Source of the DNA: a bacterium
GTDB taxonomy: Bacteria; Hinthialibacterota; Hinthialibacteria; Hinthialibacterales; Hinthialibacteraceae
DNA length: 64,000 bases
Direction of reading: 5' to 3'
Assembly: GCA_963663405.2 (NCBI GenBank)
Contig: CAXXSM010000109.1
Span: 8,632 to 72,631, forward strand
The first letter of the stretch is position 1. Each line of letters starts with the position of its first letter. Under the pieces are notes generated by a model. That model was not told the origin of the DNA. It saw only the letters and a list, made by a program, of their open reading frames with translations, and ran no database searches. This document shows, piece after piece, positions 1-64,000 of this stretch. The position numbers were made by a program, and so were the translations under genes.

Positions 1-861
1 ATATTTTGGATTCGTAGTGTAAAGAAAAGAGAACACAAAAATGGGCAGCAGGCTCAACACCCAGCCCGACAAGCGGCCCTCTGCTGTAAGCGCTTTCACT
101 TGTCCAAGAATCTTAAACCGTTCGCGAATTACGCGGGATAAGTTGTCCAACACTTCCGCCAAATCGCCACCGGTCTGATTGTGGATTAAAATCGAGATCA
201 CGAAAAACCGTAAATCCAACAACGGCACCCGATGAGCCAGCTGGCGGAGAGAATCTTCGAGTGGCAGCCCCATCTGTTGTTCACTCGACACGCGGCCGAA
301 TTCCGGACCGATCGGATCGGGCATCTCGGTGGAGACCAAGTGCATCCCCATCTGAAGAGGATGCCCGGCGCGCAGTGATCGGCTGATGATTTCAAGCGAT
401 TGCGCGAGATGAGTTTCAAACATTTGAATTCGCTGTTTACGCGCAAAAATAAGATAGAGATACGGCGCCAGTAAAGCAACGACGAAAACAATAATCGTAA
501 TCAAAAGTTGATGCAAAAAAAACCAGGAAACCGCCGTTAAAACGCTGGACATAACCACAGTCGCGATCCCCCATTTGCCAACATCAATACTCATACCGGC
601 CTGTTCAAAGAGAAGCGGGAGATTCAACAACGGCGGAAAATCCGAAAAGAATTCATACTGCTCCCAATTCCGTTCGGTTTTCAACAAAGCGAGATCTGAA
701 TTGGTGAATCCACTCTTCGGCGAGGTTTGACGCATGGTCTCAAAACGCTTCTTCACGACAGCCTTTTCTGATTTTATCAGGCTGTAGACGAAAAAGGCCA
801 CACCGAGAATACAAACGATCGTCCCTAAAAAGACGATTATGATGATGTAGGTGTCCGTCAT
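1..861 (-). CDS. tadB: Tad pilus inner-membrane platform protein TadB (T2SSF family), truncated by window edge
   Basis: Manual translation from ATG 861 (overlapping the cpaF stop, ATGA) stays open to base 1: [13 protein letters not shown]...[10 protein letters not shown]...[38 protein letters not shown], a typical TadB motif. Confidence 0.9.
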
Positions 862-2225
862 GATTTTTCTCCTACACGCATTTTGACGCCAGGCCGGAAC
901 AGGTCGGGAGAAAGCCGGATCCCCGCGGATTCAATCCGGGTTAGACACCGCGGACGAATACCGGCGGAAATAAACGCGCCATGAACCCTCCCATCCGAAT
1001 CGACGTCTTCCTGTTTAAACTGAAAGATTTCTTGCATGGTGATGATATCCCCTTCCATGCCGACAATCTCACTGATGGAAATCACACGCCGCGTACCGTC
1101 CATCAAACGGTTCGCCTGCACGATGATGTTGATCGCGGAACTGATCTGTTGACGAATGACACGCATTGGCAAATCAAATCCGCTCATGGTGACCATCGTC
1201 TCAATCCGGCTGATCGCGTCACGTGGCGTATTGGCGTGAATCGTCGTCAACGAACCTTCGTGCCCTGTGTTCATGGCCTGCAGCATATCCAGCGCCTCCG
1301 CTCCACGCACCTCGCCGAGGATAATCCGGTCCGGACGCATACGCAGGGAGTTGAAGAGAAGATCCCGCTGTGTGATGGCCCCGCTGCCTTCAATATTGGG
1401 GGGACGGGTTTCCAGACGAACAACATGGGGCTGCTGTAGAATCAATTCCGCCGAATCTTCAATGGTGATGATACGTTCGGCGGGGGGAATGAAAGAGGTT
1501 AAAATATTAAGCAGTGTCGTTTTACCTGATCCAGTTCCACCGGAGATAATCACGTTCAATTTGGCGCGCACTGCGCCCTCCAGCAATTCCACCATTTCCG
1601 GAATCAATGCCCCGAAATCCAAAAGATCATCTAGTTTTAATGGATTGACGCCGAAACGCCGAATCGACAAGGTGGGGCCATTTAATGAAAGAGGAGGAAT
1701 AATCGCATTCACACGGGAACCGTCCGGAAGACGGGCGTCGACCATTGGCATTGTCTCATCAATCCGGCGCCCGATCCGGGACACAATCCGGTCGATAATC
1801 TGAAGCAGATGCCGGTCATCTCGAAAACGAGACTCGACTTTCTGCAATCGCCCCTTCTTTTCCACGTAAATTTCTTTGTAACTGTTAACAAGAATATCCG
1901 AGACTTCCAGGTCTTTTAAAATCGGCTCCAAAGGCCCAAATCCAAATATTTCGTCAAGAATCTCCTCAACGATATCCATCCGTTCCTGCGCATTCAATGG
2001 GATTTGCTGCGCAGCGATCATTTTCATGATCTCCGGCCTTACATGCTGCTTCGCCTCTTCTTTGTTATCATCCGTAATTCTCGCTAAATCGAGCCTCTCA
2101 ATCAACCGCCGGTGAATCTCAATCTTAATTTCCTGCAGACGGGCGTTACGATCCACGCCACGGGCAGAGGCGGCTGACCGCGGAGATACGGTTGATGCAT
2201 GCGGGGAACTCGGCGATGCGCTCAT
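858..2225 (-). CDS. cpaF: Tad pilus assembly ATPase CpaF/TadA
   Basis: Walker [42 protein letters not shown]. Confidence 0.97.
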
Positions 2226-2241
2226 AGGATTTCTTTCCCTC

Positions 2242-3480
2242 TCAACTTTGACTCGTCATTTCGACCAATGGCACGTCCTTAAACAAAACTCGTTGATTTG
2301 ACGATTCCGCTTTTTGCAATGAATTTTTATTAGGTTTCTGTGACGATAACGCATCCGCGAAACGCACGATATCTTTCGTCGCTTTGCCCCGCCGGGACAC
2401 ATCCTGCAGGGGCCGCCCTTGATTAATCGCCGATTGTACAGCGCTTCGATCGTCACGTATCGTAATCAGTTGATTTCGATCTAATGCGCGGGTGATATGC
2501 CCTAAAGTCACGGAAGCGCTCTTCGAAAACGCGTTGACGACAACAAGTAAATTGTCAAACTCAATACCACTCTCACTTAAACGCCGGAGTTTATGTGTAG
2601 CGAGTATAACGGATGGGATCTCCTGGGTTGTGATTAATATCATATCGGTGATATACGGAAACAGGATCGAAGCGGAATCATAATCATGACCGATATCAAG
2701 AATCACATTATCAAACCGTTTTCGCAGACTATCCAAAACTCTGCAAATGATCTGCTCGTCATATAAATAAGGCTGTCCGTCCTGAGGCTGAAGCAGAAGC
2801 CGCAATCCATTCTTGTGCTGCGAGGTCACACTATCGATTAACGTATCATCGATCCGCTCATTCGTCTCGCAGAGTTCTCGAAATGAAAACGCCGGCTGTA
2901 AATCCCAAAAGACGGATAGATCCCCCTGACCAAAATGATAATCCACAAGAATGGTTGAGTCGTTTTTATAGAGGGCGTACGCCACATTACAGGCGAGCGT
3001 CGTCACTCCACACCCTCCCCGGCTGCCCCAAAAAGCGATGACCCGGCCCGTTTCCTCCACTTCGGGCGTTTTCTCTACGACACGGGTTTTCAACCGCGAA
3101 AACACATCCTGGACTTCTTCCAACTCCAGTGGCTTCACGAGAAATTCGTCCGCCCCAGAGCGGAAACAGCGCAATATGAGATCGGGATCTTCATCCGCGC
3201 TGAGAGCGACGATCCGCGCTGGACATTCACTCGAACGAATTTTATCTATTAAATGTAAATTCTCTTCATCGATGGAAAGGAAAACGAAATCGGGTTGATG
3301 CCGATCCACCAAGGATGACGCCAGCGAATAGGACGTCGTCTCAGCGGCGATTTCTACAAGATCCGTAGCCTGTAGTGTGGATGTATTGCATACCAATTCG
3401 TCGTGATCGCGATCCACTACGACCACACGAATCCGGGAAGTTTTTGAACTCATTCCGTCAGTCGATTGAAAAGCAGCCAT
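2242..3480 (-). CDS. cpaE: CpaE/TadZ: receiver-like domain plus MinD/ParA-like domain
   Basis: N-terminal REC-like domain (GADEFLVKP), deviant P-loop [11 protein letters not shown]-terminal AINQGRPL; directly upstream of cpaF. Confidence 0.88.
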
Positions 3481-3543
3481 TCATTTGTCCTTCACAAAAA
3501 CACAGATAACATGATTACTTCATTATATCATTGTACAGCCATT

Positions 3544-4242
3544 TTACGATCCTTCTTCTTCCAGCCTGAGCCGCTTTCCTTTTAGGCAAACGGTTTTCCA
3601 GGATTCGTACGCCGCTGTATATATTGAACCACAGACTGCCTTTTCTTTCAACAATTTCCAGAAAGGAATACTGACACCCCGGCAACTTCGATTTGGATCC
3701 TCCTCATGTTTATCGGATAGTAACAGAAAATCACCCGCCAAACGAGCGCCAAGATCCTCCATGAAAGCCGGCGCGTAACACTGATCAAGATAAATCAAAC
3801 AAGGCCCGTTTCCCAAAAGGGGCGCTAACCACTGCGGAGTCAGTGGACGATCCCGCAGCATGACCGATGGACGGCCTTGAGGGCTCGATCGGCTAATCAA
3901 CAGACTGCCATGTCCGGTGATGTATAAAAGTCCCAACCGGCCGCCTTTTTTCTGGATGCGTTCCAACGCGTCCGATACGTCTTGAATAGTGGGAACCGGT
4001 TCCTCCTGCCCCAGCGCGATGATCTCATCGAAAGCAAACGGTTTCAGCGCGTCAACCGCCGTTTTGATATTGGCCTGGTGCCGCTCCGCTGGATCGTTGT
4101 TGATTAACAACGCGCAAAGAGCGGGATGGGTGGAATCGGCCGATTCCCTATCCAGTTCCTGTCCCGCCGAACAAAGCGGGACAGAAAGAGATAGACCAAC
4201 CAAATAAACTAGAATCAAACGGCGCCGCTGAAATCGCCTCAT
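3544..4242 (-). CDS. Secreted protein with caspase/hemoglobinase-fold motifs (clan CD-like peptidase)
   Basis: Signal peptide (MRRFQRRRLILVYLVGLSLSVPLCSA), LLYITGHGS and LIYLDQCYA motifs. Confidence 0.6.
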   Translation of the reverse strand: MRRFQRRRLILVYLVGLSLSVPLCSAGQELDRESADSTHPALCALLINNDPAERHQANIKTAVDALKPFAFDEIIALGQEEPVPTIQDVSDALERIQKKGGRLGLLYITGHGSLLISRSSPQGRPSVMLRDRPLTPQWLAPLLGNGPCLIYLDQCYAPAFMEDLGARLAGDFLLLSDKHEEDPNRSCRGVSIPFWKLLKEKAVCGSIYTAAYESWKTVCLKGKRLRLEEEGS

Positions 4243-4260
4243 ATATACCTATTTTGTTAA

Positions 4261-5550
4261 TTATCTCGTTAATGAAAGACTATAAATCGTTTCGGAATTG
4301 GGCATATCCGGATTGATAATCGCTGTTTCCGTCGTGATCTGCGCTGGCTGCAGCACAAAATATCTCTGCGTTTCGTCACTCGGCCATTGCGAATCACACA
4401 CCGTCACCGCTTTAAATTCCGTGATTTCATGGTATTCATATATCCCACAGCAAGTTTCTGGCAAACTAAACGCCTTTCCCTTCAATAAACCACTCAGATC
4501 ATCCAGTGGATACGCGCAGGCGGTCGGTGGCGATGAGCCAATACTCAACGTTTCAAACAATGAGACGATGCGCGTTTCCCCTTTGATATATCGAAGCGCG
4601 GAATGCCAGGAACTGGACATCCAATGCTCGCCTGGAAGCCATTTATAAAAGCCACCCTCTCCATCTTCCATGAGTTTCAGTCCACTTACGGCGTCGAGAT
4701 CGGTTTCATTCATACCGTTGTATATTTGGTTCCTTACATACGTGGTGCCAACTACGGCGGCGACAAAACTGGTGCGGCAATTTCCCGTCTGACCGGGAAT
4801 CCCCTCATCCGGTTTAAACATTGCGGCGTAAATTTCCGGGATTCCGTCCGATCCATACGATACCACACCATCTTCCACCCGGTAATTATCCCAGCTGGTC
4901 ATGCCATCGGGTGGTGGAGAATGCCGTTGGTCATACCACGTGTCTTTCCAAATCGTGAAAGGAAGCATCGGAAGACTTTCACCGTCATTGACACTGAATC
5001 CTACGATCCGGTCATCGAGTGTCGCCGTGGCGCGAGTCGTCACTTCCACATCGTTCGAACCGGTAATCGCTCCGAGAAACAAGCCCAATGGGCCATTGAT
5101 CTCTTGCGACAATTTCGTTTCTACTTGCACTGAATTGTATTTAGGTATACTGTCGATTTCTAATACGGAAGATTGATTGGTCGGATCGGCGAGATACCCC
5201 ACCACGATATCGCCGTCGATATTGTTTGCTTCGTTTGGATCGATCGTGATAGACCGGCTCGTTACGGTTTGATATTCAACGTATTGCCTGGAGTATTCAC
5301 GCGAAATGGGAATATCATCGCTTTGATCGGGTGTCCCATACAAAGCGTCTTTGTCCCGCAGCAACGCGGCGCCGGCCAGCGCAGAGGAATCAGAGGTATG
5401 TTGCAATTGCCCTTCCGCCACAACAATCCAACCAATGTCGACCGATAAAGCGACAAGCAGCATCAACAACGTGATACTCACTGAAATTAAAACAAGTATA
5501 GCCCCTCTTTCATGCCCTCTCGATGTTATCGCAGTGATGTTTTTATCCAT
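4261..5550 (-). CDS. tadG: TadG-like pilus assembly/tip protein
   Basis: ERGAILVL..LVALSVDIG...LQHTSDSSALAGA Tad N-terminal motif; located in Tad locus. Confidence 0.8.
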   Translation of the reverse strand: MDKNITAITSRGHERGAILVLISVSITLLMLLVALSVDIGWIVVAEGQLQHTSDSSALAGAALLRDKDALYGTPDQSDDIPISREYSRQYVEYQTVTSRSITIDPNEANNIDGDIVVGYLADPTNQSSVLEIDSIPKYNSVQVETKLSQEINGPLGLFLGAITGSNDVEVTTRATATLDDRIVGFSVNDGESLPMLPFTIWKDTWYDQRHSPPPDGMTSWDNYRVEDGVVSYGSDGIPEIYAAMFKPDEGIPGQTGNCRTSFVAAVVGTTYVRNQIYNGMNETDLDAVSGLKLMEDGEGGFYKWLPGEHWMSSSWHSALRYIKGETRIVSLFETLSIGSSPPTACAYPLDDLSGLLKGKAFSLPETCCGIYEYHEITEFKAVTVCDSQWPSDETQRYFVLQPAQITTETAIINPDMPNSETIYSLSLTR

Positions 5551-5567
5551 GATTCGGTCCTGCCTTG

Positions 5568-6965
5568 TTATTCATTAGTAATCCCTTTGCCGGAAATGAT
5601 TTCACTTTCACTGATCGCAGGCGCCGCGATCGGATTCGCCATGGAAGTGTCCTCCACCAAAGGGTCCTTTTTAGAAAAGAAACTCGGTTCCGGATCTTCA
5701 ACGGGTTCTGGAACCTCGTATTGATCCCCATTCATCAAGGAAGAGACGAGATGGGGGGTTACCATAATGAGCAGTTCGGTTTCTTCTTCAGAAATTTCTT
5801 TCCCGCTGAAGAGAGTGCCGATTACGGGGATATCCCCAAAACCGGGCACTTTCCGGCGAGTATGTTGTTTCGTATTCTTCAAAAGCCCTGCGATCGCAAA
5901 CGTTTGCCCATCCTGCAACTGCACAACCGTTTTCGCCCGCCGGGTAAGGATCGTTGGCACGGAATGTCCACTGATCTGAAGGCCAGAAGAAAAATCGAGA
6001 TCACTCACTTCTGGCGCGATATCCAAGTTGATCATATCATTTCCCAACACGGTCGGCGTAAATTCAAGCCGCACACCAAATTCTTTATATTCAATAGAGA
6101 CCGCATTCGATAAACCACCTTGCACAACCGGGATGGGAAACTCACCGCCCGCAAGGAAATTGGCTGTTTCGCCACTCCGCGCAATTAAATTTGGTTGCGC
6201 AAGAATATGCAGCATACCTTTCGATTCCATCATCTGGAGAAATCCGGTTACATCACTGTTGGGGATTCCAAAGAAGAGCGTAACCACATCCGCCATCTCC
6301 AGTTCACCTCCGGGCCCCCAATCTCCTGACGCTAAACCTCCAAGTTTGGATCCACCGATGAAATTGTCTTTATGGAGAACCCAATTCGTACCAAATTCAT
6401 TCCGGAATGAGGTGGCGACTTCCGCGATCTTCACTTTCAACAACACTTGGTGAACTCCAGGAACCTTCAACAGATTGACGATCATCGGAGAATAAGTTTT
6501 CGCTATTTCCAACGCTTTATCGAGCGCTTCGAGCGAACTCAATTCCCCTTTGAGCGCGACACCTGTTTCCAAGGAAAGCACTTCAATCGCCTCATCCGGA
6601 AGTGTGATCTTCAAAATATCCTTGATCGCTTGTGTATTCCAACGGACTTTTAAATCATGAGTCCGTGTCTTACCGTCTTCGGTCCAGATAACAAGGCTGG
6701 TTTCCCCTACACTGGAGCCGGTGATCAGAATCTGTTTGGGATCGATAATCTGCACGTCCGCAATCTCCGGCGCGACAACCGAGACACGCTCTGCGCTTGT
6801 TTTTAATTTCACCAATACAGATTTGTTAACTACAATTTCAAGCGTTTCTTCACTAGGCGACAGCAGATCGATGGTTGGAATCCCACATATGGGTAACGAT
6901 CCAATCCACTGCATACAAAAAACAAGTATCAAGAAAACGAGTTTGAGACGAACGGTTGCCTGCAT
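5568..6965 (-). CDS. cpaC: Tad secretin CpaC/RcpA
   Basis: QVLLKVKIAEV, FLAGGEFPIP, EYKEFGVRLEFTP, KVPGFGDIPVIGTLF, ELLIMVTPHLV. Confidence 0.95.
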   Translation of the reverse strand: MQATVRLKLVFLILVFCMQWIGSLPICGIPTIDLLSPSEETLEIVVNKSVLVKLKTSAERVSVVAPEIADVQIIDPKQILITGSSVGETSLVIWTEDGKTRTHDLKVRWNTQAIKDILKITLPDEAIEVLSLETGVALKGELSSLEALDKALEIAKTYSPMIVNLLKVPGVHQVLLKVKIAEVATSFRNEFGTNWVLHKDNFIGGSKLGGLASGDWGPGGELEMADVVTLFFGIPNSDVTGFLQMMESKGMLHILAQPNLIARSGETANFLAGGEFPIPVVQGGLSNAVSIEYKEFGVRLEFTPTVLGNDMINLDIAPEVSDLDFSSGLQISGHSVPTILTRRAKTVVQLQDGQTFAIAGLLKNTKQHTRRKVPGFGDIPVIGTLFSGKEISEEETELLIMVTPHLVSSLMNGDQYEVPEPVEDPEPSFFSKKDPLVEDTSMANPIAAPAISESEIISGKGITNE

Positions 6966-7125
6966 TTCTTATTCTCCACAATATATAATCGCCAGCATAA
7001 ACTTTCATGCATGCGTCATAAGCAATTGTAACATTACTCATTCGATTGCTCCGTTCCCTCAACAGTAACGTCTTCTCAACATAACAAAAAATCAGCAAAA
7101 CAAATAGAGGTTTTTTCATTCGATA

Positions 7126-7998
7126 TTAAGATTTATCAACAAATGTCTTAACGGTTATCGTACCACCTTGATCAAGCACAACCGTCCGCATAGGAACGGG
7201 TGTTGGGGTGGGGAGAATAGGCGCCGGTTCGGGCTCAGTGAAAAGTACCGGTTCGGGGGGGTCCAATCCCTGATGCACATTGGGGATCAGGCTGGTTAGT
7301 CTGGCGCCTTCCGTGGTTTCTTCCACTTTATCCGTGTGATTCCGCAGCACCAACAACACTGTGCCCGCGTTCGACGCCAGGGCCAGACGCTCCGCCTGCT
7401 CCAACGTCACCAGCACCGTCACCGTCGGCACCACCTTCGCCCGGTTCTCATCCTTCCGCTCGATCTCCTTGCCCGTCGCGATGACCCGGATGTTCTGCAA
7501 GATCACCTTGCTGATCGTCTCCCGGCCTGCCCCGTCATAATCAATATCGACGGTTGTAACAATATCTATATAGTGCCCGGGCCGAATAAATCCCGCCACG
7601 CTGATCGTCTCATCCACCCGCACCGTAAACGCCCGCTGCTTGTCGGGGATCAACGCGGGCAATCCACCGGCTGAACCCGGTTCCACCAGCCGCTTCTCGA
7701 CAATCACTTCATCCTTATAGATCGCCGACTTCACCATCCGGCCCACGACCTCATTTTTGTTCTTGATCGCGCCGGGAGGCGCCGCTTCCGCAACCCGTTC
7801 GACCAGGTCGATATGCTCCGACCGAATCGTCGTGCCCGCGGGGATCTCCTCTTTCGCGATCACCAACGCCGTCATGGGAACGGCGGCGGCCGTTTCGGTC
7901 TTCTTCTGTTGCTGCATGTACTTCACAACCGCGGCGCTGGCGAACAACCCCGACAACACCGCGATGGCGAGAACGAGAAACGCGGCTGCTTTCGACAT
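7126..7998 (-). CDS. cpaB: Flp pilus assembly protein CpaB/RcpC (SAF domain)
   Basis: N-terminal TM, SAF domain, RAFTVRVDETISVAGFIRPGHYIDI, VTVLVTLEQAERLALA. Confidence 0.93.
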   Translation of the reverse strand: MSKAAAFLVLAIAVLSGLFASAAVVKYMQQQKKTETAAAVPMTALVIAKEEIPAGTTIRSEHIDLVERVAEAAPPGAIKNKNEVVGRMVKSAIYKDEVIVEKRLVEPGSAGGLPALIPDKQRAFTVRVDETISVAGFIRPGHYIDIVTTVDIDYDGAGRETISKVILQNIRVIATGKEIERKDENRAKVVPTVTVLVTLEQAERLALASNAGTVLLVLRNHTDKVEETTEGARLTSLIPNVHQGLDPPEPVLFTEPEPAPILPTPTPVPMRTVVLDQGGTITVKTFVDKS

Positions 7999-8093
7999 CT
8001 TTCAAACACTCCTTTGTCCGATTAACATTCCTTTGTCTTCCAAAAGGGGCGTCTCCTTCCCGGACCGCCGGGAGGAAACAACCCCGATGTGTG

Positions 8094-8519
8094 TCATCCA
8101 AACCCTTCCTTGCGCATGACCACCACACCCTCCAGCGTCATCCCGTCCAGCCCCGGAAAGAACCCGGGCACCCAGGCGATGGAACTGTAATTGATCCGCA
8201 GACTGATCGTCACCGGATCGTTCCGCTCCGCGTCGCTGATGTCCGACGGGGTGAAGACGTAACTGTCCACGGTCAGGCCCGCGCCGGACAGTTCCTGGTT
8301 GATCTTGGCCAACACCATGTCGTTATCCGTGCCGGGCAGCGCCGCCACGCGCGCGCCCTCCCGCGCCGCCGAATTCAGTATGTGCACCACCATCATCACC
8401 CGCCCGAATTCGAGAATCCCAAAAAGGATCAGCAGCAGCAAAGGAAGAACGACAGCGAATTCCACTGTCGCGACGCCCCGTTCGGATGGGGAAGGTTGAA
8501 ATCTTCGTCCGATCCTCAT
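8094..8519 (-). CDS. tadE: TadE-like minor pilin
   Basis: ERGVATVEFAVVLPLLLLILFGILEFG...AAREGAR motif; ATG at 8519 just after the cpaA stop. Confidence 0.9.
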   Translation of the reverse strand: MRIGRRFQPSPSERGVATVEFAVVLPLLLLILFGILEFGRVMMVVHILNSAAREGARVAALPGTDNDMVLAKINQELSGAGLTVDSYVFTPSDISDAERNDPVTISLRINYSSIAWVPGFFPGLDGMTLEGVVVMRKEGFG

Positions 8520-8520
8520 C

Positions 8521-9045
8521 TTAGATAAGACCTCCGAATAAAAAGTACGCGTAGAAGCCAAACGCGATCGGCACGCCATAGGGAAGCAGGATTTTCTTCG
8601 GCGCGCTGGCGCCCATCCCGGCGTCGAGTGAACTCATCGACATCATATTCTTCCCCGCACAGAGCAGAACACTCACCCGGTCCACCACTTCACGGCTGCG
8701 CAGGATCGAATAGGCGCCCATCGCGCCGCCAATCAGAACGATCCACAAAAACGCCTGCCAAGTCACCGCCGCGCCGACCCAGGCGCCCACGGAGGCCATC
8801 AGTTTGACGTCTCCCGCGCCCATGCCTTTCAACGCGTACGGGATGATGAGAGTGGAGAAACCGACCACCGTTCCGAGCAGGCTGGCGCCCAAACCGCTCC
8901 ATCCGTTCAGCAGGGTGTGAAACAGTACGCCAAAAATCCAGGCGGACAGTGTCAACCAATTGGGCACACGATGATCTTTCCAGTCGATATACGCCGCGAC
9001 AGCCAAGATTCCCATGGCGGCTCCGGTAGTGGTTTCAATGTTCAT
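8521..9045 (-). CDS. cpaA: Prepilin peptidase CpaA/TadV (A24)
   Basis: AAYIDWKDHRVPN, GMGAGDVKLM, LPYGVPIA. Confidence 0.93.
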   Translation of the reverse strand: MNIETTTGAAMGILAVAAYIDWKDHRVPNWLTLSAWIFGVLFHTLLNGWSGLGASLLGTVVGFSTLIIPYALKGMGAGDVKLMASVGAWVGAAVTWQAFLWIVLIGGAMGAYSILRSREVVDRVSVLLCAGKNMMSMSSLDAGMGASAPKKILLPYGVPIAFGFYAYFLFGGLI

Positions 9046-9150
9046 GATTGGTTCCTGCTCTTATCCGTATTATTCTAAAAAAGTTTCTATTATGATCTAT
9101 TTTATTCCACAAACATTCAAAAATTAAATCGATAGGGCTTAGAAATAGAA

Positions 9151-9220
9151 GGGGGAGAGTTACATCGGAGAACGTCTTTTCATCAAAGATTGCTAGTGAC
9201 CGTCCCGGTAACTCTCCCCC
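9151..9220. promoter_or_regulatory. Long stem-loop between flp and cpaA (mRNA stabiliser or attenuator candidate)
   Basis: Perfect 13-bp inverted repeat gggggagagttac (9151-9163) / gtaactctccccc (9208-9220). Confidence 0.55.
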
Positions 9221-9254
9221 ATCCCTGCGTTTAGGTTGTATGGGGATGAATCAA

Positions 9255-9440
9255 TCAACCACCGACTTCAGGCAGAGCGTCTCTGGCTTCGGTGAAGACA
9301 CCTTCGACTCGTTCGCCGAGTTGCGTAACGATTGTGATACAGGCGACGATAATCAGGGCGAGAAGAACGGCGTATTCAACGGCTGTGGGACCATCTTCAC
9401 TTGTAAAGAATTGTTTCACTGCGTTCAAGGCTGTTTTCAT
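9255..9440 (-). CDS. flp: Flp family type IVb major pilin
   Basis: SEDG|PTAVEYAVLLALIIVACI Flp motif, 61 aa, GGAGG RBS. Confidence 0.95.
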   Translation of the reverse strand: MKTALNAVKQFFTSEDGPTAVEYAVLLALIIVACITIVTQLGERVEGVFTEARDALPEVGG

Positions 9441-9479
9441 GATACTTCCTCCGAGAAAAAGTTTTTTAGGATGATTCTT

Positions 9480-10020
9480 ACTTCAATAAGTAAGATAAAT
9501 GAACTCTGTTTTTTTTGATACTTTTTGGTTTGAATTAATATCAAAATTTTTATTTATGTAAATTTATATTGATAATTAATTCCGTATTAATCAAGAAAAT
9601 TGAAGATCAGAAAATTTCAAAAAACACATTCAGTTTGTTTCTTTGAATCCATAAACTCTCAATGCTTACAACGACTAGTAAAGCGCGCAATGACAAAATG
9701 TCAATAAATTTTTCATAAAAAATCCGGAAAAAGGAAATGATGAAAGAAATCAACCTTTAGACGGGGAGAAACGATTGAAAAATAAAATTAAGTAAATCAT
9801 TTATTTAATTAAACTTATAAATAAATATCCATGATCAACATTAAAAATACCCTCTGAAAAAACATTGGAAAGATATCTATAATTCATTCAGATTTTCTTT
9901 AAAAATATATAAATTTTTATAGACTTTTTTGCTATGTTGGAGGGATATTAGCATTACTAGAACAGGTAAAGTGAGTGGAAAGTATATTGTAAACTTGCTG
10001 AAAACCAAATTATAAGAAGG
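9480..10020. promoter_or_regulatory. Very AT-rich intergenic region, probable flp/tad promoter region
   Basis: About 540 bp with long A/T tracts and no ORF, directly upstream of flp. Confidence 0.5.
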
Positions 10021-10027
10021 TGGATTT

Positions 10028-13000
10028 TTAAAGGCGGTTGATTTGGAGAATCTCTTCTCCGACTGTCTCTTGAGCTAATTCGAGAAGCCGTTCATGGTGG
10101 GTGAAATAGACAACTTGAGCCCGGTTTGAGATTTCAGCGAATAGACGCAACGCCGCGTTGGATCGTTCATCATCAAAATGAACAAGAACATCATCCAGAA
10201 TAAAAGGCATCGGCTCATGATTTTTGAGATATCGCTCCAAACTCGCCAGACGCAGCGAAAGATACAATTGATCGCGGGTTCCATCACTCATCCCATCGAC
10301 ATCAATGCGTTCCCCTGAACCGGAGCGAATCCCTTGAAGAACCAGTTGGTCTTTTTCGTTGAAATCCGTATCTAGTTTTTCGAATGAATTCAATGTCAAT
10401 TCCGAGAACAATTCTCCCGCGCGTAACAAAAGAGGCCCTTGGTTCTTCTCACGGTATAGTTCGATTTCACGGCGAAGCGCGGCGGACGCTAAGCGCACGA
10501 CGGTATATCGTTCCACTCCTGCCCGGATACGGGCCAAAATCTCCTGCGCCGTTTCCGCCGATTCCGCGGCTTTCGAATCTCCTCGCATCGATTCTAATTC
10601 CCGGCGTTCGGCGCCGATTGTTTCGCTGAGTTTTGACTGTTTATCCGTCAGTTCTCTAATCTGTTCCGTGATTCCAGCGATCTGGCTGTCAAGAACATCC
10701 GCGTCAGATGATTCCGCATCTTGGATGAGTTCATCCACTCCCATCCCATCACCGAGTTCGATCAATCGTTCTTCCAAATTACGGATATTCTGATCAATTT
10801 CCCGGGCTCGTTTGGATTTTCGCTCCGCTTCCGGCAATTCATCAAGTTCGTTACAATGAGCCTCACGTTGCAATTCATGAAGACAGGCGTTGGATTGGTT
10901 AATCTCGGTCCGGGCCTTCTCTAAAACTTTCGTCTTCTTTTCAAGCGATTCAATTAATCGAGTTTTTAAATCACTTTTCTTCCTAGCCTCATTTAACCTC
11001 ACATAAAGTTCATCAATGACTGACAAGGCTGGTTGATTGATTAGATCGGGCGCGGCCTTCTCCGCCAAGTCTTTTACTTCGGCAGAATACTGTTTCATTT
11101 CGCGGTTGATTCCATCGATTCGATCTTGAAATCCCCGCGCATCTTTTCTCTTTTCTAATGACTCCGCAATCTTACCAACAACAGCGTTTGCTACACCAGG
11201 AGAAGCTTCCCGGTTCAATCCGAGTGGTTTGACTGCATCGGCCCATTTTGTCCCCCACTGTAAGAGATCGAATTCAGCGCGTTTCTGGATTTGAATGTTT
11301 TTTTCGAGTTCCTTTTCCAGACCACTGACTTCAGTTTCAAAATTTTCACGATTTTTCGCGATTTGTTCGATCCGTTTTATCACCCGCCTCGCTCGTTCGA
11401 TTATTTGTTGCAACGATTCATCCTTAACGTCTTTCGGTTCTCCCAATGATTCCAAACATCTTCCCAGTTGAGACTGACATTTTTCAATACAAACCTTTAA
11501 CTCATTGATTTGTCTATGTTTATCTCTAAATTCCTCAGATTTATGTATAAGAGAATCACGCTTGCGCATCCAAGATCGCATTTCCTTAGGGGGAAGAGGT
11601 TCTGTTTCTAAGAAGCTCCATAAATTAGACCAATTATTCTGTATTTCCTTCTCTCTCTGATTTTGTCGATCGCGCTGATTTGAAAAATCTTCAATTCGTT
11701 GAATGCATTTCTCTCGTTCGATAACTAGTTGAGCATACGCCGCCGCGCGATCCGCTTCATTACGTAATTGATCTGAAACGTCATCCGCAGAAACCACACT
11801 CTTTTCGTATGCGCTGGAAAGCGGCAATCCTAATCCGAATGTATCTGCAAAACGTTTCGTTTCCTCTTGATTCTCTTTTTTCTCCAGCCATGCGGCTTTA
11901 ACCAACCGCCATCCTTCTTCCCGTTTTTCCCGCGCTTGAGTGAGTTCTTCTTCTAAAGGAACTTTTCCTTTGGATTGAATCTCATCCACTTTTTGATCGA
12001 GATCAGACTTCTTCTTTTCTTCATCTAAGATCAATCCATTGATCTTATTCAATTCATTCTTTGTTTCAGAGAATTCAGTTTCAAAACGGTCGATTGTTTC
12101 TTCCGGAGGAGCAGGCAGTTTTTCAAGACCTTCCAACGATCCATTCCATAATGGAAGCGCCTCTAGATTGATTCCGCATTCATCTTCCAGTTGCTGGCAT
12201 TCTCTCGCTGCGGTTTTCAACACAGTTTCCACATTTCCCTGTTCGAGGGCCGTCTGGATAGCGCTTTCAAGAAAATCGGTGTTTTTCGGCTCCTCCATAG
12301 ATTGAATTGTATTCTTCGCCTCTTCGATTTGCCGCTTTAGATCATCGATTTTCTCTTTCGAATCCTTGTTTTTGTTAATCAACGCTTGATACTGGCTGCT
12401 GAGTTCCGAAATCCGCGCTTTATCCTGCGCGGTCAACTGGAGCGCTTCCGCCTCTTTTGAATCGAATTGGGGATGGACTTCGTGTAAAATGGTTTCCGCG
12501 TCTCTTTCCGCCTGATCGCGTTGTGCGATTAGGTACGGAAGGTCTTTCTGTGCCTTATCCGGCCCTCCCCGATCTTTGTAGAGCCTCTCAATTGCATCGC
12601 TCCAACGCAGTATCGTTTCCGGAACGATAACATTTTCAATCTCTTTTTCGATTGTTTTGAGCGTTTCTTCCGTCTCTTTTTCAACGGTCCTTGCATTCAT
12701 GAGAGTTTGAACCGTTCCAACCCGTTCTTCGGTGAAATTCTCACGCAGGAGGGGAATTTCTCCCATCTCTTCACGCTCGCGGATCATCTCTTTCCGTTTC
12801 GCGGCCGGCACGAGAGATTTTTTTATGCGGTCCAATCGTTTATCTTCCCGCCGCAGAGCAGTCATTTCCTCATCGAGTTTCTCTTTTTGTACTAATGAAT
12901 TCTTAAGCGTATCATGATGATGCTGCCAATCCACGCTGGATAGAGAGGCGTCCCGGATCATCTTTTTAACATCTTTTAATTCACTGAGAGCCTGATTGAT

Positions 13001-13546
13001 TACAGGTTTTTGGGCGCGTTCGGCGAATAATTGCTTCGCTTCTTCATCCAGGTTGGAAAGAACACCGCGTAATCCAGAAATCCCCATACCAGCTGAAAAT
13101 AAGGCTTGCCCTGCGTCTCCTTCTCCGCTTAAGATATCTTTGCCTCCTTCCCGCAGTGATATGTGATTGATCCCAAAGAAGTTAGAGAATAGATCCGCAT
13201 TTACGCCGCTAAGCAGTTTTGTTAAAAAGGAATCGTCGAGTTTCTTCCGGTCGTTCTCATCCCTCAACGTGTTTTTATGCCCTTTCCGGCGGATAAAAGG
13301 GATCTCCGATCCATCCGCGAGCCGGATCGTGGCGCCGACGCGCAGGTCGTTATATCTATGTTTGAAATTATCCGGCGTGCGGGTGGGGATACCATATAAC
13401 AACGCTTTCAGCGCCCGCAGAGCGGTACTTTTCCCCGCTTCATTAGGCCCGAAAATAATATGCAGCCCTTCCCTGCCCTTTGATAGATCGAGTGTTTTCT
13501 TTTCAAACAAACCATAGGCGATCAAGTCCAGTTCAAGAATTCTCAT
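10028..13546 (-). CDS. yhaN: YhaN-like SMC/Rad50-type ATPase (AAA_27) with long coiled coil
   Basis: GPNEAGKST Walker A, MSDGTRDQLYLSLRLA signature, PFILDDVLVHFDD Walker B, YFTHH; start at MRILELDLIAYG. Confidence 0.9.
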   Translation of the reverse strand: MRILELDLIAYGLFEKKTLDLSKGREGLHIIFGPNEAGKSTALRALKALLYGIPTRTPDNFKHRYNDLRVGATIRLADGSEIPFIRRKGHKNTLRDENDRKKLDDSFLTKLLSGVNADLFSNFFGINHISLREGGKDILSGEGDAGQALFSAGMGISGLRGVLSNLDEEAKQLFAERAQKPVINQALSELKDVKKMIRDASLSSVDWQHHHDTLKNSLVQKEKLDEEMTALRREDKRLDRIKKSLVPAAKRKEMIREREEMGEIPLLRENFTEERVGTVQTLMNARTVEKETEETLKTIEKEIENVIVPETILRWSDAIERLYKDRGGPDKAQKDLPYLIAQRDQAERDAETILHEVHPQFDSKEAEALQLTAQDKARISELSSQYQALINKNKDSKEKIDDLKRQIEEAKNTIQSMEEPKNTDFLESAIQTALEQGNVETVLKTAARECQQLEDECGINLEALPLWNGSLEGLEKLPAPPEETIDRFETEFSETKNELNKINGLILDEEKKKSDLDQKVDEIQSKGKVPLEEELTQAREKREEGWRLVKAAWLEKKENQEETKRFADTFGLGLPLSSAYEKSVVSADDVSDQLRNEADRAAAYAQLVIEREKCIQRIEDFSNQRDRQNQREKEIQNNWSNLWSFLETEPLPPKEMRSWMRKRDSLIHKSEEFRDKHRQINELKVCIEKCQSQLGRCLESLGEPKDVKDESLQQIIERARRVIKRIEQIAKNRENFETEVSGLEKELEKNIQIQKRAEFDLLQWGTKWADAVKPLGLNREASPGVANAVVGKIAESLEKRKDARGFQDRIDGINREMKQYSAEVKDLAEKAAPDLINQPALSVIDELYVRLNEARKKSDLKTRLIESLEKKTKVLEKARTEINQSNACLHELQREAHCNELDELPEAERKSKRAREIDQNIRNLEERLIELGDGMGVDELIQDAESSDADVLDSQIAGITEQIRELTDKQSKLSETIGAERRELESMRGDSKAAESAETAQEILARIRAGVERYTVVRLASAALRREIELYREKNQGPLLLRAGELFSELTLNSFEKLDTDFNEKDQLVLQGIRSGSGERIDVDGMSDGTRDQLYLSLRLASLERYLKNHEPMPFILDDVLVHFDDERSNAALRLFAEISNRAQVVYFTHHERLLELAQETVGEEILQINRL

Positions 13547-14807
13547 ACCGCTCCCCCATTTCATGAAACCGCGCAACCAGCGTTTCCTTTACATTACTTA
13601 ATACATTTCGGAGATAATCAGGGTGTTTCAGATCGAGCGCGTCTGGCTCCTCTTTCAATTCATGAGGAATTTTTTTGATTAGATCGTCCAATTCTCCGCT
13701 CAATTCGATTAGCGCTTCTTCATTCGTCTCCAGATCGTCAAGGTACTGCAATAGATCATTCAACGGCCCTTCATGATCAATGGATTCAGGCAGACTGACA
13801 ACAGGAGATGTATTGAACTTGACCTTTTCAATCCAGATTGATTCTCCGCTTACAGCCGCCGCCAAACGGCGAATCTCATTCACCCATTTTTCACGAGCGA
13901 TAGCGAATTGTTCGTGAGCAGGACAGGGACCGTTTATTTCCACCCGCATGGCTATCGGGCGCCCGTCACTCTCTCCAAAAAAATCATTGATCCGATCTTC
14001 GATCAAATCGAGAATTCCCTCCCCTGTCTCTTCACCCGATGTATGCAGAATCATCTGTTCCCACCGCAGGGTGTCTAAATCCCGGTGTTCATATTCCACC
14101 TTGTGATCATCACTGACGGTGACTAAGGTACAGCCTTTATGCCCCGTTTCCCGGATATGACGGCCCTGGATATTTCCGGAAAAAAGAATGGGGGGATCTT
14201 TATGCAAAACTTCGCGTGTGTGAACATGCCCCAGCGCCCAATACTGATAGCCCTTCGACAATAAGCCATCTACTGTACAGGGAGCGTAGACATCATGTCC
14301 CTCCCGGCCTGTCGCGGAAGTGTGAAGCATTCCAATATTAAAATATCCAGACAGAGCGGAGGGGTATTTTTCCGTAAGATCGTCTTTGACCTCCCGTTTC
14401 AAGAAGCTCTGTCCGTGTATGGCCACGCCAAGATCGTCCAGTTTGACGGTCTCCGGTTTCCGGTCGGATAGCCTCTTAACATTTTCCGGCAAATTGAGAG
14501 ACCGTGTCATATGATTCATGGCGTCATGGTTGCCGGTGATGAGAAACACCCGAATTCCCGCTTCCCGCAGTTTCGACATCTGCCTGCAGAAAAACAAGCC
14601 CGTGTTATAATCCCTCCAATCCCCATCGTAAAGATCACCCGCAATACAGACGAATTGGACTTCCTCCTCCACAGCGAGATCAATCAAATTCTCCAACGCG
14701 CGCCGCGCCGCCTGTCGAACCCGTTCCACTGGAGCGCCTTCATACCGCTCCAATCCCCGTAGAGGGCTATCTAAATGAATATCCGCGGCATGGATGAATT
14801 TAAACAT
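13533..14807 (-). CDS. yhaO: YhaO-like SbcD/Mre11-family metallophosphoesterase (DNA repair exonuclease)
   Basis: HAADIHLD, AGDLYD, GNHD, YWALGHVH motifs; GGAGG RBS before ATG 14807. Confidence 0.92.
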   Translation of the reverse strand: MFKFIHAADIHLDSPLRGLERYEGAPVERVRQAARRALENLIDLAVEEEVQFVCIAGDLYDGDWRDYNTGLFFCRQMSKLREAGIRVFLITGNHDAMNHMTRSLNLPENVKRLSDRKPETVKLDDLGVAIHGQSFLKREVKDDLTEKYPSALSGYFNIGMLHTSATGREGHDVYAPCTVDGLLSKGYQYWALGHVHTREVLHKDPPILFSGNIQGRHIRETGHKGCTLVTVSDDHKVEYEHRDLDTLRWEQMILHTSGEETGEGILDLIEDRINDFFGESDGRPIAMRVEINGPCPAHEQFAIAREKWVNEIRRLAAAVSGESIWIEKVKFNTSPVVSLPESIDHEGPLNDLLQYLDDLETNEEALIELSGELDDLIKKIPHELKEEPDALDLKHPDYLRNVLSNVKETLVARFHEMGERYENS

Positions 14808-14930
14808 TTTTCCTCCAAACGATGTTTTGCCGTAAATCCGGGTGGTGGGTTCTTTTATCATCGAAGATATCAGGAGGATTGTCAATCAACAAGTCACATT
14901 GGCTAATGGTTCATTTGGTTTGTAATTTTT

Positions 14931-14982
14931 TTTGTCTGAATCTGGATAGACAGGATATTCAGGATTTACTGGATGAAGATTT
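14931..14982. repeat. Single arm of a dispersed repeat (tttgtctgaatctggat followed by 9-nt periodic ggat units)
   Basis: 18-nt exact match (tttgtctgaatctggata) to the reverse complement of 38356-38373, followed by ggat every 9 nt. Confidence 0.7.
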
Positions 14983-15147
14983 AGATCGTTCGTTGGTTCA
15001 ATGTATTGCCATTTCATTGAATGCGTTTTGTTATTTTTGTTATTATGGATAGGACACCCACGCTCCATATCCATTAATCATTATTTTTTAGATTTCGCAT
15101 TTTCACTAAACGAAACCGGCTCGGAAGCGTCTCTACTTATAAAAAAT

Positions 15148-15201
15148 AACGGCATCCGCCGATATTTCGTCTTGACAAATCGGCAATTGCCGATATACAA
15201 T
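15148..15201 (+). promoter_or_regulatory. Sigma70 promoter with palindromic operator(s) for the BlaI-like repressor
   Basis: TTGACA (15172)-18 nt-TACAAT (15196); perfect palindrome atcggcaattgccgat (15179-15194) in the spacer; related aacggcatccgccgat at 15148-15163. Confidence 0.75.
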
Positions 15202-15262
15202 CTCATTTGAAATCGATTTCAGTGATGACGAGCAGTACAAAATGTATTTGGGAGAGTTAGGA

Positions 15263-15655
15263 ATGTCCAGTAAAAAAATCCGTATCCCAGATTCGGAACT
15301 TGAAGTGCTTCACGTGCTGTGGGAAAAAGGGCCCTCCACGGCGCGGGATATCCGCGAAGCGCTTGAAGCGGCGAAGGGGCAGGAACTGGCTCATTCAACG
15401 GTCGTCTCTTTCATTCAGCGCCTGAAAAAAAAAGGCCACATCGAACGCACGGGGGAGCAGGTGGGAAAAGCCTTCGTGTACCGGGCGAAATTAAAACCGG
15501 ACAACGCGCGCGATCATTTCGTGAATAAGTTCATCTCGCGATGGCTTGGCAGCGATATGGTTCCGGTTTTGTTTCAACTGATTGAAAGCAGCGATTTGAG
15601 CCTGGATGAGATCGCCCAACTGCGTGAGAAAATTGGACCGGGAAGAACACCTTAA
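15263..15655 (+). CDS. BlaI/MecI/CopY family transcriptional repressor
   Basis: SELEVLHVLWEKGPSTARDIRE...LAHSTVVSFIQRLKKKG...GKAFVY. Confidence 0.92.
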   Translation: MSSKKIRIPDSELEVLHVLWEKGPSTARDIREALEAAKGQELAHSTVVSFIQRLKKKGHIERTGEQVGKAFVYRAKLKPDNARDHFVNKFISRWLGSDMVPVLFQLIESSDLSLDEIAQLREKIGPGRTP

Positions 15656-15669
15656 AAAGGAGCGGAACA

Positions 15670-17539
15670 ATGATTGTTGAGTATTTCTTCTCTTTCGCCG
15701 ATCCTTGGTGGAGTTGGGCGCTCGCTTGTTTATGGAGCGCGCTTCCCCTATATCTATGCGCGGAACTCATTGTGCGATTCGCACGATGGATTTCTCCGCA
15801 GATCAAGCATCTTATCCTGCTCGTTGTATTAATGAATTGCGTGACCTACCCGTTATGGACATTCACTGTTCCATTGTATTCACTAAAGGAAACGGTTGGG
15901 AAATCAATCACCGGAGAAGATCGCATTAGAACAAAACAGTCCGCAAACCGAACCGGTCGAACTCGATCGTATACGGCAAGAGTCAAGCATGCGGCCTGCG
16001 GCAACTAGTGGACGGCAGCCGGCGCCGTTTCATCAGATCATATTCTTGATCGGTCTAACCGGGAGCATGGTTCTGTCGATCGTCATCGCGGTCAAACTGC
16101 TGCAGATCGCATGGCGCGTCAGGCAGTTCACGCCGCGACGAACGCTTGACAGAAGTTTGCGCCAGTCTTTGCAAAAGGCTGGGCATGAAAGCGCCTTGTG
16201 TCTATGTTTCAAACTCTAATATTCTTCCCAGCGCGGTTGGGATTCTCTCACCCTGTTTGATTTTTCCAGAACAGATTTTACGGAAAAACGGTCATGAACT
16301 GACGTCGATTGTGGCGCACGAATTGGCGCATTTGAAACGGCGCGACTGTCTGGTCAACTGGTTTCAACTGACGCTGACCACCGCTATGTGGTGGAATCCA
16401 ATCGTAGCCAGAGTCAATCACCTTCTGCGTTGCGAGATGGAACACTGCTGCGACGATTTCGTCCTGCGCGCAACCGGCATTTCACCATACCGGTTATTCC
16501 ACTGTTTTACTGGACGTGGCGAAAGAACATGTCCAGAACCGGATTCATGGGTGGATACCCGCATTCGCTCCACCCAAACATACCATTAACGAACGAATAA
16601 GGAGAATTACCATGTTTAACGCAACAAAAAAAACGTTATTCCATTCGAAGTGTATCGATCCTCGTGTCATTCATCGCCGCGTCACTGGTTGGATTCCAAA
16701 CCGTCAGCCGCCCAACAAGATATTGTGATTCATGAGACGGGATTATGGGACGATCCAAGTTGAAGAGATTTCCAAGCAAATTAGAAATGTTGGAAACGCT
16801 ATTGGAGGCCAAAAAGAAACAGGATCCAAAGATTCAATCCAAAGAGATGCAGAAGGCATTACACGAATTTACGACAGCTTTAAACAATCTCGGTGAAGCT
16901 ATCTTAATCGAAGATAAAATTACAAGAGGATTAATCAAAGACAAAGAAGATTTAATCAACAAGGAAAAAACACTCAAAATTCAAATCTTGGAAGCGTATC
17001 GCAACGACAAACAAAAGGAAGCCGAACAATATGAGAAGGAATATGTCGAACTCATGCTGCCTCAGATTGTCGATCCGGCCTTTTTGGGTGATGAAGACCT
17101 AGTGGAAAGGATGAATAAACCCGGCACGTTTATGCGGGATCTCATCGGCAGGACGTACGCTGAAATCCGTTCGCTCAAATGCGCGATCGAGGCGATCCAT
17201 ATTGACTATAAAAAACTTCCCATCCCGATCGAAGGAAATCGCATCGATCAGGCAGGCATAAAAACGGAATGGGAAGGCAAGAAGATCACTGCGCGGATCA
17301 ATGATCCAATCATGTATATCAGTTCGATTCCCGCGGATCCATTTGATTTATCCGGCGCCTATTACGCTTATTTCAGCGATGGGAAAACCTACATCCTCTC
17401 ATCGATGGGACCGGATGGGGATTTCGATTACGATGTATCGAAATACAAGGGCGAAAGCCTCGAAGAACTGAAACCATATATCTTTAACATTGAAAACGGT
17501 TTTGCGAGTTCGGGAGATATTATTGTAGTCGGCCCATAA
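15670..17539 (+). pseudogene. BlaR1/MecR1-like M56 metallopeptidase sensor with C-terminal pilin(GspG)-like domain, split by several frameshifts (probably sequencing indels)
   Basis: Fragments: TM N-terminus (15670), PSAVGILSPCLIFP, AHELAHLKRRD, WWNP, EMEHCCDD, INERIRRI, a TM segment, then the 16745-17539 ORF ending SMGPDG...NGFASSGDIIVVGP. Confidence 0.75.
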
Positions 17540-17564
17540 TCGATTCACTCTAAAGAGAAAGACT

Positions 17565-17599
17565 GAAAGGGAACGTGGATCGCGTTCCCTTTCTTTTTT
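17565..17599 (+). terminator. Rho-independent terminator
   Basis: gaaagggaacg...cgttccctttc hairpin followed by T run. Confidence 0.85.
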
Positions 17600-17801
17600 C
17601 TATGAGGTTTCAATTCACATTACACTCAATGCGCTCAACAATTGCGCTCTAGCGTACGAGCGAACAACTGCATTTGTATTTCCTATCTCAACTAAAAAAA
17701 ATAAAATAATACACGCAAAAACAACATAATCCCGTTTCTTATTAGTGAAGACACGATCGATGATTCATGAATCATAAATCAACAGAGATGGAAAAGCGAA
17801 C

Positions 17802-18344
17802 TTGAATGACAAACTGAAAGTCTATCAACACTATATCGAACCGATCCGGAACCGCATGATCCAAACGATTTGGCGGCTGACGCGTAATGCGGATGATACG
17901 GAGGATGTTATACAGGACGCGTTGGAGCGGATTATCAAAGTGATTCCAAAACTCGAAAAGCATCCTAATCCAACCGCCTATATCCTGCGGATCTGCATCA
18001 ACACCGCCCACGATCATCTCCGCCGGAAAAAGAATTGGGTATTGTTAGAGGATCAGAATCCCACAGCGTTCAATCAAATCAGCATCACTCCCACTCCCGC
18101 GGAATCACTTGTGTGGAAGGAGAGAATACAGGACGTTCTCGCCGCCATTCGTAGACTGCCGAAACGGGAAATGGAAGCGTTGATCCTCTTGGTTTTCGAA
18201 GAGTTTACTTATCCTGAAATCGCCCTGGTCATGGATTGCCGGGAGAGTTCGATCCGCTCCATGATCGCTAAAGCCCGAAAACGCCTTTCGCGGTGGATCG
18301 GAGAATCCGCATCGCTTGATACTTTGGAGGTTCAAGAATCATGA
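17802..18344 (+). CDS. ECF RNA polymerase sigma factor
   Basis: DTEDVIQDA, AYILRICINTAHDHLRR, RLPKREMEALIL...FTYPEIA...ARKRL. Confidence 0.92.
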   Translation: MNDKLKVYQHYIEPIRNRMIQTIWRLTRNADDTEDVIQDALERIIKVIPKLEKHPNPTAYILRICINTAHDHLRRKKNWVLLEDQNPTAFNQISITPTPAESLVWKERIQDVLAAIRRLPKREMEALILLVFEEFTYPEIALVMDCRESSIRSMIAKARKRLSRWIGESASLDTLEVQES

Positions 18345-20917
18345 AAGAGATAAGGGATAACAATAATAATATAGACCGCGTCGTAAAAGAAATCCTGGAT
18401 GGAAATGTTCCCCACAACATTCAGTCGAAAGCCATAGCCCGTTTCGAAGCCGTCAAACAACGATTGGAACAAGAACCATCAGGTTCTAAGTATGGCTGGT
18501 TCCGGTTGAGTTGGGCGGGCGCGGGAATGATGGGAACATTGTTGGGAATCTTTATATTAAGTATGATTCTCAATCAATCCAACCTGACCTGGGCGGAAGT
18601 GGAAAATCGGTTTCAATCCGTCTCGTTCTTCAGCGCCACAGCCTATTTCACCGATAATCCCAACGAGAAACCCGAAAAAATCGAAATGTGGATGGGGAAC
18701 AACGGCAAATGCCGATTGCATAAAGAAGGCATGATCTATTTCGGAGAAAAAGGGAAATTGATCCAAGCGATTCACGCGCAAACCGGCCAACCATTCGAGC
18801 CGGGACGACAGGATGAAGCGATAGAAATGATTCGTATGCTGGGAGGCATGGAAAACTTTTCCCTGGATGGAATCTTGAAAACATTTTGCGGCAAAATCAC
18901 TCTATCAGAACCCTTAGAGAACAAGGAACTTGGACTCTCTAAAGACATGACAATCTTTGATATCACCAACGACCGAACACCAGAATGGATGCGGATCTGG
19001 GTGCTGAAAACAAGTGGACTGCCGGTCAGGATGAGGCATTGGGATCCACGGCAGGCGGAATCGATGGATGTAGTCTTCGACTATATGATAGAACAGCCCG
19101 AAGAAGCGTTCGATCCAGAGATCTATCAGAAGACGCTCCGGTCAGCGAATAATGGATGGGGCAATCAAGTCTACGCGTTGTTAAAAGATCCCGGCGGCCG
19201 CGCGATGACTCCACAGGATGTGTTTGACGACACCGGCTACCACATGCCCATAGTAAAAGAGATTGGGATGACGGATGAAGGTGTAGTATGGGTTCTATCC
19301 ACAAAAAGCAGTAACCAAGCGCCCGATGGACGAACAATCGAAGGATTTGGTGAATTAACCGACGATCTCAGTCAAGAGTATATCTTCACTCCATTAGGAC
19401 ATCGTTACAAAGATGATCTGGCCTTGGAATATTACATCCCCTATGCATACCGGATCGATTACCAGAAACCAAAAAAATTAATCCTAACCGCGACGACCCA
19501 GCCCGATCATCAGCAGCAAGTATATGATGTCATCGGAACATTTAAATTTGACGAATGGGTGGAATCCAACCCGCTTCCCGATCCGCTTATCCAAGGGATA
19601 AAAATCGACTGCCTTAAAGAAGTTATCCAGGAAGCCAGTTATAACCACGATTGGGATCGATTCGACACACTGCTGTCTATGATCCCCGGTGAACCGGAAG
19701 AAAGCGAAGACGCGTTTTACCGGGACAACCAGCGGCTCGATAAACTCATGATCATGGATAAAAAAGAAGAAGCGTTTCCACTCGCGCGACGCCTGTTCTC
19801 GATCATCCAAAACGATCTGGAGGATTGGGAAAAAGATTATAGTCAGGAAGCGTTTCGGCGCACAAAATTGATAGAGGATTACATCCTTCTTTTATGCGCC
19901 AGAGGGGAAGAAGAGGAAGCGCAAAAGTGGATTCGCATCCAGAAAAAACGCCTCAAAGCCCTTACAAACCAAGGCAATTACGATGCGGAAGCTGGTTTTC
20001 TCTCCGCGATGGCCAACATGCTTCATGACCGGTACCGGTGGAGTATAGACCGTATCATTCAATTACTGGAAACGGACATTCATGAAGAACGGATCAAACA
20101 ATATCTATCATCCTTCATTCATCAAAAACCGGCAAACGAGCAACCGGCCTATCAACCTTGGTTAAAATTCGCACAAAAAGTATTTGAACAGTACAAAGAA
20201 CTTGAGTTCCCCGAAACACTCGAAATCGCCCGGATCGATCAACGTTTTGATGTTAGTCATCCAACCTATCCGATCGCGTTTCCCGATCATCCTGATTACG
20301 TATTGATGTTGTATAATGGTTCCTGGGACAGTATCGCCCGTGGATACGCGCTCACGCATGGCAAAGATCACCGTCTGGTCCGTATAGGCGATGAATTGAA
20401 AGAGGAGAAAATTTATCTTCCACTCGTGATTCATGAAAATGTAACCCACAAGGACCGCTTCGATTGGATTCTTCAACACAACGGTGTAGAAATCATTGAG
20501 AAACCGGAAATCCACACAGTATGGGTGGCGAAATACGATAACCGTCCTCTCCCAAAATGGCGTAAGGTCCGCCCAGCGGATGGTAGTCATTTAAACCGCA
20601 ATCCCATCGCGCGGGGAGGTGGAACAAGCACATCCATCACCTCTCTCTTAGAAATATTCGAACGGATCGCCAATGGAAATCAGTGGCAAAATACAATTGA
20701 TGATGATCCAGTAATCATTCTCGACGAAACCGGTCTGCCTACCAAACCAGGAGAAAACCAAACTCCCGGCAGCATCTGCATCACCTACAGCTACGCTTTC
20801 TGGGATGGAGAAGACGGGATGCAATTATCTAAGGACTGGTTTGCCAACACATTCGGAATCACCTTCCATGAAGAGGAACGTGAGCTGATTGTATTGGAAT
20901 TTCAGAAGAAAAAATAA
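18341..20917 (+). CDS. Large single-pass membrane protein, putative anti-sigma factor
   Basis: Overlaps the sigma stop (ATGA); short cytoplasmic N-terminus, TM at about aa 56-77, LTWAEV motif, about 780 aa extracytoplasmic region. Confidence 0.7.
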   Translation: MKEIRDNNNNIDRVVKEILDGNVPHNIQSKAIARFEAVKQRLEQEPSGSKYGWFRLSWAGAGMMGTLLGIFILSMILNQSNLTWAEVENRFQSVSFFSATAYFTDNPNEKPEKIEMWMGNNGKCRLHKEGMIYFGEKGKLIQAIHAQTGQPFEPGRQDEAIEMIRMLGGMENFSLDGILKTFCGKITLSEPLENKELGLSKDMTIFDITNDRTPEWMRIWVLKTSGLPVRMRHWDPRQAESMDVVFDYMIEQPEEAFDPEIYQKTLRSANNGWGNQVYALLKDPGGRAMTPQDVFDDTGYHMPIVKEIGMTDEGVVWVLSTKSSNQAPDGRTIEGFGELTDDLSQEYIFTPLGHRYKDDLALEYYIPYAYRIDYQKPKKLILTATTQPDHQQQVYDVIGTFKFDEWVESNPLPDPLIQGIKIDCLKEVIQEASYNHDWDRFDTLLSMIPGEPEESEDAFYRDNQRLDKLMIMDKKEEAFPLARRLFSIIQNDLEDWEKDYSQEAFRRTKLIEDYILLLCARGEEEEAQKWIRIQKKRLKALTNQGNYDAEAGFLSAMANMLHDRYRWSIDRIIQLLETDIHEERIKQYLSSFIHQKPANEQPAYQPWLKFAQKVFEQYKELEFPETLEIARIDQRFDVSHPTYPIAFPDHPDYVLMLYNGSWDSIARGYALTHGKDHRLVRIGDELKEEKIYLPLVIHENVTHKDRFDWILQHNGVEIIEKPEIHTVWVAKYDNRPLPKWRKVRPADGSHLNRNPIARGGGTSTSITSLLEIFERIANGNQWQNTIDDDPVIILDETGLPTKPGENQTPGSICITYSYAFWDGEDGMQLSKDWFANTFGITFHEEERELIVLEFQKKK

Positions 20918-20941
20918 TCATCGAAAGAATAATGCGCGCAC

Positions 20942-20967
20942 AGGGGCGGACAAATCCATCCGCCCCT
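20942..20967. terminator. Hairpin between convergent genes
   Basis: aggggcgga / tccgcccct inverted repeat. Confidence 0.5.
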
Positions 20968-20987
20968 TCCGCCTTCAACCAATACTC

Positions 20988-22163
20988 CTAATGCATCATT
21001 TCAATCTCTCGCGTAATCTCATCAAGGCTAATCACCTCAATGTTGGAATTCATGGGAAACCTGTCCGTTCCAGGATACACGATAAACGTTTTCAATGGTT
21101 TCAGATCATCAATGGCGTTACGGAAACTCTTATCAAGTTTCGGCGCAAGACTGCGCTTAATTTCGATCGCCCATACACCACGCCGCTTTCCAAATTCCAA
21201 CAGTAGATCAATCTCAGCGCCAGCGGCTGTACGATAAAAACTCGCCCTTGTCCGCTCTGGAGCTGCGGCGAGAAGATTCTCTATGACAAATCCTTCCCAG
21301 CTGGGTCCTGCAACTGGATGCCCCATCAAATCATCAAGGATTTCAATCCCTAACAACGCATGAACGAGTCCACTATCCCGCACATACGTCTTGGGAGATT
21401 TTACAAGCCGTTTTCCAACATTTTTGTGAAAAGGCAGTAGACAGCGCACGAGCAATAGATCGGTGAGTAAACCAATATAATTAGTAATAGTTGGCGCGCT
21501 AACTCCAAGACCACTGGCCAATCGAGACGCATTGAGCAGCGTTCCCTGATTGTGGGCCAGCATTGTCCAGAACCGCTCAAGTGTCTCCGATGGAATTTTG
21601 TACCCAAACAGAGGTACCTCTCGCTCTAAATAGGTACGAATCAGATTGACCCGGTAGACAAAACTATCCTCATCATTACCCGCTAAATAGCTGTCGGGGA
21701 AACCGCCTCGAAGCCATAACCGGTTTATATTTTCATCTCCTGTCTCTACCTCGATCACTGAAAGCGGATGAAGATGAATATACTCAATTCGTCCAGCCAA
21801 TGTTTCACTCGATTGCCGCATCAATTCCATCGACGTCGAACCTAAAATCAGAAATCGGCCATTCCGTCTCCCAATCCGCCGCCCTTCGTCGATAATTCCG
21901 CGTAATTCCTGAAAAATTTCAGGCATGCGGTGAATCTCATCCAATATGACAAGTTTGTCTGTATGTCTTCTCAGAAACAGAGCCGGATCAGATAATTTTG
22001 CTCGGTCCGCCGCCGTTTCGAGATCGAGATAGAAAGCGGAATCCTCACTCGCAATCATTTGAGCGAGGGTCGTTTTCCCCACTTGGCGCGCTCCGATAAG
22101 AGCAACCGCCGCTTGGCGGGATAACGCGGTTCTAATTTGAGAGTATGCTGCTCTTGGAATCAT
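20988..22163 (-). CDS. AAA_14 ATPase with DUF4143 domain
   Basis: GARQVGKTT, LVILDEIH, ETLAGR, RGGFPDS, KRLVKSPKTYVRDSG, YRTAAGAEIDL, IEIK. Confidence 0.93.
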   Translation of the reverse strand: MIPRAAYSQIRTALSRQAAVALIGARQVGKTTLAQMIASEDSAFYLDLETAADRAKLSDPALFLRRHTDKLVILDEIHRMPEIFQELRGIIDEGRRIGRRNGRFLILGSTSMELMRQSSETLAGRIEYIHLHPLSVIEVETGDENINRLWLRGGFPDSYLAGNDEDSFVYRVNLIRTYLEREVPLFGYKIPSETLERFWTMLAHNQGTLLNASRLASGLGVSAPTITNYIGLLTDLLLVRCLLPFHKNVGKRLVKSPKTYVRDSGLVHALLGIEILDDLMGHPVAGPSWEGFVIENLLAAAPERTRASFYRTAAGAEIDLLLEFGKRRGVWAIEIKRSLAPKLDKSFRNAIDDLKPLKTFIVYPGTDRFPMNSNIEVISLDEITREIEMMH

Positions 22164-22164
22164 C

Positions 22165-22200
22165 CTTGTATATTAAAAGCAAAAACTTTTAATTTGCAAG
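22165..22200. promoter_or_regulatory. Imperfect palindrome immediately upstream of the AAA_14 gene (operator candidate)
   Basis: cttgtatattaaaag caaaaa cttttaatttgcaag. Confidence 0.5.
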
Positions 22201-22369
22201 GAAAAATAATCATTTCCGTATCCTTAAATTTAATAATTTGGATTGAGATACTGGAACCAACAGCGATTAACGTGCGATCTCAAATCACTATTGATACATA
22301 TAACTAATGGGAAATTAAAAAATACGGTATAATCGTCCAATCTAGAGAGATTAGGAGATAAGAAACACA

Positions 22370-23842
22370 ATGAAAAAAATCCTTTCAACCATGTTCCTTC
22401 TCACATCAGTGATTGCGCTGCTATCCGGAATCGTATCTGTCGACCGCGGCGGAACAAAGTCCTGCCACCTGCTGTCCAAAAGACGCTTGATAAGGAATTG
22501 GACGGATACCGGCTTCGCAGTGTTCAGCAAGAAATCCTTAATGGGGAAAGCGTCTACCGCGTTGAAGCCCGCGGGAGAACAAACCGCAGGCTGCGAAATG
22601 CTTATTAATCAAAAAGGTTCTTTGTTAAATAAAATCTATGAAGATCAGTTTCGAATCGTTGACAACCGCCTAATGCGGGAAGAGCGTCCCTTTTTGGATT
22701 CAGTCCATCTATACACCGGAAGCCGGAGATCCCCAAAAAGCTCCACAAGCGATTCTTGAATCAATCAGCAAGATCTCATACGCGGGGGGAAATACGCTGG
22801 CGTTTGATTTAAAGGGATTAAAATCCGATGGAAACGGTATGACTAAAGAGGCGGATACATTCTACCAAGAGATTATTGACCGGCTGATCTATACTAGTAT
22901 TGGCTGTTTCTGCCGCCTTTTCCCCCCCAGCGCGCCCACAGATCCAACCTACCGCCGGAACGCCGTTCGGACAGTGGCGAATTATTTCAAAAAAGAGAAC
23001 CAGTTTATCTTCTGGATCGATGGTCCCAACGCGGAGGCGTTGGCGAAAGAATTTAAAAGCATCTCTCCAGGATTGGTCGTCGCGGCGCCAGGAGCGGACA
23101 TGTCCATCCTTGATTCATTCTCAGATAACACACCGGATGTAAACCTACTCTCACAATTGTTTCTGATCTATCCGAAAAACCGGACCATCAACATTTCCTG
23201 CTGAAAGATTCCCCTGAAAATATCAAAATACTGGATGAATGGAATACACCCGCCGAAGAACGAAACGCCTGGATTCCAGACAATTCCATCCTCTCCGAAA
23301 AAGAACGAAAAGAAGGTTTTGTAGCGTTGTTTGATGGAAAAACAAAAAACGGCTGGTTAACACAAGGCCGAAAGGGCTTTCTAATCGAAAACGAGACACT
23401 CCGCCGTGTCCCAGGAAGCGGAAGCATGCGAACCTTAAAACGATTCGGCGATTTTATCCTGCGTCTCGATTACAGAATTGAAAAGAACGGGAACAGCGGT
23501 GTGCAAGTGCGATGCCCGCGCTCTCACCGCGCGTCAAAAGTCGGCTTCGAAGTCCAGATCCTTGGAGATTATGGAGCGGAACCATCCAAGTCCAGCACGG
23601 GATCAATCTACTACTCAATCGCGCCAACCGCCAACGCCTCCAAACCATCAATGGAATGGAATTCGATGGAAATCACATGCGATGGCCCCAAAGTCAAAGT
23701 CATTTTAAACGGCCAGACGGTCCAAGACCTCAATTTCGATGATTATGAAGATCTAAAATATCGTTTGCGCGACGGATTTATTTACCTGACCGATCATGGC
23801 GCAGACGTGGCCTACCGGAATATCCGGATTAAAGAACTATGA
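22370..23842 (+). pseudogene. Secreted protein with C-terminal DUF1080 (3-keto-disaccharide hydrolase) domain, frameshifted
   Basis: Signal peptide at 22370; C-terminal LFDGKT..GW, DFILRLDY, GNSGVQ, GFEVQILGD, EWNSMEI, DHG..VAYRNIRIKEL; split across three or more ORFs. Confidence 0.7.
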
Positions 23843-23910
23843 TCTAAACTCAATCTACTAAAACTGATTCTTTGCATTTTAAATATAAAGTACAGCAAAA
23901 GGATGAGGAG

Positions 23911-24832
23911 ATGAGAAATCGGAGCCAAATATTCTTTCAAGGCCCTAAAAATTCAGGAAAAACGACTCTGATTAAACAGCTAATCAAATCCTCGCGGAAT
24001 ATCCTTTGGTCCGTGTGTATAACACAGCCGGCGCCCTCTCAGGAACTAGAGGGTGAATGGATTGAAACGGAAGAAACTCAAGCCCTCGAGGAAGCAGACG
24101 CGCTTGAATCCAAACTTTATTATCAGAATATTAATTATTCAGGCGCTAAAGGCAATTTTTGGGAGTCAGATTTTCTTCTAAACGAATCTGACGCCATTGC
24201 ATTTGAAGGAGAATATCCTGCGAGCCATTAGCGCCGATCTTTACGTGCACGTGATGCGGCCACTTGGTGATGGAGAGAAATTGGTTTCTTTTCAAGATGT
24301 GGAAGTCACCCGGATAGATTCCCGGGAGTACCTGGAAATGATGGGAATGCCTCTTCCGGAAGACGCCCATCTGCTAACAGATGAGGAAAGAGAGCAACTT
24401 GAAAAAGAGGAAGAAGAGAGACGAGAGGCGGGTGAGGAGATATTATCTGAAGAGATCATCGAGATTCCCGATGAATTGGGCGAAGTGATCATCCGAGCCT
24501 TAAAAGGAGAATCGACGCCAATAATGCAGAAATCATGGTCTCTGGCGCCTGGACATGAGAACATACCGCGATGTGGATTAATTGTCATCAATATATACAG
24601 TGAAGAAGAACGGCCCGCCGCCGAAAGAACACGCGCTCAAATCGAAGAACTCCGCAAGAAACCGGAATTTCGAAAAGATGTCCTCACCTATCGGTACGAC
24701 ATACTTCGAAGAACGATTCTCATCGCCAATCTCTCCAATCCACGCGATCCAGAATTAAAAAAGGCGCTGGCGAGAATTAAAAGAGTAGTCTCCAACGTAA
24801 AGCAAGACCGCAACCTTTCCTTTCTGTATTGA
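23911..24832 (+). pseudogene. P-loop-containing hypothetical protein, one frameshift near 24225
   Basis: GPKNSGKTT Walker A after GAGGAG RBS; continues in the 24197-24832 frame with an acidic insertion. Confidence 0.55.
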
Positions 24833-24980
24833 TGAAAAAATCAAAGATTAATGCATTTTTCCCGTCTACTTATTTTAAAAAAAATGATTACGCTCATTCC
24901 GGGCTAAACAGATTCATATGGAATATGTTATGATCGATCCATGGCGTTGAATATACCTATTTTATCGAAAGGAAAAAAGC

Positions 24981-26137
<1,157 letters not shown>

Positions 26138-26148
26138 ATCCTTTCAGT

Positions 26149-27423
26149 CTAAAAAACAGCATTCACAGCCCTAGCTAACCGTTCGCAGCCTTCGCGCAGG
26201 ATTTCTTCCTCAATCATTCCAAACGCAAGCCGCAGTTCGGAAGAACGTTTCGATTCCGGACGATCGTGGGAATAACAGAGCGCGCCGGGCACATAGAGCA
26301 CTCTTTCTTCCAGCGCTTTTTTGAATAAGACACTATCCGCGCCGGTATCGCAATCCGGCGGCAGTTGCGTCCAGATATAGAAAGCGCCGATCGGACGCAG
26401 CCATTTAACGTCTGAAGGAAATGTGCTTTCGAAAATAGCAAGCGCCACATCGCGTTTCCGTTTATAGATCGCTTTTAAATGATCCGTGTGCTCGTCGAAA
26501 GCGCCGGAACGCAGAAACCGTTTTAAGATCTGCTGGCCGAAATTGGAACTGCCGAAATCATGCGTTCCCTTTAAGTCAACCATTTTATCAATCAGCGCTT
26601 TCGGCCCAACGCCAAAACCGAGCCGCAAACCAGGAGACAACGATTTTGAAAACGATTCGGTGTAGAGCACGAAATCGTTATCTTCTTCCAATGATTTCAA
26701 CGGCGCCAGTTCCGGACCGTCAAAGCAGAGCCTCCGATAAGCGGCGTCTTCAATCAATAGGATAGGACTTCCCTTATCTCGATAAGATCGAAGCAAATCG
26801 AACACTTGCTTGCGACGCTCTTCAGCGAGAGAAATCCCCATCGGATTGGTGGAATAGGTCATTAAGTACAACATCTTCACACGCGGAAGCAGTCCTTCCC
26901 GTTCCAACTGCGCCAAACAGTCTTCTAATTTCTCCGGCACAATACCGTCTTTGTCCGTATCGATTCCAATCGTCCGCGCGCCACGGGATTCAAACGCGCC
27001 GAGAACCACGAAATATGTCGGGGCCTCCAGCAGAACGATATCCCCCTCATCCAACAACGCTTCCGCCGTTAGATACAGCGCCTGTTGAGAGCCAGAACTG
27101 ATTAAAAAATGCGATTCATCGATCCCTGCGGATGGATGGAACACTCCTTCCGCGTGGAGCCGTTGATTGAGATCGCGCCGCAGTTCCAGATCCCCTTGCG
27201 TAGTGCCGTATTGCAATGGATCCCGTCCCGCCTTCACATCATCCAACATCTCCTGGATGATGCCGGAGGCGGCGGCGCTAGGCAGCGATTGTTGATCGAC
27301 AAACCCCGCCGCCAGCGAGATCAAACCCGGGACCTCCAACGCCTGCGCCATCAGCCAACTGATCTCTGGAGGCGAGGTTCTTTCCGCCAAAGAAGAGAAT
27401 TTTTTTGTCCAATCACTTTTCAT
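26149..27423 (-). CDS. PLP-dependent aminotransferase class I/II (LysN-like)
   Basis: ISLAAG, LQYGTTQG, NPMG, IEDAAY, SFSKSLSPGLRLG. Confidence 0.92.
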   Translation of the reverse strand: MKSDWTKKFSSLAERTSPPEISWLMAQALEVPGLISLAAGFVDQQSLPSAAASGIIQEMLDDVKAGRDPLQYGTTQGDLELRRDLNQRLHAEGVFHPSAGIDESHFLISSGSQQALYLTAEALLDEGDIVLLEAPTYFVVLGAFESRGARTIGIDTDKDGIVPEKLEDCLAQLEREGLLPRVKMLYLMTYSTNPMGISLAEERRKQVFDLLRSYRDKGSPILLIEDAAYRRLCFDGPELAPLKSLEEDNDFVLYTESFSKSLSPGLRLGFGVGPKALIDKMVDLKGTHDFGSSNFGQQILKRFLRSGAFDEHTDHLKAIYKRKRDVALAIFESTFPSDVKWLRPIGAFYIWTQLPPDCDTGADSVLFKKALEERVLYVPGALCYSHDRPESKRSSELRLAFGMIEEEILREGCERLARAVNAVF

Positions 27424-27654
27424 GGTATTTGACGATCCTTTGAAGTATTCCTATCATTCTAGTAAACACGGCTGTATTTTCAAATACTAAATAATAAAAA
27501 TGAGATCTAAATACATTAAATCCGGTTTGTCATACACTTTACGCGCTTTGTTTTCTGTCTGTGCAAGAAACAAACTATCGCCTAACCAGTATCGAACGAA
27601 TGGTATCAATTGTCGACTAAACATTATTAAAGGATTTCCCGTCAATATTCTATT

Positions 27655-28485
27655 ATGAAAAGACTCTCTCCCAACTTTCTATCATTTTTACCGGCCATCA
27701 TTCTCATTTTTATGATGCTCCTGTGGCTCGACGTCGCCGATCTCGTACATTTTCCCAAGGCTTTTTATAAATGGTATTTAGCCATCTTAGGATTACTGTT
27801 TTTATGGTGGCCTTTCGATATGTTGATCCATTGGGAGAAACGAACGCCCGCGTCGATCGCCAAGGATAAATACATCGCCATGATGGCGTGCGCCGTCATT
27901 TGCTTTGTCGTTCCGTATTACTTTTGGTTGACGCCATTCTATCCAACATTGGGAATCTCGGTGTTAATCTCGATCGTGATCCCGGGCCTTTGGATCATTT
28001 TCCGGTACCTTCGATCCAAGATCGTTACTGTCAATTCATCTCATATTTATCAAATCGCGATGAAATCCGATCGCGCCCAAGAATTTATGAACTATTTCCC
28101 CGGCGCCCACCAATATATTACCGGCCTTACACCGGGCGAGGGTGAACGTTCCTATTTATGGCTGCACCATCGTAAGGCCTGTGACGCATTGGAAGAGAGT
28201 TGGATTGATTATGTCTTAAGTGTGGCGGTCGACCGCCGCCTGGGAATCCATATCGGTGGAAAAGAGCAGCTGGATTGTTACTTATTTAAAAATGACGGTA
28301 GAAACTGCGGTGTCGGCTTCCTTCCTTCGTCCAATATCGGACGCGCGTTGGATTACGGCTTTTCCCAGGATGAAATGGAAAACGCCATCGCGGAAGCCCG
28401 GACACTGTCACACCGTTGGAAAGCGCTCGGAGACGAACCGCTGACGATACGACATTATCCCGGCCGTTATGTAAAAATTCGATGA
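27655..28485 (+). CDS. Hypothetical membrane protein (4 TM plus soluble C-terminal domain)
   Basis: Four hydrophobic helices in the first 120 aa. Confidence 0.7.
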   Translation: MKRLSPNFLSFLPAIILIFMMLLWLDVADLVHFPKAFYKWYLAILGLLFLWWPFDMLIHWEKRTPASIAKDKYIAMMACAVICFVVPYYFWLTPFYPTLGISVLISIVIPGLWIIFRYLRSKIVTVNSSHIYQIAMKSDRAQEFMNYFPGAHQYITGLTPGEGERSYLWLHHRKACDALEESWIDYVLSVAVDRRLGIHIGGKEQLDCYLFKNDGRNCGVGFLPSSNIGRALDYGFSQDEMENAIAEARTLSHRWKALGDEPLTIRHYPGRYVKIR

Positions 28486-28498
28486 ACGAGGTTAATCA

Positions 28499-29809
28499 AT
28501 GCCGCGACGTCTCTCAATAGTTATCCTCCTATCCATCTTAACCACTATAACCGGCACCTGCAAAGAAATAACGCTGTTCGTCACGGGACAGACGGAAGGG
28601 CTTCTAGAGCAATGTGGATGTGTTCATGAAAAAGGAGGCCTGGAAGCGCGGGCTGGATATCTTACTGAATGGCGTTCTAATAACATTCCGTTTCTTCTCC
28701 TCGATGTGGGTGGATTTCTTCCAACGAAGCAAACTCCAATCGGCCAAGCCATCGCTGAGATGAACGTAAAAGCGATGAAACAATTAGGATACAACGGGAT
28801 TCTTCTCTCCCCCAGCGATCTCGCGTATGGTAAAGACTTTTTTACAAAAAATGTTTCTCTCCCCTTTCTATGTTCCAATGTAAAAGATTCTCCAAATGTC
28901 AACAAAAGCGCCGCCATTGCAATCGATGATATTGTATTCGGATTGATCGGGATTCCCTCCCTTCAACAAAAGAAACAAAAAGGTGAATGGATCCTGGAAG
29001 ATCCCACGAAAGCGATTGTGGAAGAAGCCGGCCGGTTAAAAAATGAGGATCATGTTGATGCGATTATTTTGTTAGCGCACGAACCTCCCCCAACGGTAAC
29101 TAAGTGGCTGGACACCTATGAAGGCCCGAAAATCGACCTGATCGTTACCATCGATTTTGGTATCCAGGTTAAACAGTACAAAGATATCTTCTTAACCAAC
29201 GCGCCCGCTAAAGGACATGCGATCGGCAAAATCACTCTGGACATAGAAAAAGGCGCTGGACTGAAGAACGTTTCCTATGAGCGAATCTCCTTAGATCCAA
29301 AGATTCATAGAAACATTACAATGCGAGGATTTCTTGATATATCATATATTAATGCAATTGAAAAACTCGACCTTTCCTATGACGGGCCTCCCATCTTACA
29401 AAACCGGAAAGAGGAAAAGAATGAATTAAACGCGTATGTGGGAGCGCAGACTTGCGGATTCTGCCATACGGCGCAATTCGAACAATGGAAGAACACCCGG
29501 CACGCCATCGCGTTCAATGAACTGTTGGAGAAAAACCGCCATTGGGTTCCGAAATGCGCAGCGTGTCATGTAACAGGATTCGGCCATCCAAAAGGTTTTA
29601 CACGCTTTCCCGAAATCCCCTTATTGGAATTGCGGGATGTGCAATGCGAAGTCTGTCACGGACCCGGCGCGCTGCATGTTAACGAATCCGGCAGCGGCCC
29701 CATCCGCCGCAAAATCGATGAATCGCTCTGCATGGAATGTCACGATCAAAAAAATAGCCCCCAATTCAAAGACCTATCCGATCTCTATTTCAAAAAAATC
29801 AAGCATTGA
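28499..29809 (+). CDS. Secreted 5'-nucleotidase-like domain fused to a tetraheme cytochrome c (c554-like)
   Basis: Signal peptide, GLLEQCGC..GGLEARA, LLLDVGG; four CXXCH motifs (CGFCH, CAACH, CEVCH, CMECH). Confidence 0.82.
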   Translation: MPRRLSIVILLSILTTITGTCKEITLFVTGQTEGLLEQCGCVHEKGGLEARAGYLTEWRSNNIPFLLLDVGGFLPTKQTPIGQAIAEMNVKAMKQLGYNGILLSPSDLAYGKDFFTKNVSLPFLCSNVKDSPNVNKSAAIAIDDIVFGLIGIPSLQQKKQKGEWILEDPTKAIVEEAGRLKNEDHVDAIILLAHEPPPTVTKWLDTYEGPKIDLIVTIDFGIQVKQYKDIFLTNAPAKGHAIGKITLDIEKGAGLKNVSYERISLDPKIHRNITMRGFLDISYINAIEKLDLSYDGPPILQNRKEEKNELNAYVGAQTCGFCHTAQFEQWKNTRHAIAFNELLEKNRHWVPKCAACHVTGFGHPKGFTRFPEIPLLELRDVQCEVCHGPGALHVNESGSGPIRRKIDESLCMECHDQKNSPQFKDLSDLYFKKIKH

Positions 29810-29813
29810 TGAT

Positions 29814-30515
29814 TTGAGGAATCAAGTATTGCTCACACCATTTGAACAACTCTCACAACATCCTTTCAACCGCCCCCGCTCCCTTGTCGAACGCATATTC
29901 GATCGAGCGGGTATTAACCGGTTGTTCCTGCGTGAAGGCAAACGGCCGCAGGTTCGAGTTCAAGAGAACATTTTGGTTTCCCCTGTGGAAGGAAAATTAA
30001 TAGAGATACAAACGTTAAGCTCATCTTCAAAAATCAGGGGAAAAAAACACTTAGGGCGTATTGAATGGTATTCCTTCGAAGATCTCGTATATACACCAGA
30101 CGAACAACAGATCTTCGACAAAGGGCTGGCGTTTAATTTCTATCTATGCCCTCTCAATCTTCACTACCTTCTCTTCCCCACCCGTTTAACAGTGCTTGAC
30201 ATGTCCTATCATCCAGGCGCCTGCCGTCCCATCGCATTCATGAAAAGCGGCGAAATCCGCAATGAACGGCTGGTCCTATCCACAGAAACCGCCTCTGGCG
30301 TTCCCATGATTATCGTTCTGATCGCGTCGTTCTTAGTGAGTGGGATTGAATGCGTGGCTGATATAGGAAAGACATATGCGGCAGGTGAACTGCTTGGTGG
30401 CTTTAAAATGGGCTCAACGGTTATGTTGCTCTTTCCCCACAATGCGGTTGAGTCTTTGGTAGAACCTGGCTCTAAGATTATGTTAAACGAACCCTTCGCA
30501 CAGTTCCACTCTTAG
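29814..30515 (+). CDS. psd: Phosphatidylserine decarboxylase family proenzyme
   Basis: LVSPVEG, FYLCPLNLHY, RNER, GGFKMGSTVMLLF self-cleavage motif; start uncertain (TTG 29814). Confidence 0.8.
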   Translation: MRNQVLLTPFEQLSQHPFNRPRSLVERIFDRAGINRLFLREGKRPQVRVQENILVSPVEGKLIEIQTLSSSSKIRGKKHLGRIEWYSFEDLVYTPDEQQIFDKGLAFNFYLCPLNLHYLLFPTRLTVLDMSYHPGACRPIAFMKSGEIRNERLVLSTETASGVPMIIVLIASFLVSGIECVADIGKTYAAGELLGGFKMGSTVMLLFPHNAVESLVEPGSKIMLNEPFAQFHS

Positions 30516-31903
30516 GGTTCCACCGTAATAATCGCCCTGCGGTAGCTATAGAGAGGAGGATTCCCATGATCCTTCAATTGAAGAATGATATGAATCGTCA
30601 CTTCCCGCTTGGTATCCGGCGCCGTGAAACTTGTGTGTAAAGAATCAGTCGATGTCAGTTCGACAGTCCCCCTGTAGGTTCCCGCTTCTGGATAGTAAAA
30701 CCATTTCACTTCAAACTGATTTCGATCGGGATCGCTGGAACCTTCGGCGGAAAGTTGAACCTGGGCGCCGGATTTGACAGATAACTCTAAGATATCCTTT
30801 CCGGACGCATTATTGATTACAGCGATAGGATTGTGGTTCGCATCCTCGTATCGATCCGCCACACACCAATCCATCCGAGCCGCAAAATCGTATTGATACG
30901 CGTCACGCCAGCGCCAGATTGTGGCCTGGGCGGTGGTATACGTGGAGCCATCCTGCGCTGTTACCGTGTCACGTCTGTTGGTGTAAATCGGGCGGGTTTC
31001 CGCATACGTTTGCAAAAGAGCGTACCGGCCTCCCCATCCCCCATACGCTGGATCGACATGGCTGCCCAATCCGTTCTGTATAAGGTTGATGAACGACGGC
31101 GTATCGCCTTCCATGATGTAGGCGAGTTTAGGATAAAGCGCGCCTAGCGGTCCGTGATTTTCAATTACATTCTCAGTCAACCAAGGATTATCTACCAATT
31201 CAAAATAATGATAGGGGCCGTTTTTATAATGCCGGTCACCGGAAATGCCTGACCAAGTGGCTTTGTGATACTCTCCACTGCCCACGCGGCTGGGGGATAC
31301 GATATAAAAAAGATCGGGAAACGTGATACGCAGCCACCGCCCGGCGTTATCCTGATCGGAGATTGTATACACACGCAGTTTTGAGACAAAGCGTTCAAGC
31401 GCCTCTGGGCTCCGTGTGTATTTGACATCCCACAACGCCTGCGCTAACGTATTCGCGCCTCCCCAAACACTGATCCACACAGGACGAGGATCCGGACGGT
31501 CAACAACTTCGATAATGTGTTTCGATCCATCCGTGCTCTTCCCAAATCCGACAGCGTCCATCCCAAATCCAGGCTGGCCAGTTTTAGAGACATTCAGTAA
31601 ACTCTCAACATCCGGATAGCCAGACGCATGAACTAAGAGATTCTCCCTTACTTGCCCATACGCCTTGATCTGCCGTTGGATCAGATCGAGCCGGGGATTT
31701 TTCCGCAGCCAAACCGACGTTGTAGCGATCAATCCTTCAACATCGTATTCATTCGAATAGACCAAAAACCGGACCATCGACTCTTCATCATCCGGCTCAT
31801 TCGAGATGTCAGTCAACACAATGACACGTTCTTTTTCAGCCGCAAAAACAACACCACATACAAATAATAAAAGACAGATCGTGAATGTAAGTTGTTTAAC
31901 CAT
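30512..31903 (-). CDS. DUF1593 (nucleoside hydrolase-like) secreted protein with C-terminal Ig/PKD-like domain
   Basis: VIVLTDISNEPDDEESMVRFLVY, WGGANTLAQAL, MEGDTPSF, FAARMDW, ANHNP. Confidence 0.88.
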   Translation of the reverse strand: MVKQLTFTICLLLFVCGVVFAAEKERVIVLTDISNEPDDEESMVRFLVYSNEYDVEGLIATTSVWLRKNPRLDLIQRQIKAYGQVRENLLVHASGYPDVESLLNVSKTGQPGFGMDAVGFGKSTDGSKHIIEVVDRPDPRPVWISVWGGANTLAQALWDVKYTRSPEALERFVSKLRVYTISDQDNAGRWLRITFPDLFYIVSPSRVGSGEYHKATWSGISGDRHYKNGPYHYFELVDNPWLTENVIENHGPLGALYPKLAYIMEGDTPSFINLIQNGLGSHVDPAYGGWGGRYALLQTYAETRPIYTNRRDTVTAQDGSTYTTAQATIWRWRDAYQYDFAARMDWCVADRYEDANHNPIAVINNASGKDILELSVKSGAQVQLSAEGSSDPDRNQFEVKWFYYPEAGTYRGTVELTSTDSLHTSFTAPDTKREVTIHIILQLKDHGNPPLYSYRRAIITVEP

Positions 31904-31937
31904 TATTCACTTTCCTTTCACACTATGTTGACAGCAT

Positions 31938-32016
31938 GTAGGGTGGGTCGCGCTTTATCGATCCACCGGGAATGATTCATATATTCGGCGCCTCATAAAG
32001 ACGCGAGGCGCCCTAC
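31938..32016. repeat. Inverted doublet of GTAG-type REP palindromes (REPIN-like)
   Basis: GTAG-ggtgggtcg cgctttat cgatccacc on plus strand; GTAG-ggcgcctc gcgtctttat gaggcgcc on minus strand. Confidence 0.65.
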
Positions 32017-32119
32017 CGTAACCCTCGCAACTTATTCTCACCTGTTCGTTATGAACTCAATCATGATGGATAACATAACGATAGGAAGCAGGTAAGAAGA
32101 CACGAAATGAATAGTTATC

Positions 32120-34252
32120 CTATTCCTCTACCACAAATTGACTGTCATCCACTTCCGGATTAATCACATAGGATTGAACTTTTGAGACTAACGTTTCTTT
32201 CCCATCTTGGTTAAGAATCATATGAAATGGGATTTTGACATCACTAACATCCCGGTAATCCGAATAGATCTCTTCACAATCCGCCGGCGCGCCCATTATA
32301 CTCATCCCCCGGTACTGAATCTTCGCAGGGATCATTGTTTCTGCGTTGAGATAGAGTTTGAAGGAACTACCATCATTCAGTCTAATATGCAGGACTTCGC
32401 AGGACTCCTCTCCGGCCTTTTCTTCACCGAGATATTGGATTTCAAAGTCAGTTTGATCGATCCGGCCAAAAAAGAAGGTTAAATTCCGGCGCAAATCCGC
32501 CTGCATTTCTTTCATGGTCTGCTCAGGAGCGGGCATGGAGCCGTTCGGAGTCACCAGCCACGCTTTATCCCCATTCAAAATCTGCAATATTTCACCCATC
32601 GGCAAGTTCATCACAACGCGCTCGCGATCAGGGGGAACAATGGTCGCCGTCGATTTCGCGGATAATGCGCCTTGAGGAGTCACAATATTCAATTCACTCT
32701 TGATCTGGGCGGATTGAATCACCTGAAACGCTTTCAAACCTCCACACGCTTCCACCGATTTGCTTAAGAATTCCTTTCCTTTAGCGACATCATCATCCGT
32801 GGCTTCAGGCAGTTCTTCTTCGACAACAGGGATAGTGATATCAATCTCATTCACTTCGCCAAGTTCTGAAAGCGGTCGGTCAAATAATTCTGGATTTCCC
32901 ACAGCCAGTATACGCAGCCGGTCAGGATGTAAATATTTTTTCGCCACGCGCAACACATCCTCTTTCGTCACCTTCTCCACATTCTCTTTGGTTTTCTGCA
33001 GGAAATCCTTGGGATAGCCATAGTACTCATACATCATCATCCGGTTAACGATTTCACCCTTCGTATCGAAATTGAAGACATAGGAATTAAGGTATTGATC
33101 CTTGGCCTGCGCCAATTCTTCATCCGTGACCAATTCCTTTGTCATCTTATCAATCTCAGCGATTAAAGCTTCTAAGGCTTTAACGGTGGAGTCCGCTTTC
33201 GTTTGGCTATAAACAAAAAACGTTCCTGGATACGCGAAATTGGAGCCATAACGCCCTCCCGCTGAGTACGCCAATCCCATCCGTGAGCGGATATTTTTAA
33301 AAATCCGGCTGGTAAACGCGCCCCCCAAAATATCACTCATCACTTCGAGCGCAAAGTAATCTGGATTATCCATCAATCCGCCAATGTGCCCCAAACGAAT
33401 GATAGTCTGATTGATATCCTCTTTTTTGATTAGGTTAACAGAGGAATCAAATTCATAGTTCACCACAGGAAGCGGTTTGCGTTCAAACCCGCTTTTTTTC
33501 CAATTGGCGAAAGCGCGTTCGATTGTTTCCTTCATTTCCCCCGCGTCAAAATCACCCCATACGCTGATCATGCAATTATCCGGGTGGAAAAACTCTTGGT
33601 GAAAATCGATCAGATCCTCCCGTGTGATCGCGTCAACATCCGCGTATTCAGAATGCCGCGCATAGGGACTGTCCGCCCCATAAATCAGCTTGGGGAATTC
33701 CCGCGAAGCGATCGAACTGGCTTGATCGTTGCGCCGGGCGATCACACTGCGCAGCTGCACTTTGGCCAAGTCGATCTTATCCTGCGGAAACGCGGGATGT
33801 GTCAACACATCAACTAAAATGGATAGACCTTGGTCAAGATGCTCTTTCAATACAGACATGGAGGCGGAACCGGATGTCAATCCAATGCCGGTTTCCACTG
33901 ATCCCGCGATCGATTCCAGCGCTTCATCCATCTCTTCACCGGACATCGTAAGAGAACCGCCGGTGCGCATCACTTCCCCCGTAATCGACGCCAGACCGAT
34001 TTTCCCTACAGGATCATCAATGGAACCTACACCAAAACGAGCGGAAAGATTAATTAAAGGCAATTCGTGATCTTCCAGCAGAAACAGAATAATTCCATCG
34101 CTCAATTCAATCCGTTCGACATCGGGGATTTGGATGTCATTCAGCCGTGGATAGGTGATATCTTTATAATATTTCTGAGCGGCGCTGGTTCCGGCGAACA
34201 GCAAACCGGAAACGCCAACGAGAAGAAAAAGAACTGTTTTTTGTATCTTCAT
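32120..34252 (-). CDS. M16 (insulinase/pitrilysin) family subunit without HXXEH, with C-terminal extension
   Basis: EDHELPLI, FHPDNCMISVWGDFD, IRSRMGLAYS; no HXXEH; about 230 extra C-terminal residues. Confidence 0.88.
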   Translation of the reverse strand: MKIQKTVLFLLVGVSGLLFAGTSAAQKYYKDITYPRLNDIQIPDVERIELSDGIILFLLEDHELPLINLSARFGVGSIDDPVGKIGLASITGEVMRTGGSLTMSGEEMDEALESIAGSVETGIGLTSGSASMSVLKEHLDQGLSILVDVLTHPAFPQDKIDLAKVQLRSVIARRNDQASSIASREFPKLIYGADSPYARHSEYADVDAITREDLIDFHQEFFHPDNCMISVWGDFDAGEMKETIERAFANWKKSGFERKPLPVVNYEFDSSVNLIKKEDINQTIIRLGHIGGLMDNPDYFALEVMSDILGGAFTSRIFKNIRSRMGLAYSAGGRYGSNFAYPGTFFVYSQTKADSTVKALEALIAEIDKMTKELVTDEELAQAKDQYLNSYVFNFDTKGEIVNRMMMYEYYGYPKDFLQKTKENVEKVTKEDVLRVAKKYLHPDRLRILAVGNPELFDRPLSELGEVNEIDITIPVVEEELPEATDDDVAKGKEFLSKSVEACGGLKAFQVIQSAQIKSELNIVTPQGALSAKSTATIVPPDRERVVMNLPMGEILQILNGDKAWLVTPNGSMPAPEQTMKEMQADLRRNLTFFFGRIDQTDFEIQYLGEEKAGEESCEVLHIRLNDGSSFKLYLNAETMIPAKIQYRGMSIMGAPADCEEIYSDYRDVSDVKIPFHMILNQDGKETLVSKVQSYVINPEVDDSQFVVEE

Positions 34253-34306
34253 GGTTTCTCCTTCACCAAATCATTTGAAATGGAATTCGTTTAAAATGAT
34301 GGATTT

Positions 34307-35812
34307 TTATTCTTCCGGAATCAGCAATCCGACGGTTTTGTTTTTATCGTTAAAATACGTATTGGCGACGCGCTTCACATCCTCGGCGGTGACGTTGTCG
34401 ATCTTCTCCAACTGCTTGAACAAATTCCGCCAATCCCCCGTGACCGCTTCATAGAATGGCAAAAGCTGGGCGAGTCCCATGTTGGAATCCAATTGCCGGA
34501 TCACGGAAGCCCGCGCGCGGGTACGCGCTTTTTCCAACTCCGCTTCGGTAATCAGTTCAGTTTTCAGTTTCTCAATCTCCGCGTACAACGCCTGCTCATT
34601 TTCTTCGTTCGTATGGTCTTTCGCGGGAACGGACAGGAAGATAAACAGGTTTGGATATTTACACATCGCTCCCGTAATCGTTAGGGCTTGCGTTTCAATC
34701 GCGATTTTTTGATCCCGCACAAGGTTTTTATACAATCGAGACGTGCGTCCTTCCCCCAGGATATCCGTGATCGCATCGAAGACGGCGTCATCTGGATGAT
34801 TGATACTGGGCCGGTGATATCCTAAAATCACAATGGGCTGCGATTTCGCGATTACACTGCAACGCCGTTCCCCCTGCTGTTCCGGTTCGACGGTTTCAAC
34901 CGGTTCCGGTTTCTCGCCTTTGGGCAGCCGCCCGAAGTAAGTTTCGGCCATTGATTGGACCTGTTCTGGATCGACATCCCCTGCGACCGCAATCGTCAGA
35001 TTGCTCGCCCGGTAGTATTTACTAAAAAAGGTTTCCGCTTCTTGCCGGGTGATCGTTCGGATATCGCTCATATACCCAACAACCGGATCCCCATAGGGAT
35101 GCGCTTTAAATGCTATAGCGAAGAAATCCTCAACCAACCTGGAAATCGGATTGTTTTCTCCCATCCTCCGCTCTTCCGTCACAACATCCCGTTCTTTATA
35201 AAATTCCCGCAGAACCGGATTGAGAAACCGGTCCGATTCCAGCGACATCCAAAGTTCAAGTTTATTTGAGGGAAGGCTATAGTAATACCGTGTGCGGTCC
35301 CATGCGGTGTCCGCGTTAAAACCGCTGACGCCCGCCCGTTCAATGATCTCTTCATATTCATCATGAACGATAAATTTCTCCGCTTCTTCCTGCGCTTCAT
35401 CGAACTGCTTTTGCAGCGCCTCTAAACGTTCCGCATCCGCGGCGTCTCCTTTACGGCGTTCTGCTTTCATTTCGAGAAACAGCTGGTCCATGGTTTCAAA
35501 TGCGGCTTTTTCCGCTTTGCAATCGGTTGTGCCGATCGAAGTTGTCCCTTTAAACGCCATGTGTTCAAAAAGATGGGCGATTCCCGTAATTCCATAACTC
35601 TCATCCACAGAACCGACATCAGCGTACGTCATAAACGAAACGACCGGCGCGTCGTGGCGCTCCACGACAATGAACGCCAATCCATTATCCAGCGTAAATT
35701 CCGTCACTTTCTTCTCAAATTCCGTCAAATCTTGGGAATAAACGCTCATTCCCAACAAAGACAGGACGCATGTAAATGCAAAGAGAATACCCCATTTTCT
35801 ATTTTGGATCAT
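34307..35812 (-). CDS. M16 zinc peptidase, catalytic subunit
   Basis: TGIAHLFEHMAFKGT (HXXEH), ERDVVTEERR, HPYG, GRTSRLY. Confidence 0.93.
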   Translation of the reverse strand: MIQNRKWGILFAFTCVLSLLGMSVYSQDLTEFEKKVTEFTLDNGLAFIVVERHDAPVVSFMTYADVGSVDESYGITGIAHLFEHMAFKGTTSIGTTDCKAEKAAFETMDQLFLEMKAERRKGDAADAERLEALQKQFDEAQEEAEKFIVHDEYEEIIERAGVSGFNADTAWDRTRYYYSLPSNKLELWMSLESDRFLNPVLREFYKERDVVTEERRMGENNPISRLVEDFFAIAFKAHPYGDPVVGYMSDIRTITRQEAETFFSKYYRASNLTIAVAGDVDPEQVQSMAETYFGRLPKGEKPEPVETVEPEQQGERRCSVIAKSQPIVILGYHRPSINHPDDAVFDAITDILGEGRTSRLYKNLVRDQKIAIETQALTITGAMCKYPNLFIFLSVPAKDHTNEENEQALYAEIEKLKTELITEAELEKARTRARASVIRQLDSNMGLAQLLPFYEAVTGDWRNLFKQLEKIDNVTAEDVKRVANTYFNDKNKTVGLLIPEE

Positions 35813-35975
35813 AGTAAACGGCTCCTTTAACCATCGATTTCAAACAAGCAATTGGTATCTTAGATGAATGTGATTTCTGGATCAATCGGGGGAGATATTA
35901 GAGGCAGGCAGTCAATACATAAAAAATGTACGGCAGTATATAAATATTATGTAAAGAAAAGTAAAATCAACCGAA

Positions 35976-36296
35976 CTAGGCTGATACCTGCTTTAATACT
36001 TCATCAGAAATGGGAACGATTCGTTGATCTATCTGCTCTCCAATTGAGGATTTTGCGACTTTCAGGTCATATCGTTGTTGTAAATTAAGCCAGAGTTCCG
36101 GCCCGGTTTTAAAAAAACGGCCTAGACGCAACGCCATATCCGCCGTAATTCGTTGTGTATTATTGACAATAGCATTAACTCGCGCTGTTGACACATCCAA
36201 CTCGCACGCTAGTTTATTCTGACTCAAACCCAGTGGTTCCATAAATTCAGTTAAAAGAATACTCCCTGGGGTTACAGGCTCCAACTTTCTAGCCAT
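35976..36296 (-). CDS. higA: HigA antitoxin (HTH)
   Basis: PGSILLTEFMEPLGLSQNKLA...ITADMALRLGRFF..PELWLNLQ. Confidence 0.93.
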   Translation of the reverse strand: MARKLEPVTPGSILLTEFMEPLGLSQNKLACELDVSTARVNAIVNNTQRITADMALRLGRFFKTGPELWLNLQQRYDLKVAKSSIGEQIDQRIVPISDEVLKQVSA

Positions 36297-36309
36297 AATT
36301 CATCGCCTT

Positions 36310-36588
36310 TCAGTGGTAATCACAAATCTCCACATCAAACGCGTCATGGTCTTTCCATGTAAAACAGATTCTCCATTGATCGTTGATACGTATACTACAT
36401 TGCCCTTTTCGAGAACCCTTCAGGTTCTCAAGCCGGTTGCCAGGTATTGCACGAAGCACATCTAGACTGGTTGAGGCATTAAGTAATTCCAATTTTTTTC
36501 TAGCTGGTACAGCGATAGATCGAAAACGTTTTACATCTTCGTCGTCGAATAATCGCTCTGTCTCTTTGCACTTAAAGGTCTTAATCAT
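36310..36588 (-). CDS. higB: HigB toxin (RelE-like, plasmid maintenance killer)
   Basis: MIKTFKCKETERLF...PGNRLENLKG..GQCSIRINDQWRICF..DVEICDYH. Confidence 0.94.
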   Translation of the reverse strand: MIKTFKCKETERLFDDEDVKRFRSIAVPARKKLELLNASTSLDVLRAIPGNRLENLKGSRKGQCSIRINDQWRICFTWKDHDAFDVEICDYH

Positions 36589-36591
36589 AGT

Positions 36592-36626
36592 TTATATCGT
36601 TTTCATAAATTACGCAAACGATATAA
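36592..36626. promoter_or_regulatory. Inverted repeat upstream of higB (HigA operator candidate)
   Basis: ttatatcgttt (36592-36602) / aaacgatataa (36616-36626). Confidence 0.6.
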
Positions 36627-36700
36627 CATTTTGATGAGATATGTAAGGAGAAAAACAAGGGATTATAGTTGAACACTAATAACACAGATCAATTTCTAAA

Positions 36701-38161
36701 TCATTCATCCCCAATAATCTCCCGCAGTTTAGGAATCATCTCTTCACGGGGAATGGTTTGTTGGCCGGTTTTCCCGGATTTTCTGTATTCATCCCGATCG
36801 CTGATATCCGCCCGTTTCTCTTTGCCAGCGACCAAATCTTTGATTGAGATCTGATTGGATTCCAGTTCGTCGGAACCTACGATAATCGCGGCGGGGATAT
36901 TCTTGTGATTGGCGTAGGCTAATTGATCGCTCATCTTGGCTTTCCGTTTGCCAAGATAGATCTCCGCTGAAATGTTGTTATCCCGCAATTCACGCGCGAT
37001 TTTCAGCAATTCGGTCATGGGCACGCCTCGCATTGTGATGATTAAGACTTTCGTCGTCGTCGGCTCTGTATCGATTTTCCCGATGGCATTTAATCCCGCC
37101 AACAACCGGTCAAGGCCGATGGAGACACCCGTCGCGGGGATTGGGTCAGGCATGAATCGTTCAACCAAGTGATCGTACCGTCCACCACCCATGATGGAAC
37201 CGACCTGTGGCGCTCCGGGAAGAATCGTCTCGTACACCGGGCCTGTATAATAATCAAGACCGCGGGCGAGGCTGGGCAAGAAAACCACTTCGTCTTCTCC
37301 CACGCCAAGGCTGTCCAATGCGGCGGCCAGTTCTTTCATTTCATCAATTGCGGTATGTGTGCATTCCGCGTCAGGCAAGACCTTACCAACCGTTTCCAAA
37401 ACCGACGCCCGAGTTTCTGAAGAAATGGCGATAAATTCGAGGATTTTATCGATTGTGCCGCTTTCCAGCCCCACTCCACGAATCGGATCACCCGATTCAT
37501 CAACACGGCCTTCGCCTAATTCCTTCCGAATGTTGTCTAAGCCAACTTTGTCCAGTTTATCGACGACGCGCAGAACATGCTTTCTCGTCTCTTCACCATC
37601 GATATTGGATGCGATCAAGAGCGCGTCCATTAACCCGCGGCTGTTTACACGAATCTGATATTCACCATCGCTCAATCCCAAGTCACGCAGGACATCACAC
37701 ATGGCCGCAATGATTTCAGCGTCGATCACAACCGATTTGGATCCCGCCGCGTCGATATCAAATTGCGTAAACTGGCGGAACCGGCCGGGACCGGGTTTAT
37801 CCGCGCGGAACACGGGTCCAATGTGATAGCGCCGGAAAGGCAATTTCACCGTATCGGGATACTGCGCCAAAATACGCGCGAAGGGAACGGTCAGATCGAA
37901 ACGCATGCCAATCGGTTCCCGTTCCGGGCTTTCCAGCCGGAAAATCTCTTTATTGATCTCCTCGCCACCGGTTCCAATTAACGTGACGAGGTATTCAAGA
38001 ATCGGCGTATCGATCGGCACGAAACCGTATCGCTCGTACACATTGCGTATCACCTCAATGACGCGATTGCGGGCGATCATCTCCTCCGGAAGATAATCAC
38101 AGAATCCTTTTAAAGTTTGAGGTTGAACGAATCCCTTTGCTTGTTCCGGACTTTGAGTCAT
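36701..38161 (-). CDS. hisS: Histidyl-tRNA synthetase (non-canonical, alphaproteobacterial-like type)
   Basis: RFDLTVPFAR, motif 2 FRADKPGPGRFRQFTQFDID, LARGLDYYTG, GGGRYD, GVSIGLDRL. Confidence 0.96.
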   Translation of the reverse strand: MTQSPEQAKGFVQPQTLKGFCDYLPEEMIARNRVIEVIRNVYERYGFVPIDTPILEYLVTLIGTGGEEINKEIFRLESPEREPIGMRFDLTVPFARILAQYPDTVKLPFRRYHIGPVFRADKPGPGRFRQFTQFDIDAAGSKSVVIDAEIIAAMCDVLRDLGLSDGEYQIRVNSRGLMDALLIASNIDGEETRKHVLRVVDKLDKVGLDNIRKELGEGRVDESGDPIRGVGLESGTIDKILEFIAISSETRASVLETVGKVLPDAECTHTAIDEMKELAAALDSLGVGEDEVVFLPSLARGLDYYTGPVYETILPGAPQVGSIMGGGRYDHLVERFMPDPIPATGVSIGLDRLLAGLNAIGKIDTEPTTTKVLIITMRGVPMTELLKIARELRDNNISAEIYLGKRKAKMSDQLAYANHKNIPAAIIVGSDELESNQISIKDLVAGKEKRADISDRDEYRKSGKTGQQTIPREEMIPKLREIIGDE

Positions 38162-38228
38162 GAAAAGCGTCCTCCTGCGCTGTTTTCTCTAATAAAACTG
38201 CTGTTACATTAATTCACTGATAGAGTTT

Positions 38229-38373
38229 TTTGTCTGAATCAGGATGGCCAAGATTTAAAGGATGGCCAGGATAATTTGCACTTTATTGAGGGATATTTCA
38301 TGAAAATGAGAGTCACTATAATGATTCCTATCCTGCGAATCCTAATCATCCTGGGTATCCAGATTCAGACAAA
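38229..38373. repeat. MITE-like element with terminal inverted repeats and 9-nt periodic ggat units
   Basis: tttgtctgaatcaggat... at the left end and ...atccagattcagacaaa at the right end; four ggat/agat or atcc units per arm at 9-nt period. Confidence 0.7.
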
Positions 38374-38520
38374 GATATCTCTCTTGTTTCATCTGTAATA
38401 TACTATTTCCGTACGTATTCGCGTAACCTCAATTATAATAATGCCGTCCGTGTCAATCGCGAGAACCAACCCGAATGGGTGATTCCTTTATCTTAATCGT
38501 ACAAACGGTAAATGGAAAAA

Positions 38521-38598
38521 TGGTACCGGGAACGGGACTTGAACCCATGACCTCCTGATCCACAGTCAGGCGCTCTAAACCAACTGAGCTATCCCGGC
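38521..38598 (-). tRNA. tRNA-His(GUG), copy 2 (no G-1; A73)
   Basis: GCCGGGA TA GCTC AGTTGGTTTA GAGC G CCTGA CT-GTG-GA TCAGG AGGTC ATGGG TTCAAGT CCCGT TCCCGGT A CCA. Confidence 0.96.
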
Positions 38599-38628
38599 TC
38601 GTTATGTTCGAAGACGTTAAAAGAGGAA

Positions 38629-38706
38629 TGGTACCGGGAACGGGACTTGAACCCATGACCTCCTGATCCACAGTCAGGCGCTCTAAACCAACTGAGCTAT
38701 CCCGGC
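38629..38706 (-). tRNA. tRNA-His(GUG), copy 1 (no G-1; A73)
   Basis: Identical 78-nt cloverleaf, separated from copy 2 by 30 nt. Confidence 0.96.
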
Positions 38707-38723
38707 ACATTGACTATCTATTC

Positions 38724-38752
38724 ATAATACGCCAGCCACAAGCAACTGGCAA
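38724..38752 (-). promoter_or_regulatory. Sigma70 promoter for the tRNA-His pair
   Basis: TTGCCA-17 nt-TATTAT on the minus strand, 17 nt upstream of tRNA copy 1. Confidence 0.7.
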
Positions 38753-38780
38753 GACGAAACTCGTAACTCTCACTGATCTT

Positions 38781-39587
38781 CTAATCAATAATCCAATCGA
38801 TTCGATTAATATCATACAAACGCTGAGAACATTTCCACCATTCCTTAACAATAGAAACCTTCTCTTCTTTGGATAGGTTTGAAACGCTTAACCTTTGCGA
38901 ATACCACGTCTTTTTTTCAAATTTTTTCTTAGTAAGACGATTCACAATAGGAATCAAAGACAAATCGCCTTCCTCTACTTTCACAATCAAGCTAGGCAAT
39001 ATACAAATGCCCAGGTTTTGCATTTTTTTTATTACCGTTTCATCTTTCTTGCTTTTATATTCTTCATAAAAAAAATTAAATAGTTGAATATCTTCTAAAT
39101 ATCCATGTTCCCACCAATCAATTTGACTTTGCGCCCTGCCATTCCCATTACTATAGTATTCATCCGAAAATACCTTTTGTGACATACTTTCACAAACGAT
39201 TGTGTACAATACCATCTTGCTTGGAGGAAATTGAATTATAAACTGGTTTGAAGTAATCTCACCCTTTTTCAATTCAACTTTAAGCATTTCAATGATGTAT
39301 GGAATGATCTGTACTCCACAATCAACCATACGCTTATAACTGTCCAATCCATGTAGATATGGATAGTAGTCCGAATAGGGATGGTCTTCCTCTACTTCAT
39401 CGACATCCTTAACCCAGGCTTCAACGAGAGATTTAACATTTTCTTTTGTTTGAAGGACGTCTTTACATTCATTACTCGTTTCTAAAACATTTGTACGAGT
39501 ATCATCGTCAAGTTTCTCTCCCGTATTGCAACCCAATACGAATACAGAAAGACAAATGAAAATGAATATAAAATTTATGTTATTCAT
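38781..39587 (-). CDS. AT-rich hypothetical lipoprotein
   Basis: MNNINFIFIFICLSVFVLG-C lipobox; start overlaps the hisG stop; about 30% GC. Confidence 0.7.
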   Translation of the reverse strand: MNNINFIFIFICLSVFVLGCNTGEKLDDDTRTNVLETSNECKDVLQTKENVKSLVEAWVKDVDEVEEDHPYSDYYPYLHGLDSYKRMVDCGVQIIPYIIEMLKVELKKGEITSNQFIIQFPPSKMVLYTIVCESMSQKVFSDEYYSNGNGRAQSQIDWWEHGYLEDIQLFNFFYEEYKSKKDETVIKKMQNLGICILPSLIVKVEEGDLSLIPIVNRLTKKKFEKKTWYSQRLSVSNLSKEEKVSIVKEWWKCSQRLYDINRIDWIID

Positions 39588-40473
39588 ACAGCATCTCAAC
39601 CGCCGCCACCGAAATTTTCTTCGCATGATTCCGAATTAGAATCGGAATGATATCTTTAATCGACGAACGGTCCGCGATGGCTTCGAATAGAAACTCCCCA
39701 TTATTATCCGGACAGACGGTGTATTGCGCCGCGTTGGATTTCAATGTCTCGATCAATGCGTCTATGTTGTCTTTGCCGGCGGAGAAGCGAATACTGTCTT
39801 TTCCCTCCGCTTTCAAACAACTAGCCAGCAGGAGAGAAATATCATTCATCTTCCGCCGCTTCCATTCATCTTCCATATAAACAGGCTTGTTCGCAAAAAA
39901 GCGCGTGGTCGATTCGGTCACGGTTTCTACGATTCGCAGTTTATTCGCCTTTAATGAAGATCCTGTCTCTGTACATTCAACGATCGCATCGGCGAAAAAG
40001 GGCGCTTTTGCTTCCGTCGCTCCCCAGGAGAACATCACATCAGCGATGATCCCCTTCTTCGAAAGCCAATCTTCTGTCACCGCGCGCAATTCCGTTGAGA
40101 TCCGCACGGGTTGTTTCACGTTTTTCAGGTCCTGCACTTCATAGACTGGAGAATCTTCCGGCACCGCCAATACCCAGCGCACCGGCCGGAAACTGCGCTT
40201 CGAATAACATAAATCCGTCAACAGTTTAATTTCTCCATCGCACCGGTTTTCAAGAATCCAATCCCATCCGGCGAGACCGCAATCAAGGTTTCCTTTCGCG
40301 ACGTAATTCGGGATTTCCTGCGGGCGCAGCAACACGGGTTTCAATTCCGCGTCATTGGAATCAAGCCAGAGCGAACGCTCCGAACCCCATAACTTAATCC
40401 CCGCTTTCGCAAAAAGCGCAATCGTGGATTGTTCGAGACTTCCCTTCGGAATCCCAATTAACAACTGTTTCAT
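39580..40473 (-). CDS. hisG: ATP phosphoribosyltransferase, long form
   Basis: IGIPKGSL, LLRPQEIP, DCGLAGWDW, FSWGATEAK, DAIVECTETGSSLKANKL. Confidence 0.93.
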   Translation of the reverse strand: MKQLLIGIPKGSLEQSTIALFAKAGIKLWGSERSLWLDSNDAELKPVLLRPQEIPNYVAKGNLDCGLAGWDWILENRCDGEIKLLTDLCYSKRSFRPVRWVLAVPEDSPVYEVQDLKNVKQPVRISTELRAVTEDWLSKKGIIADVMFSWGATEAKAPFFADAIVECTETGSSLKANKLRIVETVTESTTRFFANKPVYMEDEWKRRKMNDISLLLASCLKAEGKDSIRFSAGKDNIDALIETLKSNAAQYTVCPDNNGEFLFEAIADRSSIKDIIPILIRNHAKKISVAAVEMLYE

Positions 40474-40930
40474 GTTTCTCTTTAACCTATTATTAAGCGG
40501 AAATCAATTTTGAAGTGTACCGTCAAGGCGCCGCTTTGACTGTTCCCCGGTCAATGCGCTTAACGGCGGGGAAAAACCGTGGAATTAAACATAAATCCAA
40601 ACGCTTAAACTTTCTTCAATCCCAATGCCACTTCCTAGAAAACAAATCAGGGCAATATACGTAATACTATATATATGAACCAATTATCCAAAATCTAGTA
40701 TTATCCACAAAACGTCTCCGAATCACAAAATAAGCCGCATTTCGCGTTCTAAACATTTGTGTGATTAGTATACATAGTTCGAGTAACAACCGCAAGTCCT
40801 TGTAAAAACAAGCATATTCAGACAAAACAGACCTTGGCGCAACGCTGTGATGAGCCTATAGCGGAACGGAAGATAAGTCTATAATCTAAGCCCTGTTATC
40901 ATTAACTCCAATATAAAGAAAGAGCCTGTC

Positions 40931-43513
40931 ATGAAAAACAAACTGCCAGTTCTATCCTTCTTTCTTACACTCTGTCTTTCGTTCGTCCCATCATGCGTTT
41001 CTTACGCCGATGAAAGCGCCGCGAATCACGCAGGACATGAGAATTGGCCTTTCGAGATAAAGACACAACACAAACCGGGGACCTACTGGTGGGCGCCAGG
41101 AAGCGCATGGGATATAGAAAGTATCGATTGGAACCTAAAGAAACTAAAAGAGGGGGGGATTGGCACGCTCCATATCGTTCCCATCTATGGCGCGAAAGGA
41201 TATGAAGACCGCTATATCCAATTCCTCTCAAAAAAGTGGATCGATTCATTGAATGCGATTGTAGAAAAAGCCGGTTCGCTGGGAATAAACGTCGATATGA
41301 CTACCGGCACAGGCTGGTGTTTTGGTGGACCGGATTTAAGCGATAACGAATACGATCTGATGGCACGGTGGGACGACGGAAAAATGCTTGTACGGGGTTC
41401 CCGGATGGTCAAACGCGCCGCGCCGGGCGGCGAAGGCCATATGCTCAATCCATTCTCTTCCCGCGCGATGCGATCGTATCTCAACCGGTTTGATAATGCG
41501 CTGGCCGAATGCGAACATCTGCCACGGGCGCAATACCACGATTCGTTTGAATATTCCGCCAACTGGTGTATCGACGCGCCTGAAGAATTCAAAAAACGGC
41601 GCGGATATGACCTACACGATCATCTCGCCACGCTATTCAGCGATGGAGATTCAAGCGAGACAACAGCCCGGATCAAGTACGATTACCGGCTGACGATGAA
41701 TGAACTTCACCAAGAATATATCCAGACATGGGCGGATTGGGCGCGCTCCAAAGGCATGATCACGAGAAATCAAGGTCATGGTTCTCCAACCAACCTCCTG
41801 GACACCTACGCGATCACAGATGTGCCGGAAACAGAAATGTTCGGCTCTCCCGAATTCCCCATACCTGGTTTCCGCCATGAGGAACAATTCTGCCGCCCTG
41901 GAGATTCCGATCACCGGATCTGCCGGATGGCGTCCTCGGCGGCCCACGTCGCGCACAAACCGGGAAGTCAACTCGTCTCATCCGAAAGCTGCACCTGGAT
42001 GCGCGAACACTGGCATGGAACGCTGGGACAGATCAAACTGGAAATGGATCTCTTTTTCCTCGCGGGGATCAATCATGTCTTTTATCACGGATCGTGCTAT
42101 TCACCGAAAGATATCCCCTGGCCCGGTTGGTTTTTCTACGCTTCAACAAAAGCGGATTGGCGAAACTCGATCTGGCATGATATGCCATTATTAAATGATT
42201 ACATCGCCCGATGCCAATCCGTCCTGCAAGCGGGACAACCGGCCAATGACATTTTGGTCTACTGGCCGATCCACGATCTATGGATGGATCCGGAAGGATT
42301 GCTCAAAAATCTGACTGTGCACAGTCATGGATGGATGGATAATACAAGCCTTGGAAATATGGCGAACCAGCTGGACGCGAAAGGCTACTCGTTCGATTTC
42401 ATCTCCGATCAAATGTTGGATTCCATTGAATTTAAAAGGGGCGAATTCATCGCGCCAGGGGGAACATACAAAGCGATCGTTGTACCCGAATCGAAGTATA
42501 TGCCTGCCAAAACACTCAAAACGCTCGCCGATCTTGCTTCCCAAAAAGGCGCTGTGGTTCTCTTCGAAAAAGCCCTGCCAGCGGATGTCCCTGGGTACGG
42601 AGATTTGAAAAAACGCCGTGAGGATTTTATCAAAGAAAAAGAACGTTTTGGAAAAGCCGCTGTTACGGATGATGTCATCGAGAGCCTCAGCCGCGCAGGG
42701 ATTTTGCGGGAAACGATAACCGATTGTGGGCTCCGTTATATCCGCCGTAAAATAGAAGACTCCTATTGGTATTTCATCGCCAACCATACAGCGCGTGAAT
42801 GGTCAGGCTGGCTGGAACCGGCGGTTCCCTTCTCTTCCGCCATTCTCCACGATCCAATGACGGGGGATGCGGCGCAGTTGCTGGTCAAGAAGACAAAATT
42901 TTATATTGACATCGCCCCCGGCGAATCATTCATCATCCAAACAAGCCCAGCAAAACAAAACATTAAACCATACATATCGATGAAACCGGTGGATGATCCC
43001 ATTGAACTGAAAGGGAAATGGAAGATCGAATTCATCGAAGGCGAGCCTGATTTACCTGAATCCTATACAACCGAATCATTGGAATCCTGGACCAGCGCGC
43101 CGGATGAGAAAGCGCAGCGATTCGCAGGAACAGCCCGTTACACATTGACGTTCAATTTCCCGGAACTTGGCGCCGCTGATGATTATCTTCTTGATTTAGG
43201 CGATGTTCGAGAGTCAGCACGGGTGAAAATCAATGGCAAACAGGCGGCCGCGCTTTTCGCTCTTCCGATGCGAAGCCGTGTTGGCCGGTATTTAAAGGAA
43301 GGGAGGAACACAATCGAAATTGAAGTAACCAATCTCTCCGCCAATAGGATACGGGATCTGGATATTCGAAAAGTAGATTGGAAAATCTTGCGGGATATCA
43401 ATATCGTGACCCCCCAATATAGACCATTCGACGCGTCGGTATGGCCGTTGCAGCCATCGGGCCTTCTGGGGCCGGTGAGACTGCTCCCCATGAAGAAACA
43501 AGACGTCATGTAA
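40931..43513 (+). CDS. GH106-like alpha-L-rhamnosidase
   Basis: KPGTYWWAPGS, PIYGAKG, DMTTGTGWCFGGP, YHDSFE, QGHGSP, DVPETE, GINHVFYHG, LDLGDVRE, SGLLGPV. Confidence 0.85.
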   Translation: MKNKLPVLSFFLTLCLSFVPSCVSYADESAANHAGHENWPFEIKTQHKPGTYWWAPGSAWDIESIDWNLKKLKEGGIGTLHIVPIYGAKGYEDRYIQFLSKKWIDSLNAIVEKAGSLGINVDMTTGTGWCFGGPDLSDNEYDLMARWDDGKMLVRGSRMVKRAAPGGEGHMLNPFSSRAMRSYLNRFDNALAECEHLPRAQYHDSFEYSANWCIDAPEEFKKRRGYDLHDHLATLFSDGDSSETTARIKYDYRLTMNELHQEYIQTWADWARSKGMITRNQGHGSPTNLLDTYAITDVPETEMFGSPEFPIPGFRHEEQFCRPGDSDHRICRMASSAAHVAHKPGSQLVSSESCTWMREHWHGTLGQIKLEMDLFFLAGINHVFYHGSCYSPKDIPWPGWFFYASTKADWRNSIWHDMPLLNDYIARCQSVLQAGQPANDILVYWPIHDLWMDPEGLLKNLTVHSHGWMDNTSLGNMANQLDAKGYSFDFISDQMLDSIEFKRGEFIAPGGTYKAIVVPESKYMPAKTLKTLADLASQKGAVVLFEKALPADVPGYGDLKKRREDFIKEKERFGKAAVTDDVIESLSRAGILRETITDCGLRYIRRKIEDSYWYFIANHTAREWSGWLEPAVPFSSAILHDPMTGDAAQLLVKKTKFYIDIAPGESFIIQTSPAKQNIKPYISMKPVDDPIELKGKWKIEFIEGEPDLPESYTTESLESWTSAPDEKAQRFAGTARYTLTFNFPELGAADDYLLDLGDVRESARVKINGKQAAALFALPMRSRVGRYLKEGRNTIEIEVTNLSANRIRDLDIRKVDWKILRDINIVTPQYRPFDASVWPLQPSGLLGPVRLLPMKKQDVM

Positions 43514-43609
43514 AACTCCCCGCGAAAATACCACTTGACAAAAGACTAGGTTATTAGCATTAATAACCAACAATACAATCGAGGATGATCACATAAAAAG
43601 AGGTGAAAT

Positions 43610-44557
43610 ATGTCCGATAAAAACAACGTAGACCGCCGCCGGTTTTTAAAAACGTCCATCGCTGTTTCAACCGCCGCCGCAATTAGTTTTGAAGAAAAAA
43701 ATTTGCTCGCAAAAATGGCGGACAGCGCGCCAACAACAGGGTCGAGTGGAAATCAATTGCCTTTTGGTAAGATCAAAGACTTGAAAGTCAGCCGCTTGTT
43801 TTGCGGAGGAAATTTAATCGGCGGCTGGGCGCACAGCCGCGATCTCGTCTACGTATCCGAACTCGTCAAAGCCTATCATACCGATGAAAAAGTGTTTGAA
43901 ACACTGGAACTGGCGGAAGAAAACGGAATTAACACGATTCTGACCAATCCCACATCCGACCGGGTCATTAACGCCTATTGGAAGGAACGGGGCGGACAGA
44001 TCCAATGGTTTTCCGATTGCGCCTCCGGCGCCGATATCAAGGCCGGCATTCAACGCTCCATCGACAACGGCGCACACGCGGTCTATGTCCAAGGCGGAAT
44101 CGCTGACCGGGCCGTTCGAGAAGGTAAAGTCGAATATCTTGGTGAAGCGTTGGAATACATCAAGGAACGGGATGTTCCCGGCGGTTTGGGCGCGCACTGC
44201 CTCGAAACGGTGAAAGCCTGTGTGGACGCGGGTTACGAGCCGGATTTCTGGGTCAAAACTCTGCATAAAGATAACTATTGGTCGGCCACGCCAAAAGACG
44301 AACGCCCCAAAGGAAATCTACCCCCTCATGACAACATGTGGAGCACGAATCCCGAAGAAACCATTCAATACATGAAAAAACTCAAAGCCCCCTGGATCGC
44401 GTTCAAAGTCATGGCGGCCGGCGCGATTCCTCCAAAAGAGGCTTTCCAATACGCATTTGATAGTGGAGTCGATTTCGTCTGCGCGGGGATGTTCGATTTC
44501 CAGATTATCGAAGACGTCATCATCGCAAAAAATATTCTTAAAAACATCTATTCATAA
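43610..44557 (+). CDS. Tat-exported aldo/keto reductase-like TIM-barrel protein
   Basis: DRRRFLK Tat motif, VSRLFCGGN, WIAFKVMAAG, FVCAGMFDFQ. Confidence 0.7.
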   Translation: MSDKNNVDRRRFLKTSIAVSTAAAISFEEKNLLAKMADSAPTTGSSGNQLPFGKIKDLKVSRLFCGGNLIGGWAHSRDLVYVSELVKAYHTDEKVFETLELAEENGINTILTNPTSDRVINAYWKERGGQIQWFSDCASGADIKAGIQRSIDNGAHAVYVQGGIADRAVREGKVEYLGEALEYIKERDVPGGLGAHCLETVKACVDAGYEPDFWVKTLHKDNYWSATPKDERPKGNLPPHDNMWSTNPEETIQYMKKLKAPWIAFKVMAAGAIPPKEAFQYAFDSGVDFVCAGMFDFQIIEDVIIAKNILKNIYS

Positions 44558-44756
44558 AACATAAAAGACTATTATTTTAATTGGCGCATAGACCAAACCG
44601 CATCCATGAATCCTACTCTAACATTGCGCCAGCGCAATAAATAAAACATTTTGTTATTCAAAGACTAATAGTCATCTATTTAAATTAAAATCAAACTTCA
44701 TTTATTCAAATCAGTCTTTCCTTGCGTCTACCCTATAGATTGAAAGGAATGGCGCC

Positions 44757-46943
44757 ATGCGTCTAAGCGCGTATTCAAGAATGTCTCATCATAAATCCAT
44801 TTGGATTTCTGTCCTCATCGCCACGTACTTTATGAATGAATCGGTGTTAATCCATGCGCAGGAATCCGATCCGATCCTGTTCTGTTCGTTGGATAACGAA
44901 CAATCGATCGTATCCCCCGCCATCGGCATAGGCGGTTCTACAACATTAATCCCTACTGATTTCATCCCTAGCGTAACCAATAATGGAGCTGCGCTCATTC
45001 GCGATGGCGCGGGAGATTGTACGGAACCGGACTATCAAGTCATTCTCTTTCCAGCCGAATCAGGCGGCGTGCAAAACGTTGAATTGGACCAGGGCGAACT
45101 CGAATTCTGGTATCAACCCAATTACAACGCGGGCGCGGATGACGATAGTACCCATACACTCGTCTCCATTGCCATCGACGCTTACAATCCACCCTCAATG
45201 CGTTTAACCGAAAGCGATGAGTTGCGTTTCACAATCGTCGACGACGCTTGGAACGTATACTCCGTGTCCGGCGGGTATCACACTCCTCTTTGGACAACCG
45301 GTGAATGGATTCATATTCGCGCAGTATGGGATAATACCAGCGCTGATGACAGCCTGGGATTGTATCTTAACGGAATTCGAATCGACAGTGGCGGTGTGGC
45401 GGGTGGTTGGGATCTGGGTACGGAGACCGCGATTGGATCAATCATGATCGGCGCGCAGAATTCATGTGGGATGAATATCGCGCAAGGCGTAATCGATGAA
45501 TTCATCATCCGAGACGTCCCCCAGCCTCAAACTCCCCCATCTCAATTCTCAACCCCAATCCCGGAGCTGACAATCGCCGAAACGCTCATTCCCTCCACAC
45601 CAGGACCACAGGCTACGCCAACACCCATTCCACCTCTTCCGACACGCGCGCCGGGCGAAGTAGGAATCAACGATCCAAACGCGATTCTTCCCCCCGCCCC
45701 GTTGCCACTGCAGCCGGTGGGAACTCCATTTATAGATCCGGTGTTCGGAACCACCCTCCGGCGGGTTTCCGATCTGAGCGAACATGGAGGATTCGAAACA
45801 CAAATCTATTCCCAACTGCAGGCCTTCTCTTCAGACAATCAATACATGCTTCTCACGAGTGACGTTGAGTATATAATCCGGCGGATAGATGATCTCAGCG
45901 CCGTCGAAGGTCTCGACACATCAGGATGGAATGCCCCCCGCTGGCATCCCGCAATCCCTCACGTCATCGTTCATTTCGACAGCAACGCAGACACAACCGT
46001 CCGCGTGCAATTCACTGATCTGGATTCTTTAATCACCGAAACCGTTTTTACGTTTCCCCCTGAATGCAATTACATCCAAGTCAATCCATCGTTCGACGAA
46101 ATCTCAAAAGACGGCCGCTGGTTGGCGGGATTGGTAAAACGAAATGATGGGGATTTCATGATCTTTTCACTCAATCTCGACACGATGACTTTAGGCGCTC
46201 AAATGCTCCTATCCGACCTGTATACAAATTATTGCGTACCCGATCCCGAGTGGGGGAAATGTTGAACTGGATTGGATCGGTGTCTCTCCACTGGGCCGAT
46301 ATCTCGTTGTGCAATGGAAGCGGGATGGAACGCAAAACTGCAGCAGTTTAGAGACCTACGATATCGAGACGGGAGATTTCCTGGGCCGTGTCATGGAAGG
46401 TCATTCACATGGTGACCTTGGGATACTGCCTGATGGCGTCACCGAGATCTTCATGACAACCAGCGGCTCTTCTCCAATGGATCAGAACAGGCCCGCGATT
46501 GTATACTACGAACTCCCTGGCACAATCCCATCCAGTCCTCCCAACTACTTATTGCCCATCGACTGGGCCGATATTGATCATCTCTCCTGCCAAGGTCCCC
46601 ACGGAACCGCATTAGTCTCGTACGGCGGTTGGGAAGGAGCATGGACGCCCTTTGAATTGGAACTCTTTTTCATCCAAACGGATGGATCGGTCAAGCGATT
46701 GGTCCATCATCGCTCCAGCGGCTGTGGCTATTGGGTGCAGCCACGGGCCAGCGCCTCCAGCGACGGCCGTTATATCCTCTTCGCTTCCGATTGGGGGACA
46801 GGAAACCGGCCGGGAACAGCTGCGGCAATGGGAACGATATGGGCGCGGGTGATCCCTACATCATTGACCTATTCGCCAACTTAACACCCACCCCTACACC
46901 ACCGGATACAAACGTGAAAGACTGGATCAATCATACCCGCTAA
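44757..46943 (+). pseudogene. Secreted LamG-like + Pro/Thr linker + beta-propeller protein, frameshifted near 46255 and 46800
   Basis: LamG motifs (EFWYQP, WIHIRAVWD, LYLNG, GVIDEF), PTPIP linker, DPVFGTTLRRVS, RLVHHRS..YWVQPRASASSDGRYILFASDW; ends PTPTPPDTNVKDWINHTR. Confidence 0.7.
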
Positions 46944-47089
46944 TCCCTCCATTCCACTTGTATCATTTTGAATGAAATGACCTTTGCATCGGACATTACA
47001 ACGCGATAGATTCATGGTAAAGTCTCTCTATACCTATATTCATTTCCCAACACTGACAGCGAATGAAAACGAATGGAAGGGAGCGTTCC

Positions 47090-48043
47090 ATGATGAAAGA
47101 ACAATCATTTTCCCGCAGAACTATGCTTAAGAACGCGGCGATCACTACAGGCGCGCTTTGCCTAAGCGGTAGTTTAAGCGGAGCGGAAGAAACCAAACCT
47201 TCCTCCGCTTTGCATCTTGCGTCGAATCAATACTCATGGCATGTATACTATCAGCGGGACGGACGTGATTTCGCCGCGTCGCTTGATGATGGATTAAAAG
47301 ACGTCGCCGCAAGCGGAATCAACGGTTATGAAGCCAGCATTACTACACCGGATCAAATCACTCAGTTAGCGCCACTGCTGCGTAAACACAACCTTGAAAT
47401 GCGATCCATCTATGTTAACAGTGTTCTGCATGATCCAGCGCAGGCTGAAAAAAGCATCGAACAGATCCTTACGATCGCGAAGAAGGCGAAAGAAATCGGC
47501 GTAAACATCTTCGTCACTAATCCCAGCCCCATCCAATGGGGCGGTCAAGAAGCCAAGGACGATAAGCAACTCATCACACAAGCGAACGCGATGAACAGAT
47601 TGGGACGGGAACTCTCATCAATGGGCTTGATCCTGGCTTATCACAACCACGATATGGAACTACAAAACGCGGCGCGTGAATTTCACCATATGATGGTGGG
47701 AACCGATCCACGATACGTAACCTTATGCTTGGACGCGCACTGGGTTTACCGGGGCGCGGGCAATTCCTCGGTCGCCTTATTCGATATTGAAAAACTATAC
47801 GCTACGCGAATCACGGAGCTGCACCTCCGCCAGTCGATCAATAACGTATGGGCTGAAACATTCGGCGAAGGTGACATCGATTATCCTGCCCTGGCGCGGT
47901 ACCTCTTAAACCTGAATATCAAACCTCACCTTGTTCTTGAACAAGCGGTGGAAAAAGGAACGCCGAAAACGATGGATCCAGTAACCGTTCATCAAAAAAG
48001 CAGCGCCTACGTCCGGCGGATCTTCGCCGCTTTCGCCGACTGA
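47090..48043 (+). CDS. Tat-exported sugar phosphate isomerase/epimerase (IolE-like TIM barrel)
   Basis: SRRTMLK, LAYHNH, LCLDAHW, ELHLR, GEGDIDY, LVLEQ. Confidence 0.85.
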   Translation: MMKEQSFSRRTMLKNAAITTGALCLSGSLSGAEETKPSSALHLASNQYSWHVYYQRDGRDFAASLDDGLKDVAASGINGYEASITTPDQITQLAPLLRKHNLEMRSIYVNSVLHDPAQAEKSIEQILTIAKKAKEIGVNIFVTNPSPIQWGGQEAKDDKQLITQANAMNRLGRELSSMGLILAYHNHDMELQNAAREFHHMMVGTDPRYVTLCLDAHWVYRGAGNSSVALFDIEKLYATRITELHLRQSINNVWAETFGEGDIDYPALARYLLNLNIKPHLVLEQAVEKGTPKTMDPVTVHQKSSAYVRRIFAAFAD

Positions 48044-48085
48044 AGACCATCGTAACTCTAACATACAAATGGGGGAGAAGAAACG

Positions 48086-49216
48086 ATGTCAAATGAAATC
48101 AACATCGGGATCGTCGGCGCTGGATTCATGGGAAGAGCGCATAGCAACGCCTGGATCGATGTGACGCACTCGTTCGATCTGCCTGCAAGCCCTGTGTTAC
48201 GCGCCGCCTGTGATGTGAACGAATCGATTTTGCATCCGTTCGCAAAGAAATATGGTTGGCAAACCACGGAGACATCGTGGGAACGTTTAATCGCCCGCGA
48301 TGATATCCACGCGATCGATATCTGCGTCTCCAACAGTTCTCATATGCCGATCGCCATAGCCGCGGCGGATGCGGGAAAACATGTGATCTGCGAAAAACCC
48401 ATTGCGCGGAACACTCAGGAAGCCCGCGCCATGCTTGAAGCGGCCCAACGCGCAAATGTCCGCCATATGACCGCCTTCAATTACCGCCGTGTCCCCGCCA
48501 TCGCTCTCGCCAAACAACTCATTGATGAAGGGAAAATCGGGCGGATCTTTCATTTCAACGCCGTCTACTATCAAGATTGGTTAGTTGATCCAGAGTTTCC
48601 AATCGTTTGGCGCCACGACAGCAAAGAAGCCGGTTCGGGCGCGCATGGGGATATGAACGCGCATATTGTCGACTTAGCGCGCTTCTTATGCGGGGAAGTG
48701 GAAGCGGTCTGCGGAGCGCAGGAAATCTTCATCCGCGAACGCCCATTGGCTGATAAAACCGGAACGGGTACTGTATCAGCGGATGATGCGATGTTCTTCT
48801 TGGCGCGTTTTCACAATGGGGCTCTAGGTTCGTTTTCCGCCACCCGCTTCGCCACAGGGCGTAAGAATTTCCTCCGTCTGGAGATATTCAGTTCAGAAGG
48901 AAGTCTTCTTTTCAATCTAGAACGGTTGAACGAACTCGAATACTACTCCCGGAAAGACACCCCGGTGGAACAAGGTTTTCGCACTATTCTCGTCACCGAA
49001 TCCGCCCATCCTTACTTGAACGCATGGTGGCCCCCCGGCCACATTATCGGTTGGGAGCATACCTTCATCCATGAAATTCGGGATTTTCTTTCCGCGATTC
49101 ACACAAACGAATCCGTCGCGCCCGATTTCTATGATGGATATCGCTGTCAGCAAGTTCTCGACGCCGTCTGCGCGTCGGCTGATGATAAACAATGGACACC
49201 CATTCCGGACGATTAA
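48086..49216 (+). CDS. Gfo/Idh/MocA family oxidoreductase
   Basis: IGIVGAGFMGRAH, HVICEKP, FNYRRVPA, GAHGDMNAHIVD, WWPPGHIIGWEHTF. Confidence 0.93.
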   Translation: MSNEINIGIVGAGFMGRAHSNAWIDVTHSFDLPASPVLRAACDVNESILHPFAKKYGWQTTETSWERLIARDDIHAIDICVSNSSHMPIAIAAADAGKHVICEKPIARNTQEARAMLEAAQRANVRHMTAFNYRRVPAIALAKQLIDEGKIGRIFHFNAVYYQDWLVDPEFPIVWRHDSKEAGSGAHGDMNAHIVDLARFLCGEVEAVCGAQEIFIRERPLADKTGTGTVSADDAMFFLARFHNGALGSFSATRFATGRKNFLRLEIFSSEGSLLFNLERLNELEYYSRKDTPVEQGFRTILVTESAHPYLNAWWPPGHIIGWEHTFIHEIRDFLSAIHTNESVAPDFYDGYRCQQVLDAVCASADDKQWTPIPDD

Positions 49217-49284
49217 TTCGTGATTTTAGCGAAGATTCGATCCTGCTCACGATTCTTTACTGAATTATATAAGGAGCGATTCAA

Positions 49285-49878
49285 GTGCCTAAAAATTATG
49301 GATTTACGCTCATTGAGTTACTAATCGTTGTAGCGATCATCGGGATTCTAGCGGCGATCGCCGTTCCTAATTTCCTGAACGCGCAGGTCCGGGCGAAAAT
49401 CGCCAATGCGCAAGCGGGTCTCAAAGCGTATATGTCAGCGATCGCAACCTACCGAATTGATTGGCCGGGACTCCCCAATCACCTAAACGGGCATTTCCCC
49501 TGGCAGAATCGGTATCTTACAACACCTGTCGCGTATATGACCGTTTCTCCCAAAGATCCGTTTCAAACATTTAACGGTCCTGATCGGTTATCAGGCCCCG
49601 TGAAATTGTACACATTCGGCGAATATCACGCGGACGCGGTCTTTGGAGACGAAAACCAAGGTTCGCTATATGGGCGTCTATTCAATACCCCGGCCCTCGC
49701 CCAGAAGGCGCTGAACCTAGGTAAAAAGGATGCGCAGTTAGCCTGGAGCTACGGTCCGGATCAATATCACACGACCTTTACGCCCACAAGTCCCTCCCAA
49801 GCGGATCAACATCCTCACTACCAATCATCAAACGGCGTCATCAGCGATGGAGATATCATCGTAGTTGGCCCAGGATGA
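49285..49878 (+). CDS. Orphan prepilin-type N-terminal cleavage/methylation protein (GspG-like)
   Basis: G|FTLIELLIVVAIIGILAAIAVPNF; LTTPVAY..DPF; WSYGPD; SNGVISDGDI. Confidence 0.92.
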   Translation: MPKNYGFTLIELLIVVAIIGILAAIAVPNFLNAQVRAKIANAQAGLKAYMSAIATYRIDWPGLPNHLNGHFPWQNRYLTTPVAYMTVSPKDPFQTFNGPDRLSGPVKLYTFGEYHADAVFGDENQGSLYGRLFNTPALAQKALNLGKKDAQLAWSYGPDQYHTTFTPTSPSQADQHPHYQSSNGVISDGDIIVVGPG

Positions 49879-50148
49879 TATGATGTATTTAAAAAAACTG
49901 GTTTATCCAGTAAGTGAGTATTTTACTAAAAAACGATCCGTATTTTAGAAAAGAAACGAGAGGGTAGCAAAGGCAAGGTTTTTCATCTGCCTTTGCCTTA
50001 TTCCAAACCACGTTCGAATAGCGCAATAACTTGTATCCCTCTGATTCATAGTGATCACCATCGACTGAGATCGTAAATAAAAAGTACTCACTTACTGGAT
50101 GAACCAAAAAACTTGTATGAGAAATCCAAACAGAAAAGGAAATTAAAA

Positions 50149-51153
50149 ATGAAAACAACCGTTATCATGAATTGGTATGTCCAAACAGCCTCGATCTGCC
50201 TTCTAATTGGCTGCGGACTAATCGCGCAGGCTTCCGATATAAACACCGTGTCGAAGATCCCTGTGATTTTCGATACGGATATTGGAGACGATATCGATGA
50301 CACATGGGCGCTTGGATTTCTTCTCCGCTCTCCCGAACTGGACGTCAAGTTAGTCGTTGGCGATCAAGGCAAATCGGAATACCGGGCCAAGATACTCGCT
50401 AAATTTCTTGAAACAGCGGGAAGAACCGATATCCCCGTGGGCATCGGCTTAGATATCAAACCGCAGGGAGTAGGTGGACAAGCCGAATGGGTGAAACAAT
50501 ACGATCTTAAAACCTATCCGGGTAAAGTGTATAAAGACGGGGTGCAAGCGATTATTGATACCATCATGAAATCCCCCGAATCGATCACACTCATCGCCGT
50601 CGGACCGGTTCCCAATATCGCTGAGGCACTAAAACGGGAACCCGCGATCGCCAAAAAAGCCCGTTTTGTAGGCATGCATGGCAGCGTCCGGCTTGGTTAT
50701 GGAGGCAGTAAAAAAATCTCCGCTGAGTATAATGTCCGCGCCAACGCTAAAGCCTGCCAAACCGTTTTCACCGCTCCGTGGGATATCACGATCACTCCAT
50801 TAGACACCTGTGGACTCGTCGTTTTGCAGGGAGAGCGGTATAAAAAAGTCCATGATTCCAACGATCCCATCGCTTCCGCAATCATTACAAACTATCGGTT
50901 ATGGTGTAAGAACCAACAAAATGGGGATGAAAAAGTCGCAGACCAACGGAGTTCCACACTCTTTGACACAGTCGCCGTTTATCTGGGATTCTCCGACCGC
51001 TTTCTCAAAATGGAAAAACTAGGTATCCGTGTGACAGACGATGGCTATACTGTCATTGATCCTAAAGCGAAAACAATCAACAGCGCCCTGGAATGGAAAG
51101 ACATGGACGCCTTCAAAGATTTACTCATTCAACGTGTAACAGGCGGAAAATAA
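50149..51153 (+). CDS. Secreted inosine/uridine-preferring nucleoside hydrolase family protein
   Basis: VIFDTDIGDDIDDTWAL, AVGPVPN, AEYNV, PLDT, LFDTVAV. Confidence 0.88.
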   Translation: MKTTVIMNWYVQTASICLLIGCGLIAQASDINTVSKIPVIFDTDIGDDIDDTWALGFLLRSPELDVKLVVGDQGKSEYRAKILAKFLETAGRTDIPVGIGLDIKPQGVGGQAEWVKQYDLKTYPGKVYKDGVQAIIDTIMKSPESITLIAVGPVPNIAEALKREPAIAKKARFVGMHGSVRLGYGGSKKISAEYNVRANAKACQTVFTAPWDITITPLDTCGLVVLQGERYKKVHDSNDPIASAIITNYRLWCKNQQNGDEKVADQRSSTLFDTVAVYLGFSDRFLKMEKLGIRVTDDGYTVIDPKAKTINSALEWKDMDAFKDLLIQRVTGGK

Positions 51154-51192
51154 CATCGGGCGCCAAATCCACTGCGGAAAGGAGATCCCATC

Positions 51193-52664
51193 ATGAAATC
51201 GAATCAAGTCTCCCGGCGCGCGTTCTGCCAAATCGGCCTCTTGGGAGCCTCCGCGCCGCGTCAAGCGGTCTCATTTCCAAATGTGATCACAAACAAAAAG
51301 AAGAGACCGAACATTCTCTTAATCTTCACCGATCAACAATGCGGCCGGGCGATGAGTGTAGCGGGCAATCCCTATCTCCAAACACCCAATATGGATTCCA
51401 TCGCGAAGCAAGGCGTCTATTTCACTCGTTCCTACTGCTCAGCGCCGGTCTGCGGACCTTCGAGAAGCAGTTGGATCACAGGTTTGCATCCCCATCAATC
51501 GGGCGTGAATTACAACGGAGATTCAATCAAGGATGGAATCCCCACAATGGGATTCATCTTCCAAAACGCCGGTTACGACACAGGATGGGCGGGGAAATGG
51601 CACTTGCCGGACTCATACCCGGCCATCCTGAAACATTGGCAAAAGGAACCAAAACTCGGTTCAATCCCCGGATTGAAATGCTGCCGATTGGGGGAGACAT
51701 CAAAAAAACGATCACGTTTGGAGATTTCGCCGACGATCCCGTAGCCGATAGCGCGATCGAATTCATGAGCCGGAAACGGGACCGCCCGTTTCTACTCGGT
51801 GTGTCTCTGCACAATCCACACGATATCTGCCATCAGGTCATGGGAAAACTGATCCCCGATCATCCAAGTTACCGGACCGAAGAACCGGATCGTTATGATT
51901 CGTATCCATCGCTTCCCCCCAACTTCAAACGCGATCCAAAGGAACCGGAATTCATCTCGATCTGCCGCCGCCGCGAAAAATACGGCCCCGAAAACACCTA
52001 TACAACAGAGTGGGATGAAACCCGCTGGCGGATCTATCTCTATGAATATTTCCGCATGACGGAACGAGTCGACCGGACCATCGGGCGGCTTCTACATACC
52101 CTGCGGGAAAACGGATTGGAAGATGACACGCTGATTGTATTTACCAGCGACCACGGTGAAGGTATGGCGGCTCACGAATGGGTTGTCAAATTGATGCTCT
52201 ACGAAGAACCCATTCTCGTTCCTTTCGCAATACAATGGAAAGGCACAATCCCCGAAGGAGCCATCAATCGGAAACACTTTATATCTGGTATGGATATTCT
52301 TCCAACGATCTGCGAATACGCGAACGTACCTCTCCCCAAACCAGTAACTGGTACCAGCCTGCGCCCCATGATCGAATCGCCCGAATCACCGGGGAGAGAC
52401 TCGATCGTGGTCGAACTTGGATCGGATAAATACAATCACAGCATGCTTGGAAGAATGATCCGTACAGACCGCTATAAATACATCGTTTTTTCAGAAGGAA
52501 AAAATCCCGAAATGTTCTTCGATCACCAAACCGATCCGTGGGAGAAGCAAAACCGAATCGCAGAACCTTCGCTTCAAAACACGATCGCTCAACATCGCGC
52601 GCAACTGAAACAATGGATCGAAGAGACCGGCGATCATTTTGTCTTCCCCCCGAACATTGGTTAG
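51193..52664 (+). pseudogene. Tat-exported sulfatase, frameshift near 51670
   Basis: SRRAF, RPNILLIFTDQ, CGPSR (CxPxR), GKWHL; continues HNPHD, FTSDHGE in the other frame. Confidence 0.88.
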
Positions 52665-52674
52665 TCAAAACCCC

Positions 52675-53382
52675 CTATTCTTTCCGCGCGAGAACAATTA
52701 ATTTACGCCCTAACAGCGCATTGAGACTATTCTGTTTTCTCCAGGAATCCCGATCGGCGTTTTTAATCCAAGATCGTAGATAAAGAATTGGATAGAAAAT
52801 CAATCCGCTCATAGACGACCGCTGCCATTTATCCGTTTCCACTTCAATCGAAGAAAAACCAGATTCCCGAAGGCGGTATTCATATTGATCCAGCGTCAAA
52901 GGAGTAATATGAAGTGAGACTTCATTCCCCTCCATGTTATAGAGCGGAGGGAACGAGTAAAAATTACCGCTGAGAAGAAAACGAAGCCGTGACTTCAGCG
53001 AAAGAATATTAGGCGTGGAAAAAAGAAAGTATCCACCGGATTTAAGCACACGGGCAACTTCGAAAAAAAAGGTTTGCACACCGTCTATATGCTCGGTCAC
53101 TTCCAAAGCAGTCAATAGATCGAAAGTATCATCATCCCAAGGAATATGACTCGCCAGATTCGCTGGGCGGAATTCAACGCCGGGCAGTTGAAACAATTCC
53201 GAATGAAGATCGCAAGCGTTCACCTCATATCCCATATTCTTCAACCGCTGACTAAAAGCGCCCGTTCCAGCGCCTGCGTCTAAAACACGCTCCAGATGGA
53301 CATCATCAAAACGGCGGCGAATCAATTTCTCAATATAATTATGGAACCCAGGGATTGTCAATTCTTTGGGAGATTCATTCAA
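52675..53382 (-). CDS. Class I SAM-dependent methyltransferase
   Basis: VLDAGAGTG, LEVTEH, RVLKSGG..STPN. Confidence 0.9.
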   Translation of the reverse strand: MNESPKELTIPGFHNYIEKLIRRRFDDVHLERVLDAGAGTGAFSQRLKNMGYEVNACDLHSELFQLPGVEFRPANLASHIPWDDDTFDLLTALEVTEHIDGVQTFFFEVARVLKSGGYFLFSTPNILSLKSRLRFLLSGNFYSFPPLYNMEGNEVSLHITPLTLDQYEYRLRESGFSSIEVETDKWQRSSMSGLIFYPILYLRSWIKNADRDSWRKQNSLNALLGRKLIVLARKE

Positions 53383-53544
53383 AGTTCAGCTCCAACCAAT
53401 CGATTATTGATACTCCATCACTCAATTATGAGAAACATTAATCCTACACGATATCAAGTTGTCATAGGTAATGCAATGGATAGAAAAAGACAAGTACATT
53501 CACAAATCGGATGAATACACAATTAATCCCAACAAACACGCGCC

Positions 53545-55386
53545 TTAAAACTGACTTTCACCATACATCCGTTTCTTCACATTCCAAACCGTCAACCAAT
53601 ACAGACAGAACGCGCAGATCAGTTTCCATGTGAGATGCCATGTGTAAACATCCATCCACGTTAAATTCACATGATAGGAAACATAATTTGTATACACGCC
53701 GAAGAGATGCCGCAACGATACCAAAGGAAGAAAGACAGTAAAAAACAATCCGCTTTCCGGCTCTATAACAATCGGATAGAAAATCCCACAATGAATCAAT
53801 ACCAGCGCGGCGCTTAATCCAATCGAAATCATTCGGCGTCCAGCCAACGCGCAGGTCGATAAGGCGAATCCCCAGAGAAAATAAAACAAAGCGGACACAT
53901 ACCCAGCCAGCGTGACCACCGAAAACAAGGGAGGATCAAACCGCAGTGGAATATCCTTTCCATTATCAAACAATCCAACAAACAAAATAGGCGTTATCAC
54001 GCAAGCAAAAAGAAGATTGAAGACCGACATCCCCGCCAGCAATTTCCCCCTCACGATCTGTCCGGGACGAAGCAGCGCGAGTGGCAGCAAATGGGTTCTC
54101 AACTCACTCCAATCATTGACAAAGGCGAAAAGCGCGTAGGGAAGCGTCAGGAAGGGGACTAGCAGCAAAGGCCAATACTGCAGCAGTTCATTCACCTGAA
54201 ATTTACGCTGATAAAGATTGTTTTCGTTTATAAAAAATGTATGCGCATACAACAAATAACAGGTCAAGAAAAAGACAACAGGAACAAGCAAACCAATAAA
54301 AACTGCATAATGGGTAGCGAATCGCCTTTGTTCCTTCCAGAAAATTGGATTGAGACGATCGGCGATATGCGTTTCCGTGGAAGGAACGAACGTGCGGTAA
54401 AGCCAAGAATGCCGCAACTCGATAAATAAAAGAGAACCCATCGTTAATATAAAGCATGGAGGAAAGCCACCCTCTTTCCGGCGCTTAAAATAAATCGTAC
54501 AAACATTGTGCAGCAAAAGAAAAAGGAAAACGAATCCTATACTATACATCAACGGCAAGATCAATTCGTATGGTAGAGAATTACAATAAAACAACACTAC
54601 CAAGACGGCGTAATTGCTAAGCAGTGAAAGCGGAGAAACAAAAAAAGAAGTGTCTCCGAGTCCATAGGGGACAAGACATAGAAATACGTATAGAAACAGA
54701 CAGATCAAACTCGCGCAGATCGAGTAAACAACTCGCTTACATTGGATGGAGAAGCACAAACTCACATACCCGGCAAATAGACTCAGTTCACTCAAAAAAA
54801 AGAGAACAGAGAGCCATTGCAAATAGGAAATATCATCGCGGATAAGAACGATACCATACAAAGGAAGCAGGAAACCAGTACTATACCAAGCCAGAAGAAT
54901 GCAAGAAAACACTTTCCCCCTAAGAATCCTCCCCAGTGTCATCGGAGCCGCCAGCAGCACACCCAGCGTATCCCGCTCGCGTTCATAATTGATCTGAGAT
55001 CCCGCAAACAATGCAATCAGAGAAACCAACGCAATTCCATAAATGAATGTCAACGTTACAAGAATTGTTTGAGAGGAAAGAAACCGCGCGCCAGTCCGGG
55101 ATTCCAATCCAATCCATGTCAAGGAGAGAAACGCGCTTAAAACAAACAACCAGCGTACAATCCGGAAAAACAGCCAATCCTTCCGGATCCGCATCAAAAA
55201 ATCGGGCGCCAAAAAGGGATTCAGAGTGATGAAAGCGCCGTGCAGGCGCTCTTTCATTGATAGGGTGATACGAGTACTCATACTGTTCACTGTCTGCTCG
55301 CAGGAATACCATAAGAGAATGCAAAAATTACGCAAGAATATTATTTCTGAGGACGATCCATGAAAAAGAATCCTTGATCCTTCCAA
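53545..55386 (-). CDS. Polytopic ABC-2-type permease-like membrane protein with two similar halves (start uncertain)
   Basis: INYERERDTLGVLLAAPMTLGRILRGK and LLPLALLRPGQIVRGK repeats; many TM segments. Confidence 0.65.
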   Translation of the reverse strand: MEGSRILFHGSSSEIIFLRNFCILLWYSCEQTVNSMSTRITLSMKERLHGAFITLNPFLAPDFLMRIRKDWLFFRIVRWLFVLSAFLSLTWIGLESRTGARFLSSQTILVTLTFIYGIALVSLIALFAGSQINYERERDTLGVLLAAPMTLGRILRGKVFSCILLAWYSTGFLLPLYGIVLIRDDISYLQWLSVLFFLSELSLFAGYVSLCFSIQCKRVVYSICASLICLFLYVFLCLVPYGLGDTSFFVSPLSLLSNYAVLVVLFYCNSLPYELILPLMYSIGFVFLFLLLHNVCTIYFKRRKEGGFPPCFILTMGSLLFIELRHSWLYRTFVPSTETHIADRLNPIFWKEQRRFATHYAVFIGLLVPVVFFLTCYLLYAHTFFINENNLYQRKFQVNELLQYWPLLLVPFLTLPYALFAFVNDWSELRTHLLPLALLRPGQIVRGKLLAGMSVFNLLFACVITPILFVGLFDNGKDIPLRFDPPLFSVVTLAGYVSALFYFLWGFALSTCALAGRRMISIGLSAALVLIHCGIFYPIVIEPESGLFFTVFLPLVSLRHLFGVYTNYVSYHVNLTWMDVYTWHLTWKLICAFCLYWLTVWNVKKRMYGESQF

Positions 55387-56492
55387 GTCCGCGTTCCTCT
55401 TTTATACCAAGCTTTATCCCCCTCATACGTCGCCTTCCATTTAACAGGCTGCTTCAATTTCAAACTCAAACTTTTTTGGAACGCTGTTTCCGCTTCCTCT
55501 TTTTTATCCTGCATTGTGAGGGACATACCAAGCAAATAAAACGCATGCGCCTTTTCGGGATCGCTATCCACGGATTGACGAAGAGCGTCGACAGCCAGCG
55601 TAAACTTGTTTCGCATCCAATTGGCACGGCCCATAATATAAAGCACATCCGCGTTTCCCGGCGCCACCTCCAGCGCCTTTTCGCAGGTCTCCAGCGCTTC
55701 TTCAATTTCCCCTGCATCCAACTGCGCCGAGGCGGTGTTCGTTAGCGCAATCACCAATCCTGGATCAATGGTGTTTGCTTGTTCCCAAAACTCACGAGCC
55801 TTTAGTAAATCTTTTTGGTTAGAGTATTTAATTCCGTATTGGTTAAATACAGCCGCCGCCGTCCGCCGGTTATCCAGGTTTTGAAAAAACTGATGGGGAT
55901 ATTCCGCCCTCACAAAACTCGTTCCAGGATAGATCAAATGCGAAGCGGTCGCTTCCACGAAGAGTGTATCATCCGTATCCATACAACGGACCATCGCATG
56001 CCGGGGACTTAAAGACATCTGTGTTTGATAACCCAACCTCTGGCCCAACGCCATATACAAAATTGTCAGTGGGAAACAGTTCCCTTCCTCGTTTTCCAAA
56101 TCCCGCAGTCCGATTTTTTCAAATGAATTATCCGGATCCTTCCTTTGAACCGGAAAATGCTTCTCCCACAAAATAAAACGGCTGATGGATTGATAAATCT
56201 CTACCGGAAAATCTGTAATAGGAACATGCCAATAGAGTTCCCCCGCCAGTTTGTCATACTGCGCGAGACAGGCGTCAACGTCGATATCAGGATTCACTTT
56301 TTTAGTGATCAGCAACGCCGCTTTCGCGATATCAATCTCCCAATCCGGCCGCGTGAGATACTCGTTGATCTCCTGATCGATTGGATCCGGTCCAGGGTGG
56401 AATGTGACTTGAATCTCGCTATAAACCTCTTTCTCCAATCCAATAGAGAGAAAGAGCGTAAAAACGGCAATCATGAGAATTCGAAGCGCCAT
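55341..56492 (-). CDS. Secreted transglutaminase-like (SirB1-type) domain plus TPR protein
   Basis: GNCFPLTILYMALGQRLG..SPRHAMVR..FVEAT; C-terminal TPR repeats; signal peptide. Confidence 0.78.
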   Translation of the reverse strand: MALRILMIAVFTLFLSIGLEKEVYSEIQVTFHPGPDPIDQEINEYLTRPDWEIDIAKAALLITKKVNPDIDVDACLAQYDKLAGELYWHVPITDFPVEIYQSISRFILWEKHFPVQRKDPDNSFEKIGLRDLENEEGNCFPLTILYMALGQRLGYQTQMSLSPRHAMVRCMDTDDTLFVEATASHLIYPGTSFVRAEYPHQFFQNLDNRRTAAAVFNQYGIKYSNQKDLLKAREFWEQANTIDPGLVIALTNTASAQLDAGEIEEALETCEKALEVAPGNADVLYIMGRANWMRNKFTLAVDALRQSVDSDPEKAHAFYLLGMSLTMQDKKEEAETAFQKSLSLKLKQPVKWKATYEGDKAWYKRGTRTWKDQGFFFMDRPQK

Positions 56493-56551
56493 CGAACTGA
56501 TCCTTTCTATTCATTCCATTCGTTTATTCAACATACCCTTTCATCATACGT

Positions 56552-56580
56552 AAAAATAGCCCCGCGGCAGGCAGGGCTAT
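56552..56580 (-). terminator. Rho-independent terminator downstream of purA
   Basis: Minus strand atagccc...gggctat followed by T run. Confidence 0.65.
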
Positions 56581-56703
56581 GAAGAACGCGTTTGGATTCA
56601 TGGAAGGCTCCCCTCATTTTTCTACAAAACGAAAGGATTCAAGCATCGTAACGCCGATTAGAAACAAAATGGATTAACGCAAGTGTTATCCAAAACAACA
56701 CGT

Positions 56704-58032
<1,329 letters not shown>

Positions 58033-58061
58033 CTATCCGTGTAAAACAACCCAAACAATAT

Positions 58062-58096
58062 AGTATAGACGATCGCGCGCTCATTCTCAATGAGCG
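58062..58096 (-). promoter_or_regulatory. purA promoter with inverted repeat over the -35 box
   Basis: TTGAGA-17 nt-TATACT (minus strand); cgctcatt-ctc-aatgagcg at 58078-58096. Confidence 0.6.
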
Positions 58097-58330
58097 GAAA
58101 CGGATATATATTCAATTCCAATTAGCGTTCATTAAATGGCGATAACAGACCATCAACTGCTACTTTTTGATTCATGGTACATTATCGGTATATTTAGTGT
58201 ATAATTCTGTTTGCAATTGGATTATAATAAGAAAATGCTATAGCGCCTGATTCGTCCGTAATCTGAAGATAAAACCTGTTCTTTCGAAATATCTGGTCAC
58301 TATTCATTTTTTGTGCGAGGTCACAGCAAG

Positions 58331-58771
58331 ATGAAAATACGATCAACACAATTTACTGGTTATTACATCATAGCGTCATCTCTGTTCTTGATCGTTTTAA
58401 GCCAGGAAAAAGAAGTGATTGCCGTTGCTTTATTTGGCATTCTTTTTGGTTATCTGATTCTTAAGAAGAAATTGTATGCGAGAAGAATTGTAATGTTATT
58501 ATCCGCAAGCGCGGCATTCCTATCTACCATTGTTCTACTCGGGGGAATCCTTACAAACGGAAAAGGAGTGCAGTATTCACTCGGTTTTTTAATTCAGATC
58601 ACCTCACCATCATTACCAATCCATATTCTTCTAGGGATCTGTTTTACATTATGGTTCGGTATCCCTTTTTATATTTTGAGTAGAGATAATGTAAAGATGA
58701 AATTTTATAAACACTCAAACAACATCCTATCAGAAGACACCCATTCTCCACATCCGTCAATAAATCATTAA
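58331..58771 (+). CDS. AT-rich hypothetical membrane protein
   Basis: Four hydrophobic segments. Confidence 0.6.
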   Translation: MKIRSTQFTGYYIIASSLFLIVLSQEKEVIAVALFGILFGYLILKKKLYARRIVMLLSASAAFLSTIVLLGGILTNGKGVQYSLGFLIQITSPSLPIHILLGICFTLWFGIPFYILSRDNVKMKFYKHSNNILSEDTHSPHPSINH

Positions 58772-58843
58772 TAAAAACGGGTTCTGAAGACTTTTTTCCT
58801 AATTGTTTAACAAAATCTTTAGATAGAAATATAATAAGGAAAA

Positions 58844-58872
58844 TTGACGATGCGTATCCAGCAGACTACAAT
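58844..58872 (+). promoter_or_regulatory. Sigma70 promoter giving a probable leaderless TA transcript
   Basis: TTGACG-17 nt-TACAAT; ATG follows 6 nt after the -10 box, no SD. Confidence 0.7.
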
Positions 58873-58878
58873 GATTAC

Positions 58879-59169
58879 ATGATCGAGATCTATAAAACTG
58901 AGACCTTTAAAAAATGGATTAATAGTTTGAGCGATATCAAGGCGCGAGCTCGTATTCTAGTTCGTATTGAGCGCTTAGCAGCTGGAAATCTGGGTGATGT
59001 AAAACCTGTTGGTGAAGGCGTTTCAGAATTGCGGATCGATTACGGACCTGGATATCGAATTTATTTCATAAAGCGTGAAGAGAAAATAATAATCCTGCTA
59101 TCAGGCGGAGATAAACGCACTCAATCAAGTGACATCAAAACGGCCTTGCGTCTGGCACGAAACGTATAG
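58879..59169 (+). CDS. RelE/ParE-family addiction module toxin (HI1419-like)
   Basis: ARILVRIERLAAGNLGDVKPVGEGVSELRIDYGPGYRIY..LLSGGDKRTQ. Confidence 0.93.
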   Translation: MIEIYKTETFKKWINSLSDIKARARILVRIERLAAGNLGDVKPVGEGVSELRIDYGPGYRIYFIKREEKIIILLSGGDKRTQSSDIKTALRLARNV

Positions 59170-59178
59170 GAGATTAAT

Positions 59179-59514
59179 ATGCCAAAAACCATCACCACTC
59201 GATACGATGTCGCCGAACACCTTCGCACTCCTGAGGAAATGGCGGCTTATCTTGAAGCATGCCTCGAAGATGCAAACGAAGACGCCGCATTCATCGCCAA
59301 AGCGCTAGGCGATATTGCGCGAGCTAAAGGCATGTCTCAAGTGGCGCTTGACACGGGTTTGTCCCGAGAAAGTCTCTACAAAGCGCTCTCGGGCGAACGA
59401 ATTCCGAGTTTTGACACCATCCTTAAAGTTATAAAAGCGTTAGGCATGAGATTACACGCAGAAGCGGATCTCGTGGAATACGCAACGGATCAACAAGCGA
59501 CAGCATTGAAGTAA
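59179..59514 (+). CDS. Addiction module antidote protein (HI1420-like HTH)
   Basis: YDVAEHLRTPEEMAAYL..ALGDIARAKGMSQVA..GLSRESLYKALS. Confidence 0.93.
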   Translation: MPKTITTRYDVAEHLRTPEEMAAYLEACLEDANEDAAFIAKALGDIARAKGMSQVALDTGLSRESLYKALSGERIPSFDTILKVIKALGMRLHAEADLVEYATDQQATALK

Positions 59515-59714
59515 AATTGGCTAAGCCATTCATTCTTTATCAAGTAATGCAAGCCATCATTAAAAAGACTCAATTTCTAAGACAGGAATAACAATAATAA
59601 CTCCCAAAATCTTCTCCCCCTCACAAAAACCTTTTCCCCCCAGCGTCACACTATATAATTAATCTTGGAATAGCGCATTTTAAAAAATCCACTCCTCTAA
59701 AAAAGGCGATACCG

Positions 59715-60707
59715 ATGACGGTTATTTCACTGGCGGATTTTGCCGATGACACCGTTCGTGTGAAAAAAGGAACAGTATTGATGCGGCAAGACGAGATCGG
59801 TCAATGCGCCTATTTTGTCGTAAAGGGCCGGTTGCTGATCGAACGGGAGATGAACGGAGAAAATGTCGTTCTCGGTGAAGTCCACAGGATGGATATCGTT
59901 GGTGAAATCGCTATTCTAGACGACGCGCCCCGGTCCGCGACCGTAACGGCCATTGAAGATTCCATCTTGATTACACTGGACAAATCACGGATCAAGACCC
60001 TGATTCGCCGCGCGCCCCACTTCGCCGAAGTGATTCTTAAATTACTCTGCTACAAACTGCGGAAAATACACGACCGTCTTATGCAGGACAATGATTTAAG
60101 CCAACCGGTATGCTGGTTAAAAATCTGCGCCTTGCTCCGGCTATGCGCGCAAAACAAATCAGATCCGAAACTGATCTACGTTTCTTTTATTGACAATTTG
60201 CGGCTGTTCAATGGAATATCTTTCTCTCGCAGCAAAGAAATTTTAAACCGGCTGGAAAAGGCCTCTCTTCTTATAATTGATGAGTATCAATCTCTCAGCG
60301 TAGACCTTCCTCAGATCAATAAATTTATCGAATATTGTACGGAGGAGTTTTCGAATGCAAAATATCCCTCTCCCACGCCTCTCAAACTATCCGAAATCGC
60401 GCAATATCTCTTTAATCGAATCCGCCAATCAAAAAGTGAAGATAACACAATTGCGCTTTCAAAGGAAGAATTGCTTAAATTCCTCATCACCGCTAATTTA
60501 TGGAAATCCCTACGCCCCTCCATGCAAAAACAGAGAGCGGCCTCAGCGATCCAGTATATGATTACGAACAGTATCATTGAATTACAAGAAGACTTGAAAG
60601 ATCAATTTATCATCTCCCGCGCCAACCTGCTCAAAATAAAAGGGCCGAAAGAAGAAGCGCTCGAATACGTCAAGTTAAAAACTACTCTCTTCTCTACACC
60701 GAAATGA
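59715..60707 (+). CDS. Cyclic nucleotide-binding domain protein
   Basis: KKGTVLMRQDE..AYFVVKG..VGEIAILDDAPRSATVTA. Confidence 0.85.
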   Translation: MTVISLADFADDTVRVKKGTVLMRQDEIGQCAYFVVKGRLLIEREMNGENVVLGEVHRMDIVGEIAILDDAPRSATVTAIEDSILITLDKSRIKTLIRRAPHFAEVILKLLCYKLRKIHDRLMQDNDLSQPVCWLKICALLRLCAQNKSDPKLIYVSFIDNLRLFNGISFSRSKEILNRLEKASLLIIDEYQSLSVDLPQINKFIEYCTEEFSNAKYPSPTPLKLSEIAQYLFNRIRQSKSEDNTIALSKEELLKFLITANLWKSLRPSMQKQRAASAIQYMITNSIIELQEDLKDQFIISRANLLKIKGPKEEALEYVKLKTTLFSTPK

Positions 60708-61093
60708 ACGATCATCCATGACAAAAATCTAAATCTATCTCAATATACATAAGTTACACAACCTTGTCTCATCCATTTTCTCACACCACACCCACAATCA
60801 GAATTCATTAAAATGAAAATGAGTTTCCGAGACTTACTTATCCTAGATTTCTTCTATAACTCATTATCATTCGCAGGTTGTGATCTCAATCATGATGGTT
60901 ATTATGTATTTTTTTAGTACATTCCCTCCCCCAAAAATAGCCGGCCCACGTTCATTAACGATTAGAGTTTTAGAAAGAAGCTTGGGACCGATATGCTTTT
61001 CGGTGTAAAATATGTTATGCATTTTAATATGAGCTCGGCCGCCTTGATTCCAACAGGCCTTGTTGGCTAGTGTTTCTGAAAGGGTGGATGATC

Positions 61094-62846
61094 ATGAATC
61101 GTGGGATCCAATTAATCACTTGCTGCGCTTTACTCATCGGCTTATTCGGCTGCGCTGGAAGCCGCACCTATCAAACCACTACACGGACGACGACTACGTA
61201 CCGCTCCTATCCGATATCTCCCTCCACAGAAGAGACGGAATACCGGTATAACGTCCCGGATGAAACAACATCGGTCACGGATTATTACTCCGATGATGTT
61301 GACACCTATTGGAATGAAGAAGTGCTCTCCTCAACCGAGGAAGTCGAACCACAACTCGTCAAAAAAAGTGACGCGGACAACGACAACCTACATCACCTAT
61401 GATGACGTGTTGTATCATAATTACAATTTCTATACGGATCGGCTTTACACACCCAGCTTCGAGTATTGGGATAGCGATCCGTATGGCTATTCACATACCG
61501 TGACCGTCTATCATCAGTATCCCTACCCTTATTGGTACGGACCCCGTTGGTATTGGTGGGATCCGTATCCCTATCATTCCTATTTATCCTTTTCGTATTG
61601 GGATGGGGATTGGGGACTTGCGGTCGGCGGATACGCTCCCTATTACCATCCATCTCCCTATTGGGCGTGGGGAGGGCATTACGGCTGGTATGGTGGATAT
61701 CATCTCGCCTACTGGGATTGGCGGCATCGCCATCGACATCACGATTGGCGCCCCCATCCCGGCCATCCCGATAATGGCGGTGCGAATGATCCCACAACAG
61801 AGCCTAGACGCCAAAGCAGGCCTGCCATCACATCCCGCTATTCCGAGCCGCGATTGGTGACGAATCCCGCCGGTTCCCCATCGCTTCGGCCAGACGCGAA
61901 CGCGATCTCCGTTAAAAAAAGCGCTTCGTCACTCACGGACCGGAACGAATCCACCCGCCGCGAGTCCACACGATCCGCCAGCCGCCGGGAACGAACACCA
62001 CGATCCCGTTATTCAGAACTCATGGTGGTTCCAGGCATGGCAAACCAGACTCGTTCAAGATCCACCACTCCTACAGCAAATACAGCCGTGTCTCAAACCG
62101 GTAATTCCGCCGTCTCTCCAGGTAGCCGCGTTGAAACCAACACACCCACCCGAACGTCTGGGCTCACAGCGGAATCTCTCCGAAACAACAGCCTTCGCAG
62201 AAACGCGGTTGAATCGCCATCTCTCCGGCCACGGGAAAGCAGCCGGTATACAGATTCTTACAATGCAAGGAGACCGGGAACAATCGTTTTGCCAAGCAAT
62301 TCCAACCGGCGTTCGAATTCGATTCAGGTTTCACCACCACGGACTAGCCAAAATTACCAGCCAGCCCGGACGAATTCCAACTCCAAGTTGTATATTTCCC
62401 CAAGCCGGACATATGACGCCAACAATACATACAACGGCCGTTCAACAATCCTAGGACAATCCCGTTCCTCATCACCCCGGACTGAGTCCTACCGGTCGTA
62501 TTCGCCCGCGAGGAATCAATCCTATTCCACACCATCTCAAAGCGGAAACAGTTATTCAACGCCGCGATCATGGACATCTTCATCCGGGTCATCCTCCTCA
62601 TCGGATAGTTACAGTTCTCCCTCTCGCAATTCCAGCGGTTCTACTTCAAGGTCTTCAAGTTCCTATTCCTCACCGCGAAGTTCTTCTGGCAGTTCGAGTT
62701 CCTATTCCGCTCCCCAGAGTTCTTCTTCCAGCGGATCGAGATCGTATTCCGCTCCACGAAGCAGTGGAGGCGGTTCGGCTAGCCGGTCGATGGGAAGAAG
62801 TTCCAGTCCCAGCCGTTCCTCTGGTGGAACCTCTCCTCGACGGTAG
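61094..62846 (+). pseudogene. Lipoprotein with Tyr/Trp/Pro-rich middle and Ser/Arg-rich disordered tail, frameshift at A7 run 61361-61367
   Basis: LIGLFG-C lipobox; removing one A joins VEPQLVKK to VTRTTTTYITY. Confidence 0.7.
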
Positions 62847-63212
62847 GCATTCCTAATCCTAAACGGGCAAATCTTACCGCCCTTCTCCCCTTTCAATTCT
62901 TGTCACACTAGATGACATTTTGTATTCTTTAAATCCCTTCCAAATCGTCATGAAACAATCCAATGCGTAATATGGCATGGATAAATATTGGAGTGATATT
63001 TGCATAAAACATATATCTATGTTACTATCAAATTATATTTCATCATGTATGATGTAGCGGCCAAAAGGCCCTGCAAGATGATTTTAGGCTGGAAATGACA
63101 ATTTATTAAACCTTCACTGACTATGATATTCTCTAGATCGTGAAGCGAGTGAAACAGGATATACAATGACAAACATCTTCAAGGGATTTCAACCTGCAAG
63201 GAATCTCATGAG

Positions 63213-64000
63213 ATGAAAGATAACGTTTTAAAAAAAACTATACTCGGTTTTATGGAGAAAAAAACCGGTCACGGGCGCCGGCAAACGGGATTTTTTCTCG
63301 GAAGTTCTGTTTGGAAAATCCAACGTTGATAAACGCGGTGAGGCCCTCGATCGAATCGCCGCCGTAACGCCCTCGGTTTGGAAACTGCGCTTATTATTAT
63401 GGACTCTGGCGGATAAGAATCCGGCGACACGAGAACACGCTTGGTCCATTCTAGAAAAACAAACCGGTGATTTTGATCTCCTTGTCAACGAACTCTCCTG
63501 CCCCTTGTGGCAGACACGCATTGGAGCGATTCGCCTGCTTGCGAAGACAGGCCGTCTCGACGCGGTTCGCAGAATGCTTGCTGGTTGTGATGATTACCAT
63601 AGAAGCGTAGCGGCGGAGACGATGAAAGGCCTTTCCCCTGTTAATCGACAATGCAAAAATCCGGAAGCAGAAAGGAGAACTTCCGCGGGAAGAGACAGAA
63701 GACGCGATTCGGGCGTTGATGCAAATCCTCAATATTTCCAAACGGCGCAACCGTTACCAAGCGCTCCAATTTCTTTTCACAGTGGCGCCTTTGGGTGAAG
63801 ATATCTTTTGGAACATTTATTCAACACTTGAATTAAGCCAACGTCTCGCTCTCCACGAACAATTCATTCATTACCAATCCTATGGCGCTCTCGATGTACT
63901 CTATCGAGGATTATTACAACAAAACGAGAAAGTCATTGAAAAGATCACCAATTTTTTGTGCATGGCCATACGGCTCAGTGGCAGAAATGTCAATTATCAC
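63213..64000 (+). pseudogene. HEAT-repeat-like protein, frameshifted and truncated by window edge
   Basis: LADKNPATREHAWSIL, WQTRIGAIRLLAK, DDYHRSVAAET; frameshift in the A run near 63230. Confidence 0.5.

Follow-up and report, generated by a model that had tools for sequence, protein, structure and literature searches.

A probable housekeeping histidine-charging pair of the G-1-independent kind, linked to hisG, in a bacterium outside the alphaproteobacteria

The window analysed here, a 64,000-nucleotide stretch of contig CAXXSM010000109.1, carries a gene for histidyl-tRNA synthetase (hisS, encoding HisRS) together with two tRNA-His genes that do not encode a G at position -1. We conclude, with a probability of about 85%, that this pair is the organism's housekeeping histidine-charging system, that it is of the G-1-independent kind, and that it forms with hisG a linked module that has been swapped several times with the canonical system in its phylum. 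The presence of G-1 on tRNA-His is among the most conserved of tRNA identity marks. The open literature that was searched confines the G-1-less system to alphaproteobacteria and protists, and the window comes from another, unrelated phylum. By analogy with the biochemistry of the Caulobacter enzyme, the pair is predicted to share its recognition mode, to be independent of G-1 and to be orthogonal to its E. coli counterpart.

The hisS gene occupies positions 36701..38161 on the minus strand, where an earlier interpretation made from the letters alone (the sequence-only reading) had placed it. Its 486-amino-acid open reading frame scores 383 bits against the TIGR00442 hisS profile (cut-off 286.75), carries the Pfam domains tRNA-synt_His and HGTP_anticodon, and is assigned by phylogeny to the G-1-independent (delta-G-1) clade of histidine--tRNA ligases. 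The GC3 content of hisS (56%) is that of its neighbours (55-56%). The motif-2 loop (residues 119-131; 37769..37807, minus strand) reads RADKPGPGRFRQF and has the core KPGPGRFRQF. In the E. coli record the loop reads FRHERPQKGRYRQF (core RPQKGRYRQF; aligned form RHERPQKGRYRQF), and an alignment of 80 HisRS sequences places a Gly of the window enzyme where E. coli has Gln, so the canonical Gln is replaced by Gly. The same decapeptide is identical in five of the six references from the RRCH alphaproteobacterial clade, each of which reads RNEKPGPGRFRQF; the exception is Ruegeria (RNEKPGPGRYRQF), whose core KPGPGRYRQF has Y for the first F. The loop Gln is not an absolute marker of the canonical system, because the relative G027 has a canonical tRNA-His and also lacks this residue (FRDGPIKAGRFREF).

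Two inserts accompany the altered loop. A segment of the insertion domain that begins at residue 216 (residues 216-232, GEGRVDESGDPIRGVGL; 37466..37516, minus strand) contains a clade-specific insert of about 12 amino acids that is present in the window group, a Bryobacterales group and the RRCH alphaproteobacteria and is not found in Bacteroides, Vescimonas or Haladaptatus; E. coli-type enzymes cannot be aligned over this region. In the C-terminal anticodon-binding domain, where the motif KDLVAG begins at residue 441, MAFFT gap placement defines an insert of about 19 amino acids (residues 460-478; 36728..36784, minus strand). This insert is common to the same three groups and is missing from all eight other references displayed (Bacteroides, Vescimonas, Paraclostridium, Haladaptatus, Paceibacterota, E. 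coli, Listeria and Sphingomonas). Yuan et al. proposed an insert of this C-terminal type as the probable means by which the enzyme discriminates between anticodons (PMC3064791, discussion). The sequence-only reading had likewise noted a loop without the E. coli-type Gln, an insertion and a distinctive C-terminal segment, and the alignment bears out each of these observations and extends the two inserts to the RRCH references. Canonical HisRS has a Gly-Gly pocket for G-1, according to Tian et al. 2015 (PMC4357726; complex structure 4RDX). The window enzyme has Glu-Arg at this position, RRCH enzymes have Asp-Asp and canonical enzymes have Gly-Gly or Asn-Gly, in a part of the alignment that bears indels and in which Gly-Gly is missing from several G-1-using type-2 enzymes as well.

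Two identical tRNA-His(GTG) genes were identified by ARAGORN and Rfam (70.9 bits each) on the same strand as hisS and upstream of it. The proximal copy lies at 38521..38598 and the distal copy at 38629..38706 (both minus strand), and the end of the proximal gene is 359 nucleotides from the hisS start codon, in agreement with the earlier statement that synthetase and tRNAs lie within 360 bp. Direct reading of the -1 base gives A for the proximal copy and T for the distal copy, and thus neither encodes G-1. The acceptor stem is formed by the strands GCCGGGA and TCCCGGT; G1 pairs with U72, the discriminator is A73, and the gene encodes CCA. RNA runs contain 4-6% of the sequence words, as contigs that do not reveal 5' ends. 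The D-loop has 10 nucleotides (AGUUGGUUUA) and the anticodon loop is CUGUGGA, with G37. Some canonical tRNA-His genes of relatives have 9-nucleotide D-loops, so an enlarged D-loop is not diagnostic alone. Rfam detected only the two tRNAs in the region, plus a sub-threshold YrlA match overlapping them.

For alphaproteobacterial tRNA-His genes, two IUPAC patterns run on Rhizobiales and Rhodobacterales records found nothing, and the Paracoccus record yielded no such gene. BLAST with the window tRNA was discarded for this purpose because the matches were tRNA-Phe, Met, Thr and Gly. Covariance model R1 recovered the Sinorhizobium gene, whose acceptor end is of the same kind as that in the window. 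This model lacks specificity for tRNA-His, as it gives 70-80 bits to many tRNA-Arg, Asp and Val genes, and therefore tRNA-His genes in the surveys below were typed by ARAGORN together with BLAST using canonical tRNA-His.

The upstream member of the block is hisG (39580..40473, minus strand), which encodes a long-form ATP phosphoribosyltransferase (TIGR00070, 152 bits, plus the HisG C-terminal domain) and whose identities across the phylum follow the same pattern as those of hisS. Between hisG and the tRNAs lies a 281-amino-acid open reading frame (38781..39626, minus strand) that has no Pfam match, a GC content of 34.5% versus 46.9% for the genome, and no counterpart in the compact hisG-tRNA-His-hisS blocks of the relatives G052, L231, L232, L233 and L288. 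It was probably inserted into a block that had been compact in the ancestor. A sigma-70-like consensus match (TTGCCA-17-TATTAT; 38724..38752, minus strand) is located just upstream of the distal tRNA, and is not significant by itself given that the region yields 3 such sites versus 6.6 expected in shuffles. On the minus strand, the stretch from the tRNAs to hisS yielded no terminator-like site. The 359-nucleotide spacer has a folding z-score of -3.8, and it was considered as a regulatory leader. This candidate was rejected despite the z-score, as about 150 nucleotides (38226..38375) are a palindromic, MITE-like dispersed repeat, of which dozens of copies (70-95% identity) are scattered over many contigs of the genome. 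Genes for HigB and HigA (Pfam) are found directly downstream of the hisS block.

A careful IQ-TREE analysis was built on 58 of 99 available HisRS rows, with neither Caulobacter nor eukaryotic sequences among them. It recovers a 35-row clade (UFBoot 99 / SH-aLRT 99) comprising the window group, Bryobacterales, the f3 relatives and the six RRCH alphaproteobacteria; the clade is present in 100% of 200 bootstrap trees, and a quick tree also groups the window enzyme with RRCH (SH-aLRT 99). The window HisRS thus does not branch with the canonical G-1/C73 enzymes, which was the outcome that the sequence-only reading had anticipated from such a phylogeny. Its Caulobacter/Rhizobium type is attested consistently by the loop core, both inserts, this clade and the Sinorhizobium-like acceptor end. 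The alphaproteobacterial likeness holds for the type of the enzyme and not for its host. The window HisRS is 36-41% identical to RRCH references (Rhizobiales and Rhodobacterales) and resides in a separate, multi-phylum subclade of 21 rows (100/99), sister to the alphaproteobacterial branch and outside it. The nearest matches to the RpoB of the organism, at 81-83% identity, come from metagenome-assembled genomes (MAGs) that bear the label Ca. Omnitrophota or Ca. Hinthialibacter. These two placements indicate that the host is not an RRCH alphaproteobacterium. RpoB identities of 78-83% across all 19 other family members do not resolve sister genera. An AU test of the phylum's window-type HisRS proteins as one clade, a group named after the tree had been seen, did not reject it (p = 0.057).

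The genome assembly to which the window belongs (8.4 Mb, 82% complete) contains a single hisS above the cut-off, and ARAGORN finds 42 tRNAs genome-wide, with these two copies as the only tRNA-His genes. A search of this 82% complete assembly for Thg1 (PF04446) scored 13 candidates and gave no match. These findings suggest that the pair is a housekeeping one rather than an extra orthogonal one, with the proviso that at 82% completeness the assembly could have missed another hisS or tRNA-His. Four of five relatives that carry the pair (G028, G045, G047 and G052; 91-96% complete) also gave no Thg1 match. The fifth, G051, has two Thg1-family matches and is a MAG of 1260 contigs with 7% contamination. 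The relatives G028, G045, G051 and G052 (90-96% complete), whose window-type HisRS proteins are 60-67% identical to that of the window, yield one HisRS match each, and a query with canonical tRNA-His recovered no gene of that kind from them, the sole match being a tRNA-Gly in G052.

To place the pair in its phylum, 35 genomes were surveyed, in 31 of which tRNA-His could be typed. In all seven genomes with a G-1-less tRNA-His, HisRS identity to the window enzyme is 48% or more, whereas it is 39% or less in 23 of the 24 genomes with a canonical G-1/C73 tRNA-His; no HisRS was found in the remaining canonical genome (G031). The type of HisRS and the type of tRNA-His therefore change together throughout the 31 typed genomes. 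Within the same family, 16 of the 19 other genomes have canonical tRNA-His. Outside the phylum, genomes with this kind of HisRS provided 26 typed tRNA-His genes (12 adjacent to hisS and 14 non-adjacent). All of these have A73 and 24 have G1:U72, yet 3 of the 26 nonetheless have a G at -1, as do 4 of 41 metagenome copies. U73 or C73 takes the place of A73 in the closest metagenome relatives, so A73 is not invariant in the subclade.

The survey of synteny in relatives proposed in the sequence-only reading finds a same-strand tRNA-His gene directly upstream of hisS at 12/60 genome loci and at 39/73 metagenome loci with at least 300 nucleotides of upstream sequence. At other-type hisS loci of the phylum, no upstream same-strand tRNA-His was present in 21 loci (L137-L157, flanks of about 1.5 kb). 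Tandem tRNA-His pairs recur in L232 and L288, two of the closest metagenome relatives. The possibility of co-transfer raised earlier is strengthened by this frequent adjacency and by the exceptionless covariation of enzyme and tRNA.

Because the system is the only one found in the genome, the suggestion that it constitutes an orthogonal pair must be split: orthogonality relative to organisms such as E. coli can be expected from Caulobacter (PMC3064791), but the pair is not an additional one in its own cell. We consider it improbable that it is an extra, mobile pair, carried as accessory cargo beside HigBA and the MITE-like repeat, with the canonical pair missing from an 82% complete bin or the contig mis-binned. 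The incomplete assembly, the HigB/HigA genes immediately downstream, the canonical tRNA-His in 16/19 other family genomes, and a Bifidobacteriaceae-labelled MAG that has both HisRS/tRNA-His systems are all compatible with such an arrangement. However, the genome yielded neither a second hisS nor any other tRNA-His, and the relatives G028, G045, G051 and G052 likewise have a single HisRS match and no detected canonical tRNA-His gene. The GC3 of hisS also matches that of its neighbours, and the spacer repeat family is shared with many contigs of the same bin, which indicates that the contig belongs to this genome.

Two further explanations concern the mode of recognition and its origin. A guanylyltransferase could add G-1 opposite A73 after transcription, as in eukaryotes, leaving HisRS dependent on G-1. 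Eukaryotic genes indeed combine A73 with the lack of an encoded G-1 as well (PMC3064791, introduction), human cytoplasmic HisRS is among the top-scoring PDB sequences (212 bits, versus about 115 for E. coli), and the pair-bearing G051 has its two Thg1-family matches. We nevertheless regard this route as very unlikely, given the lack of Thg1 matches in the window genome and the four other relatives, the fragmented and contaminated state of G051, the presence of U72, a key delta-G-1 element, and the 99/99 grouping with RRCH, whose tested member Caulobacter is G-1-independent, though absent from the tree. The Glu-Arg in place of Gly-Gly may point the same way, subject to the indels in that alignment and to the absence of Gly-Gly from several G-1-using type-2 enzymes. 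It is equally doubtful, to a high degree, that G-1 was lost in parallel and that an unrelated enzyme solution merely resembles the alphaproteobacterial one. Such convergence would suit the identity of only 36-41% to RRCH HisRS, and PMC5370408 notes that it has been suggested for the alphaproteobacterial system relative to eukaryotes. In contrast, the loop decapeptide identical in 5/6 RRCH references, the two inserts at the same positions and the single clade with full bootstrap recovery all argue against it.

We therefore favor a housekeeping, G-1-independent pair, and its operation can be sketched as follows. The two tRNA-His genes would be transcribed, probably together with hisS. RNase P may cut at the normal +1 site, in which case the mature tRNA would start at G1 and have a 7-bp acceptor stem topped by G1:U72 and followed by A73. 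The HisRS, which appears to lack both the motif-2 loop Gln and the Gly-Gly pocket that read G-1:C73 in canonical enzymes, and which has an extra segment in its anticodon-binding domain, may by analogy with Caulobacter read the GUG anticodon and U72 in place of G-1. Together with hisG, the pair would form a linked module that replaced the canonical system, or was replaced by it, several times in its own phylum.

More broadly, but with somewhat less than even confidence, we propose that the hisG-tRNA-His-hisS block is a transferable 'identity-swap' module that is spread across many phyla and has repeatedly displaced the G-1:C73 system, even between genera of a single family, and that the RRCH system is one offshoot of this laterally moving clade. 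The literature treats the RRCH system as a unique in-situ invention and a clade marker. The present evidence argues for a trait that moves laterally and is not a safe marker of a clade, and the question of the origin of the alphaproteobacterial system is reopened. Relatives that differ in system, with enzyme and tRNA switching together, offer a natural series for the replacement of an essential tRNA identity rule. The use in genetic code expansion that the sequence-only reading envisaged had already been proposed for the Caulobacter pair (PMC3064791); what the present data add is a larger pool of HisRS/tRNA-His candidates that are possibly orthogonal in E. coli.

Among known systems, the canonical G-1:C73 type of E. 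coli and T. thermophilus shares with the window the family TIGR00442, the class IIa fold elements and the GUG anticodon, but the window pair lacks G-1, C73 and the loop Gln, and the HisRS proteins are about 25% identical. Eukaryotic and protist systems resemble it in having A73 and a gene without G-1, and the HisRS enzymes of Trypanosoma brucei and Acanthamoeba castellanii are likewise G-1-independent, according to PMC4338351 and PMC3561963. Unlike the Thg1-dependent eukaryotic systems, the window genome has no detected Thg1, and the likeness of its HisRS to theirs is gauged by PDB scores only. The delta-G-1 pair of RRCH alphaproteobacteria has been characterised in Caulobacter crescentus and extends to Rhizobiales, Rhodobacterales, Caulobacterales, Parvularculales and most SAR11 (Yuan et al. 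2011, PMC3064791; Ardell group 2014, PMC3937112), where it is regarded in the literature as a synapomorphy of the clade. The Caulobacter HisRS charges a G-1-less tRNA, and its activity is reduced 91-fold by U72C, 91- to 1000-fold by anticodon changes, 3-fold by A73C and 5-fold by an added G-1 (PMC3064791, Table 1). The window tRNAs match this type in the absence of an encoded G-1, G1:U72, A73, the enlarged D-loop (9 nucleotides with U20a in RRCH) and G37; the enzymes match in the Gly that replaces the loop Gln, the inserts in the insertion and anticodon-binding domains, and membership of one 99/99 clade; and neither system has Thg1. The window differs from RRCH in its non-alphaproteobacterial host, its separate multi-phylum HisRS subclade, a loop prefix of RAD rather than RNE, and a discriminator that varies (A, U or C) among its closest relatives. 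Gene order appears to differ as well: hisZ is the gene after hisS in Ruegeria and Cereibacter, and in Sinorhizobium, the only alphaproteobacterial record in which tRNA-His was located, this gene lies about 75 kb from hisS, whereas the window tRNA-His genes are linked to both hisS and hisG.

A full-length histidyl-tRNA synthetase gene (hisS, 486 amino acids) resides on the minus strand at positions 36701-38161, where an open reading frame coincides with TIGR00442 and Pfam matches. Its product scores 383 bits on TIGR00442 (cut-off 286.75) and carries the Pfam tRNA-synt_His and HGTP anticodon-binding domains. Two tRNA-His(GTG) genes of identical sequence precede hisS on its strand, at 38521-38598 (hisS-proximal copy) and 38629-38706 (distal copy), with a gap of 359 nt between hisS and the nearer one. 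Read directly, both genes have the acceptor stem GCCGGGA/UCCCGGU and hence a G1:U72 top pair, followed by A73 and an encoded CCA. Neither copy encodes the extra 5' G of canonical tRNA-His (G-1), the base before G1 being A in the hisS-proximal gene and T in the distal one.

Several additional elements punctuate this region. A palindromic, MITE-like dispersed repeat of ~150 nt (38226-38375) is located in the spacer between the tRNA-His genes and hisS, a spacer whose folding yields z = -3.8, and dozens of copies with 70-95% identity are found on many contigs of the genome. An ORF of 281 amino acids with no Pfam family (38781-39626, minus strand; 34.5% GC compared with 46.9% for the genome) is wedged between the tRNA-His pair and a long-form hisG gene that lies further upstream on the same strand, and overlaps the 3' end of hisG by 47 nt. 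The compact blocks found in relatives lack this ORF, which was probably inserted from a foreign source. Directly downstream of hisS are genes for a HigB-like toxin (92 amino acids) and an HTH antitoxin HigA (106 amino acids), at 35976-36588 on the minus strand.

The sequence-only reading had proposed that this synthetase and its tRNAs form a self-consistent orthogonal pair. The host assembly (G000; 170 contigs, 8.44 Mb, 82% complete, 2.4% contamination) yields only one hisS above the cut-off, and the two window copies are the only tRNA-His genes among 42 tRNAs identified by ARAGORN. Third-position GC is 56% for hisS and 55-56% for its neighbours, and the spacer repeat recurs on numerous further contigs in the bin, an indication that the window contig belongs to this genome. 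These findings point to the housekeeping histidine system rather than a second, orthogonal pair; it is the single pair found in this 82%-complete assembly, in which another may have gone unassembled. A Thg1-family gene was found neither in the sequence of G000 nor in four other tested relatives with a G-1-less pair; a further relative with such a pair, G051, carries two (C998:141-533 and C722:4773-5177). Separately, a 657-amino-acid ORF elsewhere in the genome (G000:C132:281664-282701) gives two weak, sub-threshold matches to the hisS model, at 33 bits each.

The same reading had described the enzyme as being of the Caulobacter/Rhizobium type, with an atypical motif-2 loop and two extra segments. 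An alignment of 80 HisRS sequences bears out these features. The window loop is FRADKPGPGRFRQF, and the loop is FRNEKPGPGRFRQF or WRNEKPGPGRFRQF in five of six alphaproteobacterial references of the Rhizobiales and Rhodobacterales (Sinorhizobium, Shinella, Methylobacterium, Paracoccus and Cereibacter) and WRNEKPGPGRYRQF in the sixth (Ruegeria), all six being from records filed as plasmids. Outside these references, the loop is FRHERPQKGRYRQF in E. coli and WRADRPQKGRYREF in Bacteroides. One insert of ~12 residues lies inside the segment GEGRVDESGDPIRGVGL, and another of ~19 residues, in the C-terminal anticodon-binding domain, occupies residues 460-478 of the enzyme, as placed by the aligner's gaps. 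Both are common to the window's group, a Bryobacterales group and the six alphaproteobacterial references, and are absent from all eight other references shown. Yuan et al. (PMC3064791) regard an insert in the anticodon-binding domain as what probably lets Caulobacter HisRS discriminate between anticodons.

Phylogenetic placement also supports the type assignment. A quick tree (54 of 80 rows) and a careful tree (IQ-TREE, LG+C20+F+G4 by PMSF, 58 of 99 rows) were concordant; fragments below 400 amino acids were dropped, near-duplicates were thinned, and the trees contain no Caulobacter, cyanobacterial or eukaryotic sequences. The window enzyme and the six alphaproteobacterial references fall within one 35-row clade (UFBoot 99, SH-aLRT 99; recovered in 100% of 200 bootstrap trees), together with the Bryobacterales/Acidobacteriota group, four of the window's relatives and enzymes that bear the labels Hydrogenedentota, Omnitrophota, Verrucomicrobiota, Planctomycetota, Nitrospirota, Abditibacteriota, Sumerlaeota and, for two MAGs, Actinomycetota. 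MAG labels are as deposited and some look doubtful, such as the name Akkermansia muciniphila on a bin of 7.9 Mb. The window enzyme sits inside a 21-row multi-phylum subclade (100/99), and the alphaproteobacterial references join the Bryobacterales and family f3 relatives with weak support (80/84 and 88/88). Enzymes from Bacteroidota, Clostridia, a haloarchaeon and CPR, along with E. coli-type enzymes, fall outside the 35-row clade. The best PDB matches to the window enzyme by score are 3net, 6nhi and human cytoplasmic HisRS (210-218 bits), with the E. coli and Thermus enzymes at ~107-115 bits.

Host RpoB (contig C70) shares 81-83% identity with proteins from MAGs labelled Candidatus Omnitrophota or Candidatus Hinthialibacter sp. 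and ~56% with those of Nitrospirota; NCBI taxonomy gives Hinthialibacter a candidate phylum to itself. As judged from such sequence comparisons, the host is not an alphaproteobacterium.

Enzyme and tRNA types covary among the 35 genomes of the window's phylum (its own included), although these relatives are non-independent samples and the covariation is given without a statistic. HisRS identity to the window enzyme is 60-67% in G045, G052, G028 and G051, 48-49% in G047-G050 (family f3), and at most 39% in the remaining genomes, with no HisRS found in G031. Searches with a covariance model and a pair of BLAST queries, followed by ARAGORN typing, located tRNA-His in 31 genomes and found none in G026, G041, G045 and G050; G045 nonetheless carries the window-type enzyme. 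Seven genomes (G000, G028, G047, G048, G049, G051 and G052) lack G at -1 and carry G1:U72 and A73, and in all seven HisRS is at least 48% identical to that of the window. The other 24 carry G at -1 and C73, with HisRS at most 39% identical in 23 and none found in the 24th (G031). Motif-2 loops follow the same division, being KPGPGR or KPDPGR in G-1-less genomes and Gln-bearing (ERAQKGR, ERPQEGR, ERKQKGR) in canonical genomes, with the exception of GPIKAGR in G027. No typed genome of the phylum mixes one enzyme type with the other tRNA type. The window's own family of 20 genomes includes 16 canonical members, and only the window genome and G028 are G-1-less; G045, with its matching enzyme, is a member too. 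At least four further HisRS lineages occur in the phylum (G029, G032, G043, G027 and G053-G058; L137-L147), namely an E. coli/Listeria-like type, an Embleya-like type, an f6 type and a long-branch GPIKAGR type that resembles a Bacillus cereus plasmid HisRS, all paired with canonical tRNA-His.

The linkage of hisS to tRNA-His noted in the window recurs beyond the phylum. A same-strand tRNA-His lies directly upstream of hisS at 12 of 60 loci from named species genomes, and within 600 nt upstream at 39 of the 73 metagenome loci (from 80, some duplicating genome loci) that have at least 300 nt of upstream sequence. All 12 genome copies carry A73, 10 carry G1:U72 and two have G at -1; the two with G1:C72 are from Actinomycetota-labelled MAGs. 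One more hisS-linked copy (L009) is truncated at a contig end. Fourteen further genomes with window-type HisRS have tRNA-His apart from hisS, with G1:U72 and A73 and, in one case, G at -1. Among 41 metagenome copies, U72 is present in 37, a non-G base at -1 in 37, A73 in 35, U73 in five and C73 in one; G-1 never occurs together with C73. The commonest base at -1 is T, and bacterial RNase P is known to prefer U there, so that cleavage at the normal +1 site would be expected.

The closest relatives of the window enzyme (65-70% identity; metagenome contigs L231, L232, L233 and L288) carry U73, or C73 in one tandem copy, while keeping G1:U72 and lacking G-1. Tandem copies also occur in L232 and L288, those of L288 differing only at position 73. 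This variation fits Caulobacter charging kinetics, in which A73C costs 3-fold and U72C costs 91-fold (PMC3064791). A Bifidobacteriaceae-labelled MAG (G023; L050, L108, L123) has both kinds of tRNA-His on different contigs, one canonical (G-1/C73) and the other, with A73, G1:C72 and G at -1, adjoining a window-clade hisS; either the cell has two histidine systems or the bin is mixed. In two Bryobacterales genomes (G013 and G018; L121, L122), CAU-anticodon tRNAs carry G1:U72 and A73, like the tRNA-His there.

The distribution of hisG suggests that this gene travels with the HisRS/tRNA-His pair. HisG identity to the window is 66% in G045, 64% in G028, 62% in G052 and 66% for a fragment in G051, which are the genomes with window-type HisRS, and 44-53% in all others of the phylum; RpoB identity across the family is 78-83% despite this split. 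G052 carries a compact one-strand block (hisG, 14 nt, tRNA-His, 75 nt, hisS), f3 genomes have tRNA-His directly after hisG with hisS elsewhere, and 10 metagenome loci, out of the 54 whose upstream sequence spans 1300 nt or more, have hisG, tRNA-His and hisS in succession. More than 100 HisG relatives in the protein database are 50-81% identical, including a named Bryobacterales isolate at 52%, and 23 of the 119 listed appear to share a source genome with a listed HisRS relative. Given the compact blocks in relatives, the window layout can be read as such a block plus the low-GC ORF, a tRNA duplication and the MITE-like repeat. The mosaic within one family and phylum calls for several replacements of the whole identity pair, whichever state is ancestral. 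A single origin of window-type HisRS in the phylum is not rejected (AU p = 0.057, for HisRS alone and a group named post hoc).

Co-transcription of the tRNA-His genes and hisS is plausible, given a promoter-like consensus match upstream of the distal tRNA-His and a consensus scan that found no terminator-like site on that strand between the tRNA-His genes and hisS, both being weak consensus evidence. RNase P would then cut at +1, and HisRS would recognise its tRNA by the anticodon and U72, not by G-1. All of these recognition steps of the window enzyme are proposed by analogy with Caulobacter (PMC3064791).

Yuan et al. (2011, PMC3064791) restrict the G-1-less system, among bacteria, to 'some' alphaproteobacteria and name protists as the remaining exception. 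The same restriction appears in a 2023 tRNA-identity review (histidine section, PMC9976931), a 2019 review (PMC6471195) and Mukai 2017 (PMC5370408, PMC5389517), and another paper (PMC3937112) treats the system as a synapomorphy of likely single origin. No report from other bacterial phyla was found in open full texts, a set that lacks most subscription papers, the two founding papers and supplements. The window system lies outside the alphaproteobacterial clade that this literature equates with the trait, and bears on the evolution of tRNA identity.

According to Tian et al. (PMC4357726), canonical HisRS accommodates G-1 in a pocket formed by a Gly-Gly dipeptide, for which Caulobacter has two aspartates. 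At the corresponding place in the alignment, the window enzyme has Glu-Arg, the alphaproteobacterial references have Asp-Asp, and Listeria, Sphingomonas and the window's canonical-type relatives have Gly-Gly or Gly-Asp. Because several G-1-using Bacteroides/Clostridia-type enzymes also lack Gly-Gly, this dipeptide is a weak indicator of enzyme type. Sinorhizobium tRNA-His has T at -1, and G1:U72, A73, CCA and the lack of G-1 are common to it and the window tRNA-His.

What the first reader, a model, noticed from the sequence alone, without database searches (positions are those of the whole stretch)
38521..38706. tRNA-His genes without G-1, with A73 and a G1-U72 pair
Seen: both copies start GCCGGGA and end TCCCGGT-A-CCA; the base before G1 is T in one copy and A in the other, so no G-1 is encoded, the discriminator is A73 and the first pair is G1-U72. 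Established: almost all bacterial tRNA-His carry an encoded G-1 paired to C73 as the main HisRS identity element; the known exception is an alphaproteobacterial clade (Caulobacter, Rhizobiales) whose tRNA-His lacks G-1 and is read through A73, U72 and the anticodon. Inference: nothing else in the window looks alphaproteobacterial, so this may be a transferred or independent G-1-less histidine identity system in another lineage.
Basis: partly seen in the sequence, partly recalled or inferred. Interest (0 to 1): 0.9.

Follow-up and report, generated by a model that had tools for sequence, protein, structure and literature searches.

The report
G-1-less tRNA-His and matching synthetase
Two identical histidine tRNA genes that lack the almost universal extra 5' G lie just upstream of the unusual synthetase type that charges such tRNAs, a pair described in print only for some alphaproteobacteria but here present in an unrelated small phylum and, by comparison, in many other bacterial lineages.

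Summary
Window 38521-38598 and 38629-38706 (minus strand) are two identical tRNA-His(GUG) genes with G1-U72, A73 and encoded CCA. The base before G1 is A in one copy and T in the other. They are the only tRNA-His genes found in this 82%-complete genome, which shows no Thg1. About 360 nt downstream on the same strand lies the genome's only hisS. Its product shares the motif-2 loop 'KPGPGR', an insertion-domain insert and a C-terminal insert with the alphaproteobacterial G-1-independent HisRS, and groups with it in trees. The genome is not alphaproteobacterial. In its small phylum of 35 species genomes, 9 carry this HisRS type. All 7 of those with a tRNA-His found have the G-1-less form, and the 23 other genomes with both genes typed have G-1/C73. 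Close family relatives mostly use the canonical system. The same pair occurs in 124 of 135 Hydrogenedentota genomes, in Bryobacterales-labelled genomes and in scattered MAGs, often as a linked tRNA-hisS unit. I read it as a laterally spread member of the known G-1-less system. The mature 5' end and the charging rules remain untested. This scan reported the same pair earlier on other DNA (e1-4749266, e1-4908917, e1-4759498).

The parts
38629..38706 (-). tRNA-His(GUG), upstream copy: G1-U72, A73, CCA encoded, base -1 = T
   Evidence: ARAGORN; Rfam tRNA 70.9 bits; sequence
38521..38598 (-). tRNA-His(GUG), downstream copy, identical to the first; base -1 = A
38599..38628 (-). 30-nt spacer between the two tRNA copies
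   Evidence: bridged by contigs of two studies
38724..38752 (-). sigma-70-like promoter match (TTGCCA-17-TATTAT, 10 of 12) 18 nt upstream of the first tRNA; weak evidence only
   Evidence: 4 sites in the region against 10.0 expected from shuffles, so the scan as a whole is not above chance
36701..38161 (-). hisS, 486 aa, the only histidyl-tRNA synthetase gene found in the genome; G-1-independent ('deltaG-1') type
   Evidence: TIGR00442 383.1 bits (cut-off 286.75); Pfam tRNA-synt_His + HGTP_anticodon; motif-2 loop; shared inserts; trees
38227..38375 (.). MITE-like palindromic repeat inserted in the 360-nt tRNA-hisS spacer (not part of the mechanism)
   Evidence: 95 further BLAST hits on many contigs of the genome, in both orientations; raised contig depth and loose ends
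39580..40473 (-). hisG (ATP phosphoribosyltransferase) upstream on the same strand; the order hisG - tRNA-His - hisS recurs in two other families of the phylum
   Evidence: Pfam HisG 2.9e-37; synteny with G082 (62% id) and G081
38781..39626 (-). AT-rich ORF of 281 aa without Pfam match, lying between hisG and the tRNAs; absent from the G082 and G081 versions of the cassette

Best explanation
These are the cell's working histidine tRNA genes. Together with the hisS gene 360 nt downstream, they form a G-1-independent histidine identity pair of the kind characterised in Caulobacter crescentus.

Proposed mechanism. The two tRNAs are transcribed, perhaps from their own promoter and perhaps reading on into hisS. 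A73 cannot form the G-1:C73 pair that shifts RNase P cleavage, so RNase P cuts at the ordinary +1 site. The mature tRNA therefore has a normal 7-bp acceptor stem that begins G1-U72 and ends A73-CCA. The neighbouring HisRS has Gly in place of the motif-2 Gln that reads G-1:C73, and it carries extra inserts. It selects this tRNA through the GUG anticodon plus U72/A73, not through G-1.

Proposed history. The pair belongs to the same lineage as the alphaproteobacterial one. It entered this non-alphaproteobacterial lineage by lateral transfer as a physically linked unit (here hisG - tRNA-His - hisS) and replaced the canonical G-1/C73 pair that most members of the same family still use.

Shown here: the gene features; sole copies in the assembly; the HisRS clade and motifs; strict covariation of tRNA type and HisRS type; a patchy distribution; physical linkage. 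Inferred, not shown: the mature 5' end, the recognition rules and the direction of transfer.
For: tRNA features.

Sole copies. ARAGORN finds 42 tRNA genes in the genome, and the only two tRNA-His genes are these. Only one hisS is above cut-off. A model of canonical tRNA-His finds none in this genome, although it scores 79-104 bits in 24 relatives.

No Thg1. None in this genome, and in only 3 of 50 other genomes that carry the pair.

HisRS. The best plasmid-collection matches are alphaproteobacteria of the G-1-less clade at 300-327 bits, against 193-255 bits for Bacteroides, Bacillus and Clostridia. A clade with SH-aLRT 98 (58 of 66 rows) and 99 (41 of 61 rows) joins the window's enzyme with the 4 alphaproteobacterial ones. 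That clade excludes all enzymes from genomes with G-1/C73 tRNA-His. The motif-2 loop reads RADKPGPGR, against alphaproteobacterial RNEKPGPGR and canonical R-x-E-R-x-Q-x-GR. This matches the 'Gly123 instead of Gln123' trait named in PMC3937112 (passages). An insertion-domain insert (G.GR.DESGD...G.GL) and a C-terminal insert are shared only with the alphaproteobacterial enzymes among those aligned.

Covariation in the window's own phylum (35 genomes). Nine genomes have this HisRS type. Seven of these have a tRNA-His found, and all 7 are G-1-less. Of the 24 genomes with a canonical tRNA-His, the 23 in which hisS was also found all have another HisRS type. No genome has two hisS genes.

Nesting among canonical relatives. 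Sixteen of the 19 other genomes of the same family have G-1/C73. G082 lies inside a canonical clade in the RpoB tree.

Linkage. A tRNA-His lies directly upstream of hisS in 13 of 58 related loci (one is cut at a contig end). Almost all of these belong to the HisRS subclade whose hosts are taxonomically most scattered.

Biochemistry of the model pair: C. crescentus HisRS charges G-1-less tRNA, depends on the anticodon and U72, and is orthogonal to the E. coli pair (PMC3064791, whole text).
Against: No RNA data exist for this organism, so the mature 5' end is inferred. The genome is 82% complete, so an unassembled canonical tRNA-His cannot be excluded. The base at -1 is T in 37 of 52 G-1-less genes and could pair with A73. 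I could not establish a reliable baseline for -1 bases, so retention of U-1 is not excluded.

The direction of change is unresolved. The phylum holds at least four different canonical-type HisRS lineages, so hisS has been replaced repeatedly, and the G-1-less state could be old in part of the phylum. The shared order hisG - tRNA - hisS in three families fits either an old arrangement or transfer within the phylum. hisS shows no compositional anomaly.

The trees are 'quick' IQ-TREE runs with SH-aLRT support only. Outgroups are few, and no eukaryotic or cyanobacterial enzymes are included. Covariance-model E-values are rough. Organism labels of MAGs are the depositors' and some are clearly wrong.
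Confidence: 0.8

Rival explanations
1. The mature tRNA does carry a -1 nucleotide. Either a G is added after transcription by a Thg1-like or unknown enzyme, or the encoded -1 base (often U, which can pair with A73) is kept by RNase P. In that case identity would still rest on an 8-bp acceptor stem.
For: T at -1 in 37 of 52 G-1-less genes. ARAGORN itself drew an 8-bp stem with T-1 in several genes. Thg1-family genes are present in 3 of 50 genomes with the pair. Archaeal-type Thg1 adds U opposite A73 in vitro (PMC3245924 passages).
Against: The two copies in the window differ at -1 (A and T), so a retained base would give two different mature tRNAs. No Thg1 was found here or in 47 of 50 other carriers, including complete chromosomes. 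The HisRS lacks the motif-2 Gln associated with G-1:C73 reading. In C. crescentus, adding G-1 lowers charging efficiency 5-fold (PMC3064791, Table 1).
Confidence: 0.07
2. The cassette is an accessory second histidine system. The housekeeping canonical tRNA-His and hisS would lie in the unassembled 18% of the genome.
For: Completeness is 82.36% and several expected tRNA species are missing from the 42 found. A HigB/HTH toxin-antitoxin pair and a MITE-like repeat lie in or beside the cassette.
Against: None of the 34 genomes of the phylum with a hisS match has two hisS genes. Neither G058 (95% complete) nor G082 (96% complete) shows a canonical tRNA-His. Five Bryobacterales-labelled chromosomes and one Hydrogenedentota chromosome have only the G-1-less tRNA-His. 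The neighbouring genes are native to this lineage.
Confidence: 0.05
3. The pair is old in this phylum and inherited vertically by the window's organism. The canonical systems of its relatives would then be the later replacements.
For: The order hisG - tRNA-His - hisS is shared by three families. The canonical HisRS genes of the phylum fall into at least four unrelated lineages, which requires several replacements anyway. hisS has the genome's average G+C content. A neighbouring gene suggests that G000, G058 and G075 form a subclade.
Against: The phylum's G-1-less HisRS genes are not one clade. The f3 enzymes branch apart, G081 groups with a Sumerlaeota-labelled MAG (95), and G058/G075 group with an Opitutales-labelled MAG (95). 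HisRS identity between the window and G082 (63%) is about as high as RpoB identity (65%), which is more than expected for vertical descent. G082 is nested among canonical genomes.
Confidence: 0.2
4. G-1 independence arose here by convergence and is unrelated to the alphaproteobacterial system.
For: Eukaryotes evolved G-1-independent HisRS several times (PMC4338351 passages).
Against: The window's enzyme shares a clade, a motif-2 loop and two inserts with the alphaproteobacterial enzymes. The tRNA features are also the same: A73, G1-U72, C2-G71 and an enlarged D-loop (PMC3064791).
Confidence: 0.03

Closest known systems
G-1-less ('deltaG-1') tRNA-His / HisRS pair of the alphaproteobacterial RRCH/RCS clade (Caulobacter crescentus, Rhizobiales, Rhodobacterales, most SAR11)
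   Same: No encoded G-1, A73, G1-U72, C2-G71 and a D-loop with extra U. The Sinorhizobium tRNA-His fetched here has the same acceptor end. HisRS has motif-2 KPGPGR, the insertion-domain insert and the C-terminal insert, and falls in the same clade. hisS lies near hisG (Ruegeria: hisS-hisZ-hisG).
   Different: The host is a different, small phylum. HisRS is only 36-40% identical and lacks an insert of about 8 residues, after the YYTGPV.E motif, that the four alphaproteobacterial enzymes have. The tRNA gene is duplicated and physically linked to hisS. The distribution among relatives is patchy and is not a clean clade character. The papers I saw call the alphaproteobacterial case the only bacterial one.
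Canonical bacterial histidine identity (E. coli, T. thermophilus): encoded G-1 paired with C73, read by the HisRS motif-2 loop
   Same: Same amino acid, same GUG anticodon, same class II HisRS fold family.
   Different: G-1 and C73 are absent. Gln in the motif-2 loop is replaced by Gly. PDB HisRS of this type match at only about 105-115 bits, against 210-218 for the Nostoc and human enzymes. Sixteen of the 19 other genomes of the same family use this canonical system.
Eukaryotic G-1-independent HisRS (Trypanosoma brucei, Acanthamoeba castellanii)
   Same: tRNA-His without G-1, A73, no Thg1, and reliance on the anticodon (PMC4338351 passages).
   Different: According to that paper these arose separately and do not share the preference for G1-U72. 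The T. brucei and T. cruzi enzymes in the PDB match the window's HisRS more weakly (144-150 bits) than the human enzyme does.

Membership tests
deltaG-1 tRNA-His / HisRS pair (alphaproteobacterial type) | No G encoded at position -1 of the tRNA-His gene | tested here: met
   -1 is T and A in the two copies
deltaG-1 tRNA-His / HisRS pair (alphaproteobacterial type) | Discriminator A73 instead of C73 | tested here: met
deltaG-1 tRNA-His / HisRS pair (alphaproteobacterial type) | G1-U72 first pair (U72 is a major determinant for C. crescentus HisRS) | tested here: met
   feature as stated in PMC3064791
deltaG-1 tRNA-His / HisRS pair (alphaproteobacterial type) | Enlarged D-loop with extra U20a | tested here: met
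   10-nt D-loop AGTTGGTTTA. The paper gives 9 nt for alphaproteobacteria. Canonical tRNA-His genes of the same family have 7 nt.
deltaG-1 tRNA-His / HisRS pair (alphaproteobacterial type) | HisRS motif-2 (IIb) loop with Gly in place of the Gln that reads G-1:C73 | tested here: met
   KPGPGR in the window and in the 4 alphaproteobacterial enzymes; Q in nearly all enzymes from genomes with a canonical tRNA-His; trait named in PMC3937112
deltaG-1 tRNA-His / HisRS pair (alphaproteobacterial type) | HisRS-specific inserts, including one in the anticodon-binding domain | tested here: met
   Two inserts are shared with the alphaproteobacterial enzymes and absent from the canonical enzymes aligned. 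I could not read Wang 2007 or Ardell 2006 (not held), so the match to the exact inserts they describe is inferred.
deltaG-1 tRNA-His / HisRS pair (alphaproteobacterial type) | HisRS belongs to one clade with the alphaproteobacterial deltaG-1 enzymes | tested here: met
   SH-aLRT 98 and 99 in two trees; few outgroups
deltaG-1 tRNA-His / HisRS pair (alphaproteobacterial type) | Mature tRNA-His lacks G-1; HisRS charges it without G-1 and depends on the anticodon and U72 | not testable with these tools
   No RNA run holds the locus; needs biochemistry
deltaG-1 tRNA-His / HisRS pair (alphaproteobacterial type) | Host is a member of the alphaproteobacterial RRCH clade (treated in print as a unique synapomorphy) | tested here: not met
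   Phylum of 35 species genomes; 16S 94% identical to a MAG labelled Ca. Omnitrophota. This is a statement about distribution, not about mechanism.
Canonical bacterial tRNA-His | Encoded G-1 paired with C73 | tested here: not met
Eukaryote-type tRNA-His maturation | A73 with G-1 added by Thg1 | tested here: not met
   A73 is present, but no PF04446 match in the genome (82% complete)
T-box-regulated aaRS operon | T-box leader upstream of hisS | tested here: not met
   No T-box among Rfam matches at E up to 1 over 38100-38800

The most novel reading that the evidence does not exclude
The G-1-less histidine system may not be an alphaproteobacterial curiosity. It may be a self-contained, orthogonal tRNA-His/HisRS module that moves between phyla as a linked gene unit and has repeatedly overwritten the near-universal G-1 rule. 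It is fixed in essentially the whole phylum Hydrogenedentota, present in a Bryobacterales-labelled lineage of Acidobacteriota, and patchy in this and other phyla. The alphaproteobacterial clade would then be one recipient or donor branch among several. That would reopen the published view that its HisRS came from a eukaryote and that the trait arose only once, as a clade marker.
Probability: 0.5. Interest if true: 0.75.

Novelty: new member of a known kind. Interest (0 to 1): 0.62.

Why it matters
G-1 on tRNA-His is one of the most conserved tRNA identity marks. The papers I could read give one alphaproteobacterial clade as the only bacterial exception and use it as a phylogenetic marker. This locus shows the same system in an unrelated phylum, next to relatives that keep the canonical rule, with the tRNA and synthetase genes linked. 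That gives a concrete route by which an identity rule can be swapped. An orthogonal tRNA/synthetase pair can arrive together, work alongside the resident pair without cross-charging, and then replace it. The finding also supplies many natural, diverged orthogonal HisRS/tRNA-His pairs for genetic-code engineering. It warns that tRNA-His annotation and the use of this trait as a clade marker need revisiting. Finally, it makes the origin of the alphaproteobacterial system testable with a much larger family.

Tried and rejected
Canonical tRNA-His elsewhere. ARAGORN on all 170 contigs and the canonical model R2 found none in G000. Model R1, built from G-1-less genes, proved insensitive to the short-D-loop canonical tRNA-His of the family, so I built R2 and do not rely on R1 for absences.

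Thg1. No match in G000.

T-box or other known leader between the tRNAs and hisS. None was found. The spacer instead holds a repeated MITE-like element.

Promoter/terminator scan. One good promoter-like site lies upstream of the first tRNA, but the region has fewer sites than shuffles give. It is not evidence on its own.

Expression. No RNA holder is listed for the locus. The laid runs are contigs only and cannot show 5' ends.

Baseline for the -1 base. ARAGORN's gene starts in G000 are too imprecise (several include an extra T) to give a trustworthy background. I therefore make no claim that T at -1 is enriched.

Composition. hisS shows no anomaly.

Naming the phylum. The only named close relatives are labelled 'Candidatus Omnitrophota bacterium' or just 'bacterium'. 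Depositors' labels are unreliable: several MAGs labelled Nitrospirales fall in the Hydrogenedentota group, and a 7.9-Mb MAG is labelled Akkermansia muciniphila. I leave the phylum unnamed.

Papers. Wang et al. 2007 and Ardell & Andersson 2006 are not held, so what I say of them comes from later papers that cite them. Searches of the held library found no report of a G-1-less bacterial tRNA-His outside alphaproteobacteria. Subscription journals and supplements were not searched.

Not done. No structure prediction or complex prediction was run; they would not have changed the reading. In one search the records of L075, L076 and W04 were not searched because of a size limit, and I did not repeat them.

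Full report
THE OBSERVATION. ARAGORN finds two tRNA genes in the window, both tRNA-His(GTG) on the minus strand, at 38521-38598 and 38629-38706. Rfam's tRNA model scores each at 70.9 bits. On the minus strand both read GCCGGGA ... TCCCGGT-A-CCA. That gives G1-U72, C2-G71, C3-G70, A73 and an encoded CCA, with a 10-nt D-loop. The preceding base is T in one copy and A in the other. Contigs from two studies, one a roughly 97%-identical relative, carry the same order hisS - tRNA - 30-nt spacer - tRNA.

THE REST OF THE GENOME. The assembly has 8.44 Mb in 170 contigs, 46.9% G+C, 82.36% completeness and 2.42% contamination. ARAGORN finds 42 tRNA genes, and the only tRNA-His genes are these two. No Thg1 domain is found. 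One hisS is above the NCBIfam cut-off (383.1 bits). It lies at window 36701-38161 on the minus strand, 360 nt downstream of the second tRNA copy. Upstream on the same strand are an unassigned AT-rich ORF and hisG. Downstream is a HigB/HTH pair. The tRNA-hisS spacer contains a palindromic repeat of about 150 nt with 95 further BLAST hits across the genome, and no T-box.

WHAT KIND OF HisRS. Against the PDB, the enzyme matches the Nostoc (3net), 6nhi and human cytoplasmic HisRS at 210-218 bits, and the E. coli and Thermus type at about 105-115 bits. In the plasmid collection, which holds chromids and some mislabelled chromosomes, the best 18 matches are all alphaproteobacteria of the orders known to lack G-1: Sinorhizobium, Shinella, Ruegeria, Pseudorhodobacter, Paracoccus, Paroceanicella, Cereibacter, Rhodobacter and Methylobacterium. 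They show 36-41% identity and 285-327 bits, ahead of Bacteroides, Bacillus and Clostridia at 193-255 bits.

A scan of one genome per species found 64 loci. Fifty-eight of them are 42-65% identical, in MAGs labelled Hydrogenedentota (many), Bryobacterales/Acidobacteriota, Omnitrophota, Abditibacteriaceae, Sumerlaeota, Verrucomicrobiota, Planctomycetota and others.

I built two IQ-TREE 'quick' trees. The first has 66 rows, after dropping 7 partial sequences (L036, L037, L042, L055, L062, L067, L068). The second has 61 rows chosen to include the window's phylum. Both give one clade (SH-aLRT 98 and 99) that joins the four alphaproteobacterial enzymes, the Acidobacteriota-labelled ones and the Hydrogenedentota-and-others group that holds the window. 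This clade excludes every enzyme from a genome with a canonical tRNA-His. Inside the clade, the three or four main branches are not resolved against each other.

Three sequence characters agree with the tree. First, the motif-2 loop reads KPGPGR in the window and in all four alphaproteobacterial enzymes, where most canonical enzymes have Q. This is the 'Gly123 versus Gln123' trait of PMC3937112. Second, an insert in the insertion domain (G.GR.DESGD...G.GL) is shared. Third, a C-terminal insert of about 20 residues is shared. Both inserts are absent from all canonical enzymes aligned. The alphaproteobacterial enzymes have one further insert that the window lacks.

DOES THE tRNA TYPE FOLLOW THE ENZYME TYPE? 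I built a covariance model from 13 G-1-less tRNA-His genes (R1) and one from 6 canonical genes (R2).

In the genomes behind loci L005-L035, 27 of 31 have a tRNA-His with A73 and U72. In the other 4, none was found or the gene is cut by a contig end. The next-best hits that I examined are tRNAs for other amino acids. In the genomes behind L039-L062, 18 of 19 have an A73-type tRNA-His. The Sinorhizobium record has the known G-1-less form. Control genomes (Clostridia, Gemmatimonadetes) have G-1/C73.

- U72 in 50 of 52; the two exceptions, with C72, go with a HisRS loop lengthened by two residues.
- G1 in 51 of 52.
- C2-G71 in the 50 genes scored for it.
- -1 = T 37, A 6, G 6, C 3.
- CCA encoded in 42 of 52.

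With R2, five Bryobacterales-labelled chromosomes and five other carriers show only Asp, Arg, Gly, Pro or Val tRNAs behind the G-1-less tRNA-His. Thg1-family genes occur in 3 of 50 carriers.

THE WINDOW'S OWN PHYLUM. The phylum holds 35 species genomes in one class: families f1 (the window plus 19 others), f2 (2), f3 (4), f4 (1), f5 (1) and f6 (7). The window-type HisRS (48-67% identity) is in 9 genomes: G000, G058 and G075 (f1), G077-G080 (f3), G081 (f5) and G082 (f6). Every genome with a hisS match has exactly one.

A G-1-less tRNA-His is found in 7 of these 9 genomes; no tRNA-His was found in G075 or G080. A canonical tRNA-His (G at -1, C73) is found in 24 of the other 26 genomes, including 16 of the 19 other f1 genomes, and in none of the 9. 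So the two characters covary without exception wherever both are typed (7 and 23 genomes).

The canonical-type enzymes of the phylum belong to at least four separate lineages. In an RpoB tree of 27 genomes, G082 is nested within canonical f6 genomes. G058 and G075 group with the canonical G065 (100), and the window joins f1 in a basal polytomy.

A neighbouring peptidase gene is 78% and 72% identical in G075 and G058, but absent or only 29% identical in two canonical f1 genomes. This shows that the contig is native, and it suggests that G000, G058 and G075 are a subclade.

The order hisG - tRNA-His - hisS is shared with G082 and G081 only. The phylum's G-1-less enzymes are not one clade: f3 branches apart, G081 groups with a Sumerlaeota-labelled MAG, and G058/G075 group with an Opitutales-labelled MAG.

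HOW WIDE IS IT? In the phylum of G010 (Hydrogenedentota by the depositors' labels), 124 of 135 species genomes have a match of at least 46% identity. Two genomes have only a 35-36% match, two have only short C-terminal pieces, and 7 have none. In a sample of 301 genomes of the class of G034 (Acidobacteriota), 10 have the enzyme at E <= 1e-100.

A tRNA-His lies directly upstream of hisS in 13 of 58 loci. Eleven of these 13 belong to the subclade with the most scattered hosts, or (L042, too short for the tree) match the window as closely as its members do. Two are in the main Hydrogenedentota clades and none is in the Acidobacteriota-labelled group.

READING. The pair is a member of the G-1-independent histidine system. 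Mechanistic knowledge comes from C. crescentus. Its HisRS charges a G-1-less transcript fully. Adding G-1 lowers efficiency 5-fold. U72C costs 91-fold and anticodon changes cost 91- to 1000-fold. The pair is orthogonal to that of E. coli (PMC3064791). By homology I infer the same for the window: ordinary +1 cleavage by RNase P, and recognition through the anticodon and U72/A73.

Orthogonality explains how a linked tRNA-synthetase unit can enter a genome, coexist with the resident pair and then replace it. I consider lateral acquisition in the window's lineage more likely than ancient vertical descent, at roughly 0.7 to 0.3 within the main reading, but the direction is not settled.

WHAT IS KNOWN. 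Every paper I could read states that the alphaproteobacterial clade is the only bacterial exception. [quoted passage not shown] Six searches of the held library found no report for other phyla. The two founding papers are not held, and supplements were closed.

Notes of this same scan report the pair in a Bacteroidales-like bacterium, an Acidimicrobiales chromosome and an actinobacterial island. These are unchecked AI notes that agree with what I found independently.

VERDICT. This is a new member, in a new phylum, of a known kind of system. The comparative evidence suggests that the system is far more widespread and mobile than the literature says. The biochemical claims remain inferences.

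Noticed in passing
window 38227-38375: A palindromic MITE-like repeat of about 150 nt sits in the tRNA-hisS spacer. It has 95 further BLAST hits on many contigs of the genome, in both orientations, and raised contig depth in public runs.
   Followed up: partly
window 35976-36588: A HigB-like toxin (92 aa) and an HTH_3 antitoxin-like gene (106 aa) lie directly downstream of hisS on the same strand.
   Followed up: no
L229 (G074:C10), about 1501-1575: A tRNA closely similar to tRNA-Arg(ACG) of its relatives has one extra G in the anticodon loop, giving 8 nt; ARAGORN reads the anticodon as 'gacg'. It may be a frameshift-suppressor-like tRNA, a pseudogene or a sequencing error.
   Followed up: no
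L039 and L051 (MAGs labelled Micromonosporaceae and Bifidobacteriaceae): The only two A73-type tRNA-His genes with G1-C72 instead of G1-U72 go with the only two HisRS whose motif-2 loop is two residues longer (..PQPEQGR). This may be a second covariation inside the G-1-less family.
   Followed up: partly
own phylum, loci L160-L200: hisS in this phylum of 35 genomes belongs to at least five unrelated lineages: one E. coli-like, three other canonical types and the G-1-less type. The gene has therefore been replaced many times.
   Followed up: partly
L237 (G055:C34): The canonical tRNA-His of G055 starts U1-A72 after G-1 (TTGAGAG...CTCTCAA-C-CCA). This first pair is unusual for tRNA-His.
   Followed up: no
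L136 (G037:C1): The G-1-less tRNA-His of one Bryobacterales-labelled chromosome starts A1-U72 instead of G1-U72.
   Followed up: no
G000 whole genome: Only 16 of 42 tRNA genes encode CCA, and both tRNA-His genes do. A tRNA-SeC gene is present.
   Followed up: no
L028 (G025), L010/L013/L018/L057: Depositors' organism labels are unreliable. A 7.9-Mb MAG is labelled Akkermansia muciniphila, and MAGs labelled Nitrospirales or Nitrospiraceae fall within the genome group of the Hydrogenedentota MAGs.
   Followed up: partly
L070 (Ruegeria sp. AD91A plasmid record): In this alphaproteobacterium the G-1-less-type hisS is followed by hisZ and hisG, so linkage of hisS with hisG recurs in two distant carriers of the system.
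   Followed up: no
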